A stretch of 63,965 nucleotides of DNA, counting the filler, from Candidatus Tectimicrobiota bacterium (GTDB taxonomy: Bacteria > JACPSX01): assembly GCA_016193065.1 (NCBI GenBank). It is 5 parts of 5 records of this genome, joined end to end, with 100 filler letters (N's around TTAATTAATTAA, not from the genome) between each part and the next. Parts side by side here need not be neighbours in the genome. Positions count along the whole stretch, not along the records: positions 1 to 26,266 come from JACPSX010000294.1; 4 more parts are not named here. One strand, given 5' to 3'. Under the pieces are notes generated by a model. That model searched no databases. It worked only from the letters and a program-made list of their open reading frames with translations, and was not told the origin of the DNA. Within the stretch, counting starts at the first letter, position 1. Every line of letters starts with the position of its first letter. Both the position numbers and the translations under genes were made by a program. Of the stretch, positions 1-63,965 are shown in pieces.

Positions 1-73
1 CCTCCTTAAGGAAAGGAGTATGGGGATCTTCCAGACAGAGTGGTATGATGGCCGACGCATCCCAAAACTTCAT
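1..73 (-). CDS. vapC: VapC/PIN-domain toxin, 5' part only (runs off window)
   Basis: Manual translation MKFWDASAIIPLCLEDPHTPFLKE; PIN-type N-terminal D-x-S-A motif; ATGA overlap with antitoxin stop. Confidence 0.8.
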   Translation of the reverse strand, partial: MKFWDASAIIPLCLEDPHTPFLKE

Positions 74-363
74 CTTCCTCCCGCTCTCTCCTCCAGAAGA
101 GCCTTTAATCCAACCCCCCGTTTATCCTCGGGTCGCGGCATTTTCCAGAATCCTTTCGGCAATTTTCCGGATCCGATGCGAACGAGTCCCGCCCGGGCCA
201 GTTCCTGAAGATGGGGCGAGACCGTCGCGCTCTCGGGATGGAGGGGGACAATCTTGGCAATCGGCTTTCCCCGTTCCGTGACAATGATCTCTTCGCCGGC
301 CTTCACCCGGACCAGATATTCACTCAGGGTAGCTTTCAGTTTGGATATCGCCGCACTCTTCAT
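70..363 (-). CDS. Phd/YefM-family antitoxin
   Basis: MKSAAISKLKATLSEYLVRVKAGEEIIVTERGKPIAKIVP, typical Phd fold; directly upstream of PIN toxin. Confidence 0.9.
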   Translation of the reverse strand: MKSAAISKLKATLSEYLVRVKAGEEIIVTERGKPIAKIVPLHPESATVSPHLQELARAGLVRIGSGKLPKGFWKMPRPEDKRGVGLKALLEERAGGR

Positions 364-386
364 AGCAGACCTCAATGGTTAGTTCT

Positions 387-422
387 ATTTGACCATTATA
401 GTCAAATGAAGTCCTCTGTCAA
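387..422 (-). promoter_or_regulatory. sigma70 promoter of TA operon with overlapping palindromic operator
   Basis: TTGACA(422-417)-N16-TATAAT(400-395); inverted repeat ATTTGAC/GTCAAAT brackets the -10. Confidence 0.75.
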
Positions 423-556
423 CCGGGTCGTCGGTAGCGGTGCCGCAGGAACACCTGGTGGCCCCCGCGGGCCAGCGCCGCGCAGGTGTTCAGGCTCTGG
501 ATCAAGCGGGCCGCCGGGTTCGGTAAGACCTCGCTTACCGGGTACAGGATCCGCAC
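419..556 (-). pseudogene. Truncated GT4 glycosyltransferase N-terminus (45 aa)
   Basis: GTG-RILYPVSEVLPNPAARLIQSLNTCAALARGGHQVFL then an early stop at the TA promoter. Confidence 0.6.
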
Positions 557-561
557 AACGT

Positions 562-1847
562 TTATGGCCCTGGTCTTTTGCCCCGCCGGGGATCGGATGG
601 TTTTGACTGTACAAGATCATCGTAAACCTCGACCAGTTGCCGAGTGATCTGGTCCCGCGTATACCTGGCCATTACGGTCGCTGAGGCGTTGGCCACGACA
701 GACCTGCGCAGGTTGTCCTCCTCGAGGAGGCGAAGCACGTTCGCAGCCACAGAGGCGAAATCATTCGGACTCGCCAGGAGGCCGTTTTGTTCATGCTCGA
801 TGATCTCATCAATTACAGGGATCCTTGTGCTCACGACCGGACAACGGCAAGCCATCCCTTCGATAACTGAGATGCCAAACCCTTCATATCGGGTCGGCTG
901 GACCAAGGCATCGGCAAAAGAAAGGATCAGAAATTTATTCCTATCGTCGACCTGGGTGAACAGAAAGCACCTCTCACCCGTACCTTGCGCGCGATTGATG
1001 GAATCCAGTTCCCCCCTGCCCTCTAGGCTTTGAGAAATAAAAAGGAACGACGCCCGCGGAAACTTCTGAAGAATTGCCGGCATTGCTCTGGCCAACAAAT
1101 CAAAACCTTTCCGGTGCTTGATCTGGCCGATGTAGATGATGATAGGACGACTCAAAGATCTTCCATCTTCCATCTTCCATCTTCCATCACCTCATGGTCT
1201 CTGCGGACACACTTTTTTATGAACTCCAACAGAATCCCATTAGGGATAACTTTAACGGGTTTCCCGGCTCCGAGGAATTGAGCGCACAGGCTCTTCTCGA
1301 ACACTGAGAGAGCTATGATCGCATCCGCCTTCGAAAACGCCGAGTGCATTCGGAAATTCATATAGTGGTCAAAAAACCTGCCGTCCTTCAGAGCGCTCCT
1401 GGCGACCTCTTTCAGCCGAAAAATTGCCGACTCAAAAGCGATTTTTCCGGCCAGTGGATCCTCCGTATTCTCTACGATGTAAGAATCGTGAAGGAGGCCG
1501 TGAGGAGTAAAGACAACCGGAATCTTCAAGATATTTCCGGCCCAAGCCAATAAAAATCCAAGACGATTTTTCGGATCGTGGATGCGAATAACGTCAGGTC
1601 GTTTCTGTTGAAGTAAAGCCAGCAGGATCCCGGGCGACAGACCATGTCGATGAGGCTTGACCCGCCACACCCTGATTCCTTCCATGAGACTTTTCCTGCA
1701 CCTCATCTGAGGAAAAGGGCTGCGGGGAACCTGGTAGCAAAGAAGCGACACCTGGTGGCCTGCTTCGTGAAGGCCCGTCGCTTGTACATAATCGGGCCAC
1801 GACTTGTAGTAATCAATCCCCGCTCCAGAACAGATCAGGATTCGCAT
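562..1847 (-). pseudogene. GT4 glycosyltransferase split by a frameshift in a (GATGGAA)4 repeat; possibly phase-variable
   Basis: N-half 1152-1847 (GHQVSLL, TPHG, VIPNG) and C-half 562-1173 (RKGFDLL, EGFGISVIEGMAC) overlap exactly at the repeat. Confidence 0.85.
1158..1188 (-). repeat. Heptanucleotide tandem repeat (GATGGAA)4 plus GAT
   Basis: Plus strand ATC(TTCCATC)4. Confidence 0.95.
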
Positions 1848-1856
1848 GATATCTCC

Positions 1857-2933
1857 TCAGAGTTCCGTCTTTGCATCCTGCACAGCCTCGGTCAACCGCT
1901 CCATGCGCCGGGCAAAGGTGTGGTCCCGCTGCACCCTCTCGTACCCTCGCTCGGCGATCTTCCGGCGGGCTTCAGGGTTCGCCAGCAGAAAGTTTATCTT
2001 ATCAACCAGTTCCTCCAGGGAACGGTAGGACTCCACTTCCTCCCCGATCCGGTAGATCTCACTCAGCTCTTCCGAGTGCTCCAGCATGGCCATCCCCCCG
2101 CAGGCCGGTACTTCAAAAGCAAGACCGTTGACCCCCGAAGGGATTCCGTGCCAGGTATGAATGTTGAGACTGATCCGGGCCACATTGAACAGTTTGACGA
2201 CCTGCTCACCGTAAATCCCCGCCCCCTGAACGCAACCCGCCAATCTTCCGTCGCCGGAGAAGGCCTTTCTCCACCCGGGCCCCCAGATCTTCAAAGAAGC
2301 GGAAGTCCGAGAAGCCAGGTGTTCTATGATTTCCTGACGCTCCTTGTTCCACGATCCCACAAAGCTCACATCACAATCGTAACGCTGGCTGTCCGCGGCG
2401 GAGACCGCAAGCCTGCGGTGGATCCCGGGATCCACCGCCAGAGGCAGGTAATGACAGGGAACCTCCACCTGGCGGCGGAACTCGTCGAGAGCCCGCCGGG
2501 AAGTGCTCAGCAGGAGATCACAGCAGCGGACCTCTTCCACCGTATCCGGGTAGATCTTGATGGGTCCCTTGAGCCACCAGTAAGCCAGAACCGGAGAAAT
2601 GGTTTGTCTGATCTCCCGAAGAACCTCCGGAAGGAAGGAGGCCCCTCTCATGACCACCACCGCATCGGGCCGGACTTCTCGAACCGTGCGCAAAAGGCCC
2701 CGGCTCCGGGTGCTCAGATTGCTCCAGCGAGAGCGCATCAGGAATTCCTGATCCCGCCAAATGCGAAGGTTGCTCAGGATCTTGTTGGCCGGCCGGATCA
2801 CCCAGCGATCAAACGGGGTCCGCACGTCACACTCGAACGAAGCCACTTCATGCCCGAGACCGCGCAAAGCTTCCGCGCAGCTCCGTCCCAAGGGCACGGC
2901 CGTGCAGAAATAGTAGCAGAGAAGAATTTTCAT
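1857..2933 (-). CDS. Glycosyltransferase, CgeB/Glyco_trans_1_2-like
   Basis: DVSFVGSW, IWGPGW, ISLNIH, FEVPACGG, HTFARRM motifs. Confidence 0.85.
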   Translation of the reverse strand: MKILLCYYFCTAVPLGRSCAEALRGLGHEVASFECDVRTPFDRWVIRPANKILSNLRIWRDQEFLMRSRWSNLSTRSRGLLRTVREVRPDAVVVMRGASFLPEVLREIRQTISPVLAYWWLKGPIKIYPDTVEEVRCCDLLLSTSRRALDEFRRQVEVPCHYLPLAVDPGIHRRLAVSAADSQRYDCDVSFVGSWNKERQEIIEHLASRTSASLKIWGPGWRKAFSGDGRLAGCVQGAGIYGEQVVKLFNVARISLNIHTWHGIPSGVNGLAFEVPACGGMAMLEHSEELSEIYRIGEEVESYRSLEELVDKINFLLANPEARRKIAERGYERVQRDHTFARRMERLTEAVQDAKTEL

Positions 2934-4304
2934 CTACGATCCACCTGCGGACTGCAGCCGGGAGAGGAAGCCCTCCAGATCGGGATCCCAGATTTTCGCG
3001 GGATCCCCGATCGTCTCCGGGAGAAACAGCGCATTCGGAGCACGGTCCGACGACTCCCCCCCCTCACCCCTGCCTGCGCCGCGGGCGCCTGTCCGCGTGC
3101 GGACACGCACAGGCGGGCGGCAGGCAGGCTGACCCCCTCCCGTCAGAGGAGAGGGGAGAGAAACAAGGGGATCGGGCCAGGGGTAAAGCACCAGAAGAGG
3201 GAGATAGCGGCGGAAACGCGCCAGCCAAGCGGCTTCCCTAGAAAGGTAAACGTACTGGTAACGCTTCTTTCTGGCCAGCCGCCGGCAGCGCATGAGAGCA
3301 TACAGTCCAAAGCAGAAGCGGTTCCCCAGGTTCCCTGCGGACAGCGGGCGAACCAAGTAGGTTTTCAGATTTGCATGGGGAGTAAGCCCCAAACTCTCCC
3401 AGAAGGTCTCCGGCCTTAGAGGCTCCGGGAGCCCGGAAACCACCGCTACCCGACAGCGTGAGCGGGCAAACGCATGGGCTTTCTGCAGCAGCTTCACGAA
3501 GGCCTCAAAGGATTCGGGAACCGCGGGCACCCCGACAAAGACCAGCGCCGGCCGCGCAGGCCACTTCGCGTGCAGTCGCTGGCGGTTCTGTTCGGAAATA
3601 TTCTCGCCCCAGTCGGGAATCCGATCGAAGCTGCGGTTTTGAAAATGATGCACCCAGGAGTCCTGGACTTTTACGGAGAGGTAGCCGGCCCGGCGGGCGC
3701 GTTCGCAGTAGTCGTTGTCCTCGAAATTCCCCATGCCGAACGTCTCATCCAGGAAGCCGACGGCTTCAATCACCTCGCGCTTGATGAGCAGGCAGAATCC
3801 GCTGCAGTGCTCGAGCTCCTCGATTTTCCCCCCGCCGCGGGCCAGTCTCAACTGCACTTTCCGCCAGCGTTCCTCGGACCAGGATCCGCCCACGTTCCCC
3901 AGAGGATTCACTAAGCCGACCTGCGGTCGCGCCGCAGCCGCGGCGATCATGCGGGAGAGCCAGCCTTCCGTAACCAGGGTGTCGTTGTTGAGCAGGCAGA
4001 CGTAAGGCGCCTGGGAAGCCCTCAGGCCCTGATTGACAGCCCGCACAAATCCCAAATTCGTCGGGTTGGAGATGAGGACCAGTTTTTCTCCCAATGAAGC
4101 CGAGATCCCCTGCAGGTATTCCCCGGTGCCGTCCGTGCTGCCGTTGTCGATCACGATGAGGCGCGCCAGTTCCGGCGTGTGGCGCAGGATGCTCTCGATG
4201 CACCCCCGCGTGTAGGACAGTTGATTCCACACCGGAATCACCAGGTCGCACAAAGGCTGGCTTCCTCCCTCTTTTGAAATTCTATTTTCCCAGGAGGCCG
4301 CCAT
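2934..4304 (-). CDS. GT2 glycosyltransferase with C-terminal extension containing an in-frame palindromic insertion
   Basis: VIPVWNQ, IDNGSTDGT, LLNND, FEDNDYC. Confidence 0.85.
   Translation of the reverse strand: MAASWENRISKEGGSQPLCDLVIPVWNQLSYTRGCIESILRHTPELARLIVIDNGSTDGTGEYLQGISASLGEKLVLISNPTNLGFVRAVNQGLRASQAPYVCLLNNDTLVTEGWLSRMIAAAAARPQVGLVNPLGNVGGSWSEERWRKVQLRLARGGGKIEELEHCSGFCLLIKREVIEAVGFLDETFGMGNFEDNDYCERARRAGYLSVKVQDSWVHHFQNRSFDRIPDWGENISEQNRQRLHAKWPARPALVFVGVPAVPESFEAFVKLLQKAHAFARSRCRVAVVSGLPEPLRPETFWESLGLTPHANLKTYLVRPLSAGNLGNRFCFGLYALMRCRRLARKKRYQYVYLSREAAWLARFRRYLPLLVLYPWPDPLVSLPSPLTGGGQPACRPPVRVRTRTGARGAGRGEGGESSDRAPNALFLPETIGDPAKIWDPDLEGFLSRLQSAGGS
3056..3160. repeat. Triply nested palindromic element inside the GT2 CDS
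   Basis: Outer CCCTCACC..CCCTCCC..GGGAGAGGG palindrome; middle 30-nt CCTGCCTG..CAGGCAGG spanning 3069-3128; inner 30-nt CCTGTCCG..CAGGCGGG at 3088-3117. Confidence 0.85.
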
Positions 4305-5454
4305 AGAGATCCTCCACCTTGCGGGTCACCTCTGTCCAGTCAAACTCCCGCTCCACCCGGGCCCGGCCCCATTCGGCCATGGCGCAACTTCGCGCCGGAT
4401 CCTCCAGAAGAGAGCAAATAGCCGCCCCCAATTGCTCCGGGTCTTCCGGATGGTCCAGCAAAATCCCGTTCCGGCCTTCGCTGACTGCCTCCGAAATCCC
4501 GCCGCGCCGGGAGGCTACGATAGGTAGTCCGCTGGCGGCAGCCTCCAGGAAAACCATGCCGAAGGCTTCCCCTTCCAGGGAGGGAGCAGCGAACAGGTCT
4601 CCCAGGAGATAATAGCGGTGAATCTCGGACGGCGGGATCAAATCCAGAAACTTCACCCGGTCCCCGTAAGGACGGGCCATGGAGATGACGGTTTTGCCGT
4701 ATTCCATGCGCTGCCGGTCTCCACGCAAATCGCGCCGGATCTCGCCAATCAGAACAAGAGCCGCATCGGGGTGGCGGCGCAATACCAGAGGAAAAGCGGA
4801 TATCAGCGTGTTGATCCCCTTTTCCGGAGAAACCCTCCCCACAAACAGGATCACCTTGGAATTTTCCATTCCCAATTCCCGGCGCAGCCGCCGGACCTCC
4901 TCGGGAACTTCCCAGCGGGGGCGGAACTTCCGGGTATCCACCCCATTGGGGAGGATCGCCGTTTCCCCACGAAATCCGTCGAAGCACTCGCAGGCAAAGT
5001 TCAGGATGTACCGGCTGCAGCCCGCCAGGATGTCAAATTCAGGCAGCACTCCGCCGGCAACCGTGAACTTGTTGTGCACGTGGAGCACAACAGGCACCCG
5101 CGCTCCTGACAGGTTTTGCCGCACCGCCCCTAGAAACTGAAAGCGGTTGTGGAGGTGGATGAGCGCCGGGGAAACCCCGGCCACGAGCCGGGCAACCCGG
5201 CGCTCCATAGGGAATGGATCCAGCCGCGTGATCTTCTTGAACAGACGTGTGTAAAGAGTCCCGAACCGAACCCGCCGGTGGCGCACTCTCCGAACCGTCT
5301 CCTGCTCGGGGCGCTGCGGATCCCAGCAAGAGATGACCCAGGGCTCGTAAGACGCCAGGCGTCCGGCCACCTCGTCGATCCAGGTCTCTACGGCGGCCCC
5401 TTTAACGGGGGGAACCGGATGGAACCCCGGAGCGATGAGCGCGACTTTCTCCAT
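4282..5454 (-). CDS. GT4 glycosyltransferase
   Basis: PVPPVKGAAVE, FVGRVSPEKG, EAFGMVFLEAAASG. Confidence 0.9.
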   Translation of the reverse strand: MEKVALIAPGFHPVPPVKGAAVETWIDEVAGRLASYEPWVISCWDPQRPEQETVRRVRHRRVRFGTLYTRLFKKITRLDPFPMERRVARLVAGVSPALIHLHNRFQFLGAVRQNLSGARVPVVLHVHNKFTVAGGVLPEFDILAGCSRYILNFACECFDGFRGETAILPNGVDTRKFRPRWEVPEEVRRLRRELGMENSKVILFVGRVSPEKGINTLISAFPLVLRRHPDAALVLIGEIRRDLRGDRQRMEYGKTVISMARPYGDRVKFLDLIPPSEIHRYYLLGDLFAAPSLEGEAFGMVFLEAAASGLPIVASRRGGISEAVSEGRNGILLDHPEDPEQLGAAICSLLEDPARSCAMAEWGRARVEREFDWTEVTRKVEDLYGGLLGK

Positions 5455-5468
5455 GGAGACCCGCTCCT

Positions 5469-6713
5469 TCACGTCCGATTCCGCACGTCCCCCTCACCCC
5501 TGCCTGCGCCGCGGGCGCGGCAGGCAGGCTCCCCTCTCCCCCCTGCGTGGGGAGAGGGTGATTTCGAGAGATTGTAATACTCGTTCTCCAGAGCGCGAGC
5601 CACCCGATCCCAGGTAAATCGCGCCAGGACTCGCTGGCGTCCTTCTCTCCCCATCCTGCCACGCAACTCCGGATCCGCCAGGAGGAGGAGAATCTTTTCA
5701 GCCATCCCGGCCGCATCTCCGGGCTCCGTGAAAAAGCCGGTAAGACGGTCTTCGGCCACTTCGGGAATTCCTCCCACCCGGGTGGCCACCGCGGCAACTC
5801 CGCACGCCATGGCCTCGCACAGAGAGATGCCGAAGGTCTCGTCGGCAATGCTGGGGAGAACGAAAACATCAGCCAGAGCGAGATAGCGGGGAAGACGGGC
5901 GCGCGGAACCGGGCCGGCAAACACGATTTTTTCTGAAAGCCCCAGGTTCCCGCCCAAGTTCTCCAGATTCCGGCGCTCCTCTCCGTCTCCGAGGATTAAC
6001 AGTCTTACCGCGGAGCGGCGCTGGACAACCAGATTGAGAGCCACAATGAGATGACTCACCCCTTTCCAGCCGATGAGACGTCCCACGTAGAGGATCACCT
6101 GTTCTTCCGCGCGAAACCCCAGATCTTCCCGCAAGGATGTGTCTGCAGGAAGGGGCCGGAACTCCTCGGGATCGATCCCGTTATAGATCACCGCCGGGAG
6201 AACGCCGTAGCGATCCTGGACCTGGCGGGCGTTAAACTCGCTGCAGGAAACCGCGGCATCGACGCAGCGAAACCAGAGCCGGTCCGTGCAAAAGAAATCC
6301 CGGCCGTGGCACCCCAGCATCACCCTGACTCCGGAAAACCGCTTGGCCAGGACCGCCACCGGCAGGTCGTAGGGCTTGTGGATGTGCAGGACGTCGTAGC
6401 GCTCCCGGATTACGTCGGGCAGGGCCCGCGCCGCAAAACTCAGGCGCTCGCCGAGCTTGCGAAATCGGCTCCCCAGGTTCGGGATCCGGTGGCGCGGAAG
6501 AAACGGGTAGGAAAACACCCGGACCCCATCCGGGTGGGGCTCCAGATGGCCGCCCCGTCCGGTGAAGATGTGGATCTCATGCCCCAGGCGAGCCAGAGCC
6601 GAGGAAGCCCCCCACACGAAGCTCTCCACCCCCCCGATGCGGGCCGCTGCGGTGACATTGTACATGGCAACTTTCAGCGGCCGGCCGGAAGCCTCGGGAT
6701 TTCTCAAGCTCAC
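5469..6713 (-). CDS. GT4 glycosyltransferase; C-terminus encoded by a palindromic repeat
   Basis: YVGRLIGWKG, ETFGISLCEAMACG. Confidence 0.9.
   Translation of the reverse strand: MSLRNPEASGRPLKVAMYNVTAAARIGGVESFVWGASSALARLGHEIHIFTGRGGHLEPHPDGVRVFSYPFLPRHRIPNLGSRFRKLGERLSFAARALPDVIRERYDVLHIHKPYDLPVAVLAKRFSGVRVMLGCHGRDFFCTDRLWFRCVDAAVSCSEFNARQVQDRYGVLPAVIYNGIDPEEFRPLPADTSLREDLGFRAEEQVILYVGRLIGWKGVSHLIVALNLVVQRRSAVRLLILGDGEERRNLENLGGNLGLSEKIVFAGPVPRARLPRYLALADVFVLPSIADETFGISLCEAMACGVAAVATRVGGIPEVAEDRLTGFFTEPGDAAGMAEKILLLLADPELRGRMGREGRQRVLARFTWDRVARALENEYYNLSKSPSPHAGGRGEPACRARGAGRGEGDVRNRT
5488..5560. repeat. Doubly nested palindromic element (outer CCCTCACC family plus 30-nt CCTGCCTG..CAGGCAGG at 5499-5528)
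   Basis: Middle element matches the 3069-3128 copy except that it lacks the innermost 30-nt insert. Confidence 0.85.
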
Positions 6714-7879
6714 GTATTCTCTCTCCCTTGCCGCGTTGCCAGTTCCCGGTAGATTCCCAGGGCTTTCTCCACATTGTCCGCCAGAGAAAACTCGAGGGCC
6801 ACCCTCCGGGCCTCGTGCCCTGCTTCCCGGCGCCGATCCAGGTCGAAAAAATTCTTTATTGAAGAAGCGATGGAGGAGACATCCAGCGGATCCTCGAGGA
6901 TCTCCCCGCCACGCCCCTCTTCGAGAAGCTCCGAGGCTCCATTCGACCGGCTCGTCACCACAGGCACCCCGCTGGCCATGGCCTCCAGGCAGGCATTGCT
7001 GAAGGGGTCGTAGAGGGTGGGGAGAAGGAACAAATCACCGGCGGCGTAGTAGGCTTCCAGATTCCTCCTGGGGCCCAGGAACAAAACCTGCCGGGAAACT
7101 CCCAGATCCGCCGCCAGCCGCTGGTAAGGGGAGCTATCCCCTTTGCCAATTACAGCCAGACGTGGCTCCGGCCGCACCCTCTTCTCTTTTAGCTCCGCCA
7201 GTGCGGCAATGGCATAGCGCAGCCCTTTTCTCTCAAAACCGGAGCCCACAAACAGGAGAAGAAATGCCTCCGCCGGAATCCCCAGCTCCCGACGCAAGGG
7301 ACCCCCGAGCCCCTCCCGGTTGCCGGGGTGAAACCGCTCCAGATCAACCCCGTTGTAAAGCACGTCCACCTTGCCCTCCGGCACCCGGTAGTGGCGCAAG
7401 ATCTCCTCCTTCCCGCGCCGGGAGTTGGTGAGCACTTTGCGGGTGCCGCTCCCCTCAAAGATGGCGCGCTCCACGGCCAGAAGGCTGCGGTGAAACGGGT
7501 GGATGGCCGTCAGCACGCGGTCCCAGGAGGGGGCGCCTCTGGCCCGCCGCAGGAGCCACTCCCGATGGCAGCCGTCTCCGGCCCGGTAGATGTCCTGCCG
7601 CAGGGTGCGCTCGAAGCTGTGCACCACGTCAAAGGCGTTGCGCCGCAGGGCCAGAGCACTGAAGGCGGCAAAGCTCAAGATCCGCAAGGTGCGAGGATAA
7701 GTCAGGGCGGGAACCCGGTGCAGGTGGATCCCCTCCCGCTCTTCTCCATTCCAGCGCCGGGAAAACAGGTGGACCTCGACCCCCTTTTGCAGAAGGACGC
7801 GGGCGAAGCGCGATAGGTAAAGCTCGGCGCCGCCGTACGGAGAATAATTCATCCGCACCAGAGCCACTCGCAGGCTCAT
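6710..7879 (-). CDS. GT4 glycosyltransferase, WaaG-like LPS core transferase
   Basis: YGGAE, YRAGDGCH, GSGFERKGL, YDPFSNACLEAMASG. Confidence 0.85.
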   Translation of the reverse strand: MSLRVALVRMNYSPYGGAELYLSRFARVLLQKGVEVHLFSRRWNGEEREGIHLHRVPALTYPRTLRILSFAAFSALALRRNAFDVVHSFERTLRQDIYRAGDGCHREWLLRRARGAPSWDRVLTAIHPFHRSLLAVERAIFEGSGTRKVLTNSRRGKEEILRHYRVPEGKVDVLYNGVDLERFHPGNREGLGGPLRRELGIPAEAFLLLFVGSGFERKGLRYAIAALAELKEKRVRPEPRLAVIGKGDSSPYQRLAADLGVSRQVLFLGPRRNLEAYYAAGDLFLLPTLYDPFSNACLEAMASGVPVVTSRSNGASELLEEGRGGEILEDPLDVSSIASSIKNFFDLDRRREAGHEARRVALEFSLADNVEKALGIYRELATRQGRENT

Positions 7880-8700
7880 CGCCTTCCTCCCAGCAGGTCA
7901 TAGAGATCCCCGACCAGAGGATAGGAGTAAATGGCAATGCGGCTCCCGAGCCAGCCGATGTCGGCCCGCTTCACTGGGATACGGGGAATCCCGTAGAGCT
8001 CGGTCCCAGGCCGGCTGCAGCCACGCCGGGTCGTCAAGAGCGCCTGAAAGCCGACAGCCCTTGCAGCAGCCACGGCCTCCCGGGTAAATTCCCCCCAGGG
8101 CCAGCTCAGATACCGGCAATCCCCCTGCAAGCGCTGCCGGATCAGGTCCCGGGATAGCTTGAGTTCCGCCTCCATTTCCTGTACGGTCAGCCCCTGGGAA
8201 GAGATGGGACAATGGCTGTGAGTATGGGACTGCACGTCCACCAGACCGCTTTTTACCATTTCACCGAGCTCCGACCAGTTGACCGAATCCCCGCCGCGCC
8301 CCCGTTGTCCGAAGCGCGCCTTGGCCTCGCGATGGGTCGGGATCTCGGGAAGGCTCAGTCCCCTTGCCGCTCCCGCCTGGGGGCGCGCAGATCCTTCTTC
8401 AACCCAGGAGGTCACTGCAAACAGCGTGGCCTTGATCTCGTAGCGCAGCAGCAGCGGGAACGCGTAAACCCAGTTATCCAGGTAGCCGTCATCGAAGGTC
8501 AGCGCCACGGTCCGGCTGGAGAGGGCAATTTCCCCTTTCAGGAAGCGGACCAGCTCATCCAGAAAAATAGTCCGGAACTGCCCCTTCTTGAGGTAGAGCA
8601 GTTGGGTCTCAAACTCGCCGGGGGTCAGCGTCACCAGATCGCCCCGATGCGGGTTCACATGATGATACAGGAGAACGGGAACCGCCTTAGCCCGTCCCAT
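7876..8700 (-). CDS. Polysaccharide deacetylase family protein
   Basis: VPVLLYHHV, LTFDDGYLDNW, QSHTHSH, SWPWG. Confidence 0.9.
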   Translation of the reverse strand: MGRAKAVPVLLYHHVNPHRGDLVTLTPGEFETQLLYLKKGQFRTIFLDELVRFLKGEIALSSRTVALTFDDGYLDNWVYAFPLLLRYEIKATLFAVTSWVEEGSARPQAGAARGLSLPEIPTHREAKARFGQRGRGGDSVNWSELGEMVKSGLVDVQSHTHSHCPISSQGLTVQEMEAELKLSRDLIRQRLQGDCRYLSWPWGEFTREAVAAARAVGFQALLTTRRGCSRPGTELYGIPRIPVKRADIGWLGSRIAIYSYPLVGDLYDLLGGRR

Positions 8701-9826
8701 GTTTGTCTCCCGCCTGGCGCCGCCGGCCATTGCAGAGATCGCGGTAGAGAGCGGCCGTCCTGTCCAGCATCCGGTTCAGGGAAAATTGCTCCTCGACCCG
8801 AAGCCGCCCCTGTTCCCCCATGCGTTGCCGCAGATCAGGGTCCTGAAGCAGCTTGCGCACGGCCTCCGCCAGAGCCCCGCTGTCGGCCGGAGGGACCAGC
8901 AGCCCCGTCTCCTGATCGACAACGGCCTCGGGGATCCCCCCCACACGCGAGGCCACCACCGCTTTTCCTGCCGCCATGGCCTCCAAAACTGCAGTCCCCA
9001 GCGCTTCCTCCAGGGACGGGAACACAAAGACGTCGAAGGTGGCCAGGATCTGGGAGATGTCTTGGCGAAACCCCAGGAAAGAAACGGTGCGATCGAGCTC
9101 CAGCGCTTTGGCCTCGCGCAAGAGATTGTCACGCCCGGGACCATCCCCCACGACGAGGACCTTGAGCCCCGGGTATTCCTGGCGCAGGCGCGCCGCCGCC
9201 TCCAGCAGGATGCGATGTCCTTTTTTCCCCCGCAAAATGGAAACCGTTCCGATGACCGGGCCGGGGGAAGACAACCCGAGAGACTTTCGAAACTCGGAGA
9301 GATTGCCGTCCGGCACAAACGCGGCGGGATCGACTCCGCTGGGAATCACGACGATCTTCCGGGCATCCACCCCTTTCCGTTCAGCCAGGTAGCGGCGCAT
9401 GTACTCCGAGAGCGTGATAATGCAATCGGACAGCAGAGAATAAACCAGCTTGTTTTTCACCCGCCCACCCAGGTGGCGCGTCCTCACGACCCGGGGGCGG
9501 TGTCTCACGAACCTTGCCGCCAGACCCGCATTCCAACTGTCCAGTGAGCTGTGGGTGTGCACGATGTGAAACCGTTCCCTGCTCAAGATCCCTCTAAGCG
9601 TGAAAATGGCCCTGAGGTCCACACTACGGCGAAACGCGAGCGGGTAGACAGGGATATTCCGAGTTGCAGCCTCCAAGGCTAACGGGCTCCTGGCCGGGCA
9701 GGCCAACGACAACGTGAAGTCCGGCGCCGAGAGCCCGGTCAACTCCCGCAAGATTCTCTTTTCCTGCCCGCCCCATCCCGCGGACGACTCCGTGTGCAGA
9801 ATTTTGATCGTGCCGTCGTGAATCAC
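8687..9826 (-). CDS. GT4 glycosyltransferase
   Basis: ILHTESSAGWGGQE, HTHSSLDSW, EALGTAVLEAMAAG. Confidence 0.9.
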   Translation of the reverse strand: MIHDGTIKILHTESSAGWGGQEKRILRELTGLSAPDFTLSLACPARSPLALEAATRNIPVYPLAFRRSVDLRAIFTLRGILSRERFHIVHTHSSLDSWNAGLAARFVRHRPRVVRTRHLGGRVKNKLVYSLLSDCIITLSEYMRRYLAERKGVDARKIVVIPSGVDPAAFVPDGNLSEFRKSLGLSSPGPVIGTVSILRGKKGHRILLEAAARLRQEYPGLKVLVVGDGPGRDNLLREAKALELDRTVSFLGFRQDISQILATFDVFVFPSLEEALGTAVLEAMAAGKAVVASRVGGIPEAVVDQETGLLVPPADSGALAEAVRKLLQDPDLRQRMGEQGRLRVEEQFSLNRMLDRTAALYRDLCNGRRRQAGDKHGTG

Positions 9827-9835
9827 TGTGAATCC

Positions 9836-9870
9836 TTAGCTGTCAGCGTTCAGCAATCAGCTTTCAGCCG
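9836..9870 (+). repeat. Degenerate heptamer tandem repeat (TCAGCNN)5
   Basis: ttagctg tcagcgt tcagcaa tcagctt tcagccg. Confidence 0.7.
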
Positions 9871-9877
9871 TCTCAAG

Positions 9878-9904
9878 AGGGCACCCACCTAGGGGTGCCC
9901 CTAC
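9878..9904 (-). repeat. GTAG-type REP palindrome
   Basis: Minus strand GTAGGGGCACCCCTAGGTGGGTGCCC: GTAG tetranucleotide followed by a GC hairpin. Confidence 0.6.
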
Positions 9905-10126
9905 ACAGGGCTGCGCACTGTAACGGATCCTGCCGCGCTTTCCACGCACAGCGACCTAGGATCGCCAGGGACAGCCCCCGCAAGGGCGACTTAGAATTTT
10001 GCCGGCGGTTGAGTCGCACGAGCAAAATCCATTCGTCAGTAAAAAGAACTTTCGAAGAGAACACAAAGCAATGTGCAAAATTGTACTGGAGCCCCAAGGG
10101 GGCTGCCCCTGCCGAGCAACAGTCCT

Positions 10127-11278
10127 TCATGTCCGGAAACCTTCTCGCAACCTGTCTCCGAGTTGTGCTCCCATCTCTATTCCGGCGGGTCTCGACTCCA
10201 GCTGGCGGCGGGCGGCCTCAACCACCTCCTCCACGCTGATCTGCTCCAGGCAGAACGGGTCGGGACAGCGCTTGGTCACGCAGCGCACGCAGGTTTTCTC
10301 CTTCTGGATCGCGATGTGCAAATCGTCGCAAGCATACGGTCCGATCGTGCGCGAGTCCGAAGGACAAAACAGGGACACGGTCGGGGTCCCCACGGCAAAG
10401 GCCAGGTGCATGGGACCCGTGTCGTTGGTGATCAGGAGCCGGCAGCGCGCCAGAAGAGCCGCCGTACCCCGGACCCCGAGCTTGCCGGCCGCCACCAGAG
10501 GCCGGCAGTGAGCTTGGCTTTCGAAGCGGGCCACGCGCAGCTTATCTCCAGGCCCCCCGGTCAGAACAACCCGGGCATCGTAGTCGCGGGCCAGGACGTC
10601 AGCCACCCGGGCGAATCGTTCGGCGGGCCAGCACTTGTAGGGTTGGGCCGCCCCGATGTGAAAAGCGATCAGCGGGTCTCCCTGGCCTCCTCCCACAGCA
10701 TCAAGAAACATCCGGGCCTCATCGTGATCCATGTCGTTGAGACGAAGAATCAGGCGGCGATCCGCCGTGTCGGCGCCCAAGACCCGCACGAGCTCCAGCC
10801 TCTTCTCCACCGTGTGGAGATCCGGTTGCCACGGAACAGCGTCCGTCAGAAGGGATGAGAAGCGCGTATCCCTCGCGTAGCCGATGATTCTTGGTGCCCC
10901 GGTCAGGGCAGCCAGCGGCCAGATATCGGGATCGTTGCCATGGAAGACGAGAACCGCGTCGTAACGGCGCTGGCGCAGCCGGGCGGCCATGATCGGAGTC
11001 CCGATCAGGTGCTTGCGGTACGGGATGAGTGCGTCCACGTGGGGGTTGCCCTGCAGCACCCCCAGGCGGTCACGGTGTACGAGGACTTCCAGGAGGCAGT
11101 CCGGGTACGTTTCCTTGAGGGCGCGCAGCGCCGGCGTTCCCAGAAGAGTATCCCCGATGGCCGTGGTGCTGATCACCAAAATCCGAGCGGCAGATGATGT
11201 TCCCACCGCCTCCGGCCGCCTCGGGAAAGCGCGCACAACCGCTCGGATGATCCGGTCACCAAGCCTGCGGGAACTCAC
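10127..11278 (-). CDS. GT9 ADP-heptose:LPS heptosyltransferase family protein
   Basis: TTAIGDTLLGTP, KCWPAERF, TNDTGPMHLA; GTG start overlapping upstream stop. Confidence 0.9.
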   Translation of the reverse strand: MSSRRLGDRIIRAVVRAFPRRPEAVGTSSAARILVISTTAIGDTLLGTPALRALKETYPDCLLEVLVHRDRLGVLQGNPHVDALIPYRKHLIGTPIMAARLRQRRYDAVLVFHGNDPDIWPLAALTGAPRIIGYARDTRFSSLLTDAVPWQPDLHTVEKRLELVRVLGADTADRRLILRLNDMDHDEARMFLDAVGGGQGDPLIAFHIGAAQPYKCWPAERFARVADVLARDYDARVVLTGGPGDKLRVARFESQAHCRPLVAAGKLGVRGTAALLARCRLLITNDTGPMHLAFAVGTPTVSLFCPSDSRTIGPYACDDLHIAIQKEKTCVRCVTKRCPDPFCLEQISVEEVVEAARRQLESRPAGIEMGAQLGDRLREGFRT

Positions 11279-12447
11279 CGGATCCCCTCCCCTGCGGACG
11301 GCTGCTGGACCGCCATCTCTTCCCCGGGCGATAGACCAAACGGGGCTGCCGCCCTCAAACGAAACCCGCGTCGCAAAAGCACGCGATCGACGGCCCTCTT
11401 CACCTCGAAAGCCGGAATCATCTCCAGGCACTCGCTGCGCTTGGAGCCGTAGCAGCCGTCCTGCCCACAAGGGCGGCACGGGAAAGGCTGCGCCACCACC
11501 GTGTGCTCCTCCCCCCATGGACCCCACTGGTGCTCGCCGGAGGGACCGAAAAGGGCGATGACGGGTGTGCCGACCGCGGCGGCAATGTGCATGGGGCCTG
11601 TGTCCACTCCCAAGAAAAGATGGCAAGCCCCGCTCAAGGCGGCCAGATCCTTCAGCGTCGTGCGGCCGGCCCAGTTCAGGGGTCTGTGCCGGCAGATGGA
11701 AACGATGCGGGAAGCCTTCTCCACTTCCCGCGCGGCCGGACCGCTTGTCACAATGACCTGCGCGCCCAGGCCGCCCGCCAGGTAATCAATGACCTCGGCC
11801 ACCGCCTCATCCCGCCAGCATTTGAAAAACCACTTGGAGGTGGGGTGCACGTGGACGCGCAGGCCATCCCCCCCGGCCCCGGCTTCCTCCAGGCGCGCCG
11901 TCACCCGCTCCCGGTCCTCCCGTCCACAGGGCATGAACGGAGCGTAACCAGCCGGCACTGGAATGAAGGGGCGCACGAGATCCAGGCTGTGCTCCACCAT
12001 GTGCTTGATCTGCGCTCCCCATTCCACCTGGTGCGTGTAGAGATACCGCTTCCCCCAGAAGCCCCGGTTAAAATCGTAGCTCACCCTGACCCGGGCGCCG
12101 CTGAAGAGCGCGACAATGGCCGCCCGGTCGCCTCCCGTGAAGTCGAAGACCACGTCGAACCGACGCTTGCGCACTTGCGCGACGAACAATCCTTCCCGCC
12201 AACAGCGTTCTAGAAAAGGGAGATTCTTCCAGCCCCGCTCGAAGACGAGCACCTCATCCAGATCCGGATTCCCCTGCACCACCTCCTCCGTTCCCGAGTT
12301 GACCAGCATGGCCAAGTAGCTCCTGGGGTAAGCGGATCGCACGGCCCGCACGGCAGGAGTAGTCAGCAGGAGATCTCCGATCTCCCGCAGCTTGATGAGG
12401 AGAATGCGCTCCGCCCGGGGGAGCCTAACGGGTCCGGATACGAGCAT
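11275..12447 (-). CDS. rfaQ: GT9 heptosyltransferase III-like (WaaQ/RfaQ)
   Basis: IKLREIGDLLLTTP, HPTSKWFFKCW, GVDTGPMHIAAA. Confidence 0.8.
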   Translation of the reverse strand: MLVSGPVRLPRAERILLIKLREIGDLLLTTPAVRAVRSAYPRSYLAMLVNSGTEEVVQGNPDLDEVLVFERGWKNLPFLERCWREGLFVAQVRKRRFDVVFDFTGGDRAAIVALFSGARVRVSYDFNRGFWGKRYLYTHQVEWGAQIKHMVEHSLDLVRPFIPVPAGYAPFMPCGREDRERVTARLEEAGAGGDGLRVHVHPTSKWFFKCWRDEAVAEVIDYLAGGLGAQVIVTSGPAAREVEKASRIVSICRHRPLNWAGRTTLKDLAALSGACHLFLGVDTGPMHIAAAVGTPVIALFGPSGEHQWGPWGEEHTVVAQPFPCRPCGQDGCYGSKRSECLEMIPAFEVKRAVDRVLLRRGFRLRAAAPFGLSPGEEMAVQQPSAGEGIR

Positions 12448-13492
12448 TCCCACGCCACTCCACGGCCGCCACGGCCTCCAGCACATCGTCTACACCGATC
12501 TCGGAAATCTTCTTGCCGGCAGCGACGTGGCGGATCTCCTTGCGGGTCTTGTAGCCTCCGCTGGAACCTCCCACCACCGTGAGCCTGGATGTCCAGGGGT
12601 GCCAGGTCGTCAGCGTCGCCGCCCCCCACAGAACCACCACTGGCACTCCCACGCCGGCAGCCAGGTGCGAAGGACCGCTGTCAATCCCCACGAACAGATC
12701 CGAACGCTCCAGGAGAGCTGCCAGTTCACCCAGGGAGGTTTCCCCGCACCAGTTGAGACCGGCCGTCTTCATTTCGTTGAGAATTCCGTCCACTTCCTCT
12801 CTGTCGCCCGCCGAGCCGATAAAAACAGGCCGCACCTTAAGACTGGAGAGCAGCGCATCGGCCAGAGCGGCGAAATTTTCCGTCCCCCAGCGGTTCGTAT
12901 TCCCCGCCGGGATGGGATGGAACACGACGACGGGTTCCTCCTCGTCGATCCTCTGCTCACGAAGCCTCTCCCGAACCGATTCCCTTGCCCCCGGTTGAAC
13001 AGGCATTACCAGCTCACCGGGTGTTCCCCGAATACCCCCGCAGCGCAAGGTGGCCAGGTGCCTCTCGACCATGTGGAAGGGACCCGGAGAACCCAGGATT
13101 TCCGAGAACGGCGGCACCCGCACATTGTACACCCGGTTCCAGGCGTTGGCCTTCTGCAGCCCCCCGACGCGGCGCTTGGCCCCGGAAGCCAGGGTCATGA
13201 GGGCGCTGCGGGGGCCGCCGTGCAGGTTGAAGACCCAGTCGAAGCGCCCTCGCCGCAGGCGCCGGAGAAAGGTGAGCTGCCGCGCCCAGGAGTTCCCCAC
13301 CGGGCATGACAGGACCTCGTCCACGTAAGGGTTCCCCGCGAAGATCGCCTCGCTCCCCTCGTCGACGGCCACAGCCAGGTAACTATCAGGGTGGGATTCT
13401 TTCACGGCCCGCGTACACGGGGTCATCAGGACCAGATCCCCGAGGGAGCGCAGGCGGATGAGAAGAATTTTAAGAGAATGGCCGCCAGTCAC
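12425..13492 (-). CDS. GT9 heptosyltransferase family protein
   Basis: IRLRSLGDLVLMTP, NLHGGPRS, GIDSGPSHLAA. Confidence 0.9.
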   Translation of the reverse strand: MTGGHSLKILLIRLRSLGDLVLMTPCTRAVKESHPDSYLAVAVDEGSEAIFAGNPYVDEVLSCPVGNSWARQLTFLRRLRRGRFDWVFNLHGGPRSALMTLASGAKRRVGGLQKANAWNRVYNVRVPPFSEILGSPGPFHMVERHLATLRCGGIRGTPGELVMPVQPGARESVRERLREQRIDEEEPVVVFHPIPAGNTNRWGTENFAALADALLSSLKVRPVFIGSAGDREEVDGILNEMKTAGLNWCGETSLGELAALLERSDLFVGIDSGPSHLAAGVGVPVVVLWGAATLTTWHPWTSRLTVVGGSSGGYKTRKEIRHVAAGKKISEIGVDDVLEAVAAVEWRGNARIRTR

Positions 13493-14559
13493 GAGCCGCA
13501 CTGCCCCACACGCAGCGGTGATCGTCGGGCAGCAGCATTCTTGAGGAGATCCTGGCTCGCCCTGACCACCTCATCCACCCCGATTTCCTCCAGGCAGTAC
13601 GGCTTTCCGGAAGGGGCCGGCATGCACTCCTTGAAGAATTTCTGGCGGCAGGGGGAGCAGGGAAAGCGCTTCGAGACCACCCGGTAGCGGTCGGGATCCA
13701 GAACCGGCCCTGTTCTCTCGGCGGTGCCGGGGCCGAAAATGCCGACCACAGGCGTCCCTACCGCCGCCGCCACATGCATGATGCCGCTGTCATTGCCCAG
13801 GAAAAGATCACACTGTCCGAGCAGGGCAGGCAAATCCTCCAGAGCCACCTGGCCCGCCGCCAGGAAAACTCCCGGCCCCTGAAACACCCCGGCCCACTCC
13901 CGGCCTTCCTCCGCCGTGCCCAGAACAAGAGATCGGGTCCCTTGCCTGGACCAGAGTTCCCGGCAAACCTCCCCGAACCGCTCCACGGCCCAGCCCCGCG
14001 GGCTCTTGGAAGCTCCGGGGTGAACTGCCACCAGAGGTTCTTTCCCATCTAGTCCGTGAACGCGCAGATAGTCCCGCATGCGATCCCTGGCGTCTTCTTC
14101 AACGGCCAGAGTGAGAGGGGGTCTTGTCCCTCCCCAACCCAGGCTGCGAATCAGGTTTAGAAAATAGTCGGCGTGGTGCAAGTTGCGCGTCTGCGGCGGG
14201 CAGGCGACGGGATCGCTCAGGAGGAAACCGCGCCCCTCGCGATCGTATCCCAAGCGACGGCGCGCGCCGCTCAGGCGGGCCAGGAAGGCCGACTTCCAGG
14301 AATTGGGCAGAACCAGGGCCAGGTCAAAACGGCAGGCACGCAGGGAGAGAAGCAGGCCCATTGTCTGCCGCAGGCTCCGGCGGTCCCACGGGTAGACCGC
14401 GTCCACATCCGGATTGTCCTTCAGGATGCCGCATATCTCCCGGCGCACGATCCCCACGACCCGGGCCCGGGGGTAGAGTTCTTTAAGAGCTTTCAGCGCG
14501 GGAAAGCTCAGGACTACATCGCCAATCCAGTTGGGGAGCCAGACAGCAATCCGCTCCAC
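13489..14559 (-). CDS. waaF: LPS heptosyltransferase II
   Basis: LPNWIGDVVLS, LPNSWKSA, GNDSGIMHVAAA. Confidence 0.85.
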   Translation of the reverse strand: MERIAVWLPNWIGDVVLSFPALKALKELYPRARVVGIVRREICGILKDNPDVDAVYPWDRRSLRQTMGLLLSLRACRFDLALVLPNSWKSAFLARLSGARRRLGYDREGRGFLLSDPVACPPQTRNLHHADYFLNLIRSLGWGGTRPPLTLAVEEDARDRMRDYLRVHGLDGKEPLVAVHPGASKSPRGWAVERFGEVCRELWSRQGTRSLVLGTAEEGREWAGVFQGPGVFLAAGQVALEDLPALLGQCDLFLGNDSGIMHVAAAVGTPVVGIFGPGTAERTGPVLDPDRYRVVSKRFPCSPCRQKFFKECMPAPSGKPYCLEEIGVDEVVRASQDLLKNAAARRSPLRVGQCGS

Positions 14560-14581
14560 TCACAATCCTCCACCCCTCTCC

Positions 14582-16366
14582 CTATTCCTCTCCCCGGGGG
14601 GGAGAGGTGACGGTTGAGGGGGACAGGAATTCCCGGGCTTCCTCCGCGGCGAACTGCATGTCGTGGTAGCGCCGGTAGACTCCCCCGCGCTTGATCAGTT
14701 CCTGGTGGCTGCCCTGCTCCACGATGGTCCCCCGGTCCAGGACGATGATCCGGTCGGCGTTCTTGATGGTGGACAGGCGATGGGCGATGACGAAGGTGGT
14801 GCGGGACTTCATGAGGTTGCTCAAGGCAACCTGCACGATCTTTTCGGACTCCGAATCGAGAGAGGAAGTGGCCTCGTCGAGGATGAGGATCGGAGCATCC
14901 TTGAGAAGGGCCCGGGCAATGGCCAGCCTCTGGCGCTCTCCTCCGGAAAGCTTGACCCCGCGCTCGCCGATCACCGTGCCGTACCCCTCCGCAAGCCCCA
15001 GGATGAACTCGTGGGCATAGGCCGCCCGGGCCGCTTCCACAATCTCTTCAAACGCGGCGTCGGGCCGCGCGTAGGCGATGTTGTTGCGCACCGTGTCGTT
15101 GAACAGGAAGGTCTCCTGGGTCACGACCCCAATCTGATGGCGCAGGGATTTGATGGAAACCCGCCGCAAATCGGTGCCGTCAACGATCAGGCTTCCCGAG
15201 GTCACATTGTAAAAGCGCAGCAGGAGGTCCACCAGCGTCGTCTTGCCGGCCCCGCTCATCCCCACAATCGCTACGATCTCCCCCTTGTGCACCGTCAACC
15301 GGATGTCCCTGAGGACGTCTTTCCCTTCCGGCGAATACCGGAAGGAGACCCCACGGAACTCAATATCACGGGAAAAACGAGGCAAGGCCGGCAGTTCTCC
15401 ATCCGCAGCCGCTTCGGTCGGGGACTCCATGAGCGCGAAAACCCTCTCGGCGGCGGCGATGGACTCCTGGACCTGGGAGTACGCCTTGCCCAGAACGCGG
15501 GCCGGATTGTAGAGAAGGAAGAGCCCGCCCACGAAGGCGAAGAAAGTCCCCGTGGTCACCGTACCCTTGAAGACCTGGTTCCCTCCGTACCAGATGATCA
15601 CGGCGGCCCCGCACACCCCCAGGAATTCCATGAGCGGGCTGGTGAGCTCGCTGTACTTCACGCTTTTCATGATCACCTGAAAGAACGCCTTGTTGTCCTT
15701 CTGGAATTTTTTCTCCTCCAGCCCCTCCCCGCCAAAGGCCCGCACCACCCGGACCCCGGAAAAGGATTCCTGCAGCGTGCCGGTGAGTTTCCCCATGATC
15801 TCCTGTCCCCGGTGACCGAGCCGGCGCAGGTGCCGGGCGATCATGGAGACCACGACCGCCGTCACGGGAAACACCAGCAGAGAGATGAGGGCCCAATCCC
15901 ACTTGTAGTAAAACACCCACCCCAGCAGCCCAAGCAGCGTCACCGTGTTGATCAGGACGTCCCGAAAAACGCTGGTGACCGACTTCTGCATGGTGGTGAC
16001 ATCGTACAGGACGCGGGACATGAGGGCCCCTGTGGAGTCCCCGTCGAAGTGGGATAGGGGCAGGCGGTGAATGTGGCGGAAGAGTTCCGTGCGCAGGTCG
16101 ACGAGAAGGCTGCCGCTCACGTAGTACATGAGATAATCCTGCAGGTACGAGCAGGTGGCCTTCACAAAGTAGAGGCCCACGATGGCCAGAGGGAGCAAGG
16201 TGAGCATTTTCCGGTCCCGCCCCGCGAAGATCTGGTCAAAAATCTTCTGGATCAGCGGAACGGGCGAGGTGGCCACGGCTCCCACCACGACGGATAGCAG
16301 CAAGGCCGCCGCCAGGGGAACCAGGTAGGGGCGCAGGTAGGGGAGAAGTTTAGCCAGAATCTTCAT
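14582..16366 (-). CDS. msbA: Lipid A export ABC transporter permease/ATPase
   Basis: TM domain plus GMSGAGKT, LSGGERQR, ILDEATSSLD; located in LPS cluster. Confidence 0.9.
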   Translation of the reverse strand: MKILAKLLPYLRPYLVPLAAALLLSVVVGAVATSPVPLIQKIFDQIFAGRDRKMLTLLPLAIVGLYFVKATCSYLQDYLMYYVSGSLLVDLRTELFRHIHRLPLSHFDGDSTGALMSRVLYDVTTMQKSVTSVFRDVLINTVTLLGLLGWVFYYKWDWALISLLVFPVTAVVVSMIARHLRRLGHRGQEIMGKLTGTLQESFSGVRVVRAFGGEGLEEKKFQKDNKAFFQVIMKSVKYSELTSPLMEFLGVCGAAVIIWYGGNQVFKGTVTTGTFFAFVGGLFLLYNPARVLGKAYSQVQESIAAAERVFALMESPTEAAADGELPALPRFSRDIEFRGVSFRYSPEGKDVLRDIRLTVHKGEIVAIVGMSGAGKTTLVDLLLRFYNVTSGSLIVDGTDLRRVSIKSLRHQIGVVTQETFLFNDTVRNNIAYARPDAAFEEIVEAARAAYAHEFILGLAEGYGTVIGERGVKLSGGERQRLAIARALLKDAPILILDEATSSLDSESEKIVQVALSNLMKSRTTFVIAHRLSTIKNADRIIVLDRGTIVEQGSHQELIKRGGVYRRYHDMQFAAEEAREFLSPSTVTSPPRGEE

Positions 16367-17124
16367 GCCTTTTCACGCCCCTGCGCCGCCGGCCGGCGCG
16401 CCTTGAAATACTTGGCAAAGGTGTAGTACGCGGTCCCCAGGGCGATGCTCAAGCCCAGCTCCCCTTCCAGAAATCCCAGGCGCAAGACATAGGTTTTCAG
16501 AAAAGCCCCCAGGGGATCCAGGTAGAGGCGATGGGACCCGACGGATTTCCCTTCTCGGATCAACTCCTCGGCGGCCAGGGAGGAATAGCGGTTCAGCCGT
16601 TCGATGTAGTCGCTCAAGCTCTCATAGGTGTGGTGTTCGATTACCCCCTGCAGCGTCCCCACAGGGCCCGAGACGGAAACGGACTCGTGGACCATCCGCT
16701 CGTTAAAGCGGGCCCGGCGCCGGTCGAAGAGGCGCATCGTGTAATCAGGGTACCAACCGCAGCGGCGGATCCAGCGTCCGGCAAAATAGTTGCGCCGGGG
16801 CATGCGATAGACGCTGTGATCGGGTTCTCCGCCCAGAGTCTGCTGGATCTCTTCCTTCAGTTCCGCAGAGACCGTCTCGTCCGCATCCAGGTTCAAGATC
16901 CAGTGGTGGGAAGCCTGTTCGCAGGAATAGTTCTTCTGCCTGCCGTAGCCCTGCCAGTCCCGGCGCAAAACCTTGTCCGTATACCGCCGGCAGACTTCCA
17001 CGGTGTCGTCCTGGCTGAATGCATCGACCACGACGATCTCGTCGGCCCAGAGGAGACTCTCCAGGCAGCGGGCGATCCGTGAACCCTCATTGTAGGCGAT
17101 CACCGTGGCCGAAAGCTTCTCCAT
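16363..17124 (-). CDS. GT2 glycosyltransferase (WaaE/KdtX-like)
   Basis: IAYNE, WADEIVVVD, LDADE, GWYPDY, VHE. Confidence 0.9.
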   Translation of the reverse strand: MEKLSATVIAYNEGSRIARCLESLLWADEIVVVDAFSQDDTVEVCRRYTDKVLRRDWQGYGRQKNYSCEQASHHWILNLDADETVSAELKEEIQQTLGGEPDHSVYRMPRRNYFAGRWIRRCGWYPDYTMRLFDRRRARFNERMVHESVSVSGPVGTLQGVIEHHTYESLSDYIERLNRYSSLAAEELIREGKSVGSHRLYLDPLGAFLKTYVLRLGFLEGELGLSIALGTAYYTFAKYFKARRPAAQGREKA

Positions 17125-17132
17125 GGATCCCC

Positions 17133-17330
17133 TCAGGCCGGATCCCTGCGCTCGGGGTGCTTGGTGAGATCCACGGCCTCATCGATAAGCATGATGGGGA
17201 TGTCTTCCTTGATCTCGTAGAGGAGATTGCAGGCGTCGCAGATGAGACCGTCCCCCGCCTTGTTCAGTCGTATGTCCCCCTTGCACTTGGGACAGGCCAG
17301 AATGTCCAGGAGCTCCTTGTCGATTGCCAT
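17133..17330 (-). CDS. Trm112/YcaR family protein
   Basis: LLDILACPKCKG..LICDAC.LLYEIKEDIPIML. Confidence 0.9.
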   Translation of the reverse strand: MAIDKELLDILACPKCKGDIRLNKAGDGLICDACNLLYEIKEDIPIMLIDEAVDLTKHPERRDPA

Positions 17331-18274
17331 CAGCATCTACCTCCTTTCTGTAGCCAGGTGAACTCCGCCTCAAGTCCTTGGGCCAGCGTGACCCGGGGCT
17401 CATAGCCGAACGCCCGGTGCGCCTTGGTGATATCCGCCAGGGTGTGCTTCATATCCCCCTTCTGGGTGTCCTCGTAGACGACCCGGCCGGACCCTCCGCT
17501 CATCTCTTCCAGGAGAATGAGAACTTGCTTGACGGACACCCGGGAGCCGCCGCCGATATTGTACACCTCCCCTTCCTTCCCCTTCTCAAAAGCGAGAAGG
17601 GTTCCGGACACGGCATCGGAGACAAAGGTGAAATCCCGGGTCTGTTTGCCGTCCCCATACACGTGGAGTGTCCCCCCCGAAAGCAGAGCGGAGATGAACT
17701 TGTGGAATCCCATGTCCGGCCGCTGGCGGGGGCCGTACACGGTGAAGTAGCGCAGCGCTACTGTGGGAACCGCATAGTTTTTCCAGTACAGGCGGCAGAG
17801 GTGCTCGCAGGCCAGCTTGGTCACCCCGTAGGGGGAGATGGGCTTGACCGGGCTCCTCTCGGTCATGGGAATTTCCTCGCAGTCGCCGTAAACCGACGAG
17901 GAAGAGGCGCACACCACCTTACGAAGGGATCTCCCTTTGCAGGCCTCCAGCAGGCGCTGGGTAGCCAGCACGTTGTTCTCCGTATAGACGGCAAAAGAAT
18001 CCCCCCAGCTTGCCCGCACCCCGGCCTGGGCGGCCAGGTGGTAAATTCCTTCAATCCCCTCCATCCACTGCGTCCAGTTCAGAGAAAGCAAATTCTCCCG
18101 GCACAGGGAAAAACGAGGGGACTTCCGCAGCCCCACCAGGTTGGCCTCCTTGACCGCGGGGGAATAATAATCCGTGAAGCAATCGACCCCGACCACCTCG
18201 TGGCCCCGGGCAATCAGCTCCTCGCACAGGTGGGAGCCGATGAATCCGGCGGCTCCGGTGACCAGCAATTTCAT
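17330..18274 (-). CDS. NAD-dependent epimerase/dehydratase (UDP-glucuronate 4-epimerase-like)
   Basis: VTGAAGFIG, HLAAQAGVR, YGVTK, FTVYGPRQRPDM. Confidence 0.9.
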   Translation of the reverse strand: MKLLVTGAAGFIGSHLCEELIARGHEVVGVDCFTDYYSPAVKEANLVGLRKSPRFSLCRENLLSLNWTQWMEGIEGIYHLAAQAGVRASWGDSFAVYTENNVLATQRLLEACKGRSLRKVVCASSSSVYGDCEEIPMTERSPVKPISPYGVTKLACEHLCRLYWKNYAVPTVALRYFTVYGPRQRPDMGFHKFISALLSGGTLHVYGDGKQTRDFTFVSDAVSGTLLAFEKGKEGEVYNIGGGSRVSVKQVLILLEEMSGGSGRVVYEDTQKGDMKHTLADITKAHRAFGYEPRVTLAQGLEAEFTWLQKGGRC

Positions 18275-19365
18275 GAGGCCACCCCCACATTGCAGCGCGG
18301 ACCGTTCCACTGCAGCCTCCCAACCAGAGCGCCAACCCGCGTGAAGACTTCCTCAACCGTCAAAATGCGCAGGCACTCGACGCCGTAGGGGCAGGTGCGG
18401 CCGTAGCAATTGCTGCAGGGCAGCGGGATGTGCGCCACCGAGGCCGGCACCCCGTAGGGACCGTTCCGGAGCGGGCTCGTGGGCCCGAAAATCCCCACCG
18501 CCGGCAAGCCGCAGGCAGCCGCCAGGTGAAGCGGGCCCGTGTCCCCCGCCACCAGAAGCCGGCAGCGCGGGAAAAGCGAGATCATCTCCGGAACCGAGGT
18601 CGGGCAGGCCACATGGCCTTCCTCTTTCATCTTCTCTTTCAACCCCCAGGCCATGGCTTCTTCTCCGGGTCCCCACAGGATGAGAATGGTGCCGCCCAGC
18701 TCGCGCCGGATGCGGTCCGCCAGCAGGGCGTACCGCTCCAGGGGCCAGAGCTTGGTCACCCAGCCGGCCCCGGGATGAATGGCCACGAGGCGCTCCGGAG
18801 TCCCGCCGGGCAACGAGGCTAGAAAATAATTCACGGCGCGGTCCACTTCATGGGAGTGAGGCAAGGGAAACGACACTGGCCCATTCCTGGAGATTCCAAC
18901 GGCTTTTAGAAGCTCCAGATGCTGCTCCACCACGTGCTGCTCCCTGGAGGCGGGCCTCCCTTTGCAGTTGGTGAAGAGGGCGCTAAGACTCTCGCGGCAA
19001 TAGTCCGGATCATACCCCAGGCGCAGGCGCGCACCGGAAAGCAGCGTGATGATGCCGCTCTTGACCAGGCCCTGGAGATCGATAGCCAGATCGTAGCGTC
19101 CCCCTCGCAGTTTCCCCATGAGGCCGGCAATTTCCCTCAGGCTCGACAGACCCGGACAGCGCCGCCACTTTGAGGTTTTGGTCACCAGGACGCGGTCGAC
19201 GTCCGGATTCCCCTCCAGGACCCCACGAGCTTTCTCCTCCACCACCCAGTCGATGCGTGCTCCAGGCAGCGCCTGCCTCAATGCCCGGGCCACGGGCAGA
19301 GCATGCACCACGTCGCCCAGAGCACTCATCTTGACGATCAGGATCCGGCCCTGCGCCGGAAGCAT
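18271..19365 (-). CDS. waaC: LPS heptosyltransferase I
   Basis: IVKMSALGDVVHALP, DLQGLVKS, GDTGPLHLA. Confidence 0.85.
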   Translation of the reverse strand: MLPAQGRILIVKMSALGDVVHALPVARALRQALPGARIDWVVEEKARGVLEGNPDVDRVLVTKTSKWRRCPGLSSLREIAGLMGKLRGGRYDLAIDLQGLVKSGIITLLSGARLRLGYDPDYCRESLSALFTNCKGRPASREQHVVEQHLELLKAVGISRNGPVSFPLPHSHEVDRAVNYFLASLPGGTPERLVAIHPGAGWVTKLWPLERYALLADRIRRELGGTILILWGPGEEAMAWGLKEKMKEEGHVACPTSVPEMISLFPRCRLLVAGDTGPLHLAAACGLPAVGIFGPTSPLRNGPYGVPASVAHIPLPCSNCYGRTCPYGVECLRILTVEEVFTRVGALVGRLQWNGPRCNVGVAS

Positions 19366-19369
19366 GCGC

Positions 19370-19882
19370 TCAGTCAACCCGATTCTCCTCCGCATCCAGG
19401 AAAAGTTTCAAACGGGACCCGATCTCCGAGGAAGACCGGGTTTTCAGATCTCCCGTAATGGCAATTCGCCCCCCATAGGAGAGAACCACCTCCCGTTCGG
19501 GAACCGTCTCCTCCGTATAATCGGCCCCTTTGGCGTGGATGTGGGGCTTGAGACGCAGCAGCAGTTCCGCCACCGTAGCCTCGTCAAAGAGCAGAAGATG
19601 ATCCACGCATTCCAGCGCGGCCAGGATCTCCAGGCGCTCGTCCTGTGGGGTGAACGGGCGCCCCGGCCCCTTCAAGCGGCGCGCCGAGCGGTCGCTGTTG
19701 ACGGCCACGACGAGCGCATCTCCCAGGGCTCTGGCGGCTTTGAGATAGCGGACATGCCCCACGTGGAGAAGGTCAAAGCAGCCGTTGGCGAAAACGAGCA
19801 CTTTGCCGTTTTTCTTCAACTCCGCCCCGATAGTCTCCATCTCCGCGAGGGTGCGGAGCTTCCCGTTCTCCGTGTTCCCCAT
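19370..19882 (-). CDS. rfaE2: Heptose-1-phosphate adenylyltransferase
   Basis: FANGCFDLLHVGH, AVNSD, KGPGRP, KGADY. Confidence 0.9.
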   Translation of the reverse strand: MGNTENGKLRTLAEMETIGAELKKNGKVLVFANGCFDLLHVGHVRYLKAARALGDALVVAVNSDRSARRLKGPGRPFTPQDERLEILAALECVDHLLLFDEATVAELLLRLKPHIHAKGADYTEETVPEREVVLSYGGRIAITGDLKTRSSSEIGSRLKLFLDAEENRVD

Positions 19883-19899
19883 CCCACCCCTGTCCACCC

Positions 19900-20952
19900 T
19901 CAGATCCCTGCCGCTTCCGCCGTCGCGTCTGTTTCGACGGCCTGCTGGAGCTCCTCCAGAGAGACGGTCCCCGTGCCGCTCTTCATGACCACGATCCCCC
20001 CGGCATAATTGGCCAGCATCGCCGCCTCCGCCATGGTGGCGCCGGCCACCAGGGCCAGGGTGAACGTGCCGATGACCGTATCGCCGGCTCCGGTCACATC
20101 GGCCACCTCGTCGCCGCCGTAAATATCGATGAAGACCGGCTCCTGGCCGCGCTCGAAGAGGGCCATCCCTTTGTTCCCCCGGGTAATGAGGACACCGCGA
20201 GCTCCCGTTTTTTCCAGCAAGGTGGCCCCGGCCAGCGCAATGTTGTCGTCCCGGGTCTCCATGCCCAGAGAGCCGTCCACCTCGGGCTCGTTGGGCGTAA
20301 CGGCGGTTGGATTCTTGAAGTTCAGGAGATTGCGGCGGGAATCCACCGTCACCAGCAGATCTCCACGGGCGGCGATGGAATTGACCGCATCCACCACAGG
20401 ACCTTTGACGACCCCGAGACTGTAATCCGACACCAGCAGAGCCCGACATTTGGCCACACTTTCCTCCAGGCAGGCCAGCAGTCGCTGCAGGGTTTGCGGT
20501 GATAAGGGGTCTGTCGGGGCCCGGTCGATCCGGACAATTTGCTGCCGGGCCGTGGTGGCGTGATGGCCGCCGGCCAAGATCCGGGTCTTGGTCGCCGTCT
20601 GCCGTCCCTCTTCCACGAGAACCCCCCGCGTGTCAATTCCCTTTTCCTGCAAGAGGCCCATCAGCGTGAACCCTGGCAGGTCATCGCCGGTGACCCCGAT
20701 GGGATAGACGATTCCTCCCAGGCTTCTCACGTTATGGGCCGCATTCCCGCCGCCCCCGAGCAGAACCCGGTCCCACTCATAGTTCAAGATGAGGACCGGA
20801 GCTTCCCGAGACACCCGGGATGTGCGCCCGAACACGTAGCGGTCCGCCACCAGATCTCCAAGGACGGCCACCGTGCAGTTGGGGAACTGCTCCAGACAGC
20901 GCAGCAAGCGGGCGCGATCAAGGCGTGCCTCACCTTTGCGCTTAGCCGTCAT
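19900..20952 (-). CDS. rfaE1: Heptose-7-phosphate kinase
   Basis: GDLVAD, RVSREAPV, DVTGAGDTV, ANYAGGIVVMK. Confidence 0.9.
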   Translation of the reverse strand: MTAKRKGEARLDRARLLRCLEQFPNCTVAVLGDLVADRYVFGRTSRVSREAPVLILNYEWDRVLLGGGGNAAHNVRSLGGIVYPIGVTGDDLPGFTLMGLLQEKGIDTRGVLVEEGRQTATKTRILAGGHHATTARQQIVRIDRAPTDPLSPQTLQRLLACLEESVAKCRALLVSDYSLGVVKGPVVDAVNSIAARGDLLVTVDSRRNLLNFKNPTAVTPNEPEVDGSLGMETRDDNIALAGATLLEKTGARGVLITRGNKGMALFERGQEPVFIDIYGGDEVADVTGAGDTVIGTFTLALVAGATMAEAAMLANYAGGIVVMKSGTGTVSLEELQQAVETDATAEAAGI

Positions 20953-21532
20953 CTCGGGCTCCATCCCCGCACTGCTGCAGGATCCAACCCACCGCCTCCC
21001 GCAGATCGACCGCCACGTGATCCGGCCGGACGTCCAGTGATTGGAGAACCTCCTTCTCCTCGGCGCCATGCCCCGTCAGCACCAGGATCCCCTTGCCCCC
21101 TATACTCTGCATCATCTGTACATCGCTCAGGCGGTCCCCCACCATGTAGGAGCGGCTCAGGTCAAGCTCCAGATCCCCGGCCGCCTGCAGGAGGAGGCCC
21201 GGAGCCGGCTTTCTGCACAGGCACTCCCTCCGGTAAGAGTCCACTTCTCCCAGCGGGTGATGGGGGCAATAGTAGATGCGGTCAATGGAGGCCCCTTCTT
21301 GCCGCAACTGAGCCGTGATGAGCCCGTTCACCTCGTGAATGAAGCTTTCCAGATGAACACCACGCGCAACTCCAGCCTGGTTCGTAATGACCACCACCTT
21401 GAGACCGGACTCATTCAGGCGCCGGATTCCCGCCGCTGCTCCGGGGAGGAGACGCACCTGCTCCAGATGGGTGATATAGCCCACTTCCTCGTTAATGGTC
21501 CCATCCCGATCCAGAAAGACCGCCCGCTCCAA
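20942..21532 (-). CDS. gmhB: D-glycero-D-manno-heptose 1,7-bisphosphate phosphatase
   Basis: FLDRDGTIN, TNQAGVARG, CPHH..C.CRKP; TTG start with GAGGAG RBS. Confidence 0.9.
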   Translation of the reverse strand: MERAVFLDRDGTINEEVGYITHLEQVRLLPGAAAGIRRLNESGLKVVVITNQAGVARGVHLESFIHEVNGLITAQLRQEGASIDRIYYCPHHPLGEVDSYRRECLCRKPAPGLLLQAAGDLELDLSRSYMVGDRLSDVQMMQSIGGKGILVLTGHGAEEKEVLQSLDVRPDHVAVDLREAVGWILQQCGDGARDDG

Positions 21533-21600
21533 GACCTTCGGCTCCTCTGATCTTTTCCCCCTCCACCATGGGAGGAGAACAACTTTCCCCTCTCCCCTCT

Positions 21601-21732
21601 GAGACTGTGTCGCAATCCACCGTTCGCCCTTCGACACGCTCAGGACGAACGGGTAAGTGGTTGGATTTCCGTGTGTCGTCGTCCGTTCGTGGTGAGCCTG
21701 TCGAACCATGAACGGACTTATGACACAGTCTC
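21601..21732. mobile_element. MITE-like element carrying a REP doublet, inserted into a CCCCTCTCCCC palindrome
   Basis: 11-bp terminal IR GAGACTGTGTC, TCT duplicated on both sides, internal TTCGACA.GCTCA-type REP pair. Confidence 0.7.
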
Positions 21733-21944
21733 TCTGGGGAGAGTGCAGGGTGAGGGGACCACCTGCCTCAGCCTCATTAAAGTTATTTATTTTAGTATCT
21801 TGAGAAGGCCCAATCAATGAAAAATCTTAGGGTTTCGCAGATAACAGCGGACGGCAGTTGCGCATCAGCGTTATGTTCTGTATCCTCACGGAAGCAATCA
21901 GCGATCCGCTTTCATGGACCGTTGATCCACCCGTGCATTATAAA

Positions 21945-21998
21945 AATCCCCTCCACCCATACCCTCCCCTTTGAGGGGGAGGGGTAGGGAGGAGGTGA
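21945..21998. repeat. CCCTCC..GGAGGG palindromic repeat (same family at 14567-14622, 34937-34990, 40367-40395)
   Basis: cctccacccataccctcccctttgagggggaggggtagggaggagg. Confidence 0.65.
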
Positions 21999-22121
21999 GC
22001 ACGGCATTTTCTGAGCAGCTTTCAGCAACCAGCTATCAGCCTCGGAAATCGAAGGTTTCTCGCATTTCTCGGGGTCTCAGGCTGAATGCGGATCGCTTAT
22101 TTTTTTTTTAGGAGAATCAAA

Positions 22122-24374
22122 ATGCCCTTTAAAATTATCGGTGCCCCTAACGGTCCGGAGAAAGTCACCGGTCGCGCCAAGTACGCAGCGGACATTCACC
22201 CCCCCGGAACGCTGTGGGGCAGATGTCTGCGCAGCCCCTTGCCCCACGCCCGGTTCACGCGGATCGACATCAGCGCGGCGGCCAAGCTTCCCGGCGTGCA
22301 TGCGGTGCTGACGGCCAAAGATCTTCCCAACAAACTGGTCGGGCGCAGCGTATACGACATGCCCGTGCTGTCCTACGACCACATCCGCTTTGCCGGCGAG
22401 CGCATTGCGGTGGTAGCCGCCGAAGACCCCGACACCGCGGACGAGGCCATTTCCCTCATCGAGGTGGATTATGAGGAGCTGCCGGCGGTCTTCAACCCGC
22501 TGGACGCCATCAAGGAAGACGCGCCGCGGCTCCACCCCCACATCAGCCAGTACGAAAATGCCCCGCCCGAGCCCTTTCAATCCGACCTCCCGAACGTGGG
22601 CTCCCGCGTGTGGTGGAAGTTGGGCAACGTGGAGGAGGGGTTTGCCGCCAGCGATCACATCTTCGAGCACACCTTCACCACTCAGCCTATGCACCAGGGC
22701 TACATCGAACCCCATGCCTGCCTGGTGCAGATTGACGAGACGGGCCACGTTCACGTGTATCTAAGCACCAAGGCTCCGTACGCGGTGAAAAAACAGTTCG
22801 CCCACGTGACCCAGCTCCCTCCGGAACAGGTCACCGTGCACATCGTCCCCGTGGGCGGGGAGTTTGGCGGCAAGGGCTCCGTGATGGATGCCCCGCTCTG
22901 CTATCACCTGGCCAGGCGCAGCGGGCGACCAGTCAAGATGGTGATGAGCTATACCGAAGAATTGATGGCGGCGAACCCGCGGCACGCCGCGATCATCACC
23001 GTCAAAACCGGGATGAGCAAGGAGGGCCGCATCCTGGCGCGGCAGGTCCGGGCCCTGTGGGACTCGGGGGCATATACCGGCTTCAAGCCCACCCCGGTGG
23101 CGAATATGTTCGGAGCCTATGCGGCGGCCGGCCACTACGCGATCCCCCACGTCTCCATCGAAGCGCTCTCCGTGAACACGAACAATCCACCAGCAGGCTA
23201 CATGCGCTCCCCGGGAGAGCCCCAGACGATCTTTGCCGCCGAGTCCCAAATCGACATCATCGCCCACGCTCTCAAGATGGATCCCTACGAATTCCGCATG
23301 AAGAACGTCATCACCGCTGGCTACCCCCTGCCCACCTTCAAACCCACCCCGGAGACTCTGGAACACCTCAAGGGGCGAGAGGTGCTGGAAGCGGGCTTCA
23401 AGGCCTTCGGCTGGGATCGTCCCAAGGCCGGACCCAACCGGGGCAAGGGGATGGCTTTCACGCAGCGCCACATCGGCGTAGGACAATCGAATGCCGCTGT
23501 TACTCTTTTGCCCGATGGCCACGTGGAACTCTTAACCGTGACCCCCGATACCGGCGCGGGCGCCTACGCCATGCTTCAGCAAGTGGTCGGTGAGGCGTTG
23601 CAGATCGATCCTTTGAGGGTGCAGATCAAGGTGGGCACCACGGACAGCTTCGATACGTTCGACACGGGAGCCGCGGCCAACCGCGTCACCTATGTGGCCG
23701 GCAAGGCAACCCTGGGTGCCATCGAGGAATTAAAAACCCGGATTCGCAAGCAACTGGCGGAGCAGTGGCGGTGTGCCGAGGGAGAGATTCTTTTCCAGGA
23801 AGGTCACTGCGTCTGCAAGAGGGATCCCGCGCAAAAAATCTCCTACGGGGATCTGGCCAAGAGGAGTTCGGAGCCACTGACGGCAAAGTATCACTTCTCG
23901 CAGGCTGACTTTCCCCATGTGGTCAACTTCTCCGCTCAGTTCGCCGAGGTGGAGGTGGATCCGGAGACGGGAGAATACAAGATCCTGCGCATGGTCACCG
24001 TGCACGACCCGGGGACCATCCTGAACCCCCTGGGCTTCCAGGGGCAGATCGACGGCGGCCTCGTGCAGGGAATTGGATACGCCAAGATGGAAATTCTGAA
24101 CCGAGACCAAGGGCGGGTCACCACGCTGAACCTGGGAGACTACAAAATCCCCGTGAACAAAGATATTCCGCCCTTGCAGACCGTGCTGGTTCCGGACGAG
24201 CACGGCCCGGGGCCGTTCGGGGGCAAGTCGGTGGGTGAGAGCGCGAACACGATGCCTGCGACGGTAATTGCCAACGCCATCTTCGATGCCACCGGCATCC
24301 GCCTTTTCTCGCTGCCAATCACGGCGGAGCAAATTTACCAGGAACTGCGCAAGCGGCCTGCGCTTCAAAGGTAA
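22122..24374 (+). CDS. Xanthine dehydrogenase/CoxL-family molybdopterin-binding subunit
   Basis: KVTGRAKY, LRSPLPHA, HQGYIEPH, GGEFGGK, GQIDGG, KSVGE. Confidence 0.9.
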   Translation: MPFKIIGAPNGPEKVTGRAKYAADIHPPGTLWGRCLRSPLPHARFTRIDISAAAKLPGVHAVLTAKDLPNKLVGRSVYDMPVLSYDHIRFAGERIAVVAAEDPDTADEAISLIEVDYEELPAVFNPLDAIKEDAPRLHPHISQYENAPPEPFQSDLPNVGSRVWWKLGNVEEGFAASDHIFEHTFTTQPMHQGYIEPHACLVQIDETGHVHVYLSTKAPYAVKKQFAHVTQLPPEQVTVHIVPVGGEFGGKGSVMDAPLCYHLARRSGRPVKMVMSYTEELMAANPRHAAIITVKTGMSKEGRILARQVRALWDSGAYTGFKPTPVANMFGAYAAAGHYAIPHVSIEALSVNTNNPPAGYMRSPGEPQTIFAAESQIDIIAHALKMDPYEFRMKNVITAGYPLPTFKPTPETLEHLKGREVLEAGFKAFGWDRPKAGPNRGKGMAFTQRHIGVGQSNAAVTLLPDGHVELLTVTPDTGAGAYAMLQQVVGEALQIDPLRVQIKVGTTDSFDTFDTGAAANRVTYVAGKATLGAIEELKTRIRKQLAEQWRCAEGEILFQEGHCVCKRDPAQKISYGDLAKRSSEPLTAKYHFSQADFPHVVNFSAQFAEVEVDPETGEYKILRMVTVHDPGTILNPLGFQGQIDGGLVQGIGYAKMEILNRDQGRVTTLNLGDYKIPVNKDIPPLQTVLVPDEHGPGPFGGKSVGESANTMPATVIANAIFDATGIRLFSLPITAEQIYQELRKRPALQR

Positions 24375-24380
24375 AGAGTT

Positions 24381-24448
24381 CCACCGTTCGCCCTTCGACG
24401 GGTACTCGGTCGAGGGGGGGGACGGAGGGTCTTTCAGCACCCCGCTAG
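24381..24448. repeat. Degenerate partial copy of the REP-doublet MITE
   Basis: ccgttcgcccttcgac...gtcgagggg...tttcagcaccccgctag resembles 36271-36326. Confidence 0.5.
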
Positions 24449-24528
24449 CCGCAACAGATAGGAAGCGGAATAACTGGTCAAAGATTTATGAAAGGCCGGT
24501 AGTGATGTTTGGTACGCAGATCGGGAGG

Positions 24529-24613
24529 TTATAACGTTCGCGCTCGGCGGCCGAGACGGGGGCCAACCGAAGCTCTGGCCCGAGTCGAGGTCCGCTGGAG
24601 CGCCCTGCTAGCT
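24529..24613 (-). other. Integron attC-like site
   Basis: AGCTAGC-AGGGCGCTCCAGCGGAC...GGCCGCCGAGCGCGAAC-GTTATAA: R''/L''/L'/R' layout with R'' mutated (AAC to AGC). Confidence 0.65.
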
Positions 24614-24843
24614 CGGGCCGCACGCAGAGATCTCTTCAGCTTTGTGGGAATCTCCAGGGGAAAGAAGCGATCAGACGAATAGGCGTAATCCTCTCCGCTC
24701 TCGTCTACCACGCGCAGATAGCCGTGCTTCTCCGCCTCATCGTCCGAGATGACGCGATAAAGCTTGCCGACTTCGAGGGAAGCCGCGTACCCCTTGTTCT
24801 TCACGCATACGGCGAACGTTGCTCGCGGTTTAGACGTTCTCAT
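24529..24843 (-). CDS. Conserved hypothetical protein (putative TA-type partner); ORF reads through the attC
   Basis: FAVCVKNKGYAASLEVGKLYRVISD..GYLRVVDESGEDYAY. Confidence 0.7.
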   Translation of the reverse strand: MRTSKPRATFAVCVKNKGYAASLEVGKLYRVISDDEAEKHGYLRVVDESGEDYAYSSDRFFPLEIPTKLKRSLRAARASRALQRTSTRARASVGPRLGRRARTL

Positions 24844-24992
24844 CTGCTCTCATCCAGAAACGGCCGCTTCAGCTTGAGAACCTTCCTGCCGATCCCATGG
24901 GCCTCGTGCCAGTGAACCTCGGCCTGGCGAATGGTCCCATCCCTGAGCTTGACCGTTGCCCGGCCCTTCATCTTCCTCCATTGCGCCCTGCC
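24840..24992 (-). pseudogene. 5'-truncated partner gene (WRKxKG..EVHW.EAHGIG family)
   Basis: Manual translation GRAQWRKMKGRATVKLRDGTIRQAEVHWHEAHGIGRKVLKLKRPFLDESR*; ATGA overlap with next gene. Confidence 0.6.
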
Positions 24993-25025
24993 TTTGCTGT
25001 TAAGCGACCAGCCCGAAGGGCTCCG

Positions 25026-25244
25026 TTAGGCCGAGATCTTCTGTACAACCACGGGTAGTTTGCTGAGCGTAAGCTGTTTGAGATCGACCTTTCGGCTAGC
25101 GTTATCGATGTCGATCCCCACGACATTTCCCTCGGCGTCGTAATCAACAACAATCCCCTCGGAGATTTCCCTGCTTTCGACGCTCGACCGCTCCGACAGG
25201 TCGATATAAAGCGAGTCGGTATCGGGATAATAATTGAGCTTCAT
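25026..25244 (-). CDS. DUF2283-family protein (putative antitoxin)
   Basis: MKLNYYPDTDSLYIDL..ESREISEGIVVDYDAEGNVVGIDI; stop lies within GCCTAAC (R''). Confidence 0.85.
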   Translation of the reverse strand: MKLNYYPDTDSLYIDLSERSSVESREISEGIVVDYDAEGNVVGIDIDNASRKVDLKQLTLSKLPVVVQKISA

Positions 25245-25435
25245 GGCTTGAACCCTCTGTCTGGAAAAGCATTGTGAATCGTCACCTTGTCTTCCAAGGT
25301 GATGACTCTCAAGATCCGTCCCCCAAGCTCCTCGATCTCGCCCCAGAATCGATACCGGTTCCCTTCCTGCGGTTCACTTCTGAGCGGACCCTCCAGAACA
25401 CTAATGCACCACTCCTTAGCGATGATTCGCCTTCT
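25241..25435 (-). pseudogene. 5'-truncated toxin-like partner of DUF2283
   Basis: KEWCISVLEGPLRSEPQEGNRYRFWGEIEELGGRILRVITLEDKVTIHNAFPDRGFKP*; in-frame stop upstream and no start codon. Confidence 0.6.
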
Positions 25436-25549
25436 TCACCCTTCGCCTGTCGCGTCCACGATCGGGAAAGTTTTGCCCGACGGAAGTTCGAGCCGCGTGA
25501 TACGCCACCTTGCCGTCATTCCCCATTGACGGATTCAACCTTCACAGGC

Positions 25550-25613
25550 GCCAGCTCGTCGGCAATCAGCGGCCGCGGCTTGTCCGCGTCGCCACCAGTG
25601 GGGCGTGTTAGCC
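25550..25613 (-). other. Degenerate attC-like site after vapC
   Basis: GGCTAAC overlapping the vapC stop, then CAAGCCGCGGCCGCTGATTGCCGACG with R' lost. Confidence 0.4.
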
Positions 25614-26030
25614 GATCTCGATACGTCTTGTCCGCAGACCGGCCCGCTTGGCAGCCTTGATCTGGCGGTCGTCGCACGACACGAAAAGCTCTGCCCCCCA
25701 CTCCAGCGCACAGGCGACATGAAGTGCATCCATGGCGCGGAGAAGGTTGGTTTCCAGCAGGAACGTCGATCTGGCGATGACGGCAGGTGTGAGGTTGACA
25801 ATGACGGCATCCGCCACGTCCTCTGACAACCGGCTCTTTGCCGCGATGTACTCTTGCCGAGACAGCCGCTTCTCTCGCACCCACCGGTTCAGGGCGGAGA
25901 TGATTTCCGGAACGCAGACAACGCTGAGCGCGAGCGCCGATGTCGCCCGGCAGACATTATCGACCTCCTGGCTCCCTTTCTCGTCAACATATCGCTTGGC
26001 AAAGGCAGAGGAGTCACACAGCGTCTTCAT
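25608..26030 (-). CDS. vapC: VapC/PIN-domain toxin
   Basis: CDSSAFAKRY, PEIISAL, LRAMDALHVACA, FVSCD. Confidence 0.9.
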   Translation of the reverse strand: MKTLCDSSAFAKRYVDEKGSQEVDNVCRATSALALSVVCVPEIISALNRWVREKRLSRQEYIAAKSRLSEDVADAVIVNLTPAVIARSTFLLETNLLRAMDALHVACALEWGAELFVSCDDRQIKAAKRAGLRTRRIEIG

Positions 26031-26031
26031 G

Positions 26032-26262
26032 TCAGGACGCTTCGCGCTCTTCTAGGATGGCTCTTGCCAAATGAACACCCCGAGCTGAAAGCCTCAGTCC
26101 CGGCCTCTTCCATGAGGGTTCCTTGGCTTCTCCCGCCCCGTAAGGGGAGATCTCTGCAACGGGTTTCCCATGCCGAAGCACAATGACCACCTCACCGCCC
26201 TCCACGTCCGAAAACAGTTCTGAAGCGCGATTGCGGAATTCCGTGAACGTAACGGTCTTCAT
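26032..26262 (-). CDS. Phd/YefM-family antitoxin
   Basis: MKTVTFTEFRNRASELFSDVEGGEVVIVLRHGKPVAEISP. Confidence 0.9.
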   Translation of the reverse strand: MKTVTFTEFRNRASELFSDVEGGEVVIVLRHGKPVAEISPYGAGEAKEPSWKRPGLRLSARGVHLARAILEEREAS

Positions 26263-26266
26263 ATCA

Positions 26267-26366
26267 NNNNNNNNNNNNNNNNNNNNNNNNNNNNNNNNNN
26301 NNNNNNNNNNTTAATTAATTAANNNNNNNNNNNNNNNNNNNNNNNNNNNNNNNNNNNNNNNNNNNN
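26267..26366. other. Artificial contig linker
   Basis: N44-TTAATTAATTAA-N44 (stops in all frames). Confidence 0.97.
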
Positions 26367-27203
26367 GGCAAATTCGGCATGAAAGCTCTCGAAGTCCTTC
26401 AGCTCAAAGAGCCCACCCGTTCTTTTCGAGAAGTCCACGATCTTTCTCGCAATGGGCCCCCGGTAGAAGTAGTCGCTCGCCGCCTGCAGAGCTTCCTTCC
26501 TGCCTTTCCCTAGATTCTTCCGTTCGACTTCCACAAGCTCGCGGTACGTTTTCGCCATGTCCTTCTGGTAAATGATGTCGCCCACTTTATAGGGCTTGCC
26601 GTCCTTGAGATAAATGGCGGCCGTGTCGGGCATCGTCGCGATCTCGTCCTTGAGCCTGGCGTTCCATTCAACGAAATCAGGGTCCACAGGGACTCCGGTT
26701 TCGGCCAGCTCAATGGCGGGGGCAAGAATGTCTTTGAGGCTGAGCTTGCCGAACTCCTTGAGGAGCTGCATCCAGCCGTCCCAGGCTCCGGGGACATTCG
26801 CCTGGTGCATCCCGTACCCGGCGAGATCCGGGTTCCGGAAGAACTCCGCGGTCGCATGGGTTGGGGCGGGGCCTACGCCCTCCAGAGCGGTCACATTGCC
26901 GGTTTTCCGGTCGTAATGAAGCGCCCAGGTTCCACCGCCGAGGATGTTTGAAAACCAGGGTTCCACAACCCCCAGCACAGCCGCCGTTGCCACCGCGGCA
27001 TCGGCCACAGTACCTCCCTTTTGCAGAATGCGCAGCCCGGCTTCGGAGGCGAGATAATGATTTGACACCACCATGCCGTGCGTACCCGAGACGGGGCGTT
27101 TCGCCCAGGATATGCCGGTCGTCGCAAAGGCAAGAATCAAAGAAACCACGAACAGACCAAGCAGGATTCGAACAATTCCCCGTTTGCTGAAATATGTCTC
27201 CAC
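26367..27203 (-). CDS. ggt: Gamma-glutamyltransferase family protein, 5' part
   Basis: Signal peptide, GMVVSNHYLASEAG, VEPWFSNILGGG, VPGAWDGW, FYRGPIA. Confidence 0.85.
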
Positions 27204-27458
27204 TTCTCCATCCTCCCTACAAAGAGAATTTGTTCTCTTCTCACGTTTTGACTTTCAATATAATTTCCGCCTCCCTCTGGATAAATAAGCTGTTTCATCT
27301 GTCCGGTTTTTCTACACCTCCGAGATCTCTCATAGCCGGGTTCACTCGGCGTGACGGGCAGCTCGTTGGGAAGAAGTGTTGACAATTTGAACAATGAATC
27401 GAGCCTTCAGAGACGGCCCTATATTTCGATGGATTTCATCACCGCGTTGCGGACGGTG

Positions 27459-27675
27459 GCGCGATCAGTTTTGCGAACCTCGCCACGGATCTCGCCTTGA
27501 AGAAGGAATACGGAAAGGGAAAGATGGTGGCCCTGAGGGAGGGCAAGTACACTACCGTGCCCATCGAGACGCTGACGCAGGGAGTGAAGCGCGTAGACGT
27601 CGACGAGCTTACAACGTGGAAAACTACAAGCCGAAGGTGGCCCGCGTTCTCAACAAGCCCATGTTCCTATACTGA
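27459..27675 (+). pseudogene. 6-phosphofructokinase C-terminal remnant with frameshift
   Basis: AISFANLATDL..MVALREGKYTTVPI..KRVDVDEL / NVENYKPKVARVLNKPMFLY*, 1-nt deletion near 27610. Confidence 0.6.
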
Positions 27676-27798
27676 GGATGACGGAACAAGCCGGAGTCAA
27701 CGTTGCTTGACTAATCTGCGGCCTCCCTCTGATGCGGTAGTCCCCCAGGCGACTTGAGTTGCAGAAAGGAGACCGGGTGTGCCTCGTAGGGCGACTTA

Positions 27799-27824
27799 CC
27801 TGTCTGCGTGTCCGCACAGGCAGG
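27799..27824. repeat. CCTG..CAGGCAGG small palindromic element
   Basis: CCTGTCTGCGTGTCCGCACAGGCAGG, related to 3088-3117. Confidence 0.7.
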
Positions 27825-28012
27825 AAGTTTTGCAGGCGCCGCACTGTCCTTCCCGAGGGGTTGCCCCCGTAGGCGATCTAAGCGGTTGCGAGGAAGAGAA
27901 CTCTCAATCCGGCCCACAGGATTCACGTCGCAAGCGCTTCGTGAGCCCAAGGGGGCACCCCGAGGAATCTGCGAGAGAATCAACTCAGCGAGGAAAAATC
28001 GACCCTGGCAAT

Positions 28013-29860
28013 TTATACGGATGTCGGCCACAGGGTGCGGGCCACCTGATCGAGGCCGAACTTGCGCAAGGTCCCGGCGGCGGGTTTTCCGGTCTCCAGG
28101 TCCCAGCCCATGGCCCGATAGAAATCATCCTTCAAGGGCTCCAGGTTTATGACTTCTCCGGCACTGGGACCATCCGGGAGTTTCTCTTTCAGAAGACGGT
28201 CTGGAAGCCGATCGCCAGCCCGGGTCAATCCATCACGTACCTGCAGTGCCCTCTCCAGGTTCAAGACGCGCTCCCCGATCTCCAGAAGACCTTCCGCAGT
28301 ATATTTCTCCCCGGTGATGGCGGTCAGCGCTCGGGCCACGACCTCCTCGCTGTAAACGGAGCGGGAAAAGGTGCACAGGACGGCGGAATCAAAGACAATT
28401 CGCGACAGGGCCAGCCGGCGGGTGAGATCCCCCTTGCCCGCCATCTCGGCTCCCTTGCCGCCGACGGTCTCCGTGCGGGCGGGAAGCCCGAGATCGTGAT
28501 GGCAGCCTCCCCGGGTTCCCACGGAGTACTGGATTGCCTGTCCTTTGGCTCCCCGGCACTCGTAGCCCCCCAGCTCCAGCCCCTTGCCGTGCATGGCGAA
28601 AGCCTGCGAGCCCTGCCCGATCTTGGCGGCAGCCCGCATGACTCCTTCCCCCAAAAGCTCCCCAAGCCCCTGGCGCTCGCCGATGCGGCGCACCATCTCC
28701 ACCATCTCCCGGTGGTTGCCGAAATAAAGTCTCAAGCCGTCGGCGTCGTGTTCCTTTAAGATCCCCCGCTCATAACACTCCATGGCGAAGCTGATGGCGA
28801 CCCCGGTCGAAATGGTATCCATCCCGTACTCGTCACAGAGCTTCTCGGCCGCCATAATGGCGTCAAAGCGGTCCACGCCGCAGTTGGAACCAAAGGAATA
28901 GATCGTGTCGTACTCGGGCCCTTCCACGACGGTTCCCGCGTACTCCCCCTCCTTGACCACGTCGTGGTGGCTGCAAGGCATGACACACAGGGGCCCGCAG
29001 ACGGAGTTCTTCACGCTGTATTTAGGTCTCTGGTGATGAGCGGAAATCCCCTGGGCTCCCTCAAAGGAGCCCCTCTGCCAGTTCCGGGTCGGCAGCATGC
29101 CCAGCTCGGACAGGGACTCCACATCGGAACCGAGCCCGTAGCGGGCCCGCTCCATGGTCACCGGGTGCCGGCTCGCCATTTCGATCATCTCCGCCAGCGC
29201 CTTCATGAGAGCCTGAGGGTCCTTCGCCGGAATGACGCCGTCGCCGCAAATCACGAACCCTTTCAGCTTCTTGGTCCCCAAAACGGCTCCGGAGCCCCCG
29301 CGGCTGAAGCTGCGATGGTTCGGCCCGCCGCTGATCGTGGCGGCAAAGCGCACCAGCTTTTCCCCGGCGGGTCCAATGACCACGGTCTCCTGATCCCTGA
29401 ACCCGGATTCCCGGGCCATGATCTCCTGGGCTTCCCCGGTCATCTTTCCCCAGAGATGGCCGGCGCCCCTGAACTCCACGCGGTTGTTATGGATCCAAAG
29501 GTAAGTGGGCTCCGCCGCAGCCCCTTCAATCAGGATGGCAAAGTAGCCGCAACGCCGCAGGTGGTCCCCCAGGGCTCCCCCTCCGGAGGCGTAGCTGTAG
29601 TAACCCGTAGCGGGAGACTTGAAACTGACGATGGACTTGCTGGTCATCACCATGCCGGCACCCTGGGCTGGACCAATGGCAAAGACGACCCGATTTTCAT
29701 CTCCCAGGGGTTCGGCCCCCACCGGTAGATGATCCCAGAGAAGCTTTGCCCCCAGACCTCTTCCCCCCAGGAAAAGGGGGATTTCCCGAGCATCGAGTTC
29801 AACGTCGGCTGCTTCCCGGCGACTGAGATCCACCCTGAGGATTTTTGGTTTTCCGATCAT
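28013..29860 (-). CDS. Aldehyde:ferredoxin oxidoreductase family (tungstoenzyme)
   Basis: GGRGLG, KSPATG, IGPAGE, GPEYDT, CDEYGMDTIS, TRGGCH. Confidence 0.9.
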   Translation of the reverse strand: MIGKPKILRVDLSRREAADVELDAREIPLFLGGRGLGAKLLWDHLPVGAEPLGDENRVVFAIGPAQGAGMVMTSKSIVSFKSPATGYYSYASGGGALGDHLRRCGYFAILIEGAAAEPTYLWIHNNRVEFRGAGHLWGKMTGEAQEIMARESGFRDQETVVIGPAGEKLVRFAATISGGPNHRSFSRGGSGAVLGTKKLKGFVICGDGVIPAKDPQALMKALAEMIEMASRHPVTMERARYGLGSDVESLSELGMLPTRNWQRGSFEGAQGISAHHQRPKYSVKNSVCGPLCVMPCSHHDVVKEGEYAGTVVEGPEYDTIYSFGSNCGVDRFDAIMAAEKLCDEYGMDTISTGVAISFAMECYERGILKEHDADGLRLYFGNHREMVEMVRRIGERQGLGELLGEGVMRAAAKIGQGSQAFAMHGKGLELGGYECRGAKGQAIQYSVGTRGGCHHDLGLPARTETVGGKGAEMAGKGDLTRRLALSRIVFDSAVLCTFSRSVYSEEVVARALTAITGEKYTAEGLLEIGERVLNLERALQVRDGLTRAGDRLPDRLLKEKLPDGPSAGEVINLEPLKDDFYRAMGWDLETGKPAAGTLRKFGLDQVARTLWPTSV

Positions 29861-30133
29861 GGGTACTCCACCTTTTCAAATCACGGGAGTTTCACCTTGA
29901 ACCTAGGAAGCACCCCTAAGTTCTGTCTTCACAATCTGCCCCAGTATCAAATCCCCCTTCCAGAGAAGCAATGGAGCATTTTCCCCATTTTCCTGGGGTT
30001 CCAGACCAGGTCTTGGGAACGCTTCTTGCTTCGTTGTTGCCTGCGGGGGTCTGTGTTATGTTGAGGCGTTGAGCAGTCAGCAATGAGCTGTCAGCCAGAA
30101 GGGAACAGACGGATCCCAAGAAACAGGAAACAG

Positions 30134-31954
30134 ATGAGCAGAAGGTTTCGGTTCATGAATGGGTTTTTTAAGGATCGGCGCACCAGCCGCTATTTTCTTG
30201 CCTCCCTCGCCGTTCTCCTGCTGGCCATCGCAGGAATCGGCCTGCTCGCGGCCGTGAAGCAGAGGGACAACCTGACCCGGGTCCTCATGGAGGAAGGGTC
30301 CTCCCTGGCCGCGGTCTTGCAGGTCGGCGGCCGCAATGCAGTGGCCGCCAACCGGGCGCTGGAAAACTTGATCGCCCAGCGCCTTCTGGACAACGCCCGC
30401 CTGATCGACGAGCTGGCCGGCAACGGCAGAATCTCGGAGGGGGACCTCTTGGAAATTGCCCGGGAGAACCGTCTCCAGAAGATCGAAATCCTCAATGAGC
30501 GGGGAGAGCCCGAGGAACTTCGGCCGGGGCGGGGGCCGTTTGCATGGGGTGAGATGATGCGCAGGCTGGGCCCCGGTTCGCCGGATCCAGAGAGGAGGCG
30601 GGGTCCCTTCGGCCGCATGATGGAGCAGATACCTCGGGAGATGCGTGAGGAGATGCGCCAGCACATGCGACAGCACTTTTACTCCCCCCTCCTGGAAGGA
30701 AAGGCCAAGGAAGCTCTACAAGGTTTTGGAGAAAGGCAATTCTGGCAAGGACGTCAGTTCGGAGTGGCCGTGCGGCGCAAGAGCGCCCCGGGAGCGATTG
30801 TCATCACCGCCAACGCCGACTATATCTTAAGCTTCCGTGAGGAGGTGGGCCTGCAGAAGCTCATGGACGACCTGCGCTCCGACCCGCGGCTGCGCTACGT
30901 CTCCCTGCAAGACGCCAACTTCAAGGTGGTCACATCCAGCGACCGCAGCCGCCTTGGCCAAGAAGAAAAGAACCCCTTCCTGGAAGGGATTTTGAAATCC
31001 GGCCGTGAGGCCAGCCGAGTCCTGGATTCCCCCGAGGGCAGAAAAACACTGGAGGTGGCGGCGCCCTTCCTCGTCGAAGGGGCTCCCCTGGGACTCTTTC
31101 GCATCGGGCTCAGCATGGACCACGTGGAAGCCGCCTGGCAAAACGCCCTGCGCTCCCTGTTCCTCTACGGAGCCGCCGTTCTCCTGGTGGCGGCATTCGC
31201 CGTGGGGACGATTTTTTCCGAGCAGCAGGCCCAGATGCGGCGCGCCCGCGTATTGGAAAAGGAAGCGGAGGAGCGCCATCGCCTGGCTTCCCTCGGAAAT
31301 CTCGCCGCAGGCGTGGCCCACGAGGTGAGAAACCCCCTCAATGCCATCGGCATGGGGCTGCAGAGATTGCAGCGCGAATTCCGCCCGGGCTCTGCGCAGG
31401 ACGGCGCGGAGTATCAGGAGATCTTGCGGGTGATCCGGGACGAGGTGAACCGCTTGAACGGGATCATTGAAAACTTTCTCACGCTGGCCCGCCCCATGAA
31501 CCTGCAAAAGGAGCCGGTTTCCCTGTCCACGGTCGTCTCCGAACTGGAGACCTTGCTGCGCGAGGAAATCCGGGCCAAGGGCCTGCACTGGGAGACCCGC
31601 CTGGAGCCGAATCTTCCCGCCGTCGCGGCCGACCCCAGGCAGCTCAAGCAAGCCCTCATGAACCTCATCTTGAACGGAATCCAGGCCACCCCTCCCGAGG
31701 GAAGCCTGGAGCTCCTCGCCACCCCCAATGATAGAGGTATTCTGCTCTCCGTGAGGGATTCGGGGGCGGGGATCAGCCCGGAAGACCGGGAGAGGATTTT
31801 TGACCCTTACTTCACGACCAAACAGGGCGGAACCGGCCTGGGGCTCACCCTGGCCCGCCAGATCATCGAAGCCCACGCAGGGAGGATCAGCGTGGAGAGT
31901 TCTCCGGGACAGGGGAGCACGTTCACCTTGTGGCTCCCCACAGGGGATGAATAG
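30134..31954 (+). CDS. Sensor histidine kinase (ZraS/AtoS-like) with Met-rich periplasmic insert
   Basis: Two TM segments, AHEVRNPL H-box, NLILNG, DSGAGI, GTGLGL. Confidence 0.9.
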   Translation: MSRRFRFMNGFFKDRRTSRYFLASLAVLLLAIAGIGLLAAVKQRDNLTRVLMEEGSSLAAVLQVGGRNAVAANRALENLIAQRLLDNARLIDELAGNGRISEGDLLEIARENRLQKIEILNERGEPEELRPGRGPFAWGEMMRRLGPGSPDPERRRGPFGRMMEQIPREMREEMRQHMRQHFYSPLLEGKAKEALQGFGERQFWQGRQFGVAVRRKSAPGAIVITANADYILSFREEVGLQKLMDDLRSDPRLRYVSLQDANFKVVTSSDRSRLGQEEKNPFLEGILKSGREASRVLDSPEGRKTLEVAAPFLVEGAPLGLFRIGLSMDHVEAAWQNALRSLFLYGAAVLLVAAFAVGTIFSEQQAQMRRARVLEKEAEERHRLASLGNLAAGVAHEVRNPLNAIGMGLQRLQREFRPGSAQDGAEYQEILRVIRDEVNRLNGIIENFLTLARPMNLQKEPVSLSTVVSELETLLREEIRAKGLHWETRLEPNLPAVAADPRQLKQALMNLILNGIQATPPEGSLELLATPNDRGILLSVRDSGAGISPEDRERIFDPYFTTKQGGTGLGLTLARQIIEAHAGRISVESSPGQGSTFTLWLPTGDE

Positions 31955-31959
31955 CAGCC

Positions 31960-33321
31960 ATGGATTCGCTTTCAATCCTCGTTGTCGACGACGAGAAGGC
32001 GCAGCGCGACATGGTGTGCGGCTTCTTGCGCAAGGAGGGGTTTCAGGTTCTGGGCGCGATAAGCGGAGAAGAGGCCCTGGAGATCCTGCGGTCCCGGAGC
32101 ATCGACATGGTCCTCTCCGATTTCCGTATGCCGGGCTTGAGTGGCCTCGAACTCCTTCAGGGAGCCAAGAAGATCAACCCGGAAACCCCGGTTGTCATCG
32201 TGACCGCTTATGGAACCGTGGACAGCGCCGTGCAGGCCATGAAAGAGGGGGCCTACGATTACCTGACCAAGCCGATCCAGCTCGACGAGCTCCTCCAGCT
32301 CATCCGCCGCATTGAAGAGCGCCAACACCTGGTGCGAGAGGTCAAAGAGCTGAAGGAAAAACTGCTGGATCGCTTCCGTTTCGACAACATCGTGGGCAGC
32401 AGCGGAAAGATGCAGGAGGTGCTTAGTCTGGTCGCCCGGGTGGCGGCCAGCGACTCCACAGTCCTCATCCGGGGAGAAAGCGGCACCGGGAAGGAACTCA
32501 TCGCCAAGGCGCTCCACTACAACAGCCCTCGCAGCCGCGGCCCTTTCATTAGAGTAAACATTGCCGCTCTCCCGGAAACCCTTCTTGAAAGCGAACTTTT
32601 CGGGCATGAAAAAGGCGCCTTTACGGGGGCGGCGGAAACGCGCCGGGGCCGGTTCGAGGTGGCCCACGGTGGGACTCTGTTCCTGGATGAAATTGGGGAC
32701 TTAAGCTCCTCCCTCCAGGTCAAGCTCCTGCGGGTCTTGCAGGAAAGGGAGTTCGAGCGCCTGGGAAGCACGCGCCCGATCAAGGTGGACATCCGGATCC
32801 TCGCCGCCACCAACCAGAATCTGGAAGAAGCAGTGCAGGAAAAGCGCTTTCGGGAGGATCTTTACTACCGCCTCAACGTGGTCCCCATCTTCCTGCCCCC
32901 TCTGCGGGAACGGCGGGAGGACATCCCCGACTTGCTGGACCATCTCCTCCGGAAGTTCTCGCAAGCGCAAAGAAAGAAAGTGGAAGGGATCAGCCGGGAA
33001 GCCCTGGCCCTCCTGCTCAAGTACAACTATCCGGGAAACGTGCGGGAGATGGAGAATCTCATCGAGCGGGCAGTGATCTTGACCCGCCACAACGTGATCA
33101 TACCCGAAGACCTGCCCTCGTACCTGCGAGAATCCCCGATCACAGAACAGCCGGAGCGAGCGGATACCGGCAAAAGCCTCACTGGCGCAGTGGAGCAAAT
33201 TGAAATGCAAATGATCCGGCGGGCTCTGGAGGTCCACGGGGGCGTGCAGGTGCGGGCCGCCGAAGAACTCGGGATCAGCGAGCGCGTTTTACGGTACAAA
33301 ATTAAAAAGTACGGACTCTAA
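31960..33321 (+). CDS. Sigma54-dependent response regulator (NtrC/ZraR family)
   Basis: REC domain, GESGTGKE, GAFTGA, Fis-type HTH. Confidence 0.95.
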   Translation: MDSLSILVVDDEKAQRDMVCGFLRKEGFQVLGAISGEEALEILRSRSIDMVLSDFRMPGLSGLELLQGAKKINPETPVVIVTAYGTVDSAVQAMKEGAYDYLTKPIQLDELLQLIRRIEERQHLVREVKELKEKLLDRFRFDNIVGSSGKMQEVLSLVARVAASDSTVLIRGESGTGKELIAKALHYNSPRSRGPFIRVNIAALPETLLESELFGHEKGAFTGAAETRRGRFEVAHGGTLFLDEIGDLSSSLQVKLLRVLQEREFERLGSTRPIKVDIRILAATNQNLEEAVQEKRFREDLYYRLNVVPIFLPPLRERREDIPDLLDHLLRKFSQAQRKKVEGISREALALLLKYNYPGNVREMENLIERAVILTRHNVIIPEDLPSYLRESPITEQPERADTGKSLTGAVEQIEMQMIRRALEVHGGVQVRAAEELGISERVLRYKIKKYGL

Positions 33322-33347
33322 TGTCGAAAGTTCGACAAAGCTGTCGG
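33322..33347. promoter_or_regulatory. Putative enhancer (UAS) palindromes
   Basis: TGTCGAAAGTTCGACA and overlapping CGACAAAGCTGTCG about 100 nt upstream of the sigma54 promoter. Confidence 0.5.
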
Positions 33348-33433
33348 ACCAACCGTGAGGTCCTCTTCCCCTATTACCCCATCAAGCAAGGCAACTCTTT
33401 GGAAAGCGAGCACTTTCCTTGTCTCCGTCGCAA

Positions 33434-33449
33434 TGGCACAACCCCTGCA
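33434..33449 (+). promoter_or_regulatory. Sigma54 -24/-12 promoter
   Basis: TGGCAC-AACCC-CTGCA, near consensus TGGCAC-N5-TTGCW. Confidence 0.8.
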
Positions 33450-33509
33450 TTTAGTGAAGGCAGAACGACATCCCCAAGGTGGGGATGAGACGGACAGGAG
33501 GAAAGGAAA

Positions 33510-33941
33510 ATGAAGAAAGGGATCATCGCAGTCGCTGTGGCAGCCATCCTGGCTGCCGGCACCCTGGCCTACGCTCAAGGCTTCGGTTACGGCAGAGGAT
33601 ACGGCCCGGGTCACGGCATGGGACCCGGCATGATGAGAGGGGGGATGATGGGCGGCCAGTGGGGCCAAGGGCCTAGGGGATTTGCCGGCCCGGGGGCAGG
33701 TTATGCGGGTGATCACCCCTGCTGGCAAGCCGCGAGCGCGACGGGGCAGCCTCTGACCAAGGAACAAGCCACGGCCCTCGTCCAGAACCGGCTCACCCGC
33801 TCCGGCAACCCGAACCTGAAGATCGGCAATGTGACCGAGAAGGACGGCATCTTTGAAGTGGAGATCGTGACCAAGGACAATTCCCTGGTGGAAAAAGTTC
33901 AGATCAACAAGCAGACCGGCTGGACACAGAGAGCCTTCTAA
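33510..33941 (+). CDS. Exported Gly/Met-rich protein (ZraP-like role, PepSY-like C-terminus)
   Basis: Signal peptide, GYGPGHGMGPGMMRGGMMG, FEVEIVTKDNSLVEKVQINKQTG. Confidence 0.7.
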   Translation: MKKGIIAVAVAAILAAGTLAYAQGFGYGRGYGPGHGMGPGMMRGGMMGGQWGQGPRGFAGPGAGYAGDHPCWQAASATGQPLTKEQATALVQNRLTRSGNPNLKIGNVTEKDGIFEVEIVTKDNSLVEKVQINKQTGWTQRAF

Positions 33942-33958
33942 ACCCCTGCGCCAACGAA

Positions 33959-34001
33959 GAACTCCCCCGGGATAAATCAACCCCGGGGGAGTTTCATTTT
34001 T
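33959..34001 (+). terminator. Rho-independent terminator
   Basis: AACTCCCCCGGG-loop-CCCGGGGGAGTT followed by T-rich tail. Confidence 0.8.
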
Positions 34002-34158
34002 CGCAGTTTTGGTTGGAGCAGGCGCTACAGGCAAATGATGCGATTTCCTCATTTACATCAGTCCAGCCTGGCCCCAATATGGGACAATTGTTCAAAGCGC
34101 CCAAAGGGTGCGAGGAAGGGAAGGATCACCACCCTAGGACGGAAGGAGGAATCTGCAC

Positions 34159-34902
34159 ATGGTGTTAGATGGGAAGGCCGCAATCGTTACCGGTGCCAGC
34201 ATGGGGATCGGAGCCGCCATGGCCATCGATCTCGCCGAGAACGGGGCCGATGTGGCCATTAACTACCGCAAGCACGACGCCGAAGCCCGGGAAATTGCCA
34301 ACAAGATCGAGGCGGCGGGGCGCCGCTGTCTGGTCATCAAGGCCGATGTCTCCTCCTTCACGGATGCCGAAAAAATGGTGGCCGAAGTGAGGGAGAAATT
34401 CGGCCGGCTGGACATCCTGGTGAACAACGCGGGGATCAACTGGGACGGGGTCATCTGGAAGATGACCGAGGAGCAGTGGGACACGGTGCTCACCATCAAC
34501 CTGAAGGGCTACTTCAATTATGCCCGGGCGGTGGCGGGAATTTTCCGCGAGCAAAAATCGGGGAAGATCGTGAACATCACCTCCATCAACGGCCTCAGGG
34601 GAAAATTCGGGCAGACCAATTACTCGGCCGCCAAAGCAGGAATCATCGGCTTCACCAAGGCCCTGGCCAAGGAACTGGGCCGCTCCAACGTGAATGTGAA
34701 CGCCGTGGCCCCCGGCTTCATTCTGACCCCCATGTACGAGTCAGTTCCCGAAGACGTCAAGCAGCAGGCGATCAACGAGATCGCGCTGGGGCGCCCGGGG
34801 AAGCCCGAAGAAGTGGCCGCCGTGGTCACCTTCCTGTGCTCCGAAAAGGCCCGCCACATCCACGGAGAAATTATTAAGGTGGACGGCGGGCAATATATAT
34901 AA
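34159..34902 (+). CDS. SDR 3-oxoacyl-ACP/acetoacetyl-CoA reductase (FabG/PhaB-like)
   Basis: TGASMGIG, NNAGI, GQTNYSAAKAG. Confidence 0.9.
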   Translation: MVLDGKAAIVTGASMGIGAAMAIDLAENGADVAINYRKHDAEAREIANKIEAAGRRCLVIKADVSSFTDAEKMVAEVREKFGRLDILVNNAGINWDGVIWKMTEEQWDTVLTINLKGYFNYARAVAGIFREQKSGKIVNITSINGLRGKFGQTNYSAAKAGIIGFTKALAKELGRSNVNVNAVAPGFILTPMYESVPEDVKQQAINEIALGRPGKPEEVAAVVTFLCSEKARHIHGEIIKVDGGQYI

Positions 34903-35000
34903 CGGCAAGCATTCAACCGTCAGCACTCAGCAAAATATCACCTCCACCCATTCCCTCCCCCTGCGAGGGGGAGGGTTGGGGAGGGGGCACGGAGGAACAC

Positions 35001-36191
35001 ATGGAACTGAAAGATATCGTCGCAGTGAGCGCCGTGCGGACTCCCATGGGCCGCTTTGGAGGAACACTGAAAGACATCCCGGCCTGGGATCTGGGCGGCA
35101 TTGCCATTGCCAGCGCCCTCAAACGTGTCGATCTGAGAGGCGACCAGGTCAGCGAGGTGATTTACGGCAACTGCCGCCAGGCCGGCAACGGGCCTAACCC
35201 TTCCCGGACCGCCTCCATCAAAGGGGGAATCCCCCGCTCGGTTTCCACCCAGACCATCAACATGGCCTGTCCCTCGGGGATGAAGACCATTGCCCTGGCC
35301 TCACTGTCCATTCGAGCCGGCGACTCGGAAATCGTCGTGGTCGGAGGCATGGACAGCATGAGCACGATCCCCTACCTCCTGAAGGGAGTGCGCTGGGAAG
35401 GGTTCAAGATGGGGGACAAGACCCTCCTGGACGGCTGGAGCGACAGCATCGATCCTTTGTGCAACATGGGGATGGGACAGACCGCCGAAAACCTGGTGGA
35501 GAAATACGGGATCAGCCGCCAGGAGCAGGATCAGTTTGCCGTCGATAGCCACCAGAAAGCGGCCCGGGCCCAGGACGAGGGCTGGTTTGACAACGAGATC
35601 GTCCCCGTGGAGATTCCACCCCAGGGGAAAACTCCGGGAATCAACTTCACGAAGGACGAAAGCATCCGCCGCGACACCACCCTGGAGAAGATGGCCACTC
35701 TGCCCGCCGCCTTTAAGAAAGGGGGCACGGTCACTGCTGCAAACGCCTGCGGGATGACGGACGGGGCTACGGCTCTGATCCTCATGTCGCGGGATAAGGC
35801 CAAGTCCCTGGGGCTGAAACCGCTCTTCTCTCTGCTGGCTTATTCCTCTACCGCCGTGGACCCCGAGACCATGGGGGAAGGGCCGGGCGTCGCCATCCCG
35901 CTGGCCCTAAAGCACGCGGGCATGGCGCTGAACGACATGGACCTGATCGAGGTCAACGAGGCTTTCGCCGTCCAGATCCTGGCCAACGAGCGGGTTCTGC
36001 AGTGGGACCGCAGCAAGTTGAACGTCCACGGCGGGGCCATTGCCCTGGGCCACCCCACGGGGATCAGCGGGGCCCGCATCGTCGGCACCCTGTACAACGC
36101 CCTGAGCCGCCTCAACAAGGAGCTGGGCATCGCCTCCATTTGCGGAGGCGGGGGAGTGACGATGGGAATGATCATCCGGCGGGAAAACTAG
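35001..36191 (+). CDS. Acetyl-CoA C-acyltransferase (thiolase)
   Basis: INMACPSG, NEAFA, GHPTGISG, CGGGG. Confidence 0.92.
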   Translation: MELKDIVAVSAVRTPMGRFGGTLKDIPAWDLGGIAIASALKRVDLRGDQVSEVIYGNCRQAGNGPNPSRTASIKGGIPRSVSTQTINMACPSGMKTIALASLSIRAGDSEIVVVGGMDSMSTIPYLLKGVRWEGFKMGDKTLLDGWSDSIDPLCNMGMGQTAENLVEKYGISRQEQDQFAVDSHQKAARAQDEGWFDNEIVPVEIPPQGKTPGINFTKDESIRRDTTLEKMATLPAAFKKGGTVTAANACGMTDGATALILMSRDKAKSLGLKPLFSLLAYSSTAVDPETMGEGPGVAIPLALKHAGMALNDMDLIEVNEAFAVQILANERVLQWDRSKLNVHGGAIALGHPTGISGARIVGTLYNALSRLNKELGIASICGGGGVTMGMIIRREN

Positions 36192-36326
36192 CAGGCTGCT
36201 GAAAAAGTCCCTTTCGTGGTTCGACAAGCTCACCACGAACGGAGAAACTTCCAGAATTTCAATGCGTGCTCCGTTCGCCCTGAGCGCGTCGAAGGGTGAA
36301 CGGAGGGTTTTTCAGCAGCCTGCTAG
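36188..36326. mobile_element. MITE-like element carrying a REP doublet
   Basis: 19-bp perfect terminal IR CTAGCAGGCTGCTGAAAAA; internal TTCGACAAGCTCA REP pair; supplies the thiolase TAG stop. Confidence 0.75.
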
Positions 36327-36332
36327 AAAACA

Positions 36333-36929
36333 TTATTTCCCCAAACCGCTGACGATTTCCGCCCGGAGATCATCGTACGACACGGCACCATCAATCCGCT
36401 TGCGAACGATTCCCTGACGGTCAATCAGGATCGTGATGGGATAGCCGTCGACCTTGTAAGCGCTCATGTCTCGACGGTTCCCCAGGAGATGGGGCCAGGC
36501 GCTGAAATGAGACTTGGCGAAGCGCTCAACGAGCGCCGGTGTGTCGCGGGAATCGGCTGCAATGGTAAAAAACGCCATTTGATCCTTGTAGCTCTCATAG
36601 GCTCGACCCACGGTCGAGGCGAATATATCGCAGTAGGGTCACCCGGTCCAGATGAACTCGACCAGCACAGGCTTTTTGCCAATGTAGTCGGCCAGCGCGT
36701 AGCGCTTCCCCGAGAGGTCGGGAAGCTGAAAGTCGGGGGCCTTTGCCCCCACAGCGGCACCTTCTGCTACACCCCCCGACCCTGAACCGGAAAGCCATCC
36801 GGATTGGTACAGCACCACTCCGATTCCCACGGCCACGAGCCCCAAGATGCCGAAAGCCCAGAGGGGGAATTTGCGCTTCGGGGCGCTCTTTGCCCGGGAA
36901 CCTTGTTTGCGCTTCTTCTTCGATGCCAC
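36333..36929 (-). CDS. Membrane-anchored TlpA/AhpC-TSA-like redoxin, selenoprotein (UPYC motif, TGA at 36639-36641)
   Basis: APDFQLPDLSGKRYALADYIGKKPVLVEFIWTG-TGA-PYC continues in frame to YKVDGYPITILIDRQGIV; GTG start with AAGGAGG RBS. Confidence 0.85.
36602..36638 (-). promoter_or_regulatory. Bacterial SECIS-like hairpin
   Basis: CTCGACC-GTG-GGTCGAG perfect stem; G-U apical loop begins 28 nt after UGA. Confidence 0.7.
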
Positions 36930-37121
36930 TTGATCCTCCTTCAATGTTCGAGAACAGCGACCCGGGTACCCGGCTTCCGGGTGCTCGGAACCCGGGAGGT
37001 CGCCCGCAAGGATAACAGGAAAATAGCAATAATGAATGCGAAAACCGTCAGGCAGTACGGACAAAACGTTTTGAGGACAAAAGCTTCCACCGAGGTTAAA
37101 TAACATTCAAATACCAGGGCG

Positions 37122-37221
37122 NNNNNNNNNNNNNNNNNNNNNNNNNNNNNNNNNNNNNNNNNNNNTTAATTAATTAANNNNNNNNNNNNNNNNNNNNNNN
37201 NNNNNNNNNNNNNNNNNNNNN
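37122..37221. other. Artificial contig linker
   Basis: N run with central TTAATTAATTAA. Confidence 0.97.
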
Positions 37222-38383
37222 GGAGCGAACCGTAAAGTTCCACCAACTGGGAGGCAACGCGAGGCCACGTGAAACGGGAGAGGACCATCTTCCGCCCGGC
37301 GGCTCCCCGCCGTTGGCGCTCCTGCTCATCCCGCAGCACCTCGCCCAGTACGTCTGCCAAGGCCGCCCGTTCGAGGGGCACGACCCACCCAGCCCCGGCG
37401 GCCTGGATCTCTTCCGACAGATTCACCGGGGTGCCAACCACGACTGGCACCCCGCAGGCCAGTGCCTCCACAACGGAAAGACCAAAATTTTCCTGATGGG
37501 ACGGTAAGGCTAGCAGCTCTGCCCCTTGGAGGGCTGCGACCTTTTCGGCTCCGTGGAGCCATCCGGTGAAAACGACACGCCCATTACCGCCCAATTCCTG
37601 CACTCGGCCCTTCAGGCCGGCCACGTATCCAGGGTCTCCGTCGCCCGCCACCACGGATCTCCAATCCTGAAACTCCCCCCGGCGGGTAACCTCTAGAAAA
37701 ACTTCTAGGAACAGATCTAGGCCCTTCTTGGGATGCAATCGAGAGAGCACGAGGACATAGGGGTCTTTCTCCAGCGTGGGATAGCGGGGCCGGAAGCTAT
37801 CGGGCACCACTGCCGCCCTGATAAGTTCCTGATTGACTCCCAGCGGGATGACGATTCCTCGCCTGAGCCCGAGGACGCCTTCCGCCAACCGCCGTTCCGC
37901 CGCTGTGGTGTAATGAATCTCTGCTGCTCCGCGTAACATCTTCTTCACCCCGAAGTGCCATAGGAGGCGCTTGCGGAAACGCTTCTGGCGCAGGCTCCAG
38001 GGATCCAGCGTCCCAAGGGGGCGGACCACATACGGGACGCCATATCGCCGGCAAGCCCGTGCCGCCGCCAGACATGCGTGGGAGAACACCGCATGGATGT
38101 GCGCCACATCAAAGCCTTCTGCGTTCGCATCGAGCCAACGCGCCAGGGGGTGGGAGTACTTGAAAGCTTCACTCCATTGACGGGAGAAGAAGATCGTAGG
38201 CACTCCCTCGTAGAGAACGGGCCTCTCCAGATCCACTGGCAGCCGACTGGTGCCATCGGCGTCGGTGGTGGCGATGAGGGATTCGACTTCCCTTTCCTTC
38301 AGCGCGCCGCACATCTCGATGACCGCCCGGCTCGGCCCTCCGTAGCGCGGGGCGACGGCCGGGATGACGTGGAGTACCTTCAC
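37222..38383 (-). CDS. GT4 glycosyltransferase (3' end cut by contig edge)
   Basis: KVLHVIPAVAPRYGGP, LSRLHPKKG, ENFGLSVVEALACG. Confidence 0.9.
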
Positions 38384-40355
38384 AACTCCACTCCGTTCCG
38401 CTCCAGCCACTCCTCCAGGGCAACCAAGAGCCACAATCGGGCCCAGGAGACATGCCGGCGGCCGGCCAGGAAGTCTTGCCAGAGGCTTTGCAACCGCTCC
38501 GGTCGGAAGAGACCTCGACCGCCCAACCGCTCCGGTCCCAGTCGCTCCTCACAGAATCCGCGGAAATCCCCACGCATCCAGGGCTCGAACGGAAGCGTAA
38601 AGCCCTGCTTGGGCCGGCGGACGATCTCTTTAGGCAGCAACCCGTCCAGGCTCTCGACAAGGAGGCGTTTCGGCGTACCGTTGGGGCGCTTGTGAGCGTC
38701 GGGGAGTCCCATTACATACTCCACCAACTTATGGTCGAGCAACGGCACCCTTACTTCCAGGGCATGGGCCATGCTCATCTGGTCGGTGTCTCGCAGGAGG
38801 ACATCGTGCATGTAGGTCCGTGCTTCACCGTACGACACTCGGGAAAACAGCTCGCTTTCCGGGGCACGGTCGTAGGCCTCCTTGAGAAGCTGTACGTAGG
38901 AGTCGCGAGTTCCATCCCCCTCAGAGATCCACCCGTTCTCGAGAAGTGCATGACGCTCGCGATCGGAAAACACTTGACGTGTCACCGGGAACGTCGCATC
39001 CAGTGTCCCGTCGCTCTTCACAAGGCTAGCGAGCTTGATGGCAGTTACGGACGACCTGCCCAAAGCCTCCACCATCCAACCGGCCAGGCTGCGAAACGCA
39101 CGCGGGGTTCGGCCCCATAGCCGGAGGAGGCCCCCTACCTTGCTCAACCGCCGAAAGGAGGGATAGCCACCGAAAAACTCGTCCCCTCCCAGCCCCGACA
39201 GGGCCACCGTGAGTCCGGCTGACCGGACAGCGCGGGAGATCACATAGGTATTCACGCCATCACCCGTGGGTTGATCCATGGCAGCCAATGCCTCGGGGAG
39301 TTGCGTGAGTAGATCCTGTTCGCCCAGCAAGATCTCGACGTGGTCTGTATGGAAGCGGGAGGCCACCTGTTGGGCATGCCGGGCCTCATTGTAAGCTTGT
39401 TCCCTGAAAATTACTGAGAAGGTTCGGGGAACTTGCCCCAGCTCACACATCAGCGCCACCACGGTGCTTGAGTCGATGCCGCCAGAGAGGAAAATGCCCA
39501 GCGGAACATCGCTCACCAGATGAATGGAAATTGCCTCCCGTAAGAGATCCCTAACCCGCCGCCGGCATTCTTCCCGCGTGGCAGATCTGGCGTCTGGGGA
39601 GGCGTCTTCGAGAAGATCCCAATAGCGTCCTCCTGTAATCGTCCCCTGGGAGTCCACCGTCATCCAGGAGCCTGGTGGGAGCACACGGATGCCCTGGATC
39701 AGCGTCCGCGGCGCGGGCACGGACTGATAGGCCAGGTATCCCCAGACACCAACGGGGTCCAGACGGCGGAGAACCAGTCCGCTGGCCAGGATCGCCCGCA
39801 CCTCTGAGGCGAAAAGGAACGTCCCTTCATGATCGTAGTAATAGAGTGGTTTTATCCCCAGCCGATCCCTCGCCAAGAACAGTTCTTGCCGACCCTGATC
39901 CCAGAGAGCGAATGCGAACATGCCCCGCAAGCGGCGAACACAATCCCGGCCCCACCTAGCGTAAGCCTTGAGAATTACTTCTGTATCCGTCTGAGAACGC
40001 GTGGTGAGCCTGGGGTCTGCGATCTTCAGCTCCGCCAGGAGTTCGCGGAAATTGTAGATCTCGCCGTTAAAGCTGATCCAATTACCGGTTGCCGGGTCGG
40101 GCATCGGTTGATGACCGTTCGCGCTCAAGTCCAAAATCGCCAGACGGGTGCTTCCCAGGAACGTTTCAACTCGCTCACNNNNNNNNNNNNNNNNNNNNNN
40201 NCCAGCGTCATGCCCTCGTCGTCCGGGCCTCGGTGTTGCAGATGTTTCACCATCGCGGCTACCGCCTCCGGGCCCGAGACCCGCCCTCCACCGGCCATGG
40301 GCAGCCCTCGATCCCCCATCCCAGCAGAGATCTGAATACCCGCAATCCCGCACAT
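38380..40355 (-). CDS. asnB: Asparagine synthase (glutamine-hydrolysing) family amidotransferase; spans N gap 40179-40201
   Basis: MCGIAG, HRGPDD, FNGEIYNF, ARDRLGIKPLYY, LSGGIDSS, LEVRVPLLD. Confidence 0.9.
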
Positions 40356-40491
40356 GGTACTATCGTCCCCCTCACCTATCCCTCTCCCCCCAAGGCTGAT
40401 CATGTCCCACATCTTTTTGGCTGGACACGGGGGTTCGGGAGCAAAGCGCTAGTGGAGTGTCACCGAAGCTCGCTGTGTATGTGGCGCTCCG

Positions 40492-40576
40492 TCCCCCAAT
40501 CTCCCCTTTCAAATCCCCCCTGACCCCCCTTTGAAAAAGGGGGGATTGGGGGGATTTTTTTCAAAGGGGGATTTGA
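40492..40576. repeat. CCCCCCTTT..AAAGGGGGG palindromic repeat
   Basis: aaatcccccctgacccccctttgaaaaaggggggattggggggattt. Confidence 0.65.
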
Positions 40577-40635
40577 GCTATCTGCTGTCGAAGTTCTCAT
40601 GAGACCTAAGTTAACGGTTTTCAACACCCCCCGTG

Positions 40636-40931
40636 TTCAGCAACCCAGGTTATGGGTACCGATTAGCTCCCAAGGGGAGAGGTTAAAAAAGTCTCCGATC
40701 TCTACGCCGCGTGGCTTCCACAACCAGCATCGAACCCCATCGTCCCAGGATCGCAGATGCAAGCCAGTTCGGCGTGAGCGCCTCGATTCTTTCCTTGAAG
40801 CGACACCTCGGGAATGGAAAGAGTTCGGCCTTGAGCCCGATGACGCTCATGGAAATTTCCGCGTAGTCTGGGTTGAGCAGGGCTCTCAGCTCGTTCTGGG
40901 AAAATACCCTGGCATAGTACCCATCGGAAGC
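40636..40931 (-). pseudogene. C-terminal fragment of an unknown protein, possibly a methyltransferase, with apparent frameshift
   Basis: SDGYYARVF / QNELRALL..IGLKAELFPFPRCRFKERIEALTPNWLASAILGRWGSMLVVEA; at contig edge. Confidence 0.3.
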
Positions 40932-41031
40932 NNNNNNNNNNNNNNNNNNNNNNNNNNNNNNNNNNNNNNNNNNNNTTAATTAATTAANNNNNNNNNNNNN
41001 NNNNNNNNNNNNNNNNNNNNNNNNNNNNNNN
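40932..41031. other. Artificial contig linker
   Basis: N run with central TTAATTAATTAA. Confidence 0.97.
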
Positions 41032-42673
41032 TCTGAAAAACAACTTCTCCCAATCCCCGGTCATCCTCCAGCTTCCCCTGTACCGGGACAATCAGTTTTG
41101 CGGGGTGATTGATCTGCTGACGCGGAAAGCCTACGTTTTTTCCGCTGATGGCAGCGGGAAAATGACCGAAGAGCCCATCCCTCCGGATCGCCAGGGGGAG
41201 GTCGATGAATACTTCAAGCAGCTCGTGGAAGTCGTCGCCGAAAGCGATGACGCTTTGCTGGAACAGTATCTGGAGAAGGGAAATCTGGAGGAAGATGCAC
41301 TAAAAACCGGGCTGCGCAATGGAACGCTGGCCCAAAAACTCGCCCCGGTGGTGTGCGGATCCGCCCTCCGGAACATGGGGATCTTCCTGCTGCTCGATGT
41401 GATCGTAAATTTCCTGCCCTCCCCCAAGGATAGACCCATGCCCCAGGGGGTCAACTCCCAGGGAAGTCCTGTCGAGCGGCCTCCCGACGACAACGCGCCC
41501 CTATCCGCCCTGGTCTTTAAAACCATCGCGGACCCCTTTGCGGGAAAGTTGAGCCTCTTCCGGGTTTATTCCGGCACCCTTTCCTCGGATTCCAATTGCT
41601 ACAACAAGACTCAGGAAACCCGGGAGAGAATCGGGCAGATTTATGGTATTCTGGGGAAAAACCAGAAACCCGTGGAGTCCGTCAGTGCCGGCGATTTCGG
41701 AGCCGTTGCGAAACTCAAGGCAACCACCACGGGGGACACCCTGTGCGATGAGAAGGCCCCCGTAAAATATCCCCCCCTTAAGTTTCCGGAGCCGGTCATC
41801 TCTTTCGCCATCGCCCCGAAAACCAGAGGGGACGAGGAAAAGCTCAGCAACGCCCTGGCGCGACTTATGGAGGAGGATCCCACCCTGAGAACCAAGCGGG
41901 ATCCCCAGACCAAGGAGCTCATCCTGTCGGGGATGGGACAGGTTCACATCGAGGTGATCCTGGAGCGACTCAAGCGGAAATTCGGCGTCGAAGTGGAGAT
42001 GAAAACCCCGAAAGTCCCCTACAAGGAGACGATCCGGGGAAGGTCCAAAGCCCAGGGGAAGTACAAGAAGCAAACCGGGGGGCGCGGACAATACGGCGAC
42101 GCCTGGATCGAAGTCGAGCCCCTGCCTCGGGGAGGGGGATTTGAATTCGTCGACAAGATCGTGGGCGGAGCGATCCCGAGACAGTACATCCCCGCCGTTG
42201 AAAAAGGAATTGTGGAAGCCAAGGATCAAGGGATACTGGCCGGCTATCCGGTTGTGGATTTTCGTGTGACTCTTTACGACGGCTCCTACCACGAAGTGGA
42301 CTCCTCCGAAATGGCTTTCAAAATCGCCGGCTCCTTGGGTTTCAAGAAGGGCATGATGGAGGCCAATCCTGTCCTCCTGGAACCCATCATGAGCCTCGAA
42401 GTGATCGTCCCGGACGATTCCATGGGGGATATTATTGGCGACCTCAATTCCAAACGAGGGCGTGTGTTGGGAGTAACGCCGCTGGCCAACCAGCACCAGT
42501 CCATCAAGGCCCAGGCCCCCATGGCAGAAGTCCTGCAATATGCCTCGGATCTCCGCTCTATGACCGGAGGGAGAGGTGACTTCACCATGGAATTCTCCCA
42601 CTACGAGGAGGTTCCGCCGCACATGGCCGAAAAGATCATCGCGGAGGCCAAGAGGGAAGCGGAGAAGGAGTGA
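41032..42673 (+). CDS. fusA: Elongation factor G (EF-G2-like paralog), 5' truncated
   Basis: FKTIADPFAGKLSLFRVYSG, GMGQVHIE, KKQTGGRGQYG, GSYHEVDSSEMAF. Confidence 0.9.
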
Positions 42674-43773
42674 GGCCCGGACAAATGAGATCCTTTAACC
42701 TACTCAAACGTGGACACGGCCTGCGCTACGGGGACCAGGTTTCCGAAGACAAACAGGATAAGAACGTCGATTCTACAACTTCGACCGAGAGCGCGGCACA
42801 ACCCAATCCGCGCTTAAAGAAGCTGGCCATCCTCGTTGCGATCCTGCTGGGGGCGGGGGCTTGGTTCTATTTCACCGCCAGGCCGTCCGGGTCCCCTCCG
42901 AAAGCCCGTACTCCAGCGACCACCCCGACGACGCCTGGCGCGCTGTCCCAGCCCGGCGAGCGGGCGCCCGGTGCACTACTCGAAGCGGCCCAACGTACTC
43001 CCGAAAAGGTAAGTCCCCCGGCAAAGGCAAAACCCGCGGAGAGCATCGAACGGATCCCCATCGAGCCCCTGCCGCCCCCAAAACCGGCTGAGGTTTCCCC
43101 GCCACCTCCCGCCCCGGTCCCGCAGGGCAAGGAGCCCCCGGCGATCGGCCCGGCCAAGAGTGCTCCGCCTGCAAAAACCGATTCCAAAGCCGCAAGCCGA
43201 GCCGAACAAGCCGCGCCGCCGCAAGCCCCGGCTGCGCCGCCCCGCGCCCCAGCCGCGGCCCGCAAAAAAGCCGCCAGCCCGAAACCGACGCCCGCAAGGC
43301 GGGCACCCGCCGCCGCTGCCTACCAGATCGAGGTTGCTTCCTGCGTGTCTGAAGCCTGCCTGCAGAAGGCCCAGAGCCAGATCCAGCGGGCCGGGTATAA
43401 ACCCCAACAAAGCAAGGTGGGGCGCAAGGCGGAAATGTACCTTGTGGTCGGTGGAGAATTCTCCTCCGGACTGCTGGCGCAGCGGCGCCAACGTGAGTTG
43501 GAAAGCCAGGGGCTCAAAACGACGATCCACCCCATCGAGGACGGCAAACAAGCAGTCGTGGCCGGCATTTTCGAGGATCTGGCAGGAGCCCGCTCCCAAC
43601 GCAAGGCCCTGCAGGAACAGGGAGGCTCGTGGCGAATCCTCCGGCGTGCGGTTGACGTGGAATCCGTAACCCTCATCGTGGGAGGGTTTCATACTTATGA
43701 GGAGGCGGTCAAGGCCAAGGCCCGCCTTTCCGCCAAGGGCCTCCATCCCGAACTGCGGATGGTAAAAAAATAA
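42670..43773 (+). CDS. SPOR-domain protein with TM anchor and Pro/Ala-rich linker
   Basis: One TM, long PA-rich region, YQIEVAS..VGGFHTYEEAVKAKARL. Confidence 0.65.
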   Translation: MRPGQMRSFNLLKRGHGLRYGDQVSEDKQDKNVDSTTSTESAAQPNPRLKKLAILVAILLGAGAWFYFTARPSGSPPKARTPATTPTTPGALSQPGERAPGALLEAAQRTPEKVSPPAKAKPAESIERIPIEPLPPPKPAEVSPPPPAPVPQGKEPPAIGPAKSAPPAKTDSKAASRAEQAAPPQAPAAPPRAPAAARKKAASPKPTPARRAPAAAAYQIEVASCVSEACLQKAQSQIQRAGYKPQQSKVGRKAEMYLVVGGEFSSGLLAQRRQRELESQGLKTTIHPIEDGKQAVVAGIFEDLAGARSQRKALQEQGGSWRILRRAVDVESVTLIVGGFHTYEEAVKAKARLSAKGLHPELRMVKK

Positions 43774-43783
43774 GCGGCAACTA

Positions 43784-43812
43784 TTGACTCCCGGATCATT
43801 TTTTTATAAGTT
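43784..43812 (+). promoter_or_regulatory. Putative sigma70 promoter of ihfA
   Basis: TTGACT-N17-TAAGTT. Confidence 0.45.
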
Positions 43813-43928
43813 AGCGTTGCTTTTTCTCCGGATCGAACGAACCGAGTATTGAGACACTACGGCAATGAACAAAATCCCGCTCCTGGAAGAAACTTCCTCC
43901 TACGTTCCTCGTACAAAGGGGTCGCGCG

Positions 43929-44231
43929 ATGGTGAAGGCAGATATCATCGATTTCGTATACGAAAAGGTGGGGTTTACGCGAGCCGAAGCTTCTGAAGCC
44001 GTGGAGGTGGTGTTTCAGGTCGTCAAGGAGACTCTCAATCGCGGCGAGAAGGTGCACATAGTCGGCTTTGGCAGTTTCGTCGTACGGAACAAAAAGAAAA
44101 GGCTCGGGCGCAATCCGAAAACCGGCACGCAAATTGAAATTTCTCCACGCCGGGTTCTAACCTTCAAGCCCAGCCAGATCTTAAAAGAGGTGGTCAACAA
44201 CGGTACCGGCAAGCGTTCCCTGAGGACTTGA
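43929..44231 (+). CDS. ihfA: Integration host factor alpha
   Basis: [35 protein letters not shown]; followed by merR and tRNA-Pro. Confidence 0.9.
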
Positions 44232-44599
44232 TGGCGACAATCCCGGATAAGCTGTTCTTCAAAATCGGAGAGGTGGCTGAAGTCACCGGAGTCGAGCCCC
44301 ATGTTCTGCGCTATTGGGAAACGGAGTTCCCTCAGCTTCGCCCCATCAAGAACCGCGCCGGCCAGCGCACCTATCAGCGCAAAGACGTGGAGACCGTGAT
44401 GGAAATCAAGCGCTTGCTCTATGCAGAGAAATTCACCATTGCGGGAGCCCGGAAGCATTTCGGCCGTTCCTCCTCAACCACGGAGCAAAAACAGCTACCC
44501 CTCGGATTTACGGATCAGGAACTGGGGCGGACTCTAGCCCAGTGCAAGAAGGAACTCGAGAGTATTCTCCAGACCCTCGATACAGGACCAGAAAAATGA
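44231..44599 (+). CDS. MerR-family transcriptional regulator
   Basis: [25 protein letters not shown]. Confidence 0.9.
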
Positions 44600-44644
44600 T
44601 TCTCCCGATTCGCCAACGCCTATATTATTATTGTAGGACATAGC

Positions 44645-44721
44645 CGGGGCGTAGCGCAGCCTGGTAGCGCACCTGAATGGGGTTCAGGTGGTCGCTGGTT
44701 CAAATCCAGTCGCCCCGACCA
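44645..44721 (+). tRNA. tRNA-Pro(GGG)
   Basis: CGGGGCG acceptor stem, anticodon loop ATGGGGT, GGTTCAAATCC, CCA end. Confidence 0.95.
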
Positions 44722-44752
44722 GTCTTTATAGATAGGAAGTGGAGAACAGAGC

Positions 44753-44788
44753 AGGAAACCCCGCATTTTGCGGGGTTTCCGCATTTTT
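44753..44788 (+). terminator. Hairpin/terminator after tRNA-Pro
   Basis: GGAAACCCCGCA-TTT-TGCGGGGTTTCC then GCATTTTT. Confidence 0.6.
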
Positions 44789-44805
44789 CGGGACAACAAG
44801 CGGCA

Positions 44806-45447
44806 ATGGACTATGAGCTAGCACGAAACCAAATGGTGGAGCTGCAACTGCTGCAACGGGGGATCCGGGACGAACGGGTTCTCAAAGCCATGCGGAAGGT
44901 GCCCCGCCATCTCTTCGTGGAGCCCGCCCTCCGAGAGAGAGCCTATGGAGATTACCCGCTCCCCATCGGCGAGGGCCAAACGATCTCCCAGCCCTACATG
45001 GTAGGATACATGACCCAAGCTCTGGATCTGGCAGGAACCGAGAAGATCCTGGAGATTGGCACCGGCTCCGGGTACCAGGCGGCGATCCTTGCAGAGCTTG
45101 CCGAACAGGTCTTTTCCATCGAGCGCATCAAAAGTCTCGCCCTCAAAGCGCGCGAAACTCTGGATTCCCTGGGGTATCGCAATGTGGCCATCAAGATATT
45201 CGACGGCAGCTACGGGTGGGCCGAACAGGCCCCCTTTGATGCCATTTTGGTAACCGCCGGCGCCCCCAACATCCCCCCGGTTTTCATAGACCAGCTCGGG
45301 GAAGGCGGCCGGCTCGTGATTCCCGTGGGGGGGGAATCCTATCAGGTCATCCACAAAGTGACCAAGGGGGTCAAGGGAGTTCGGACCCAGAAGTTCTCCA
45401 ACTGCGTTTTCGTCAAACTAATCGGAGAGCATGGCTGGAAAGAATAG
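44806..45447 (+). CDS. pcm: Protein-L-isoaspartate O-methyltransferase
   Basis: [37 protein letters not shown]. Confidence 0.95.
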
Positions 45448-45457
45448 CAGTGCAGTC

Positions 45458-45486
45458 TGGACTCTGCGGACCGCCTGCCTTATAAT
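45458..45486 (+). promoter_or_regulatory. sigma70 promoter of tRNA-Pro(CGG)
   Basis: TGGACT-N17-TATAAT. Confidence 0.6.
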
Positions 45487-45516
45487 GGATCTATTGCACT
45501 AAGCAGACCCTTCGGT

Positions 45517-45593
45517 CGGGACGTAGCGCAGCCTGGTAGCGCACCTGCTTCGGGAGCAGGGGGTCGCTGGTTCAAATCCAGTCGTCCCGACCA
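45517..45593 (+). tRNA. tRNA-Pro(CGG)
   Basis: CGGGACG acceptor stem, anticodon loop TTCGGGA, CCA end. Confidence 0.95.
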
Positions 45594-45843
45594 TTTCTTT
45601 CCGCCCTTCGAGAGACCTGAATTCCATTCTCGCACTGGACAGACCCCCCGGCCCGGCGCCCTCACAGTCCAATTTCCCCTCCGGCGGATAGCACGGACCG
45701 GCCCTCTGGACGACCGGCATAGCATTTGTAAAAGCAGATGCTTACATGGTTTTCTTAAGCGGAAGGAAAGGCCCCCGGGCAAGGCCTCTAGGAGCATCCT
45801 CTCGGGAACCCGAGAGTGTGCAGCAGGGGAACGGAGCAGGTTA

Positions 45844-47583
45844 ATGTCTAATCATTTTTCGGAAAATGGCCGATATAGGAAAGGAGAAAATGGGAATGGC
45901 AGCTCAAGTCTTTTTCAGCAGAGGCAGGCAAGCCGCCATTTCTTGCGGGTGCTCCACGATCCTTTGCGAAGGACTCCTAACGTGACGGCGCATGAAATCG
46001 AAGAACGCATCCTGCAAACCCAAACCCTCCCGGTGCTTCCTGCGGAGGTCAAAGATCTCATCAGCATTTCGTTAGAGGAGACCACCTCCGCCCGGGAAAT
46101 AGCCTCTATGATCATGAAGAGCCCGGCCCTGTCTGCTCGCATGCTCAAGATCGTCAACTCGCCCTTCTACGGATTTCCGCGGAGAATCACCACCGTGTCT
46201 CAGGCCGTCGTGATTCTGGGGCTGCCCGCGACACGGAACATCGCTCTCAGCCTCTCTGTCCTCGACCTGTTCCGGGGCAGGAAGAGCCTCAGGAAGCACA
46301 TGCCGGCATTCCTGGAGCACTCTCTGGGAGCGGCACTGGCAGCCCAGGAGATGAGCAAGCAGCTTGCCTATCCTTTAGCCGAGGAAGCTTTTATGGCAGG
46401 ACTCCTGCACGACCTGGGGGTTTTGGCCTTGATGGAATGCATCCCCGATCTCTACGCCGGAATTCTGGCCCAGGTGGGTTCCAGTGCAGAAACCCTGGCC
46501 TCGATCGAGGAACACACTTTGGGGTTGACCCATGCCCGAGCCGGCGGGCTCCTCTGCCAGGCCTGGGGGCTCCCCGAAGCCCTGCAGACGGCCATTTCCC
46601 AGCATCATGATCCACCCGCTGCGTGGTCCGAAGCCGACCACCAGACCCATCTCAACACGCTGGCCTTTCTGGGCAACCTGCTATCCCGCGTGCTTTCCGA
46701 CTCAACCCCGGAAGCCGCGCTAGGCTTCTTGCAGAAGGAAGTCCAGCGGATCCTGAACTGGAACCCGAAGGAGATCGAGGAAATCCTGACCGTTCTCGCC
46801 ATGCGAATCCGGGAAGCGGCTCCTTCTTTCGAGATTCAGGTCAGGAGTCCATCGGGTTTGCTGGAAACCATCCTGGCCGCCAACCGAAAGCTGGGGGAAA
46901 TGACGCTGGCATACAGCGAACTGATTCATTCCCAAAAGGAATCCATTGAACGTCTGCGCTGCCTCGAGGAGCAATTGGAGCAGGTTAATCGAAAGCTCCA
47001 CGAAATCGCCATTACGGACGATTTGACCAAGATTCACAACCACCGTTACTTCCAGGAATGCCTCTCACGGCAGTTGGAAAAGGCAAGACGAAAGGGCGAG
47101 ACCTTCTCTCTGGTCCTGATCGACCTGGATCGCTTCCGGAAAATCAACGAGCAGCACGGTCATCTCTACGGGGATCAAGTACTGCGGGAAATCGCACAGG
47201 TACTGAAAAAAACCTGTCGGACAGAGGATACTCTGGCGCGCTACGGCGGTGAAGAATTTGCACTCCTGTTGCCGGACACGAACGCCATGGGGGCCGTCGC
47301 ACTGGTGGAGCGCCTACGCAGAGAGGTCAGTGAGTTCTCAAGAGAGCTTCTTGGTTTCTCCTCGCCTTTGGCCCTGAGCGCCGGGATCTCCCAATGGACT
47401 CCGGAATCTCCCGAGACGACTGGAAAAGAATTGCTTCGTCAGGCCGACCAAGCCCTGCTGGGGGCCAAGAGAAAAGGAGAAAACTGTTCCGCCTTCCCCG
47501 AATCGTCTTCCAAACCGAAGCCATCCCCCCGGCGCAGAATATTTCGCGTCCTGCCGATCTCCGGGTCTACAGGGAAGGGCTGA
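45844..47583 (+). CDS. HDOD-GGDEF diguanylate cyclase
   Basis: LPVLP, NSPFYG, AGLLHDLG; RTED I-site plus RYGGEEF; start may lie further downstream. Confidence 0.9.
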   Translation: MSNHFSENGRYRKGENGNGSSSLFQQRQASRHFLRVLHDPLRRTPNVTAHEIEERILQTQTLPVLPAEVKDLISISLEETTSAREIASMIMKSPALSARMLKIVNSPFYGFPRRITTVSQAVVILGLPATRNIALSLSVLDLFRGRKSLRKHMPAFLEHSLGAALAAQEMSKQLAYPLAEEAFMAGLLHDLGVLALMECIPDLYAGILAQVGSSAETLASIEEHTLGLTHARAGGLLCQAWGLPEALQTAISQHHDPPAAWSEADHQTHLNTLAFLGNLLSRVLSDSTPEAALGFLQKEVQRILNWNPKEIEEILTVLAMRIREAAPSFEIQVRSPSGLLETILAANRKLGEMTLAYSELIHSQKESIERLRCLEEQLEQVNRKLHEIAITDDLTKIHNHRYFQECLSRQLEKARRKGETFSLVLIDLDRFRKINEQHGHLYGDQVLREIAQVLKKTCRTEDTLARYGGEEFALLLPDTNAMGAVALVERLRREVSEFSRELLGFSSPLALSAGISQWTPESPETTGKELLRQADQALLGAKRKGENCSAFPESSSKPKPSPRRRIFRVLPISGSTGKG

Positions 47584-47597
47584 ATCGCCGAACCAAT

Positions 47598-47873
47598 TCA
47601 CTGATTGATGATCTCTTGCAGCTCCTTACCGGCCTTAAAATAGGGAACTTTTTTGGCGGGAACATCCACCGAGGTCCCGGTCTTCGGATTTCTCCCCATT
47701 CGCGCCCGGCGCTGCCTGACACGAAAGCTCCCGAAGCCTCGCAGTTCTACCTTATCGCCTCGCGATAGGGCCTCCTGGATGCTGGAGACTGTCGTGTTCA
47801 CAGCAACCTCGGCCTGAACTTTGCTGAGACCGGTTTTCTCTGAAAGCTTTTCAATCAGTTCCGCTTTCGTCAT
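47598..47873 (-). CDS. ihfB: Integration host factor beta / HU family
   Basis: MTKAELIE..GDKVELRGFGSF..KKVPYFKAGKEL. Confidence 0.8.
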   Translation of the reverse strand: MTKAELIEKLSEKTGLSKVQAEVAVNTTVSSIQEALSRGDKVELRGFGSFRVRQRRARMGRNPKTGTSVDVPAKKVPYFKAGKELQEIINQ

Positions 47874-47949
47874 GTCGATCCTCTCTCCCGTCTTTAGGAA
47901 CTACGTTTATTTCACCGCGACCTTTTCCCCCCGCGGGGGATTTCGTCCG

Positions 47950-48801
47950 CTACTCCTTGCCGGAGTGAGAGAGCCACCACTCAGCGATCTCGCGACGGCG
48001 AGCAAACCAGACCCGATCGTGACTGCGAGCGTAGTCCAAAAATTGAGCCAATGCTCCGGCCCGCCCGGGCCTGCCGGTGACGTGAGGGTGAATTCCCACC
48101 GTCATTAACATCGGGTTCGATTCCCCTTCCTCGTAAAGATGATCGAACTCATAGGTGAGCACATCAACCACCTCCTGAGGGGTTTTGTTGCTCTGCAAGA
48201 AAAGCCGGTAATCATTCAGGATCAGGCTATAGGGGATCTCCACCAACTCTCCATTCCCCGCCGTAACCAGGTAGGGAAGATCATCGTTGAGGAAGTCACC
48301 ATGCCATGTGAAACCGTACTGGGCCAAAAGTCTAAGAGTCCTGTCTGTGCACCGGCACCCCGGGGACAGCCAACCCTGCGGCTTCTGTCCCGTCGCCTTC
48401 TCAATGGCAGCAACGCTCCGCCTGATGGCCTCTTCTTCCTCCTCGTCGTTCATGCTGACCAGAGAGACGCTTTGATCGTAAGAGTGCGCGGCAACTTCAT
48501 GGCCCCGGTCATAAATCTCCTTGATCACCTCCGGGTGGCGCTCGGCGGCCAGCCCGCTGACGACGGCCGTCGCTTTCACTTCCCGCTGCTCCAGGACGTC
48601 CAGGAGCCGCCATAGACCCGCCCGGTACCCGTATTCTCGATCCGTGATCGTGGGAAAATCCCTGCGCGTAACCGCATCGGCCGGAATGGGATTCATGTAA
48701 GGGGCAGCCTCTTCCCGAGACCACTCCTCAATGTTCAATACCAGGCTTACAGCAATCCTGGCCCCATCCGGCCAGCCGGCATGGTTCCTTCGAGCATTCA
48801 T
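47950..48801 (-). CDS. Polysaccharide deacetylase family (PuuE-like)
   Basis: WPDGARIAVS, EYGYRAGLWRL, GHEVAAH, DDLPY, GIHPHVTGRP. Confidence 0.85.
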   Translation of the reverse strand: MNARRNHAGWPDGARIAVSLVLNIEEWSREEAAPYMNPIPADAVTRRDFPTITDREYGYRAGLWRLLDVLEQREVKATAVVSGLAAERHPEVIKEIYDRGHEVAAHSYDQSVSLVSMNDEEEEEAIRRSVAAIEKATGQKPQGWLSPGCRCTDRTLRLLAQYGFTWHGDFLNDDLPYLVTAGNGELVEIPYSLILNDYRLFLQSNKTPQEVVDVLTYEFDHLYEEGESNPMLMTVGIHPHVTGRPGRAGALAQFLDYARSHDRVWFARRREIAEWWLSHSGKE

Positions 48802-48838
48802 CGTTCGCTGTTCCTCCTTTAGGTCCCGCCACAATCAT

Positions 48839-49876
48839 CTAGGAATTTGCGCGTCCGGCAATGCGCCGTTCTCTGCCTGCAGCGGCAACATTTCGGTAAC
48901 GAACCAAGCCGTTTTCTTGCGCTTTTTCCGCCTGCCCCTCCGCCACCAAATGCTCCAAATGGGCCAGAGTTTCCGCCAGAGCAAAACGTCTGGCCTGGTC
49001 GGGTAGATTCTTGCCAAAGAGTTTTTGGGATAAAGTGTACGGGGTCGAGCCCCTGCGGGTCATCAGGGACAAGAGGGTGTGTAGACGGCGCTGATGATGG
49101 AGGATGAGCTCCTCCACCCTGCCCCGAACATCTTCAAAAGGCTCTCCGTGGGCGGGGAAAGCCAGCTTGACCGGGAGCTGGCTCACCTTTTCGAGAGAAG
49201 TGAGGTAACTCCCCAGGGGCTGTGGGTTGCTAAGAGGGAAGAGGCCAATGTTCGGAGTGATCCGGGGCAGCAGGTGATCGCCGACCCAAAACAACCCGGT
49301 CTCCGCTTCGAACAGGCAGAGATGACCCGGCGAATGGCCGGGAGTAATGATCGCCTGAAGACGCCGCCTCCCGACGATGATCGCATCACCCTCATTGACC
49401 GCGGTCACCTCCTGCACCGGATCAATGTGAGAGCCTAGTCGGACCCGCTGGGCATGGAGTCGGGCAATGAGGGAACGGGGCATGCCGCTTTGCTCCAGCA
49501 TCTGGTGAATCGCCCGATCTGCGTTGCTGCCTGGATCGTACCAGTTATGGCCTAACATCTCGTATTCAGAGGAGGACATGACGATCCTGGCTCCCGTCAT
49601 GGACTGTATGGTCCCGGCCATCCCCAAATGATCCGGGTGGTAATGGGTCACCACGATGGTCGAAATGTCCCCCGGTGCAATGCCGATCATTCTTAGCGCG
49701 GCCTGAAAATGGGCCAGTGCCTTGGAAGTGTGCAAGCCACAGTCCACCAGGCAGGCTTCTCCATTGCCTTCGATCAGATAACAATTCACCACCTCGACGG
49801 GGAAGGGTAAAGGAAGCTTCAAAACCCAGCACCCCGGGGAAATCTCCTCCACGTCGCCTGTCCCCTGATGGACCAT
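48839..49876 (-). CDS. MBL-fold metallo-hydrolase with C-terminal winged helix
   Basis: THYHPDH, TPGHSPGH, GDHLLP, PAHG, ETLAHLEHL. Confidence 0.9.
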   Translation of the reverse strand: MVHQGTGDVEEISPGCWVLKLPLPFPVEVVNCYLIEGNGEACLVDCGLHTSKALAHFQAALRMIGIAPGDISTIVVTHYHPDHLGMAGTIQSMTGARIVMSSSEYEMLGHNWYDPGSNADRAIHQMLEQSGMPRSLIARLHAQRVRLGSHIDPVQEVTAVNEGDAIIVGRRRLQAIITPGHSPGHLCLFEAETGLFWVGDHLLPRITPNIGLFPLSNPQPLGSYLTSLEKVSQLPVKLAFPAHGEPFEDVRGRVEELILHHQRRLHTLLSLMTRRGSTPYTLSQKLFGKNLPDQARRFALAETLAHLEHLVAEGQAEKAQENGLVRYRNVAAAGRERRIAGRANS

Positions 49877-50069
49877 CGCTGCGGTTCCCCTGGCCCTTTT
49901 CAGGCCGCTTCCCGAGGGATTTTCCTTAGTCAACCTTACTTACGGATCCCCAGCGGAAGACGGCCGGTGCAAATTTTGTGGATCCCTGCCAGCCAAAACT
50001 CAAGCATTTCGCGACTTTTAACAGTGCCATTCTAAGGAAAACCTCCGGATCACGCAACTGCTTTCGAAA

Positions 50070-50318
50070 CCTGAGGACTGAAATCCGGACCAGTGTTCCT
50101 ATATCCTGAGTCCCGGAAGGTCGAAGTACAGTGGGCTTCGGGGCTCCCTTCGCTCCCGGGTACCCGCCTTGCGGGTGTCCACAGCGACCCTACCGGGCCT
50201 GCGCTCGGACGAACCTTCCGGAATTCCCTGCGGTCAGTTCCGGCTTTCATCCGGCGCAGGCCTCGGGGGGTTCCCCCGCTGCTCCGTCCACGTTCCGCTA
50301 CGGGAGTCCTCTCAGCCC
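50070..50318 (-). ncRNA. Candidate structured non-coding RNA of unknown family
   Basis: Terminal pairing CTGAG..GACT/AGTC..CTCAG, a ~100-nt multi-stem hairpin and two further hairpins; G-U pairs favour the minus strand; no credible ORF. Confidence 0.45.
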
Positions 50319-50509
50319 ACTTTTCCTGTGAAACAGGATTTAATTCTTTGTTGGGAGTCCGCTTTTTGCCCGTCAACATCACACTTTTCGCAATAGAGCC
50401 CTGCTTCTCTTGACAAGCCCCGTTGATCGCTGGTAGGTAAGTATCCGGCTATCTTTTTTCGAACCGGAGTCGATTCAATGGGAATCGAACCAGCAAGGAG
50501 GAAGGCGTC

Positions 50510-50983
50510 GTGAGGACGGTGGCAGCCGTTATCGGCGGAGGAGTCTGCGACCAGGAAACGACCCTGCTCGCTGAAAAGGTTGGGGAACAGCTTGCAGAAC
50601 GAGGCGTGGTATTGGTCTGCGGAGGGCTGGGCGGGGTCATGGAAGCGGCCGCTCGCGGGGCCAAGAGAGCAGGGGGCACCACAGTGGGAATCCTGCCTGG
50701 ATTCTCCGCCCAGGAAGCCAACCCATACATCGATATCCCGATTGTCACGGGACTCAGCCACGCCCGCAACGCCATCGTCGTGCGCAGCGCGAAAGTCGTG
50801 ATCGCCTTACCAGGTGAATACGGCACCCTGTCCGAAATCGCCCTGGCCCTCAAGATGAGAATTCCCGTGATTGCCCTAAACGCGTGGTACAGTCAGGAAG
50901 GGGTGATCCACGCGAAAACCCCCGAGGAAGCGATACAAAAGGCCCTCAAATCCATCCCAGGCCTTGCCGACGGAAATCGGTAA
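50510..50983 (+). CDS. TIGR00725 (SLOG/LOG-like) family protein
   Basis: CGGLGGVMEAA, VGILPG, ARNAIVV, GTLSEIALA. Confidence 0.9.
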   Translation: MRTVAAVIGGGVCDQETTLLAEKVGEQLAERGVVLVCGGLGGVMEAAARGAKRAGGTTVGILPGFSAQEANPYIDIPIVTGLSHARNAIVVRSAKVVIALPGEYGTLSEIALALKMRIPVIALNAWYSQEGVIHAKTPEEAIQKALKSIPGLADGNR

Positions 50984-51106
50984 TCCCGCAGGACATTCTC
51001 TTCCTGGGCGGCCTCTGCCGGGATTTGCTTTTTCCTTGTCCTCTAGGGGAAACTGGTTTATCCTTGGCTCTTCGGAATTCGACGATTCCCGTGCGAGCTG
51101 GCTCTT

Positions 51107-51641
51107 ATGGCGGACACCACCGTTCCTCAGGAGAACAAGATCCTCACAGTGGACGACCTAAAGGAAAAGATCCGAGACATCCCGGACTTTCCCCAGAAGG
51201 GGGTTCTCTTTAAGGACATTACACCCTTACTGAAAGACCCCACCTGCTACCGCAGGGCCATTGAGCTCATTGCTTCCCGCTACCGGGACCGGAACATCAA
51301 CCTGGTCGTGGGGGTCGAGGCCCGCGGCTTCATGCTGGGGAGCCGGGATCGTTCCCATTCGCAAAGCCGGAAAACTCCCCTATCGCACCCTCAAGGCCAC
51401 CTACCAGCTCGAATACGGCACGGACCAACTGGAGGTCCACCAGGATGCCATCCAGGCCGGAGACCGGGTTTTAATCATCGACGATTTGCTGGCCACGGGG
51501 GGAACCGTAGGCGCCGTCATCACCCTGGTGGAGCAGCTCAAGGGTCAAATTATCGGCCTTGCGTTCCTCGTCGAACTCACTTTTCTCGAGGGCCGAAAAA
51601 AGATCCCCGGCTTCGAGACTTATTCCCTGATTCAATTTTAG
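51107..51641 (+). pseudogene. apt: Adenine phosphoribosyltransferase with internal deletion/frameshift near 51340
   Basis: IRDIPDFPQKGVLFKDITPLL..EARGFMLG then other frame AGIVPIRKAGKLP..IIDDLLATGGT. Confidence 0.85.
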
Positions 51642-51665
51642 GCATCCTACGGAGGGAGGGACCCC

Positions 51666-54196
51666 ATGAGAGGAAGACTGCTCCTCATTCTTTTTTTCCT
51701 ACTGGCCGCCTTCTCCCTGGGAGAGGTAATCTCCCTCATGATTCTGTCATTTTTATCGAGAACCCGGTTTTGGGGCTTCCGGATCGCCACCTCATCGTCC
51801 CGGTTCTGAAAGCTCTCCTGGTGCCGGCCTGTCTGACCATCGGCGTCCTGGCCGCTTTGCCCTTCTGGAGTCAGTGGAGCACCGCGCTGAAGTTTTTCTA
51901 CCCCTCCGCGTTCCAGCTCTCGGATCCACTGTTCGGCAACGACATCAGTTTCTACGTCTTCGGGCTCCCATTCCTGCGTCTCTTGTATCGGGGGATCATG
52001 GCTTCCCTGACCCTGGGACTTCTCTCCGCTGCGGCGATCTACCTGTTCAACCGGGCAATTCACATCCTGCCCCGGGGAGTGGGCACGACGAGGCAGGCCC
52101 GGGCCCACCTGCTGGTGGGCGGCGCGCTCCTGCTGCTGGCCAAAGCCTGGGGATACCGCCTGGAAGCCTACGATCTCCTCTTCTCTCCCCGCGGGGTCGC
52201 CTTTGGCGCCAGTTATACCGATGTTCACGCCGATCTTCCCGTCCTCAAACTTCTCGTGGTGCTTTCCCTGGCATGTGCGCTGCTTCTTCTCATCTCCGTG
52301 TTCCGCCGGGGCTGGAAGCTCCCGGTGACGGGCTTTGTCGCACTCATTGCCGTCTCCATACTGGGCAAGGGGCTCTTCCCGGGTCTCCTGCAGCGCTTCA
52401 GTGTGGCTCCCAACGAGATTGCCATGGAGCGCCCCTACATCGATCTCAACATCAAATACACCCGGCAAGCCTTCGGTCTCAACAATATCGAAGAACGTGA
52501 GTTCCCTGCCGACGAAAACCTCACCTGGGGGACCATCCAGCGCAACGAAGCCACCGTTCAGAACATCCGTCTTTGGGACACCAAGCCCCTGCTTACAAGC
52601 TACAGTCAGCTCCAGGAAATCCGCACCTATTACAAATTCGTCGACATCGATGTGGACCGGTACGTGATCAACGGCCGCTACCGTCAGGTGACCTTATCCC
52701 CGCGGGAAATCTCCTACAAGGATCTGCCCAGCAAGATCTGGATCAATGAGCGCCTCAACTACACCCACGGATACGGCATCGTCATGGGACCCGTGAACCT
52801 GGTCACGGCGGAAGGACTTCCGGAATTCTTCATCAAGGACATCCCTCCCCGGTCCCTGGACAGCGTGGAGGTCCGGCGCCCGGAGATCTACTTCGGGGAG
52901 ATCCCCAATGATTATGTCTTCGTGAAAACCAAGGCCCAAGAATTCGACTACCCCTCGGGAGATCGCAACGTCTACTCGACCTATGCCGGGACGGGAGGGG
53001 TTCCTCTCTCTTCGTTCTGGCGGAAAGCGCTGTTTTCGATGCGCCTGGGCAGTCTGAAAATTCTCCTCTCCAACGACCTGACCCCGGAAAGCCGGATCCT
53101 CCTCTACCGGGACATTCGCCAGAGAGCCTCCCGGATTGCCCCGTTTTTACGTTACGATTCGGACCCCTACGTCGTCGTAACTGGAGAGGGCAAACTCTTC
53201 TGGATCCTGGACGCCTATACGGTCAGTTCCATGTATCCCTATTCTGAACCGGTGCGGGGGATCGGCAACTACATTCGAAATTCCGTAAAGGTCGTCATCG
53301 ACGCTTACAACGGCACCGTCCACTATTATGTGAGCGATCCTCAGGATCCGATCGTGCAAACCTACGCCCGGATTTTTCCCGACCTGTTCAAGCCCCTGGA
53401 CACCATGGCAGCCGATCTGAAAGCCCACCTGCGCTATCCGGAAGGCCTGTTTTCGGTGCAGGCTCAGGTGTATGCCACCTATCACATGCAGGATTCTCAG
53501 GTGTTTTACAACAAAGAAGACTTATGGAGCCTGCCCGTGCGCGGCAGTGATAAAGGGCAGCCCATGGAGCCCTACTTCACGATCATGAAGCTTCCCGGCG
53601 AAACCAAGGAAGAGTTCATCTTGCTCGTTCCCTTTACTCCCAGCCGCAAGGACAACATGTCGGCCTGGCTGGCGGCGCGCAACGACCTGCCGAACTACGG
53701 CAAGCTGATCGTGTACAATTTCCCCAAGCAAAAGCTCATCTTCGGGCCCCGGCAGATCGAAGCCCGGATCGACCAGGATGCCGAGATCTCTCAGCAGATC
53801 TCCCTGTGGAACCAGACAGGTTCCCAGGTCATCCGCGGCAACCTCCTGGCGATTCCGATCGAGACCTCCCTCATTTATGTGCAGCCTCTCTACCTGGCCG
53901 CCGCCCAGGGGCAGCTCCCCGAGCTGAAGAGGGTCATCGTCGCTTACGGCAACAGGATCGTCATGGAAGAGAATCTGGAACGGGCTCTGACCTCCCTTTT
54001 CCGGAGCGGGGCCGCACCGCGCCCCGTTGCGCCGGGCCCGGTGGCAAAGCGGGGCGTTGAGACCCAGGCACAGAAGGCCATGGAAGCATACAACCGGGCG
54101 CTGCAGTACTTGCGAGAGGGGAACTGGGCCTCCTACGGCCAGGAAGTCAATCGACTCGGGGAATTATTGCGGGAAATGTCCAGGCAATCCAAATAA
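51666..54196 (+). pseudogene. UPF0182 family membrane protein with apparent deletion/frameshift near 51740
   Basis: RBS plus ATG 51666 (MRGRLLLILFF..) is out of frame with the body DPLFGNDISFY, NIRLWD, YTHGYG, NYIRNSVK. Confidence 0.75.
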
Positions 54197-54314
54197 GCCC
54201 GATTAGACTCTCTGGGTAACTAAGGCATTTGACCCACAAAATTCAACCAAAAACCCTATTTACGAACCGGAACGATTTGTGTAATTTCCACAAGAACTTA
54301 GGGAGGAACTGTCT

Positions 54315-55439
54315 GTGGTCCGAACAGAACTGAGCCAAGTTCTCTGCGATCCGCTGGGATTCAGCCGCCAGTGGTCCCGGGAGGGGTGCCGGGTCATGGG
54401 CTGCTTGGACAACTACGTTCCCGAGGAATTCATCCATGCCGAGGAAATGATCCCCCTGCGCCTCTTGGGGTCTACGGAGAGCGTGACGCTGGCCGATACT
54501 TTCCTCCCTGTCTTTGCCGGCAAGCTGGCCCGCAGCATCCTGGAGCAGGCCCTGCAGGGAAACCTCGTCCACCTGGCGGGTATCGTCCTCTCCAACAGCA
54601 GCGATGCGGTGCGGATGCTCTACGACCTGTGGGAGCGCCACATCCCGGGGCAGTGGGTTGCCTTGATCGATGTCCCCGCCATCCTGGAAGGAGAGACCAA
54701 CCACCGGGTTTTCCGGCAGGCCATGCTGGAGTTTAAAGAGAAACTGGAAAAGTTCACGGGCAAGCCTCTGGAGGCCGCCGCCTTGCGCCGCAGCATCGCC
54801 GTCTTCAACGAAAACCGCCGCCTGCTGAAAAAAGCTGCCGCCCTGTTGAGTGCCTCGCCGCCTCGATTGAGTGCCGAGACCTACCTGGATGCGGTTCTCA
54901 GCGGGTTCGTGCTTACGAAGGAGAAACATAACGAGTACCTTCGGCAACTCCTGGAATCCTGCCGGCGGGAGACTCCCGACAGGGGAGGGCAACTCGTTCC
55001 CCTGCACATTTCCGGTCCCATCCTGGTGGATCGATCCTTTCTCCCTCTCCTCCAGGAATGCGGCGCCACCATGGCCTCCGAAGACCTGGGTACCGGGAGC
55101 CGCTATTACTGGGACGAAGTTGATGAGACGGGAGATCCCATCGAGGCCGTCATCGAGCGGTACTGGAGGAAAATTCCGGACTCCTACAAGACGCCCATGA
55201 AACCCCGCTGGCTTCATCTGCTCTCCCAGATCGAGCGCAGCAAGGCCAGGGGGGTCATTTTCGTCATCGAGAAATACTCCGATGAAGATCAGTATGACTA
55301 CCCGGTATGGCGGGATCGATTGCGCGCCCGCGGCATTCCGTCTTTGCTGCTCGATTCCGAGCTGGTCCTGGAAGGCGAACAGGTGCGCACGCGCGTACAG
55401 ACCTTCGTTGACATTGTGAGGGGAGGGGCCTTTTCATGA
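54315..55439 (+). CDS. 2-hydroxyacyl-CoA dehydratase / benzoyl-CoA reductase subunit (HgdB/BcrC-like), Cys ligands substituted
   Basis: YVPEEFIHA, TGSRYY, GVIF, QVRTRVQTF. Confidence 0.8.
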   Translation: MVRTELSQVLCDPLGFSRQWSREGCRVMGCLDNYVPEEFIHAEEMIPLRLLGSTESVTLADTFLPVFAGKLARSILEQALQGNLVHLAGIVLSNSSDAVRMLYDLWERHIPGQWVALIDVPAILEGETNHRVFRQAMLEFKEKLEKFTGKPLEAAALRRSIAVFNENRRLLKKAAALLSASPPRLSAETYLDAVLSGFVLTKEKHNEYLRQLLESCRRETPDRGGQLVPLHISGPILVDRSFLPLLQECGATMASEDLGTGSRYYWDEVDETGDPIEAVIERYWRKIPDSYKTPMKPRWLHLLSQIERSKARGVIFVIEKYSDEDQYDYPVWRDRLRARGIPSLLLDSELVLEGEQVRTRVQTFVDIVRGGAFS

Positions 55440-56677
55440 CGACTACCGCTCCGAAGAAGAAGGGGAGGGCACTGAACTCCTCTTACGAAGCCGCTATTGT
55501 CCTCAAGGAGTACTGGGAAGGAGCCGCCCGCCACCGGGCCGAGGGCCGCCCCGTGGCCTGGGTGTCGGGCAATGTACCCATCGAGCTCTTTTGGGCGCTG
55601 GGCATCTACCCCGTGTATCCGGAAAACTACTCGGCCGTCTGCGCCTCCATTCAACGCGCTCAGGAACTCTGTGAGGAGGCGGAAGAGAGGGGCTACTCGA
55701 TTGATTTGTGCTCCTACAGCCGGGTCAACCTGGGAATCGTGCTCGGCAAGGGAGTTGACCATCCGGATCTCCCCTATGGTGGACTCCCCCGCCCCGATAT
55801 GCTGGTCACCACCCGGATTCCGTGCCTCCCTCAAGTGAAGTGGTGGGAGGTCGTGCGGGAATTCTTCGATATCCCCATGTTCGTCGTCGATGCCACGATG
55901 GTGGATCTCCCAATCCGCGAGTCCCAGCGCCAGCACTACCTGGGCCAGATCCGGGAGCTGATCCCCTGCCTGGAGAAGAAACTTGGAGTTCGCTTTCAGG
56001 AGGACACGTTCCTGGAAACTTTGAAACTTTCCGACCGGGCGGCGGAGATCTGGCTCGAACTCCTGGATCTTCGTACGGCCGTACCCAGCCCGGTGGGGAG
56101 CCGGGAAATGTGCGGCAACGTCTTCCCACTGGTTGCCATGCTGGGAAACCCGAGGACCATCGAGTTTTTTACCCACCTCCGGGACGAGGCCAAACAGTGC
56201 GTCCAGGAGGGCAAAGGGGCTCTGGAAAACGAGCGGATCCGGCTCGGCTGGGACAACATCCCCATGTGGTACAACCTGAAATTCTTCAGCGACGTGGAAG
56301 ATCGAAACGCGATTTTTACCTATGAGACCTACCTGCGCTACGTCTGGGGAGGCCGCATGGACTTAAACGACCCCTGGACCGCATTTGCCGACAAGCACCT
56401 GGATGTCTGGCTCAACTACAGCATCAACCAGCGGGTCCGCACCCTTCTTCATGACATCGTCAAGTTCAAACTGGACGGCCTCGTCTTCCACCAAAACCGC
56501 AGTTGCAAACGGTTCTCCATGGGTCAACGGGACCTGGCTCAGGTCATTCAGGAGAACCTCGGAGTTTCGAGCCTGTTTATCGAGTCCGATATGGCGGATC
56601 CCAGGGCGTACGCGGAAGCTCCGACCCGGGTAAAAATGGAGGCGTTCCTGGAAATGCTGGAGGGGAAAAAGAGCTGA
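55436..56677 (+). CDS. 2-hydroxyacyl-CoA dehydratase / benzoyl-CoA reductase subunit (HgdA/BcrB-like)
   Basis: YPENYSA, DLCSY, GGLPRPD, C..QVKWWE, NRSCK, ESDMADPR. Confidence 0.85.
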   Translation: MTTTAPKKKGRALNSSYEAAIVLKEYWEGAARHRAEGRPVAWVSGNVPIELFWALGIYPVYPENYSAVCASIQRAQELCEEAEERGYSIDLCSYSRVNLGIVLGKGVDHPDLPYGGLPRPDMLVTTRIPCLPQVKWWEVVREFFDIPMFVVDATMVDLPIRESQRQHYLGQIRELIPCLEKKLGVRFQEDTFLETLKLSDRAAEIWLELLDLRTAVPSPVGSREMCGNVFPLVAMLGNPRTIEFFTHLRDEAKQCVQEGKGALENERIRLGWDNIPMWYNLKFFSDVEDRNAIFTYETYLRYVWGGRMDLNDPWTAFADKHLDVWLNYSINQRVRTLLHDIVKFKLDGLVFHQNRSCKRFSMGQRDLAQVIQENLGVSSLFIESDMADPRAYAEAPTRVKMEAFLEMLEGKKS

Positions 56678-57483
56678 TGTACTATGCCGGGATCGACGCG
56701 GGATCCAACACGATCAAGACCGTGATCTTAGGTGAAGAGGGGATTGCTTCCTACCACGTGATTAAGACGGGGCTGGGCGGGGAAGAGCAGGCCGCCCGCT
56801 GTCTGGAAGAGGCTTGTGCAAAGGCCCGCATCGGCCGCGAGGAGATCGCCTGCATCTACTGTACCGGCTATGGCAGGGAGTATCTCAACTTTCCCCAGGG
56901 GCGCAAGAGCGAAATCATCTGCCACGGCGTCGGCGTGCACTGGATCCTTCCGGAGGTCCGAACGATCGTCGACATCGGCGGCCAGGACAGCAAGGGCATC
57001 CGCCTCAACGAGCGGGGAGAGGTGGAGAACTTCAACATGAACGACAAGTGCGCGGCCGGAACCGGCCGCTTCCTAGAGACCATGGCGACCGCCTTGCAGG
57101 TCCCCCTGGAAGAGTTCGGGGCGTGTGCCTTGCGAGCGACTGAACCCGTACGGGTGAGCAGCACCTGCACGGTCTTTGCCGAAACCGAGGTTATCTCTCA
57201 CATCGCCCGCGGGAAAAAGAGAGATGAGATCCTCCTGGGGGTCTGCCAGTCCATTGTTGACCGGATTGCCGCCATGGTGCGCAGCATCGGGGTCAAGCCA
57301 CCCGTCGCCATGACCGGGGGTGTGGCTAAGAACCCGGCCGTTGTCAAGCTCATGGGGGACCGGCTGGGCCTCCCGCTACTGCTGCCTCCCGAGCCCCAAA
57401 TCACGGGGGCTCTGGGCGCGGCGCTCATGGCCCGCCAGGACATCCTCTCCCGCCAGAATTCCCAGCCGGCCCTGAGCGGATAG
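56677..57483 (+). CDS. ATP-dependent dehydratase activator (HgdC/BadF family)
   Basis: GIDAGS, TGYGR, DIGGQDSK, MNDKCAAGTGRF, SSTCTVFAE. Confidence 0.92.
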   Translation: MYYAGIDAGSNTIKTVILGEEGIASYHVIKTGLGGEEQAARCLEEACAKARIGREEIACIYCTGYGREYLNFPQGRKSEIICHGVGVHWILPEVRTIVDIGGQDSKGIRLNERGEVENFNMNDKCAAGTGRFLETMATALQVPLEEFGACALRATEPVRVSSTCTVFAETEVISHIARGKKRDEILLGVCQSIVDRIAAMVRSIGVKPPVAMTGGVAKNPAVVKLMGDRLGLPLLLPPEPQITGALGAALMARQDILSRQNSQPALSG

Positions 57484-57507
57484 AAAGCTTCCCGATCAAG
57501 CGCGCCT

Positions 57508-58500
57508 TTACAGTCCCAGAGACTTGAAGAACCCCTCCTTCTCGAGCTCATCGAGAAAGCTGGTGTCCACGAAGTCGGCGGGCTTGGCCTGCTTGGCCTT
57601 GGGATGGTCTTTGGCGATGTCATCGAGCAAGAACTGGATCCCCTCCAAAGTGGGGTAGGGTTTGTTGGGAACCATCCTTACAAAGGCCTTGTAACCAGAT
57701 TCCAGGACATCCCTGTCAGGATTCCGCATGTACTGGGACATGATGGCCTTGGTTTCTTTCTCGTGCGTCTTGATGTAGCGGACGGCTTCTGCATAGCCCT
57801 TGACCACCGCCTTCACGGTGCTCCGGTTGGCCTTGATGTAGGTGCGGGTCGTGGCGAGCCCGTTGCCCTGAATGGGAACATTCAGATCCGCGATATCCAG
57901 GAGCTCTTTGTAGCCCAGCTTCAGGGCTGTGGGAACCTCGGAGGGGCTTAAGATGGTTCCGTCGATCCCTCCTGCCTTCAAGGCTGCAATCCGCTTGCTT
58001 GTCCCCCCGGTCTGCAAAATCATAACGTCCCGGTTCGGATTCAGCCCCAGATGCTTGAGGGCGATGAGCATGGCGTTATGCGAAGCGGATCCAAAGCCGC
58101 TCACGCCCAACTTCGTCCCCTTTAGGTCCTGGGCCTTGCTGACGTCGGGCTTGGTAATGAGGGAATAAGCATAGGTGTTTTCCGAGGCTGCCACCAGGAC
58201 TGCGTCCGAGCCCGCCAGGTTGGCCTGCACGATCGTTCCAATGTTGACAAAGGGGGCTTCCCCGGCCACCAGAGCCTGGGTGGCGACCCTTCCTCCCTCG
58301 ATGAAGACGAGCTCCGCCTCAATCCCATGCTTCTTGAAAATCCCGGCCTCCTTCCCCACCCAGATGTGGATCTGGTTGTAGGAGATGGCCGGATAGGCAA
58401 TGCGCACCGTTTTGATGCTTCCCTGGCCATGCGCCGTACTGACGGACAGCGACAAGGCCACGGTGAGAACAAGCCACAAAAAAGTCGATCGACTTTTCAT
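57508..58500 (-). CDS. ABC transporter substrate-binding protein (SsuA/NMT1-like)
   Basis: Signal peptide, GIFKKHGIEAEL, DLKGTKLGVS, PYPTLEG, DFVDTSFLDEL. Confidence 0.85.
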   Translation of the reverse strand: MKSRSTFLWLVLTVALSLSVSTAHGQGSIKTVRIAYPAISYNQIHIWVGKEAGIFKKHGIEAELVFIEGGRVATQALVAGEAPFVNIGTIVQANLAGSDAVLVAASENTYAYSLITKPDVSKAQDLKGTKLGVSGFGSASHNAMLIALKHLGLNPNRDVMILQTGGTSKRIAALKAGGIDGTILSPSEVPTALKLGYKELLDIADLNVPIQGNGLATTRTYIKANRSTVKAVVKGYAEAVRYIKTHEKETKAIMSQYMRNPDRDVLESGYKAFVRMVPNKPYPTLEGIQFLLDDIAKDHPKAKQAKPADFVDTSFLDELEKEGFFKSLGL

Positions 58501-58791
58501 CTCACACCTCCATCCATTCGAGAACTTCAATCTCTCCAGAAAAGACAGCAATGCCAATCTTTTTAATGTGTTAGACAACCACTTCGTATCATAATCGGTC
58601 CCGAATGTCAATTTCGAAGTAAGTTCATCCATCACCGCCACATGCCCAAGCTCAAAGGCGCAGGTCCTTCCCTCAAGACTCCCAAAACCATGCGCTCAGT
58701 TCAAGCTCTTCGCGAGTCTCTGAAAAGGGGAGGGTGGAAACCTGCAGTGGACTGAAGATTCTCCGTAGAAACCGGGAACCTCGCTTGCTCC

Positions 58792-58820
58792 TTGCAGTTC
58801 CGAGAAGAGGTGGGTATGAT
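58792..58820 (+). promoter_or_regulatory. sigma70 promoter of tRNA-Arg
   Basis: TTGCAG-N17-TATGAT. Confidence 0.5.
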
Positions 58821-58892
58821 AGCCGGGAACATTTAGGAGAGACCAGAAGCCACCTCTTCCAGAGTAGTTCAAGTTCCAAAACTTGGCGAGGT

Positions 58893-58969
58893 GCCCCCGT
58901 AGCTCAGTCGGATAGAGCGAGGGATTCCTAATCCCTAGGCCGGAGGTTCGATCCCTCTCGGGGGCACCA
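58893..58969 (+). tRNA. tRNA-Arg(CCT)
   Basis: GCCCCCG acceptor stem, anticodon loop TTCCTAA, GGTTCGATCC, CCA end. Confidence 0.95.
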
Positions 58970-58994
58970 ACCTTTTATCGGAGAAAAAACCCTT

Positions 58995-59222
58995 ATGGCG
59001 GTATCCGCAGCAAAAACTCGCAAACAGCTCCTGAACCAGAAGGATGAATTCGTCACGCTCTCTGCCAGGGCACTCACTTTCGTTGCCAGTCACTGGCGCC
59101 CTTTTCTCTTCGCTCTCCTTTTCATCCTCATCGTCGGTGCCGCCTTTGGCGCCTATAACCTGTATTCCAACCGCCAAGAGCGTCAGGCAGCGCTCGCTCT
59201 CTTTCAGGCCCGCGCTCTTTAT
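58995..59222 (+). CDS. YfgM/TPR-like membrane protein, 5' part
   Basis: TRKQLLNQKDEFV, single TM, QERQAALALFQA. Confidence 0.6.
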
Positions 59223-59322
59223 NNNNNNNNNNNNNNNNNNNNNNNNNNNNNNNNNNNNNNNNNNNNTTAATTAATTAANNNNNNNNNNNNNNNNNNNNNN
59301 NNNNNNNNNNNNNNNNNNNNNN
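59223..59322. other. Artificial contig linker
   Basis: N run with central TTAATTAATTAA. Confidence 0.97.
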
Positions 59323-59496
59323 AACCCGATCAGCCCTGACCTCTTCGAGGCGAGTGATGCCGAGTGGAGGTAACGATTCGGAGGCTCTGCTGAAATCGTA
59401 GTTGCGCGACGCCCACGGCTAGGGTCTGCAGCCCGAAGAGCGGTTCCCGACCGCCTGCCGCTGGCTCCCCCTCGGGGCTCCTGCGGGGAGGAGAGG

Positions 59497-59874
59497 ATGC
59501 AGATGCAGGGAGGATTCGATGAAACGGCGGGAAGTCCCTCCAAAGGTGCCTCGCAAGAGAACCCTCCCACCGAAGACAGGCGGGCAGCGAGCTGGTGGAA
59601 AGTAAAGGCGTGGCAGTTCGCGAGGCTCTTAGGAAGTCTGAGCGAGGGCTGGTGGCTTGGTGGTGGCCGGTTGTCATATTGGAAGATGGTGAAGTTAGCC
59701 TGGGTGGCGCTGCTCTGTCTGGTGGTGGTGGTTGTGGTGATGGGTCTAGTGATTCAGGTGGTGGGGAAGACGATTGCCACGATCATGTTTTGGATCGTCG
59801 CCATCATTGTCGGTGTTGTAGCAGTGGGAGCGCTTATCTGGTCCTGGGTTCAGTGGGTACGCGGGAAGAGCTGA
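59497..59874 (+). CDS. Hypothetical membrane protein
   Basis: GGAGAGG RBS; two hydrophobic helices. Confidence 0.45.
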   Translation: MQMQGGFDETAGSPSKGASQENPPTEDRRAASWWKVKAWQFARLLGSLSEGWWLGGGRLSYWKMVKLAWVALLCLVVVVVVMGLVIQVVGKTIATIMFWIVAIIVGVVAVGALIWSWVQWVRGKS

Positions 59875-59922
59875 TAGGAGCGGGACGACGATTGAACTGG
59901 GCAGCACCCGAAGGGGGCAAAG

Positions 59923-60258
59923 GTGGAGACACTTAATAAGGCCAGAGAGCTCGCACGAAAAGTTGCGGCCCATGGCAGCGTCACGCCCGATTATGGGGCA
60001 CAGGCCGACCTGCAGGTAGAACTCACTCAGGAAGTGAGCGCGAAGCTCTACCACCTGGCTGGTGTGATAGCCAGAAGCTCCCAGAAGGCTACCGAGGACC
60101 TGGAATCCCTTGGAAGGAGTCTCGGGGCAGTAGTTTCATCAATGGACAAGAGCACGGACACAATCGCCCACCTCACACGTTGGCTCATCGTCGCCGCGCT
60201 CGTATCCGCAGTAGCCGCGACTGTCCAGGTTCTACTTTTGTTTCTCAAGGGCGGGTAG
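59923..60258 (+). CDS. Hypothetical protein, coiled coil plus C-terminal TM
   Basis: ORF with TRWLIVAALVSAVAATVQVLLLFL. Confidence 0.55.
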   Translation: METLNKARELARKVAAHGSVTPDYGAQADLQVELTQEVSAKLYHLAGVIARSSQKATEDLESLGRSLGAVVSSMDKSTDTIAHLTRWLIVAALVSAVAATVQVLLLFLKGG

Positions 60259-60395
60259 ACAGAGTCCCCGCGTGGGGTGCCGCTCACGAGCAGTGCGAAT
60301 AGTACACGATGCCCACGGCTAGGCCGGCCAGCCGAAAGCCGCTTCCGGGCGGTTGCCATCGACGACGACACGATGCAGATGCATGGGAGAAAGGG

Positions 60396-60908
60396 ATGAA
60401 GCGTCAGGAAGTCCCGCCGGAGGTACCCCGCAAGGGAACCCGCCGCCCCAGGAAATCTCTCCAAGATCCTGCACGGGAAATTCGCCAGAAGGAAGAGAGC
60501 TTCTGGGTGCAGAGGCACGATACTCGCCGCGAGCTTCAAAGGCTCTGGAACATCGTCGCGTTCCAACCCACCAGACGGGAAGGCCGCGGCCGGCGGTGTG
60601 GACACGTCAGCAATGGGGAACAGTGCACGTACCTCCGGGTGGCCAGTTCAACTCAACGGGCACCGATCCCCCCCTGGTGCCGCTTCCACCTGGCAACGAT
60701 GTTGGCCGAGGAGCTTGCCCCTCTGCTGAAGGGGGATCCAGAAGCGATCACCGAGGACTTCGCCGTTGGGTGCCTCGAAGCCCTGGTGGATGAACGCCTT
60801 CGAGGCGGACCTACGGCGCAGGAGGCTCAGGAGGCACTGAGGGTTCTCTGCAATGCTTTACTGGCGTGGTCGCCAATGAACCAAGACCGGGAGACAGGGG
60901 AGCGGTGA
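60396..60908 (+). CDS. Hypothetical protein with possible C..C..CxxH zinc finger
   Basis: RCGH..EQC..WCRFH; translationally coupled to next gene. Confidence 0.5.
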   Translation: MKRQEVPPEVPRKGTRRPRKSLQDPAREIRQKEESFWVQRHDTRRELQRLWNIVAFQPTRREGRGRRCGHVSNGEQCTYLRVASSTQRAPIPPWCRFHLATMLAEELAPLLKGDPEAITEDFAVGCLEALVDERLRGGPTAQEAQEALRVLCNALLAWSPMNQDRETGER

Positions 60909-61726
60909 TGCGTAAGCGGACTACGAAGGAGCGAGAACGAGATGTCCGAGGGGACCAAGCCCCCTACGTGAAGCGCTACCTCGAAAAACTCAATGACCCC
61001 GAGGTCCAAAAAGACCTGAAGAACTATGAAGGGCTTGTTGAGATAGAGAAGGCGACTGGGCGTGAGCACATACGGTTATGGGACGAACTCCAAACCTACG
61101 GAGCATTCGACGAGCCGGGAGCTGTTTTGACCAATCCGCAGCTGAAACCGCTCTGGGATCAGTGGAGGCAGAGCGGACTGGTACATGGGATCGCGAAAGA
61201 GAAACGGGAGGCCACGGAGCAGGCGTTCATACAAAGGCACGGGATTCTTCTTCTTGGACTCCGGCCGCGTGGCATCTTCGCTGACCTGTCACTCGCTCAC
61301 TACAATGCCCTCGTTGCCAACATGTCTTGGGTCTTCGATGATCAACTTCCGGTGCAGCCCATTCCGCTTGCACTATCGAAGAAGGAAGATGAGGATCCGT
61401 GGATAGCAATGCTCCTGGGGGGAAAGTACCTACTCCTACTGGTGAACATGGAGCATACCCTAGACTCCATCCGGGACAACTTCGACGAGTGGATTCGAGT
61501 GGTGAAGAAGGCACTCGATGCACGGAAGAAGATCCAGGGAGAGAAGATTCCGCGCTCCCGACCGGACACTGCACCTCTAAAAACGACAGTGCAGATAGAA
61601 ACAAAGGCGGGAAGAACCGCCGATGAGATCGCGGAGAAGCGCTGGCCTGATCTGTGGAAAGATCCAGCGAACCGCAAGCGTCTTCGTCAGAAAATTAAGT
61701 ACCACCGCAAGACCGCCCAGAAGTAG
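60908..61726 (+). CDS. Hypothetical mobile-element protein with C-terminal HTH-like region
   Basis: LLLVNMEHTLDSI..GRTADEIAEKRWP. Confidence 0.65.
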   Translation: MRKRTTKERERDVRGDQAPYVKRYLEKLNDPEVQKDLKNYEGLVEIEKATGREHIRLWDELQTYGAFDEPGAVLTNPQLKPLWDQWRQSGLVHGIAKEKREATEQAFIQRHGILLLGLRPRGIFADLSLAHYNALVANMSWVFDDQLPVQPIPLALSKKEDEDPWIAMLLGGKYLLLLVNMEHTLDSIRDNFDEWIRVVKKALDARKKIQGEKIPRSRPDTAPLKTTVQIETKAGRTADEIAEKRWPDLWKDPANRKRLRQKIKYHRKTAQK

Positions 61727-61735
61727 ACCCCATCC

Positions 61736-61766
61736 GCAGAATTAAGGGGTCCCCCTTATTTCTGCC
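61736..61766 (+). terminator. Hairpin (terminator or operator)
   Basis: GCAGAATTAAGGGG-TC-CCCCTTATTTCTGC. Confidence 0.5.
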
Positions 61767-61818
61767 TGCCACGCAGCCTAGCCCGTTCTTCTTTACGCCC
61801 CCTCCTGGAGGTCCTACC

Positions 61819-62010
61819 ATGCGCGCAGTTGCGCTCACTGTGTGGGGTGCGAGCATGACCATTCGAATCTCGGTTCCGGTTGATCGTAAGCTCTGGTGTC
61901 AGCTTCGACGCATGGCCGAGGAGCGGAAGATGCCATCCGGTCGCGCATCAATGGCAGCGGTCGTCAGGCAGATGGTCGCAGATGCGCTCGCGAAAAGAGA
62001 GGGGAGATGA
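61819..62010 (+). CDS. Small ribbon-helix-helix-like DNA-binding protein
   Basis: RISVPVDRKLWCQLRRMAEE..SMAAVVRQMVADAL; GGAGG RBS. Confidence 0.6.
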   Translation: MRAVALTVWGASMTIRISVPVDRKLWCQLRRMAEERKMPSGRASMAAVVRQMVADALAKREGR

Positions 62011-62135
62011 ACAGAGCCGTTAATGAGCTACGGCTCTCGCTTCTCCGCTGGCGCCGCGACCGGGGCCAGCCACTGCCGCGTTGGGGACGGCTCACCCTCC
62101 GGGCTCTCGACCTGATCGCGCTCGCTCTGCGGTGA
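62007..62135 (+). CDS. Small hypothetical protein
   Basis: ATGA overlap with upstream gene; MNRAVNELRLSLLRWRR.. Confidence 0.4.
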   Translation: MNRAVNELRLSLLRWRRDRGQPLPRWGRLTLRALDLIALALR

Positions 62136-62156
62136 AGGACTGACCAGGAGATTGCG

Positions 62157-62399
62157 ATGCAGATGAATACTCTCTCCGACTTCTCCACCACCGATATCCA
62201 CCTCGCCGCCTACCTGCTCGGAACCGATCATCACCTTCGCCGGCTCAACGGCCCACCCGGGCGGGCGGTCTTCGTCTTTGAGGGCGTGACCGAGGACGAC
62301 GTGTCCCGCTTCTACGCCGGCGCCCCCAGTGACGCCCGAAAGGTCCTTGGTGCCCTCAGAGACTTAAAGGGGCTCTTGGCCCAGGGGGACCGGCGATGA
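62157..62399 (+). CDS. DUF5659-like small phage protein
   Basis: FSTTDIHLAAYL..GRAVFVF..ALRDLKGLL. Confidence 0.65.
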   Translation: MQMNTLSDFSTTDIHLAAYLLGTDHHLRRLNGPPGRAVFVFEGVTEDDVSRFYAGAPSDARKVLGALRDLKGLLAQGDRR

Positions 62400-63316
62400 G
62401 CGGCTGGATCCGGCTCTGGCGGAGCCTGTTGAATCACCCACTTTGGACCCGGGAGCGCTTCACCCTGGGGCAGGCCTGGATTGACCTACTCCTATCCGCT
62501 GCACACACCGATCACCCCGTCCCGAGGGGCACGCAGATGGTGCTGGAGAGGCGCGGCGACTTTCTCACCAGCCAGGTCGCGCTCGCCGCTCGGTGGCGGT
62601 GGGATCGCGAAACGGTTCGGAGATTTTTTCGAGCGCTCGAACGCGGCAACATGTGCCGCATCCGAACCAGCAAGGAGAGCGAGACCGGGTATACGCTGGT
62701 AAGTATCATGAATTACGAACGTTACCAAGGAGACGTGGAGCAGTCCTCTAGCCTGAGTCCCGCATCCGATGCCCCATCGGTTGCCCCATCCAATCCCGCA
62801 TCCGTGCCCCATCCGTGCCCCACTCCTAAGAAGGGGAAGAAGGGGAAGAAACAGAAAGAACCCTCTCCGGCCTTCGGCCTCACGCTGGAGAAGTACCTCA
62901 CGGAGTTCCCCCCAGAAGGCCAAGAGGTCCTTCATCAGGCTATTCAGGCAATCGCCTCCACCAGGAAGTCCGGGAAGGTCGCTCAGTCGGTGCTGGATGC
63001 CCAGGCCAGGAAGTGGAGTCGGTTCCCGCCAGAGATCGTGGTCAAAGCCTGCCGGGTGTACCTCGATCGAGGGTACGCCAATGAGGGGAGGGCGGAGGCC
63101 TATTTGCTCGGGATCATCCGTCAGGAAGCCAAGAGAGCTGGCAACGGTCGGGAGGCCTCCAGTTCATTCGTCGGCCAGAAAGGGTGGGTTTCCACCCCCG
63201 CCACCCCCGCCGATACACCGGCTGGCCAGCCCTACCCGAATCCGACGACCGAAGGGCAGCGGGCCATTAACCGCGCATGGCTCGATCAGCAGCGTGACCA
63301 GGAGCGGGCCCGATGA
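62396..63316 (+). CDS. Phage-type replication initiator (replisome organiser)
   Basis: MSGWIRLWRSLL.HPLW, AWIDLLL.A.H, RG.FLTS..LA.RW.W, TLVSIMNYERYQ. Confidence 0.75.
   Translation: MSGWIRLWRSLLNHPLWTRERFTLGQAWIDLLLSAAHTDHPVPRGTQMVLERRGDFLTSQVALAARWRWDRETVRRFFRALERGNMCRIRTSKESETGYTLVSIMNYERYQGDVEQSSSLSPASDAPSVAPSNPASVPHPCPTPKKGKKGKKQKEPSPAFGLTLEKYLTEFPPEGQEVLHQAIQAIASTRKSGKVAQSVLDAQARKWSRFPPEIVVKACRVYLDRGYANEGRAEAYLLGIIRQEAKRAGNGREASSSFVGQKGWVSTPATPADTPAGQPYPNPTTEGQRAINRAWLDQQRDQERAR
62758..62860 (+). repeat. Iteron-like direct repeats followed by a purine-rich tract (putative ori)
   Basis: About five CC(C/G)CATC(C/G) units at 11-12 nt spacing, then AAGAAGGGGAAGAAGGGGAAGAAACAGAAAGAA. Confidence 0.55.
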
Positions 63317-63965
63317 CCACCCGGCGCGAGGACCCCGTTGCCTTCATCGAATCCCAAGGCTGGCCCGTGAAGCGTCAGGGTCAAGAGCTGGTTACAACGT
63401 GCCCGCTCTGTGAGAAGCCGGGCCACCTCTACGTGCACTCCGAGACTGGCGTCTGGAAGTGCCATCGGTGTGGAGAGAGCGGGAACCTGTGGCAGCTTCG
63501 GAAGCGGCTCGGTCTCGACAACGGTGACGGCGCCTGGTTCCAAAGCCTCGGCCAGGCCCTCGGCGCGAAGCCGAAGCGGATCCCCCGGGACCGGACCGAG
63601 AGCATGCACGCGGCCCTTCTGGCAGACCGAGAAGCCCTGGCCTACTGCACCGAGACCCGGCGCTGGTCGCTGGAGGTGGTCAGGCGGTTCAAGCTTGGCC
63701 TCCGGGTGGACAGCCGGGGGAAGTGGCTGGCCTTCCCTTGGTGGCGGCGCGGGGAGTGCGTCGGGATCAAATACCGGAGCCTTCCGCCCCAAGCAAAGAC
63801 CTTCGAGCGGGAGGCCGGCTGCGAATCCGTTTTGTTCAACGTGGATGCCCTGGCCGGGCATGAGGAAATCATCCTCGCCAGCGGGGAGAGTGACGCCCTC
63901 GCTCTCCTGACCCTCGGCTTTCAGAACGTAGTGGCGACAACGACCGGGGAGACGAGTCTGCCCGC
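63313..63965 (+). CDS. Zinc-finger/Toprim primase (T7 gp4/Twinkle-like), 5' part; absent from ORF track
   Basis: Manual translation MTTRREDP..CPLCEKPGHLYV..WKCHRCGESGNL..LAFPW..GIKYR..LFNVD..IILASGESDALAL..GFQNVV. Confidence 0.8.
   Translation, partial: MTTRREDPVAFIESQGWPVKRQGQELVTTCPLCEKPGHLYVHSETGVWKCHRCGESGNLWQLRKRLGLDNGDGAWFQSLGQALGAKPKRIPRDRTESMHAALLADREALAYCTETRRWSLEVVRRFKLGLRVDSRGKWLAFPWWRRGECVGIKYRSLPPQAKTFEREAGCESVLFNVDALAGHEEIILASGESDALALLTLGFQNVVATTTGETSLP

Follow-up and report, generated by a model that had tools for sequence, protein, structure and literature searches.

Two 30-nt sequences that interrupt larger palindromes in a glycosyltransferase operon of a Candidatus Tectimicrobiota bacterium are probably members of a family of very small, non-autonomous, imperfect-hairpin elements that are mobile now or were until recently. 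The data presented here show the hairpin architecture of the family, its precise insertion, its nesting, its in-frame survival within genes and its spread across phyla. The family is real and REP-like, and we found no earlier description of it in the literature.

Hairpin elements in the glycosyltransferase operon

The window (the whole stretch of 63,965 nt that was analysed) holds only three family sites (Table 1), and its source genome is not among the matches listed elsewhere. Both 30-mers were located where the original prediction had placed them. The solo copy, described there as an exact palindrome, proved instead to be an imperfect hairpin, with 24 of its 30 positions self-complementary (16 of 30 in the inner element) and with an 8-bp stem, a 2-nt CG bulge, a 4-bp stem and a 4-nt loop. 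The predicted interruption of an outer copy by a second 30-mer was borne out: excising 3088-3117 rejoins the outer halves into a sequence identical to the solo copy (30/30), the break point being the 3' edge of the outer loop. The borders of the inner element are ambiguous by a 2-nt GC found on both sides, and its nearest relatives among the matches listed are T-type 30-mers, which account for 88 of 122 collection hits. The two sites have 42 exact bases in common (3059-3088 matching 5489-5518, and 3117-3130 matching 5517-5530), and host palindrome A contains a small hairpin (3129-3147) in addition to the 60-nt composite. A chance origin of both 30-mers is excluded, since the degenerate pattern has two exact matches in the window against 0.00 expected from 100 window shuffles and the covariance model assigns them E-values of 3e-6 and 3.7e-6. 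The third site, which seems to be intergenic, lies about 190 nt beyond the 3' end of an aldehyde ferredoxin oxidoreductase gene (28013-29860, minus strand) and is contained in a 106-aa ORF without a Pfam match (27711-28031, minus strand).

Table 1. Hairpin elements, host palindromes and glycosyltransferase genes in the window
Feature	Position	Strand	Details
GT2 glycosyltransferase gene (P0002, 456 aa)	2934..4304	-	Composite 3069-3128 in variable linker
Host palindrome A	3059..3160	+	3060-3068 (5' arm) paired with 3148-3156; -37 kcal/mol, z -4.81 for the fold of 3058-3165
60-nt composite: C-type 30-mer (3069-3087 + 3118-3128) split by second element	3069..3128	+	Fold -26.9 kcal/mol, z -3.79
T-type inner element of 30 nt, with slight degeneracy (C at position 7, G at position 28)	3088..3117	+	Covariance model 42.8 bits, E 3.7e-6
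GT4 glycosyltransferase gene (P0001, 414 aa)	5469..6713	-	Pfam domains to near residue 376
Host palindrome B	5489..5558	+	C-rich 5' arm to 5498, insertion point, then 10-bp hairpin 5532-5541 / 5549-5558 (fold of 5488-5560)
C-type solo element, a 30-nt hairpin with inner stem CCGC/GCGG	5499..5528	+	Fold -13.1 kcal/mol; covariance model 43.3 bits, E 3e-6
Third family site, 26-nt variant, 2-bp inner stem	27799..27824	+	Covariance model 32.9 bits, E 2.7e-4

As had been claimed, both composites lie within open frames, on the minus strand, and these yield the peptides quoted in the original prediction. The solo copy encodes PACRARGAGR, part of the GT4 protein's C-terminal tail, in which host palindrome B and the 30-mer together follow the Pfam domains; the stop codon of this gene overlaps the ribosome-binding site of the next. 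A GT4 ortholog, P0005, is without exactly the 10 residues encoded by the 30-mer. In the GT2 protein, the 60-nt composite is followed by the conserved C-terminal motif GDPAKIWDPDLEGFLSRL, whose frame is kept, and a clean 20-residue gap was not seen in the GT2 orthologs compared with P0002. The proposal that the elements remodel protein ends fits the GT4 copy, which is in a C-terminal tail, but not the GT2 composite, which is in an internal linker upstream of a conserved motif. A single copy probably added 10 residues to the GT4 tail and the nested pair 20 residues to the GT2 linker, both probably with neutral effect.

Architecture and distribution of the family

The family hairpin consists of an 8-bp outer stem (CCTGYCTG paired with CAGRCAGG), an unpaired CG that is conserved on the 5' side, a covarying inner stem of 3-5 bp and a short loop, and its length is about 20-36 nt, mostly 27, 30 or 33 nt. 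This hairpin is kept in 122 of 125 degenerate-pattern matches among the matches listed. Across 57 distinct sequences, 98.0% of cells are paired, against 86.1% in shuffles, and in all four inner-stem pairs both partners vary, also at columns 14/19, where the search pattern set no constraint. The base at +1 of the element is C in 100 of 121 cases, and the 10 left-flank bases are not conserved.

The degenerate-pattern scan recovered at least 124 loci in at least about 104 assemblies from many phyla, with several assemblies carrying at least 2-4 loci each; among the matches listed, locus G + C content ranges from 0.34 to 0.70. Nearly all of these records are metagenome-assembled genomes, and chromosome-level assemblies (OZ and AP records) also carry the element. 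Of the two cultured isolates matched, L103 does not pass the hairpin test, whereas L021 (Bifidobacterium) does, albeit with the variant ends; both look like chance matches. The element was absent from the plasmid and phage collections.

Precise insertion and nesting

Comparison of filled and empty sites showed that the 30-mer inserts as a discrete unit. The claim that its removal restores the family pattern held, as host palindromes of the same family as B are empty in L052, L114 and L051, and carry the insert at the identical point in L052 and L097. L052 itself has the palindrome both empty (about position 1675) and filled (about position 1004), the difference being exactly the 30-mer. In the IS1380-type transposase of L043, the segment LPVRVRTQTG is present in 4 of 11 aligned sequences and exactly missing in 7 of 11; two other inserts, ACLRRMLGRQ (10 residues) and a 7-residue one encoded by a 21-nt mini-hairpin, are missing in all seven homologs compared. 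P0245 carries the insert and has its full length of 457 aa. In three independent settings (GT4, L052 and L043), sites with and without precisely 30 nt support the original prediction of a tiny non-autonomous element with CCTG..CAGG ends, and the empty ones (P0005, L052 and the L043 alleles) run counter to one condition that would have refuted it, a lack of empty sites. Entry into genes in frame is likewise upheld by the 10-residue gaps in orthologs or alleles and by the conserved motif that stays in frame past the 60-nt composite. As many as 50 of 60 distinct 30-mers are stop-free in six frames, compared with 38% of shuffles.

Among the matches listed, 14 of 123 elements are nested within another family member, always before a C and in or beside the host loop or bulge. 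Complementary flanks of at least 8 bp surround 14 of 119 hits, compared with 8 of 620 controls. Together with the nesting, this sustains the suggestion that the element targets other hairpins, including its own family.

Mode of spread and alternative explanations

The elements insert as precise units, with no target duplication of at least 3 nt, and insertion probably favours unpaired parts (loop, bulge or arm junction) of other palindromic repeats. As these include members of the same family, nested "Russian doll" structures result. Copies landing in tolerant parts of genes survive as inserts of 7-10 residues, because the common lengths are multiples of three and mostly stop-free in six frames. 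The element presumably acts as single-stranded DNA, the folded hairpin being read and moved in trans by an enzyme. For this mover, an HUH/Y1 (IS200/RAYT-like) transposase is the leading candidate, to which we would give somewhat less than an even chance. A search of 61 ORFs in the window and of 257 ORFs next to 76 loci turned up no HUH/Y1/RAYT domain; the transposases beside these loci were of ISL3, IS1380, IS4-like and IS110 types, accompanied by one reverse transcriptase.

The absence of an HUH gene near any copy examined is also a point in favour of a somewhat less likely explanation, namely that the element is mobile via a non-HUH activity, such as a folded-strand or guide-using recombinase (IS110-type or tyrosine-recombinase-type), a reverse-transcriptase route, or host repair or replication acting on extruded hairpins. 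In L078, the element has an IS110-family transposase 68 nt away, L019 contains a reverse transcriptase, and near-identity across phyla would suit reliance on a very widespread factor. Element orientation shows no strand bias relative to local GC skew (36 positive, 33 negative, p 0.81), as a non-HUH mover would allow, with the 5-kb flanks being a weak proxy for the replication strand. However, the IS110 and reverse-transcriptase neighbours occur once each in 76 loci, which is no association, and we know of no mechanism that moves a 30-nt unit by non-HUH routes. Moreover, IS110 elements use REPs as targets, according to the background given by Di Nocera 2013 (PMC3733652), which would account for the adjacency without a mobilising role.

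It is improbable that the 30-mer is not independently mobile and travels only within larger composites by recombination, gene conversion or transposition of the composites themselves. Window copy B and L097 (Bipolaricaulota) do share one rare variant of the 30-mer, located at an identical point of the host, and some same-genome copies have common flanks (L078/L090/L094; L081/L115; L098/L099/L120). On the other hand, the L052 palindrome is both empty and filled, the L043 alleles, which lie in unrelated coding sequence, differ by the 30-mer alone, and the nested and solo copies in the window differ solely by the inner 30 nt. Among the matches listed, most of the 121 hits have unrelated flanks; because so many solo copies have unrelated flanks, spread within composites is refuted as the sole mechanism. 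Judging from the sequences of window B and L097, part of the spread may nevertheless occur as a composite of host palindrome and 30-mer.

Independent mobility of the 30-mer is also preferred over selection as a functional RNA or transcription signal (terminator, attenuator, mRNA stabiliser or translational coupling element) between the glycosyltransferase operon genes, which we consider very improbable. Both window sites are at or near gene 3' ends in an operon of closely spaced genes, and both form stable folds whichever strand is read; Di Nocera 2013 (PMC3733652) also places many REPs 3' of coding regions, where transcription is plausible. Among the matches listed, most copies are intergenic (18 of 54 within an ORF of at least 200 aa, compared with 77% of 913 control positions). 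Against a selected signal, the copies show no orientation bias relative to transcription, with 8 sense and 10 antisense in tandem intergenic spacers and 10 and 9 within ORFs, while divergent spacers hold 15 copies and convergent spacers only 4. Since the sense and antisense counts are balanced and divergent spacers outnumber convergent ones, action at the DNA rather than the RNA level is indicated. An intrinsic terminator was rejected on the same lack of bias and on the lack of a T-run 3' of the element, T being the rarest base at 8 of the 10 following positions and never enriched. Rfam gave nothing relevant in window positions 2800-5800 and, for 12 loci, only sub-threshold matches to generic microRNA-precursor hairpins. 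Finally, copies occur within coding sequence and orthologs exist without the element, neither of which suits a selected signal.

A minimal DDE-type MITE, consisting of two terminal inverted repeats with nothing between them and moved by a classical transposase, has an equally slight chance. The ends are inverted repeats, and copies are within or adjoin IS elements in L005, L043, L078 and L080. However, direct repeats of at least 3 nt around the element are not enriched (3.4% of 116 hits, compared with 3.0% of controls), and membership of the MITE class was rejected for this lack of a target-site duplication. The element, at 20-36 nt, is also far under MITE size, its conserved asymmetric bulge and compensatory stem changes indicate a folded single strand, and the L043 copies are located within the transposase gene rather than at the IS ends. 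The original prediction of no target duplication accordingly stands family-wide for lengths of at least 3 nt, whereas the nested copy, with its 2-nt GC border ambiguity, does not strictly decide the matter; a 1-nt duplication of C is compatible with the flank data. An assembly or binning artefact is hardly credible: almost all records are metagenome-assembled, the cultured-isolate matches look like chance and plasmids and phages are without the element, but it is present in chromosome-level records, in many independent studies and in differing sequence contexts, its loops vary while its stems covary and reading frames are kept, and protein clusters from other sources occur with or without the insert.

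Implications

A broader and more tentative possibility is that the family represents a pan-bacterial "micro-transposon", at about 20-36 nt one of the smallest known units of mobile DNA and nearly identical in more than a dozen phyla. In that case, a single-strand-specific enzyme might aim at extruded hairpin loops and so bring the element into other palindromes and into its own copies, the 3n length and stop-free sequence might be adaptations for persisting in genes, and insertion sequences, for instance the IS1380-type element of L043, might carry it across phyla. If so, a 30-base hairpin would be a selfish element with a host range over much of the bacterial tree, which would bear on the minimum size of a mobile unit and on the origin of nested palindrome mosaics in uncultured bacteria, and would raise the question of what holds its sequence identical in genomes of 34% and 70% G + C. 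In practical terms, the elements give rise to false or lengthened ORFs and put inserts of 10 residues into annotated proteins, and they may break assemblies. The natural empty and filled pairs provide a handle for finding the mobilising enzyme, which could be a compact hairpin-recognising tool.

Comparison with known systems

REPs are G + C-rich imperfect palindromes of 20-40 nt that are multi-copy and mostly extragenic, with some lying in genes or in other small palindromes (Di Nocera 2013, PMC3733652). The present family is likewise a short, multi-copy, mainly extragenic imperfect palindrome, and its frequent nesting within its own members has no counterpart in the part of that account (PMC3733652) used here. 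Target duplication is absent from both this family and REP/REPIN sequences, and REPs and this element are thought to act as folded single strands. Unlike REPs, the element has no unpaired GTAG/CGTC tag, positions 1-4 (CCTG) being paired with 27-30, and unlike REPIN-RAYT systems, it is accompanied by no RAYT gene in the 61 window ORFs and the 257 ORFs at 76 loci. REPIN/RAYT systems are reportedly vertically inherited (bioRxiv 10.1101/2021.07.10.451892), whereas the stems here are nearly identical across many phyla.

In enterobacteria, BIMEs consist of REPs and linker motifs arrayed side by side; here, too, several palindromic module types are mosaicked at one site, but with one module placed within another. 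RPE-1 measures about 100-150 bp and is confined to Rickettsia. Compared with RPEs as generally known, the present family differs in sequence, is 20-36 nt long, occurs in many phyla and is mostly intergenic, and identity with the RPE family was rejected on sequence, size and host range. The two are alike in their in-frame gene inserts: RPEs are palindromic repeats in frame within genes that probably still encode functional proteins (Di Nocera 2013, PMC3733652), and here in-frame insertion is seen from the P0005 gap, the L043 alleles, the full-length P0245 and the motif kept in frame in P0002.

Class 3 Y1 genes, flanked by atypical hairpins, occur in Planctomycetes and Acidobacteria (Quentin 2018, PMC6006769). 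The family would share with IS200/IS605 elements, as outlined in that source, hairpin recognition (presumed here), the lack of target duplication and a short conserved adjoining base. It differs in having a single hairpin and one flanking C, rather than two different subterminal hairpins and a 4-5-nt target (PMC6006769), and in that no strand bias was detected by GC skew, a weak proxy. Lastly, the use of REPs as targets by IS110 elements, mentioned as background in Di Nocera 2013 (PMC3733652), is similar in that a mobile element is aimed at palindromic repeats, and an IS110-type gene is close to the L078 copy. There, however, a complete IS that encodes its recombinase is inserted, whereas here the insert is the 30-nt hairpin itself.

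Architecture of the window copies

Both 30-mers were found where the original prediction had located them, and excision of the inner, T-type 30-mer from the 60-nt composite leaves a string identical at 30/30 positions to the solo C-type copy. The solo copy, CCTGCCTGCGCCGCGGGCGCGGCAGGCAGG, is not the exact palindrome that it had been taken for, with only 24/30 positions self-complementary (16/30 in the inner 30-mer, CCTGTCCGCGTGCGGACACGCACAGGCGGG). Instead, the two sequences share the fold ((((((((..((((....)))))))))))), in which an inner stem of 4 bp, capped by a 4-nt loop, sits on an 8-bp outer stem, with a CG bulge at positions 9-10. As single strands, the sequences fold stably, with predicted energies of -13.1 kcal/mol for the solo copy, -26.9 kcal/mol for the composite (z -3.79) and -37 kcal/mol for the entire site at 3058-3165 (z -4.81). 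The two sites have 42 exact bases in common, comprising a C-rich arm, the 30-mer and two further bases, and the borders of the inner insert are ambiguous by 2 nt because the same GC flanks it on both sides. The degenerate pattern used to search for the family gave 0.00 expected matches in shuffles of the window; a third site, found with a covariance model, lies in DNA that is probably non-coding (see the table).

The window has a G+C content of 59.8% and consists of at least five draft-genome contigs, linked by N runs around TTAATTAATTAA at 26267-26366, 37122-37221, 40932-41031 and 59223-59322, with an internal N gap at 40179-40201; distances spanning a join or this gap are meaningless. Contig 1 (1-26266) carries a minus-strand polysaccharide/LPS cluster that encodes, besides a deacetylase and an ABC exporter, glycosyltransferases of families GT2, GT4 and GT9. 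The named homologs of the two glycosyltransferase genes that hold the elements are from Nitrospirota and neighbouring lineages. Two neighbouring ORFs with a slight overlap encode the N-terminal (Glyco_transf_4) and C-terminal (Glycos_transf_1) halves of a further GT4 enzyme, apparently one gene broken by a frameshift or by an error in sequencing.

Coordinates of elements, genes and repeats in the window and in loci of the genome-collection scan (L numbers)
Feature	Location	Coordinates	Strand	Remarks
GT4 gene (P0001)	window	5469-6713	minus	Pfam domains end near residue 376/414
Host palindrome B	window	5489-5558		holds solo C-type 30-mer (5499-5528)
GT2 gene (P0002)	window	2934-4304	minus	composite in a linker wholly different among three orthologs
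Host palindrome A	window	3059-3160		holds composite (3069-3128) with inner 30-mer (3088-3117)
Third site, CCTGTCTGCGTGTCCGCACAGGCAGG	window	27799-27824		26-nt variant, covariance-model match
Split GT4 gene	window	562-1847	minus	Glyco_transf_4 (1152-1847), Glycos_transf_1 (562-1173)
Second nested repeat	window	21586-21760		upstream of probable start of HAD-hydrolase gene
Inverted repeat	window	36188-36326		just past thiolase gene
Two-part hairpins	window	14566-14628, 21947-21998, 34941-34987, 40493-40557		intergenic, polypyrimidine/polypurine
IS1380-type transposase gene	L043	2409-3849		Latescibacterota MAG; three family elements (30, 21, 30 nt)
Tandem host-palindrome units	L051	2994-3350		four units of 90 nt; Verrucomicrobia MAG
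Further unit	L051	end ~2531	minus	C-type 30-mer in place of small hairpin
30-mer in short host hairpin, near IS110-family gene	L078	2501-3830		Opitutales MAG
Region with nested T-type 30-mer	L107	~301-630		~100 nt upstream of signal-recognition-particle RNA gene

Precise insertion at empty and filled sites

That the 30-mers are precise insertions is borne out at several independent sites. In the window, the inner 30 nt are the sole difference between the interrupted and the solo copy. The genome of L052 contains the same host palindrome once empty and once filled with a T-type element, the difference being exactly 30 nt (with a 1-nt C ambiguity); the element enters where the C-rich 5' arm ends, a point at which both window sites and L097 are filled as well. 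Composites of 57 nt in L011, L015 and L039 represent a 27-nt variant split by an inverted 30-mer, those of 63 nt in L014 and L018 a 33-nt variant likewise split, and complete 30-mers are interrupted in L028 and L084.

Protein comparisons provided further empty sites. The GT4 ortholog P0005 (67% identical), encoded on a contig of 11,764 nt that matches in length the contig of the GT2 ortholog P0124, aligns to the end of the window protein with a single 10-residue gap at the site of PACRARGAGR, and both tails end R-x-R-T-stop; a closer homolog, P0004 (79%), ends sooner, right after the host hairpin. In the IS1380-type transposase gene of L043 (Latescibacterota) and in P0242, P0243 and P0245, LPVRVRTQTG stands between two conserved blocks, and exactly these 10 residues are missing from seven other homologs (260-454 aa). 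A second insert in L043, ACLRRMLGRQ, encoded by a C-type 30-mer, and a 7-residue insert encoded by a 21-nt mini-hairpin are each missing in 7/7 homologs compared. The L043 gene is split near 3100-3200 into two overlapping frames, and thus this copy has probably decayed; P0245, which carries the first insert, is intact at its full length of 457 aa. The inner element of the window GT2 gene encodes PPVRVRTRTG, in the same orientation and frame as LPVRVRTQTG of L043.

The original prediction also held that the elements insert in frame, and the GT2 gene agrees with this: a conserved motif after the composite is kept in the same frame in 3/3 orthologs, which means that the reading frame runs on through the 60 nt. 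No clean 20-residue gap appeared in the alignment of these orthologs because the linker is too variable. The GT4 tail encodes the host hairpin together with the 30-mer, and its TGA stop shares bases with the next gene's AAGGAG ribosome-binding site. We infer that both inserts are neutral.

A hairpin family across bacterial phyla

Scanned once with the pattern CCTGYCYGCGYSSNNNNNNSSRCAGGCRGG, the genome collection yielded at least 124 loci in at least ~104 assemblies, as counted by accession prefix. The listed matches include Desulfobacterota-type lineages, Planctomycetota (including Brocadia and Kuenenia), Verrucomicrobiota, Kiritimatiellae, Lentisphaerae, Zeta-, Gamma- and Alphaproteobacteria, Latescibacterota, Bipolaricaulota, Patescibacteria (Kaiserbacteria, Saccharibacteria, Kazan), Bacteroidota, Spirochaetota, Calditrichia, Nitrospiraceae, Fibrobacteres, WOR-3, Actinomycetota and Methylomirabilota, among others. 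The G+C content of the elements is steady at 63-87%, whereas that of the listed loci ranges from 0.34 to 0.70. The hairpin is kept in 122/125 listed matches, which fall mainly into the T-type and C-type; among them, the exact T-type sequence CCTGTCTGCGTGCGGACACGCACAGGCAGG occurs 25 times and the commonest C-type sequence 11 times, and the C-type variant of the window has exact copies in L067 (Latescibacterota) and L097 (Bipolaricaulota).

Across 57 distinct sequences, 98.0% of cells pair, compared with 86.1% in shuffles and less than 49% in all slid registers, and compensatory changes occur in 4/4 inner pairs. Even the pair 14-19, left free in the search pattern, is formed in 49/57 sequences (as G-C, C-G, A-T, G-T or T-A). 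This pairing excess and the compensatory changes show that the matches are related hairpins rather than chance occurrences; a few that end CCCGCG...GCGGG and come from loci of high G+C content (L004, L021, L041, L064 and L103) could be look-alikes.

A covariance model trained on the family sequences and run on the window and the loci recovered additional standalone variants in the loci, of 27 nt (six), 36, 30, 28 and 20 nt (two). The majority of the extra copies lie less than 300 nt from the first match within the 5-kb loci (e.g., L076, L073, L079, L045, L069, L014, L071, L042 and L001), indicating that the elements cluster and pile up in particular spacers. The collection pattern fixed length at 30; where length was left free, ~20/27 lengths are multiples of three, many of these copies being related. 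No Rfam family matched at threshold in window positions 2800-5800 or in 12 loci; the plasmid collection gave no real match (one partial 24-nt match in Streptomyces) and the phage collection none.

Genomic placement

An ORF of at least 200 aa spans the element in 18/54 copies versus 77% of 913 control positions, which indicates that the family is mainly intergenic; of these 18, several are look-alikes or are located ahead of the true start. The intergenic copies occupy divergent (15), tandem (18; 8 sense and 10 antisense) and convergent (4) spacers, and copies within ORFs of at least 120 aa are sense in 10 cases and antisense in 9. Neither group shows a bias in orientation relative to transcription, and a role as a terminator or mRNA element does not fit these counts.

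Genic copies were found in tolerant places, such as a primase region past the Toprim domain (L034), an interdomain linker (L051), transposase genes (L043 and L080) and, in the window, the GT4 tail and the GT2 linker; the copy in L033 apparently lies in a ZIP transporter's loop region, judging from its deduced position. Among distinct 30-mers, 50/60 are stop-free in all six frames, against 38% of shuffles.

Target choice and footprint

The proposal that the element targets its own family is supported by 14/123 elements nested in another family member, a strong excess given that family DNA makes up an estimated less than about 1% even of this element-centred sample. Other hairpins are evidently targets as well, complementary flanks of unrelated hairpins being present in 14/119 cases versus 8/620 controls. 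In the nested cases, the insertion is always before a C and in or beside the host loop or bulge; C is at +1 of the element in 100/121 cases, and constraint on the left flank is limited to a scarcity of T at position -1. The stricter rule that the insert lies always just 3' of the host loop on its own strand is refuted by the 63-nt composites and L119, and what survives is that the insert precedes a C and lies within or next to an unpaired part. With respect to the noted absence of a target duplication, direct repeats of at least 3 nt are no commoner than in controls; a 1-nt duplication of the C is indistinguishable from none.

Related palindromes and nested repeats

Other nested repeats were observed in the window. 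The second Russian doll is built from other module types: C-rich/G-rich arms of the host-palindrome kind enclose a 9-bp inverted repeat (GACTGTGTC/GACACAGTC), which encloses hairpins with CCGTTCG-type stems. The repeat past the thiolase gene is a perfect 19-bp inverted repeat around a 25-nt, 80% complementary repeat of the CGTTCG/GTCGAA kind, and L038 holds a repeat of this kind with a C-type 30-mer at its centre. The four two-part hairpins, with a CCTCCACCC..CCCTCCCC arm facing a G/A-rich complement, resemble the host palindrome in style, and none of the four has an insert.

In L051, the tandem host-palindrome units, each with two-part arms and a small extra hairpin, lie within a 628-aa ORF that encodes DUF1573 and rhodanese domains. 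Three copies from one Opitutales MAG, in L078, L090 and L094, have an identical short host hairpin around the 30-mer; in L078, the end of a transposase gene of the IS110 family is 68 nt away from the element. The T-type 30-mer of L107 is nested in another palindromic repeat upstream of the RNA gene (RF01854, 120 bits).

Possible mechanism of movement

The features that bear on the mechanism are a strand-asymmetric folded unit, covarying stems, precise insertion without a duplication of at least 3 nt, targets that are the unpaired parts of other hairpins, and independence from the direction in which genes are transcribed. The unit probably acts as single-stranded DNA moved in trans. The best-known activity with these properties is that of HUH/Y1 enzymes (Quentin 2018, PMC6006769). 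No HUH/Y1 domain was detected in the 61 window ORFs or in 257 ORFs beside 76 loci, and element orientation shows no bias relative to local GC skew (36:33). The mobile genes found near copies, one of each, encode transposases of the ISL3, IS1380, IS4-like and IS110 types and a reverse transcriptase. The presence of copies inside IS genes suggests that IS elements may serve as the vehicle carrying the family between genomes.

Comparison with known systems

Keyword searches of the literature retrieved only general work on REP, RAYT, RPE and MITE sequences, with no description of this family, and full-text searches with parts of the 30-mers, the encoded peptides and peptides of a different repeat type retrieved nothing relevant; a preprint (10.64898/2026.09.22.753630) proved to have no bearing on the family. 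We thus found no earlier description of the family in the literature searched or in Rfam. The nearest known kind is the REP; Di Nocera 2013 (PMC3733652) describes REPs as sequences of 20-40 bp in 8 phyla, some within genes and some within small palindromes. In contrast to REPs, the family lacks the defining GTAG/CGTC tag, and a RAYT gene was not found for it (61 window ORFs and 257 ORFs beside 76 loci); furthermore, its stems are almost invariant over many phyla and it nests in itself. Its in-frame behaviour is like that of the Rickettsia palindromic elements, which are five times as large.
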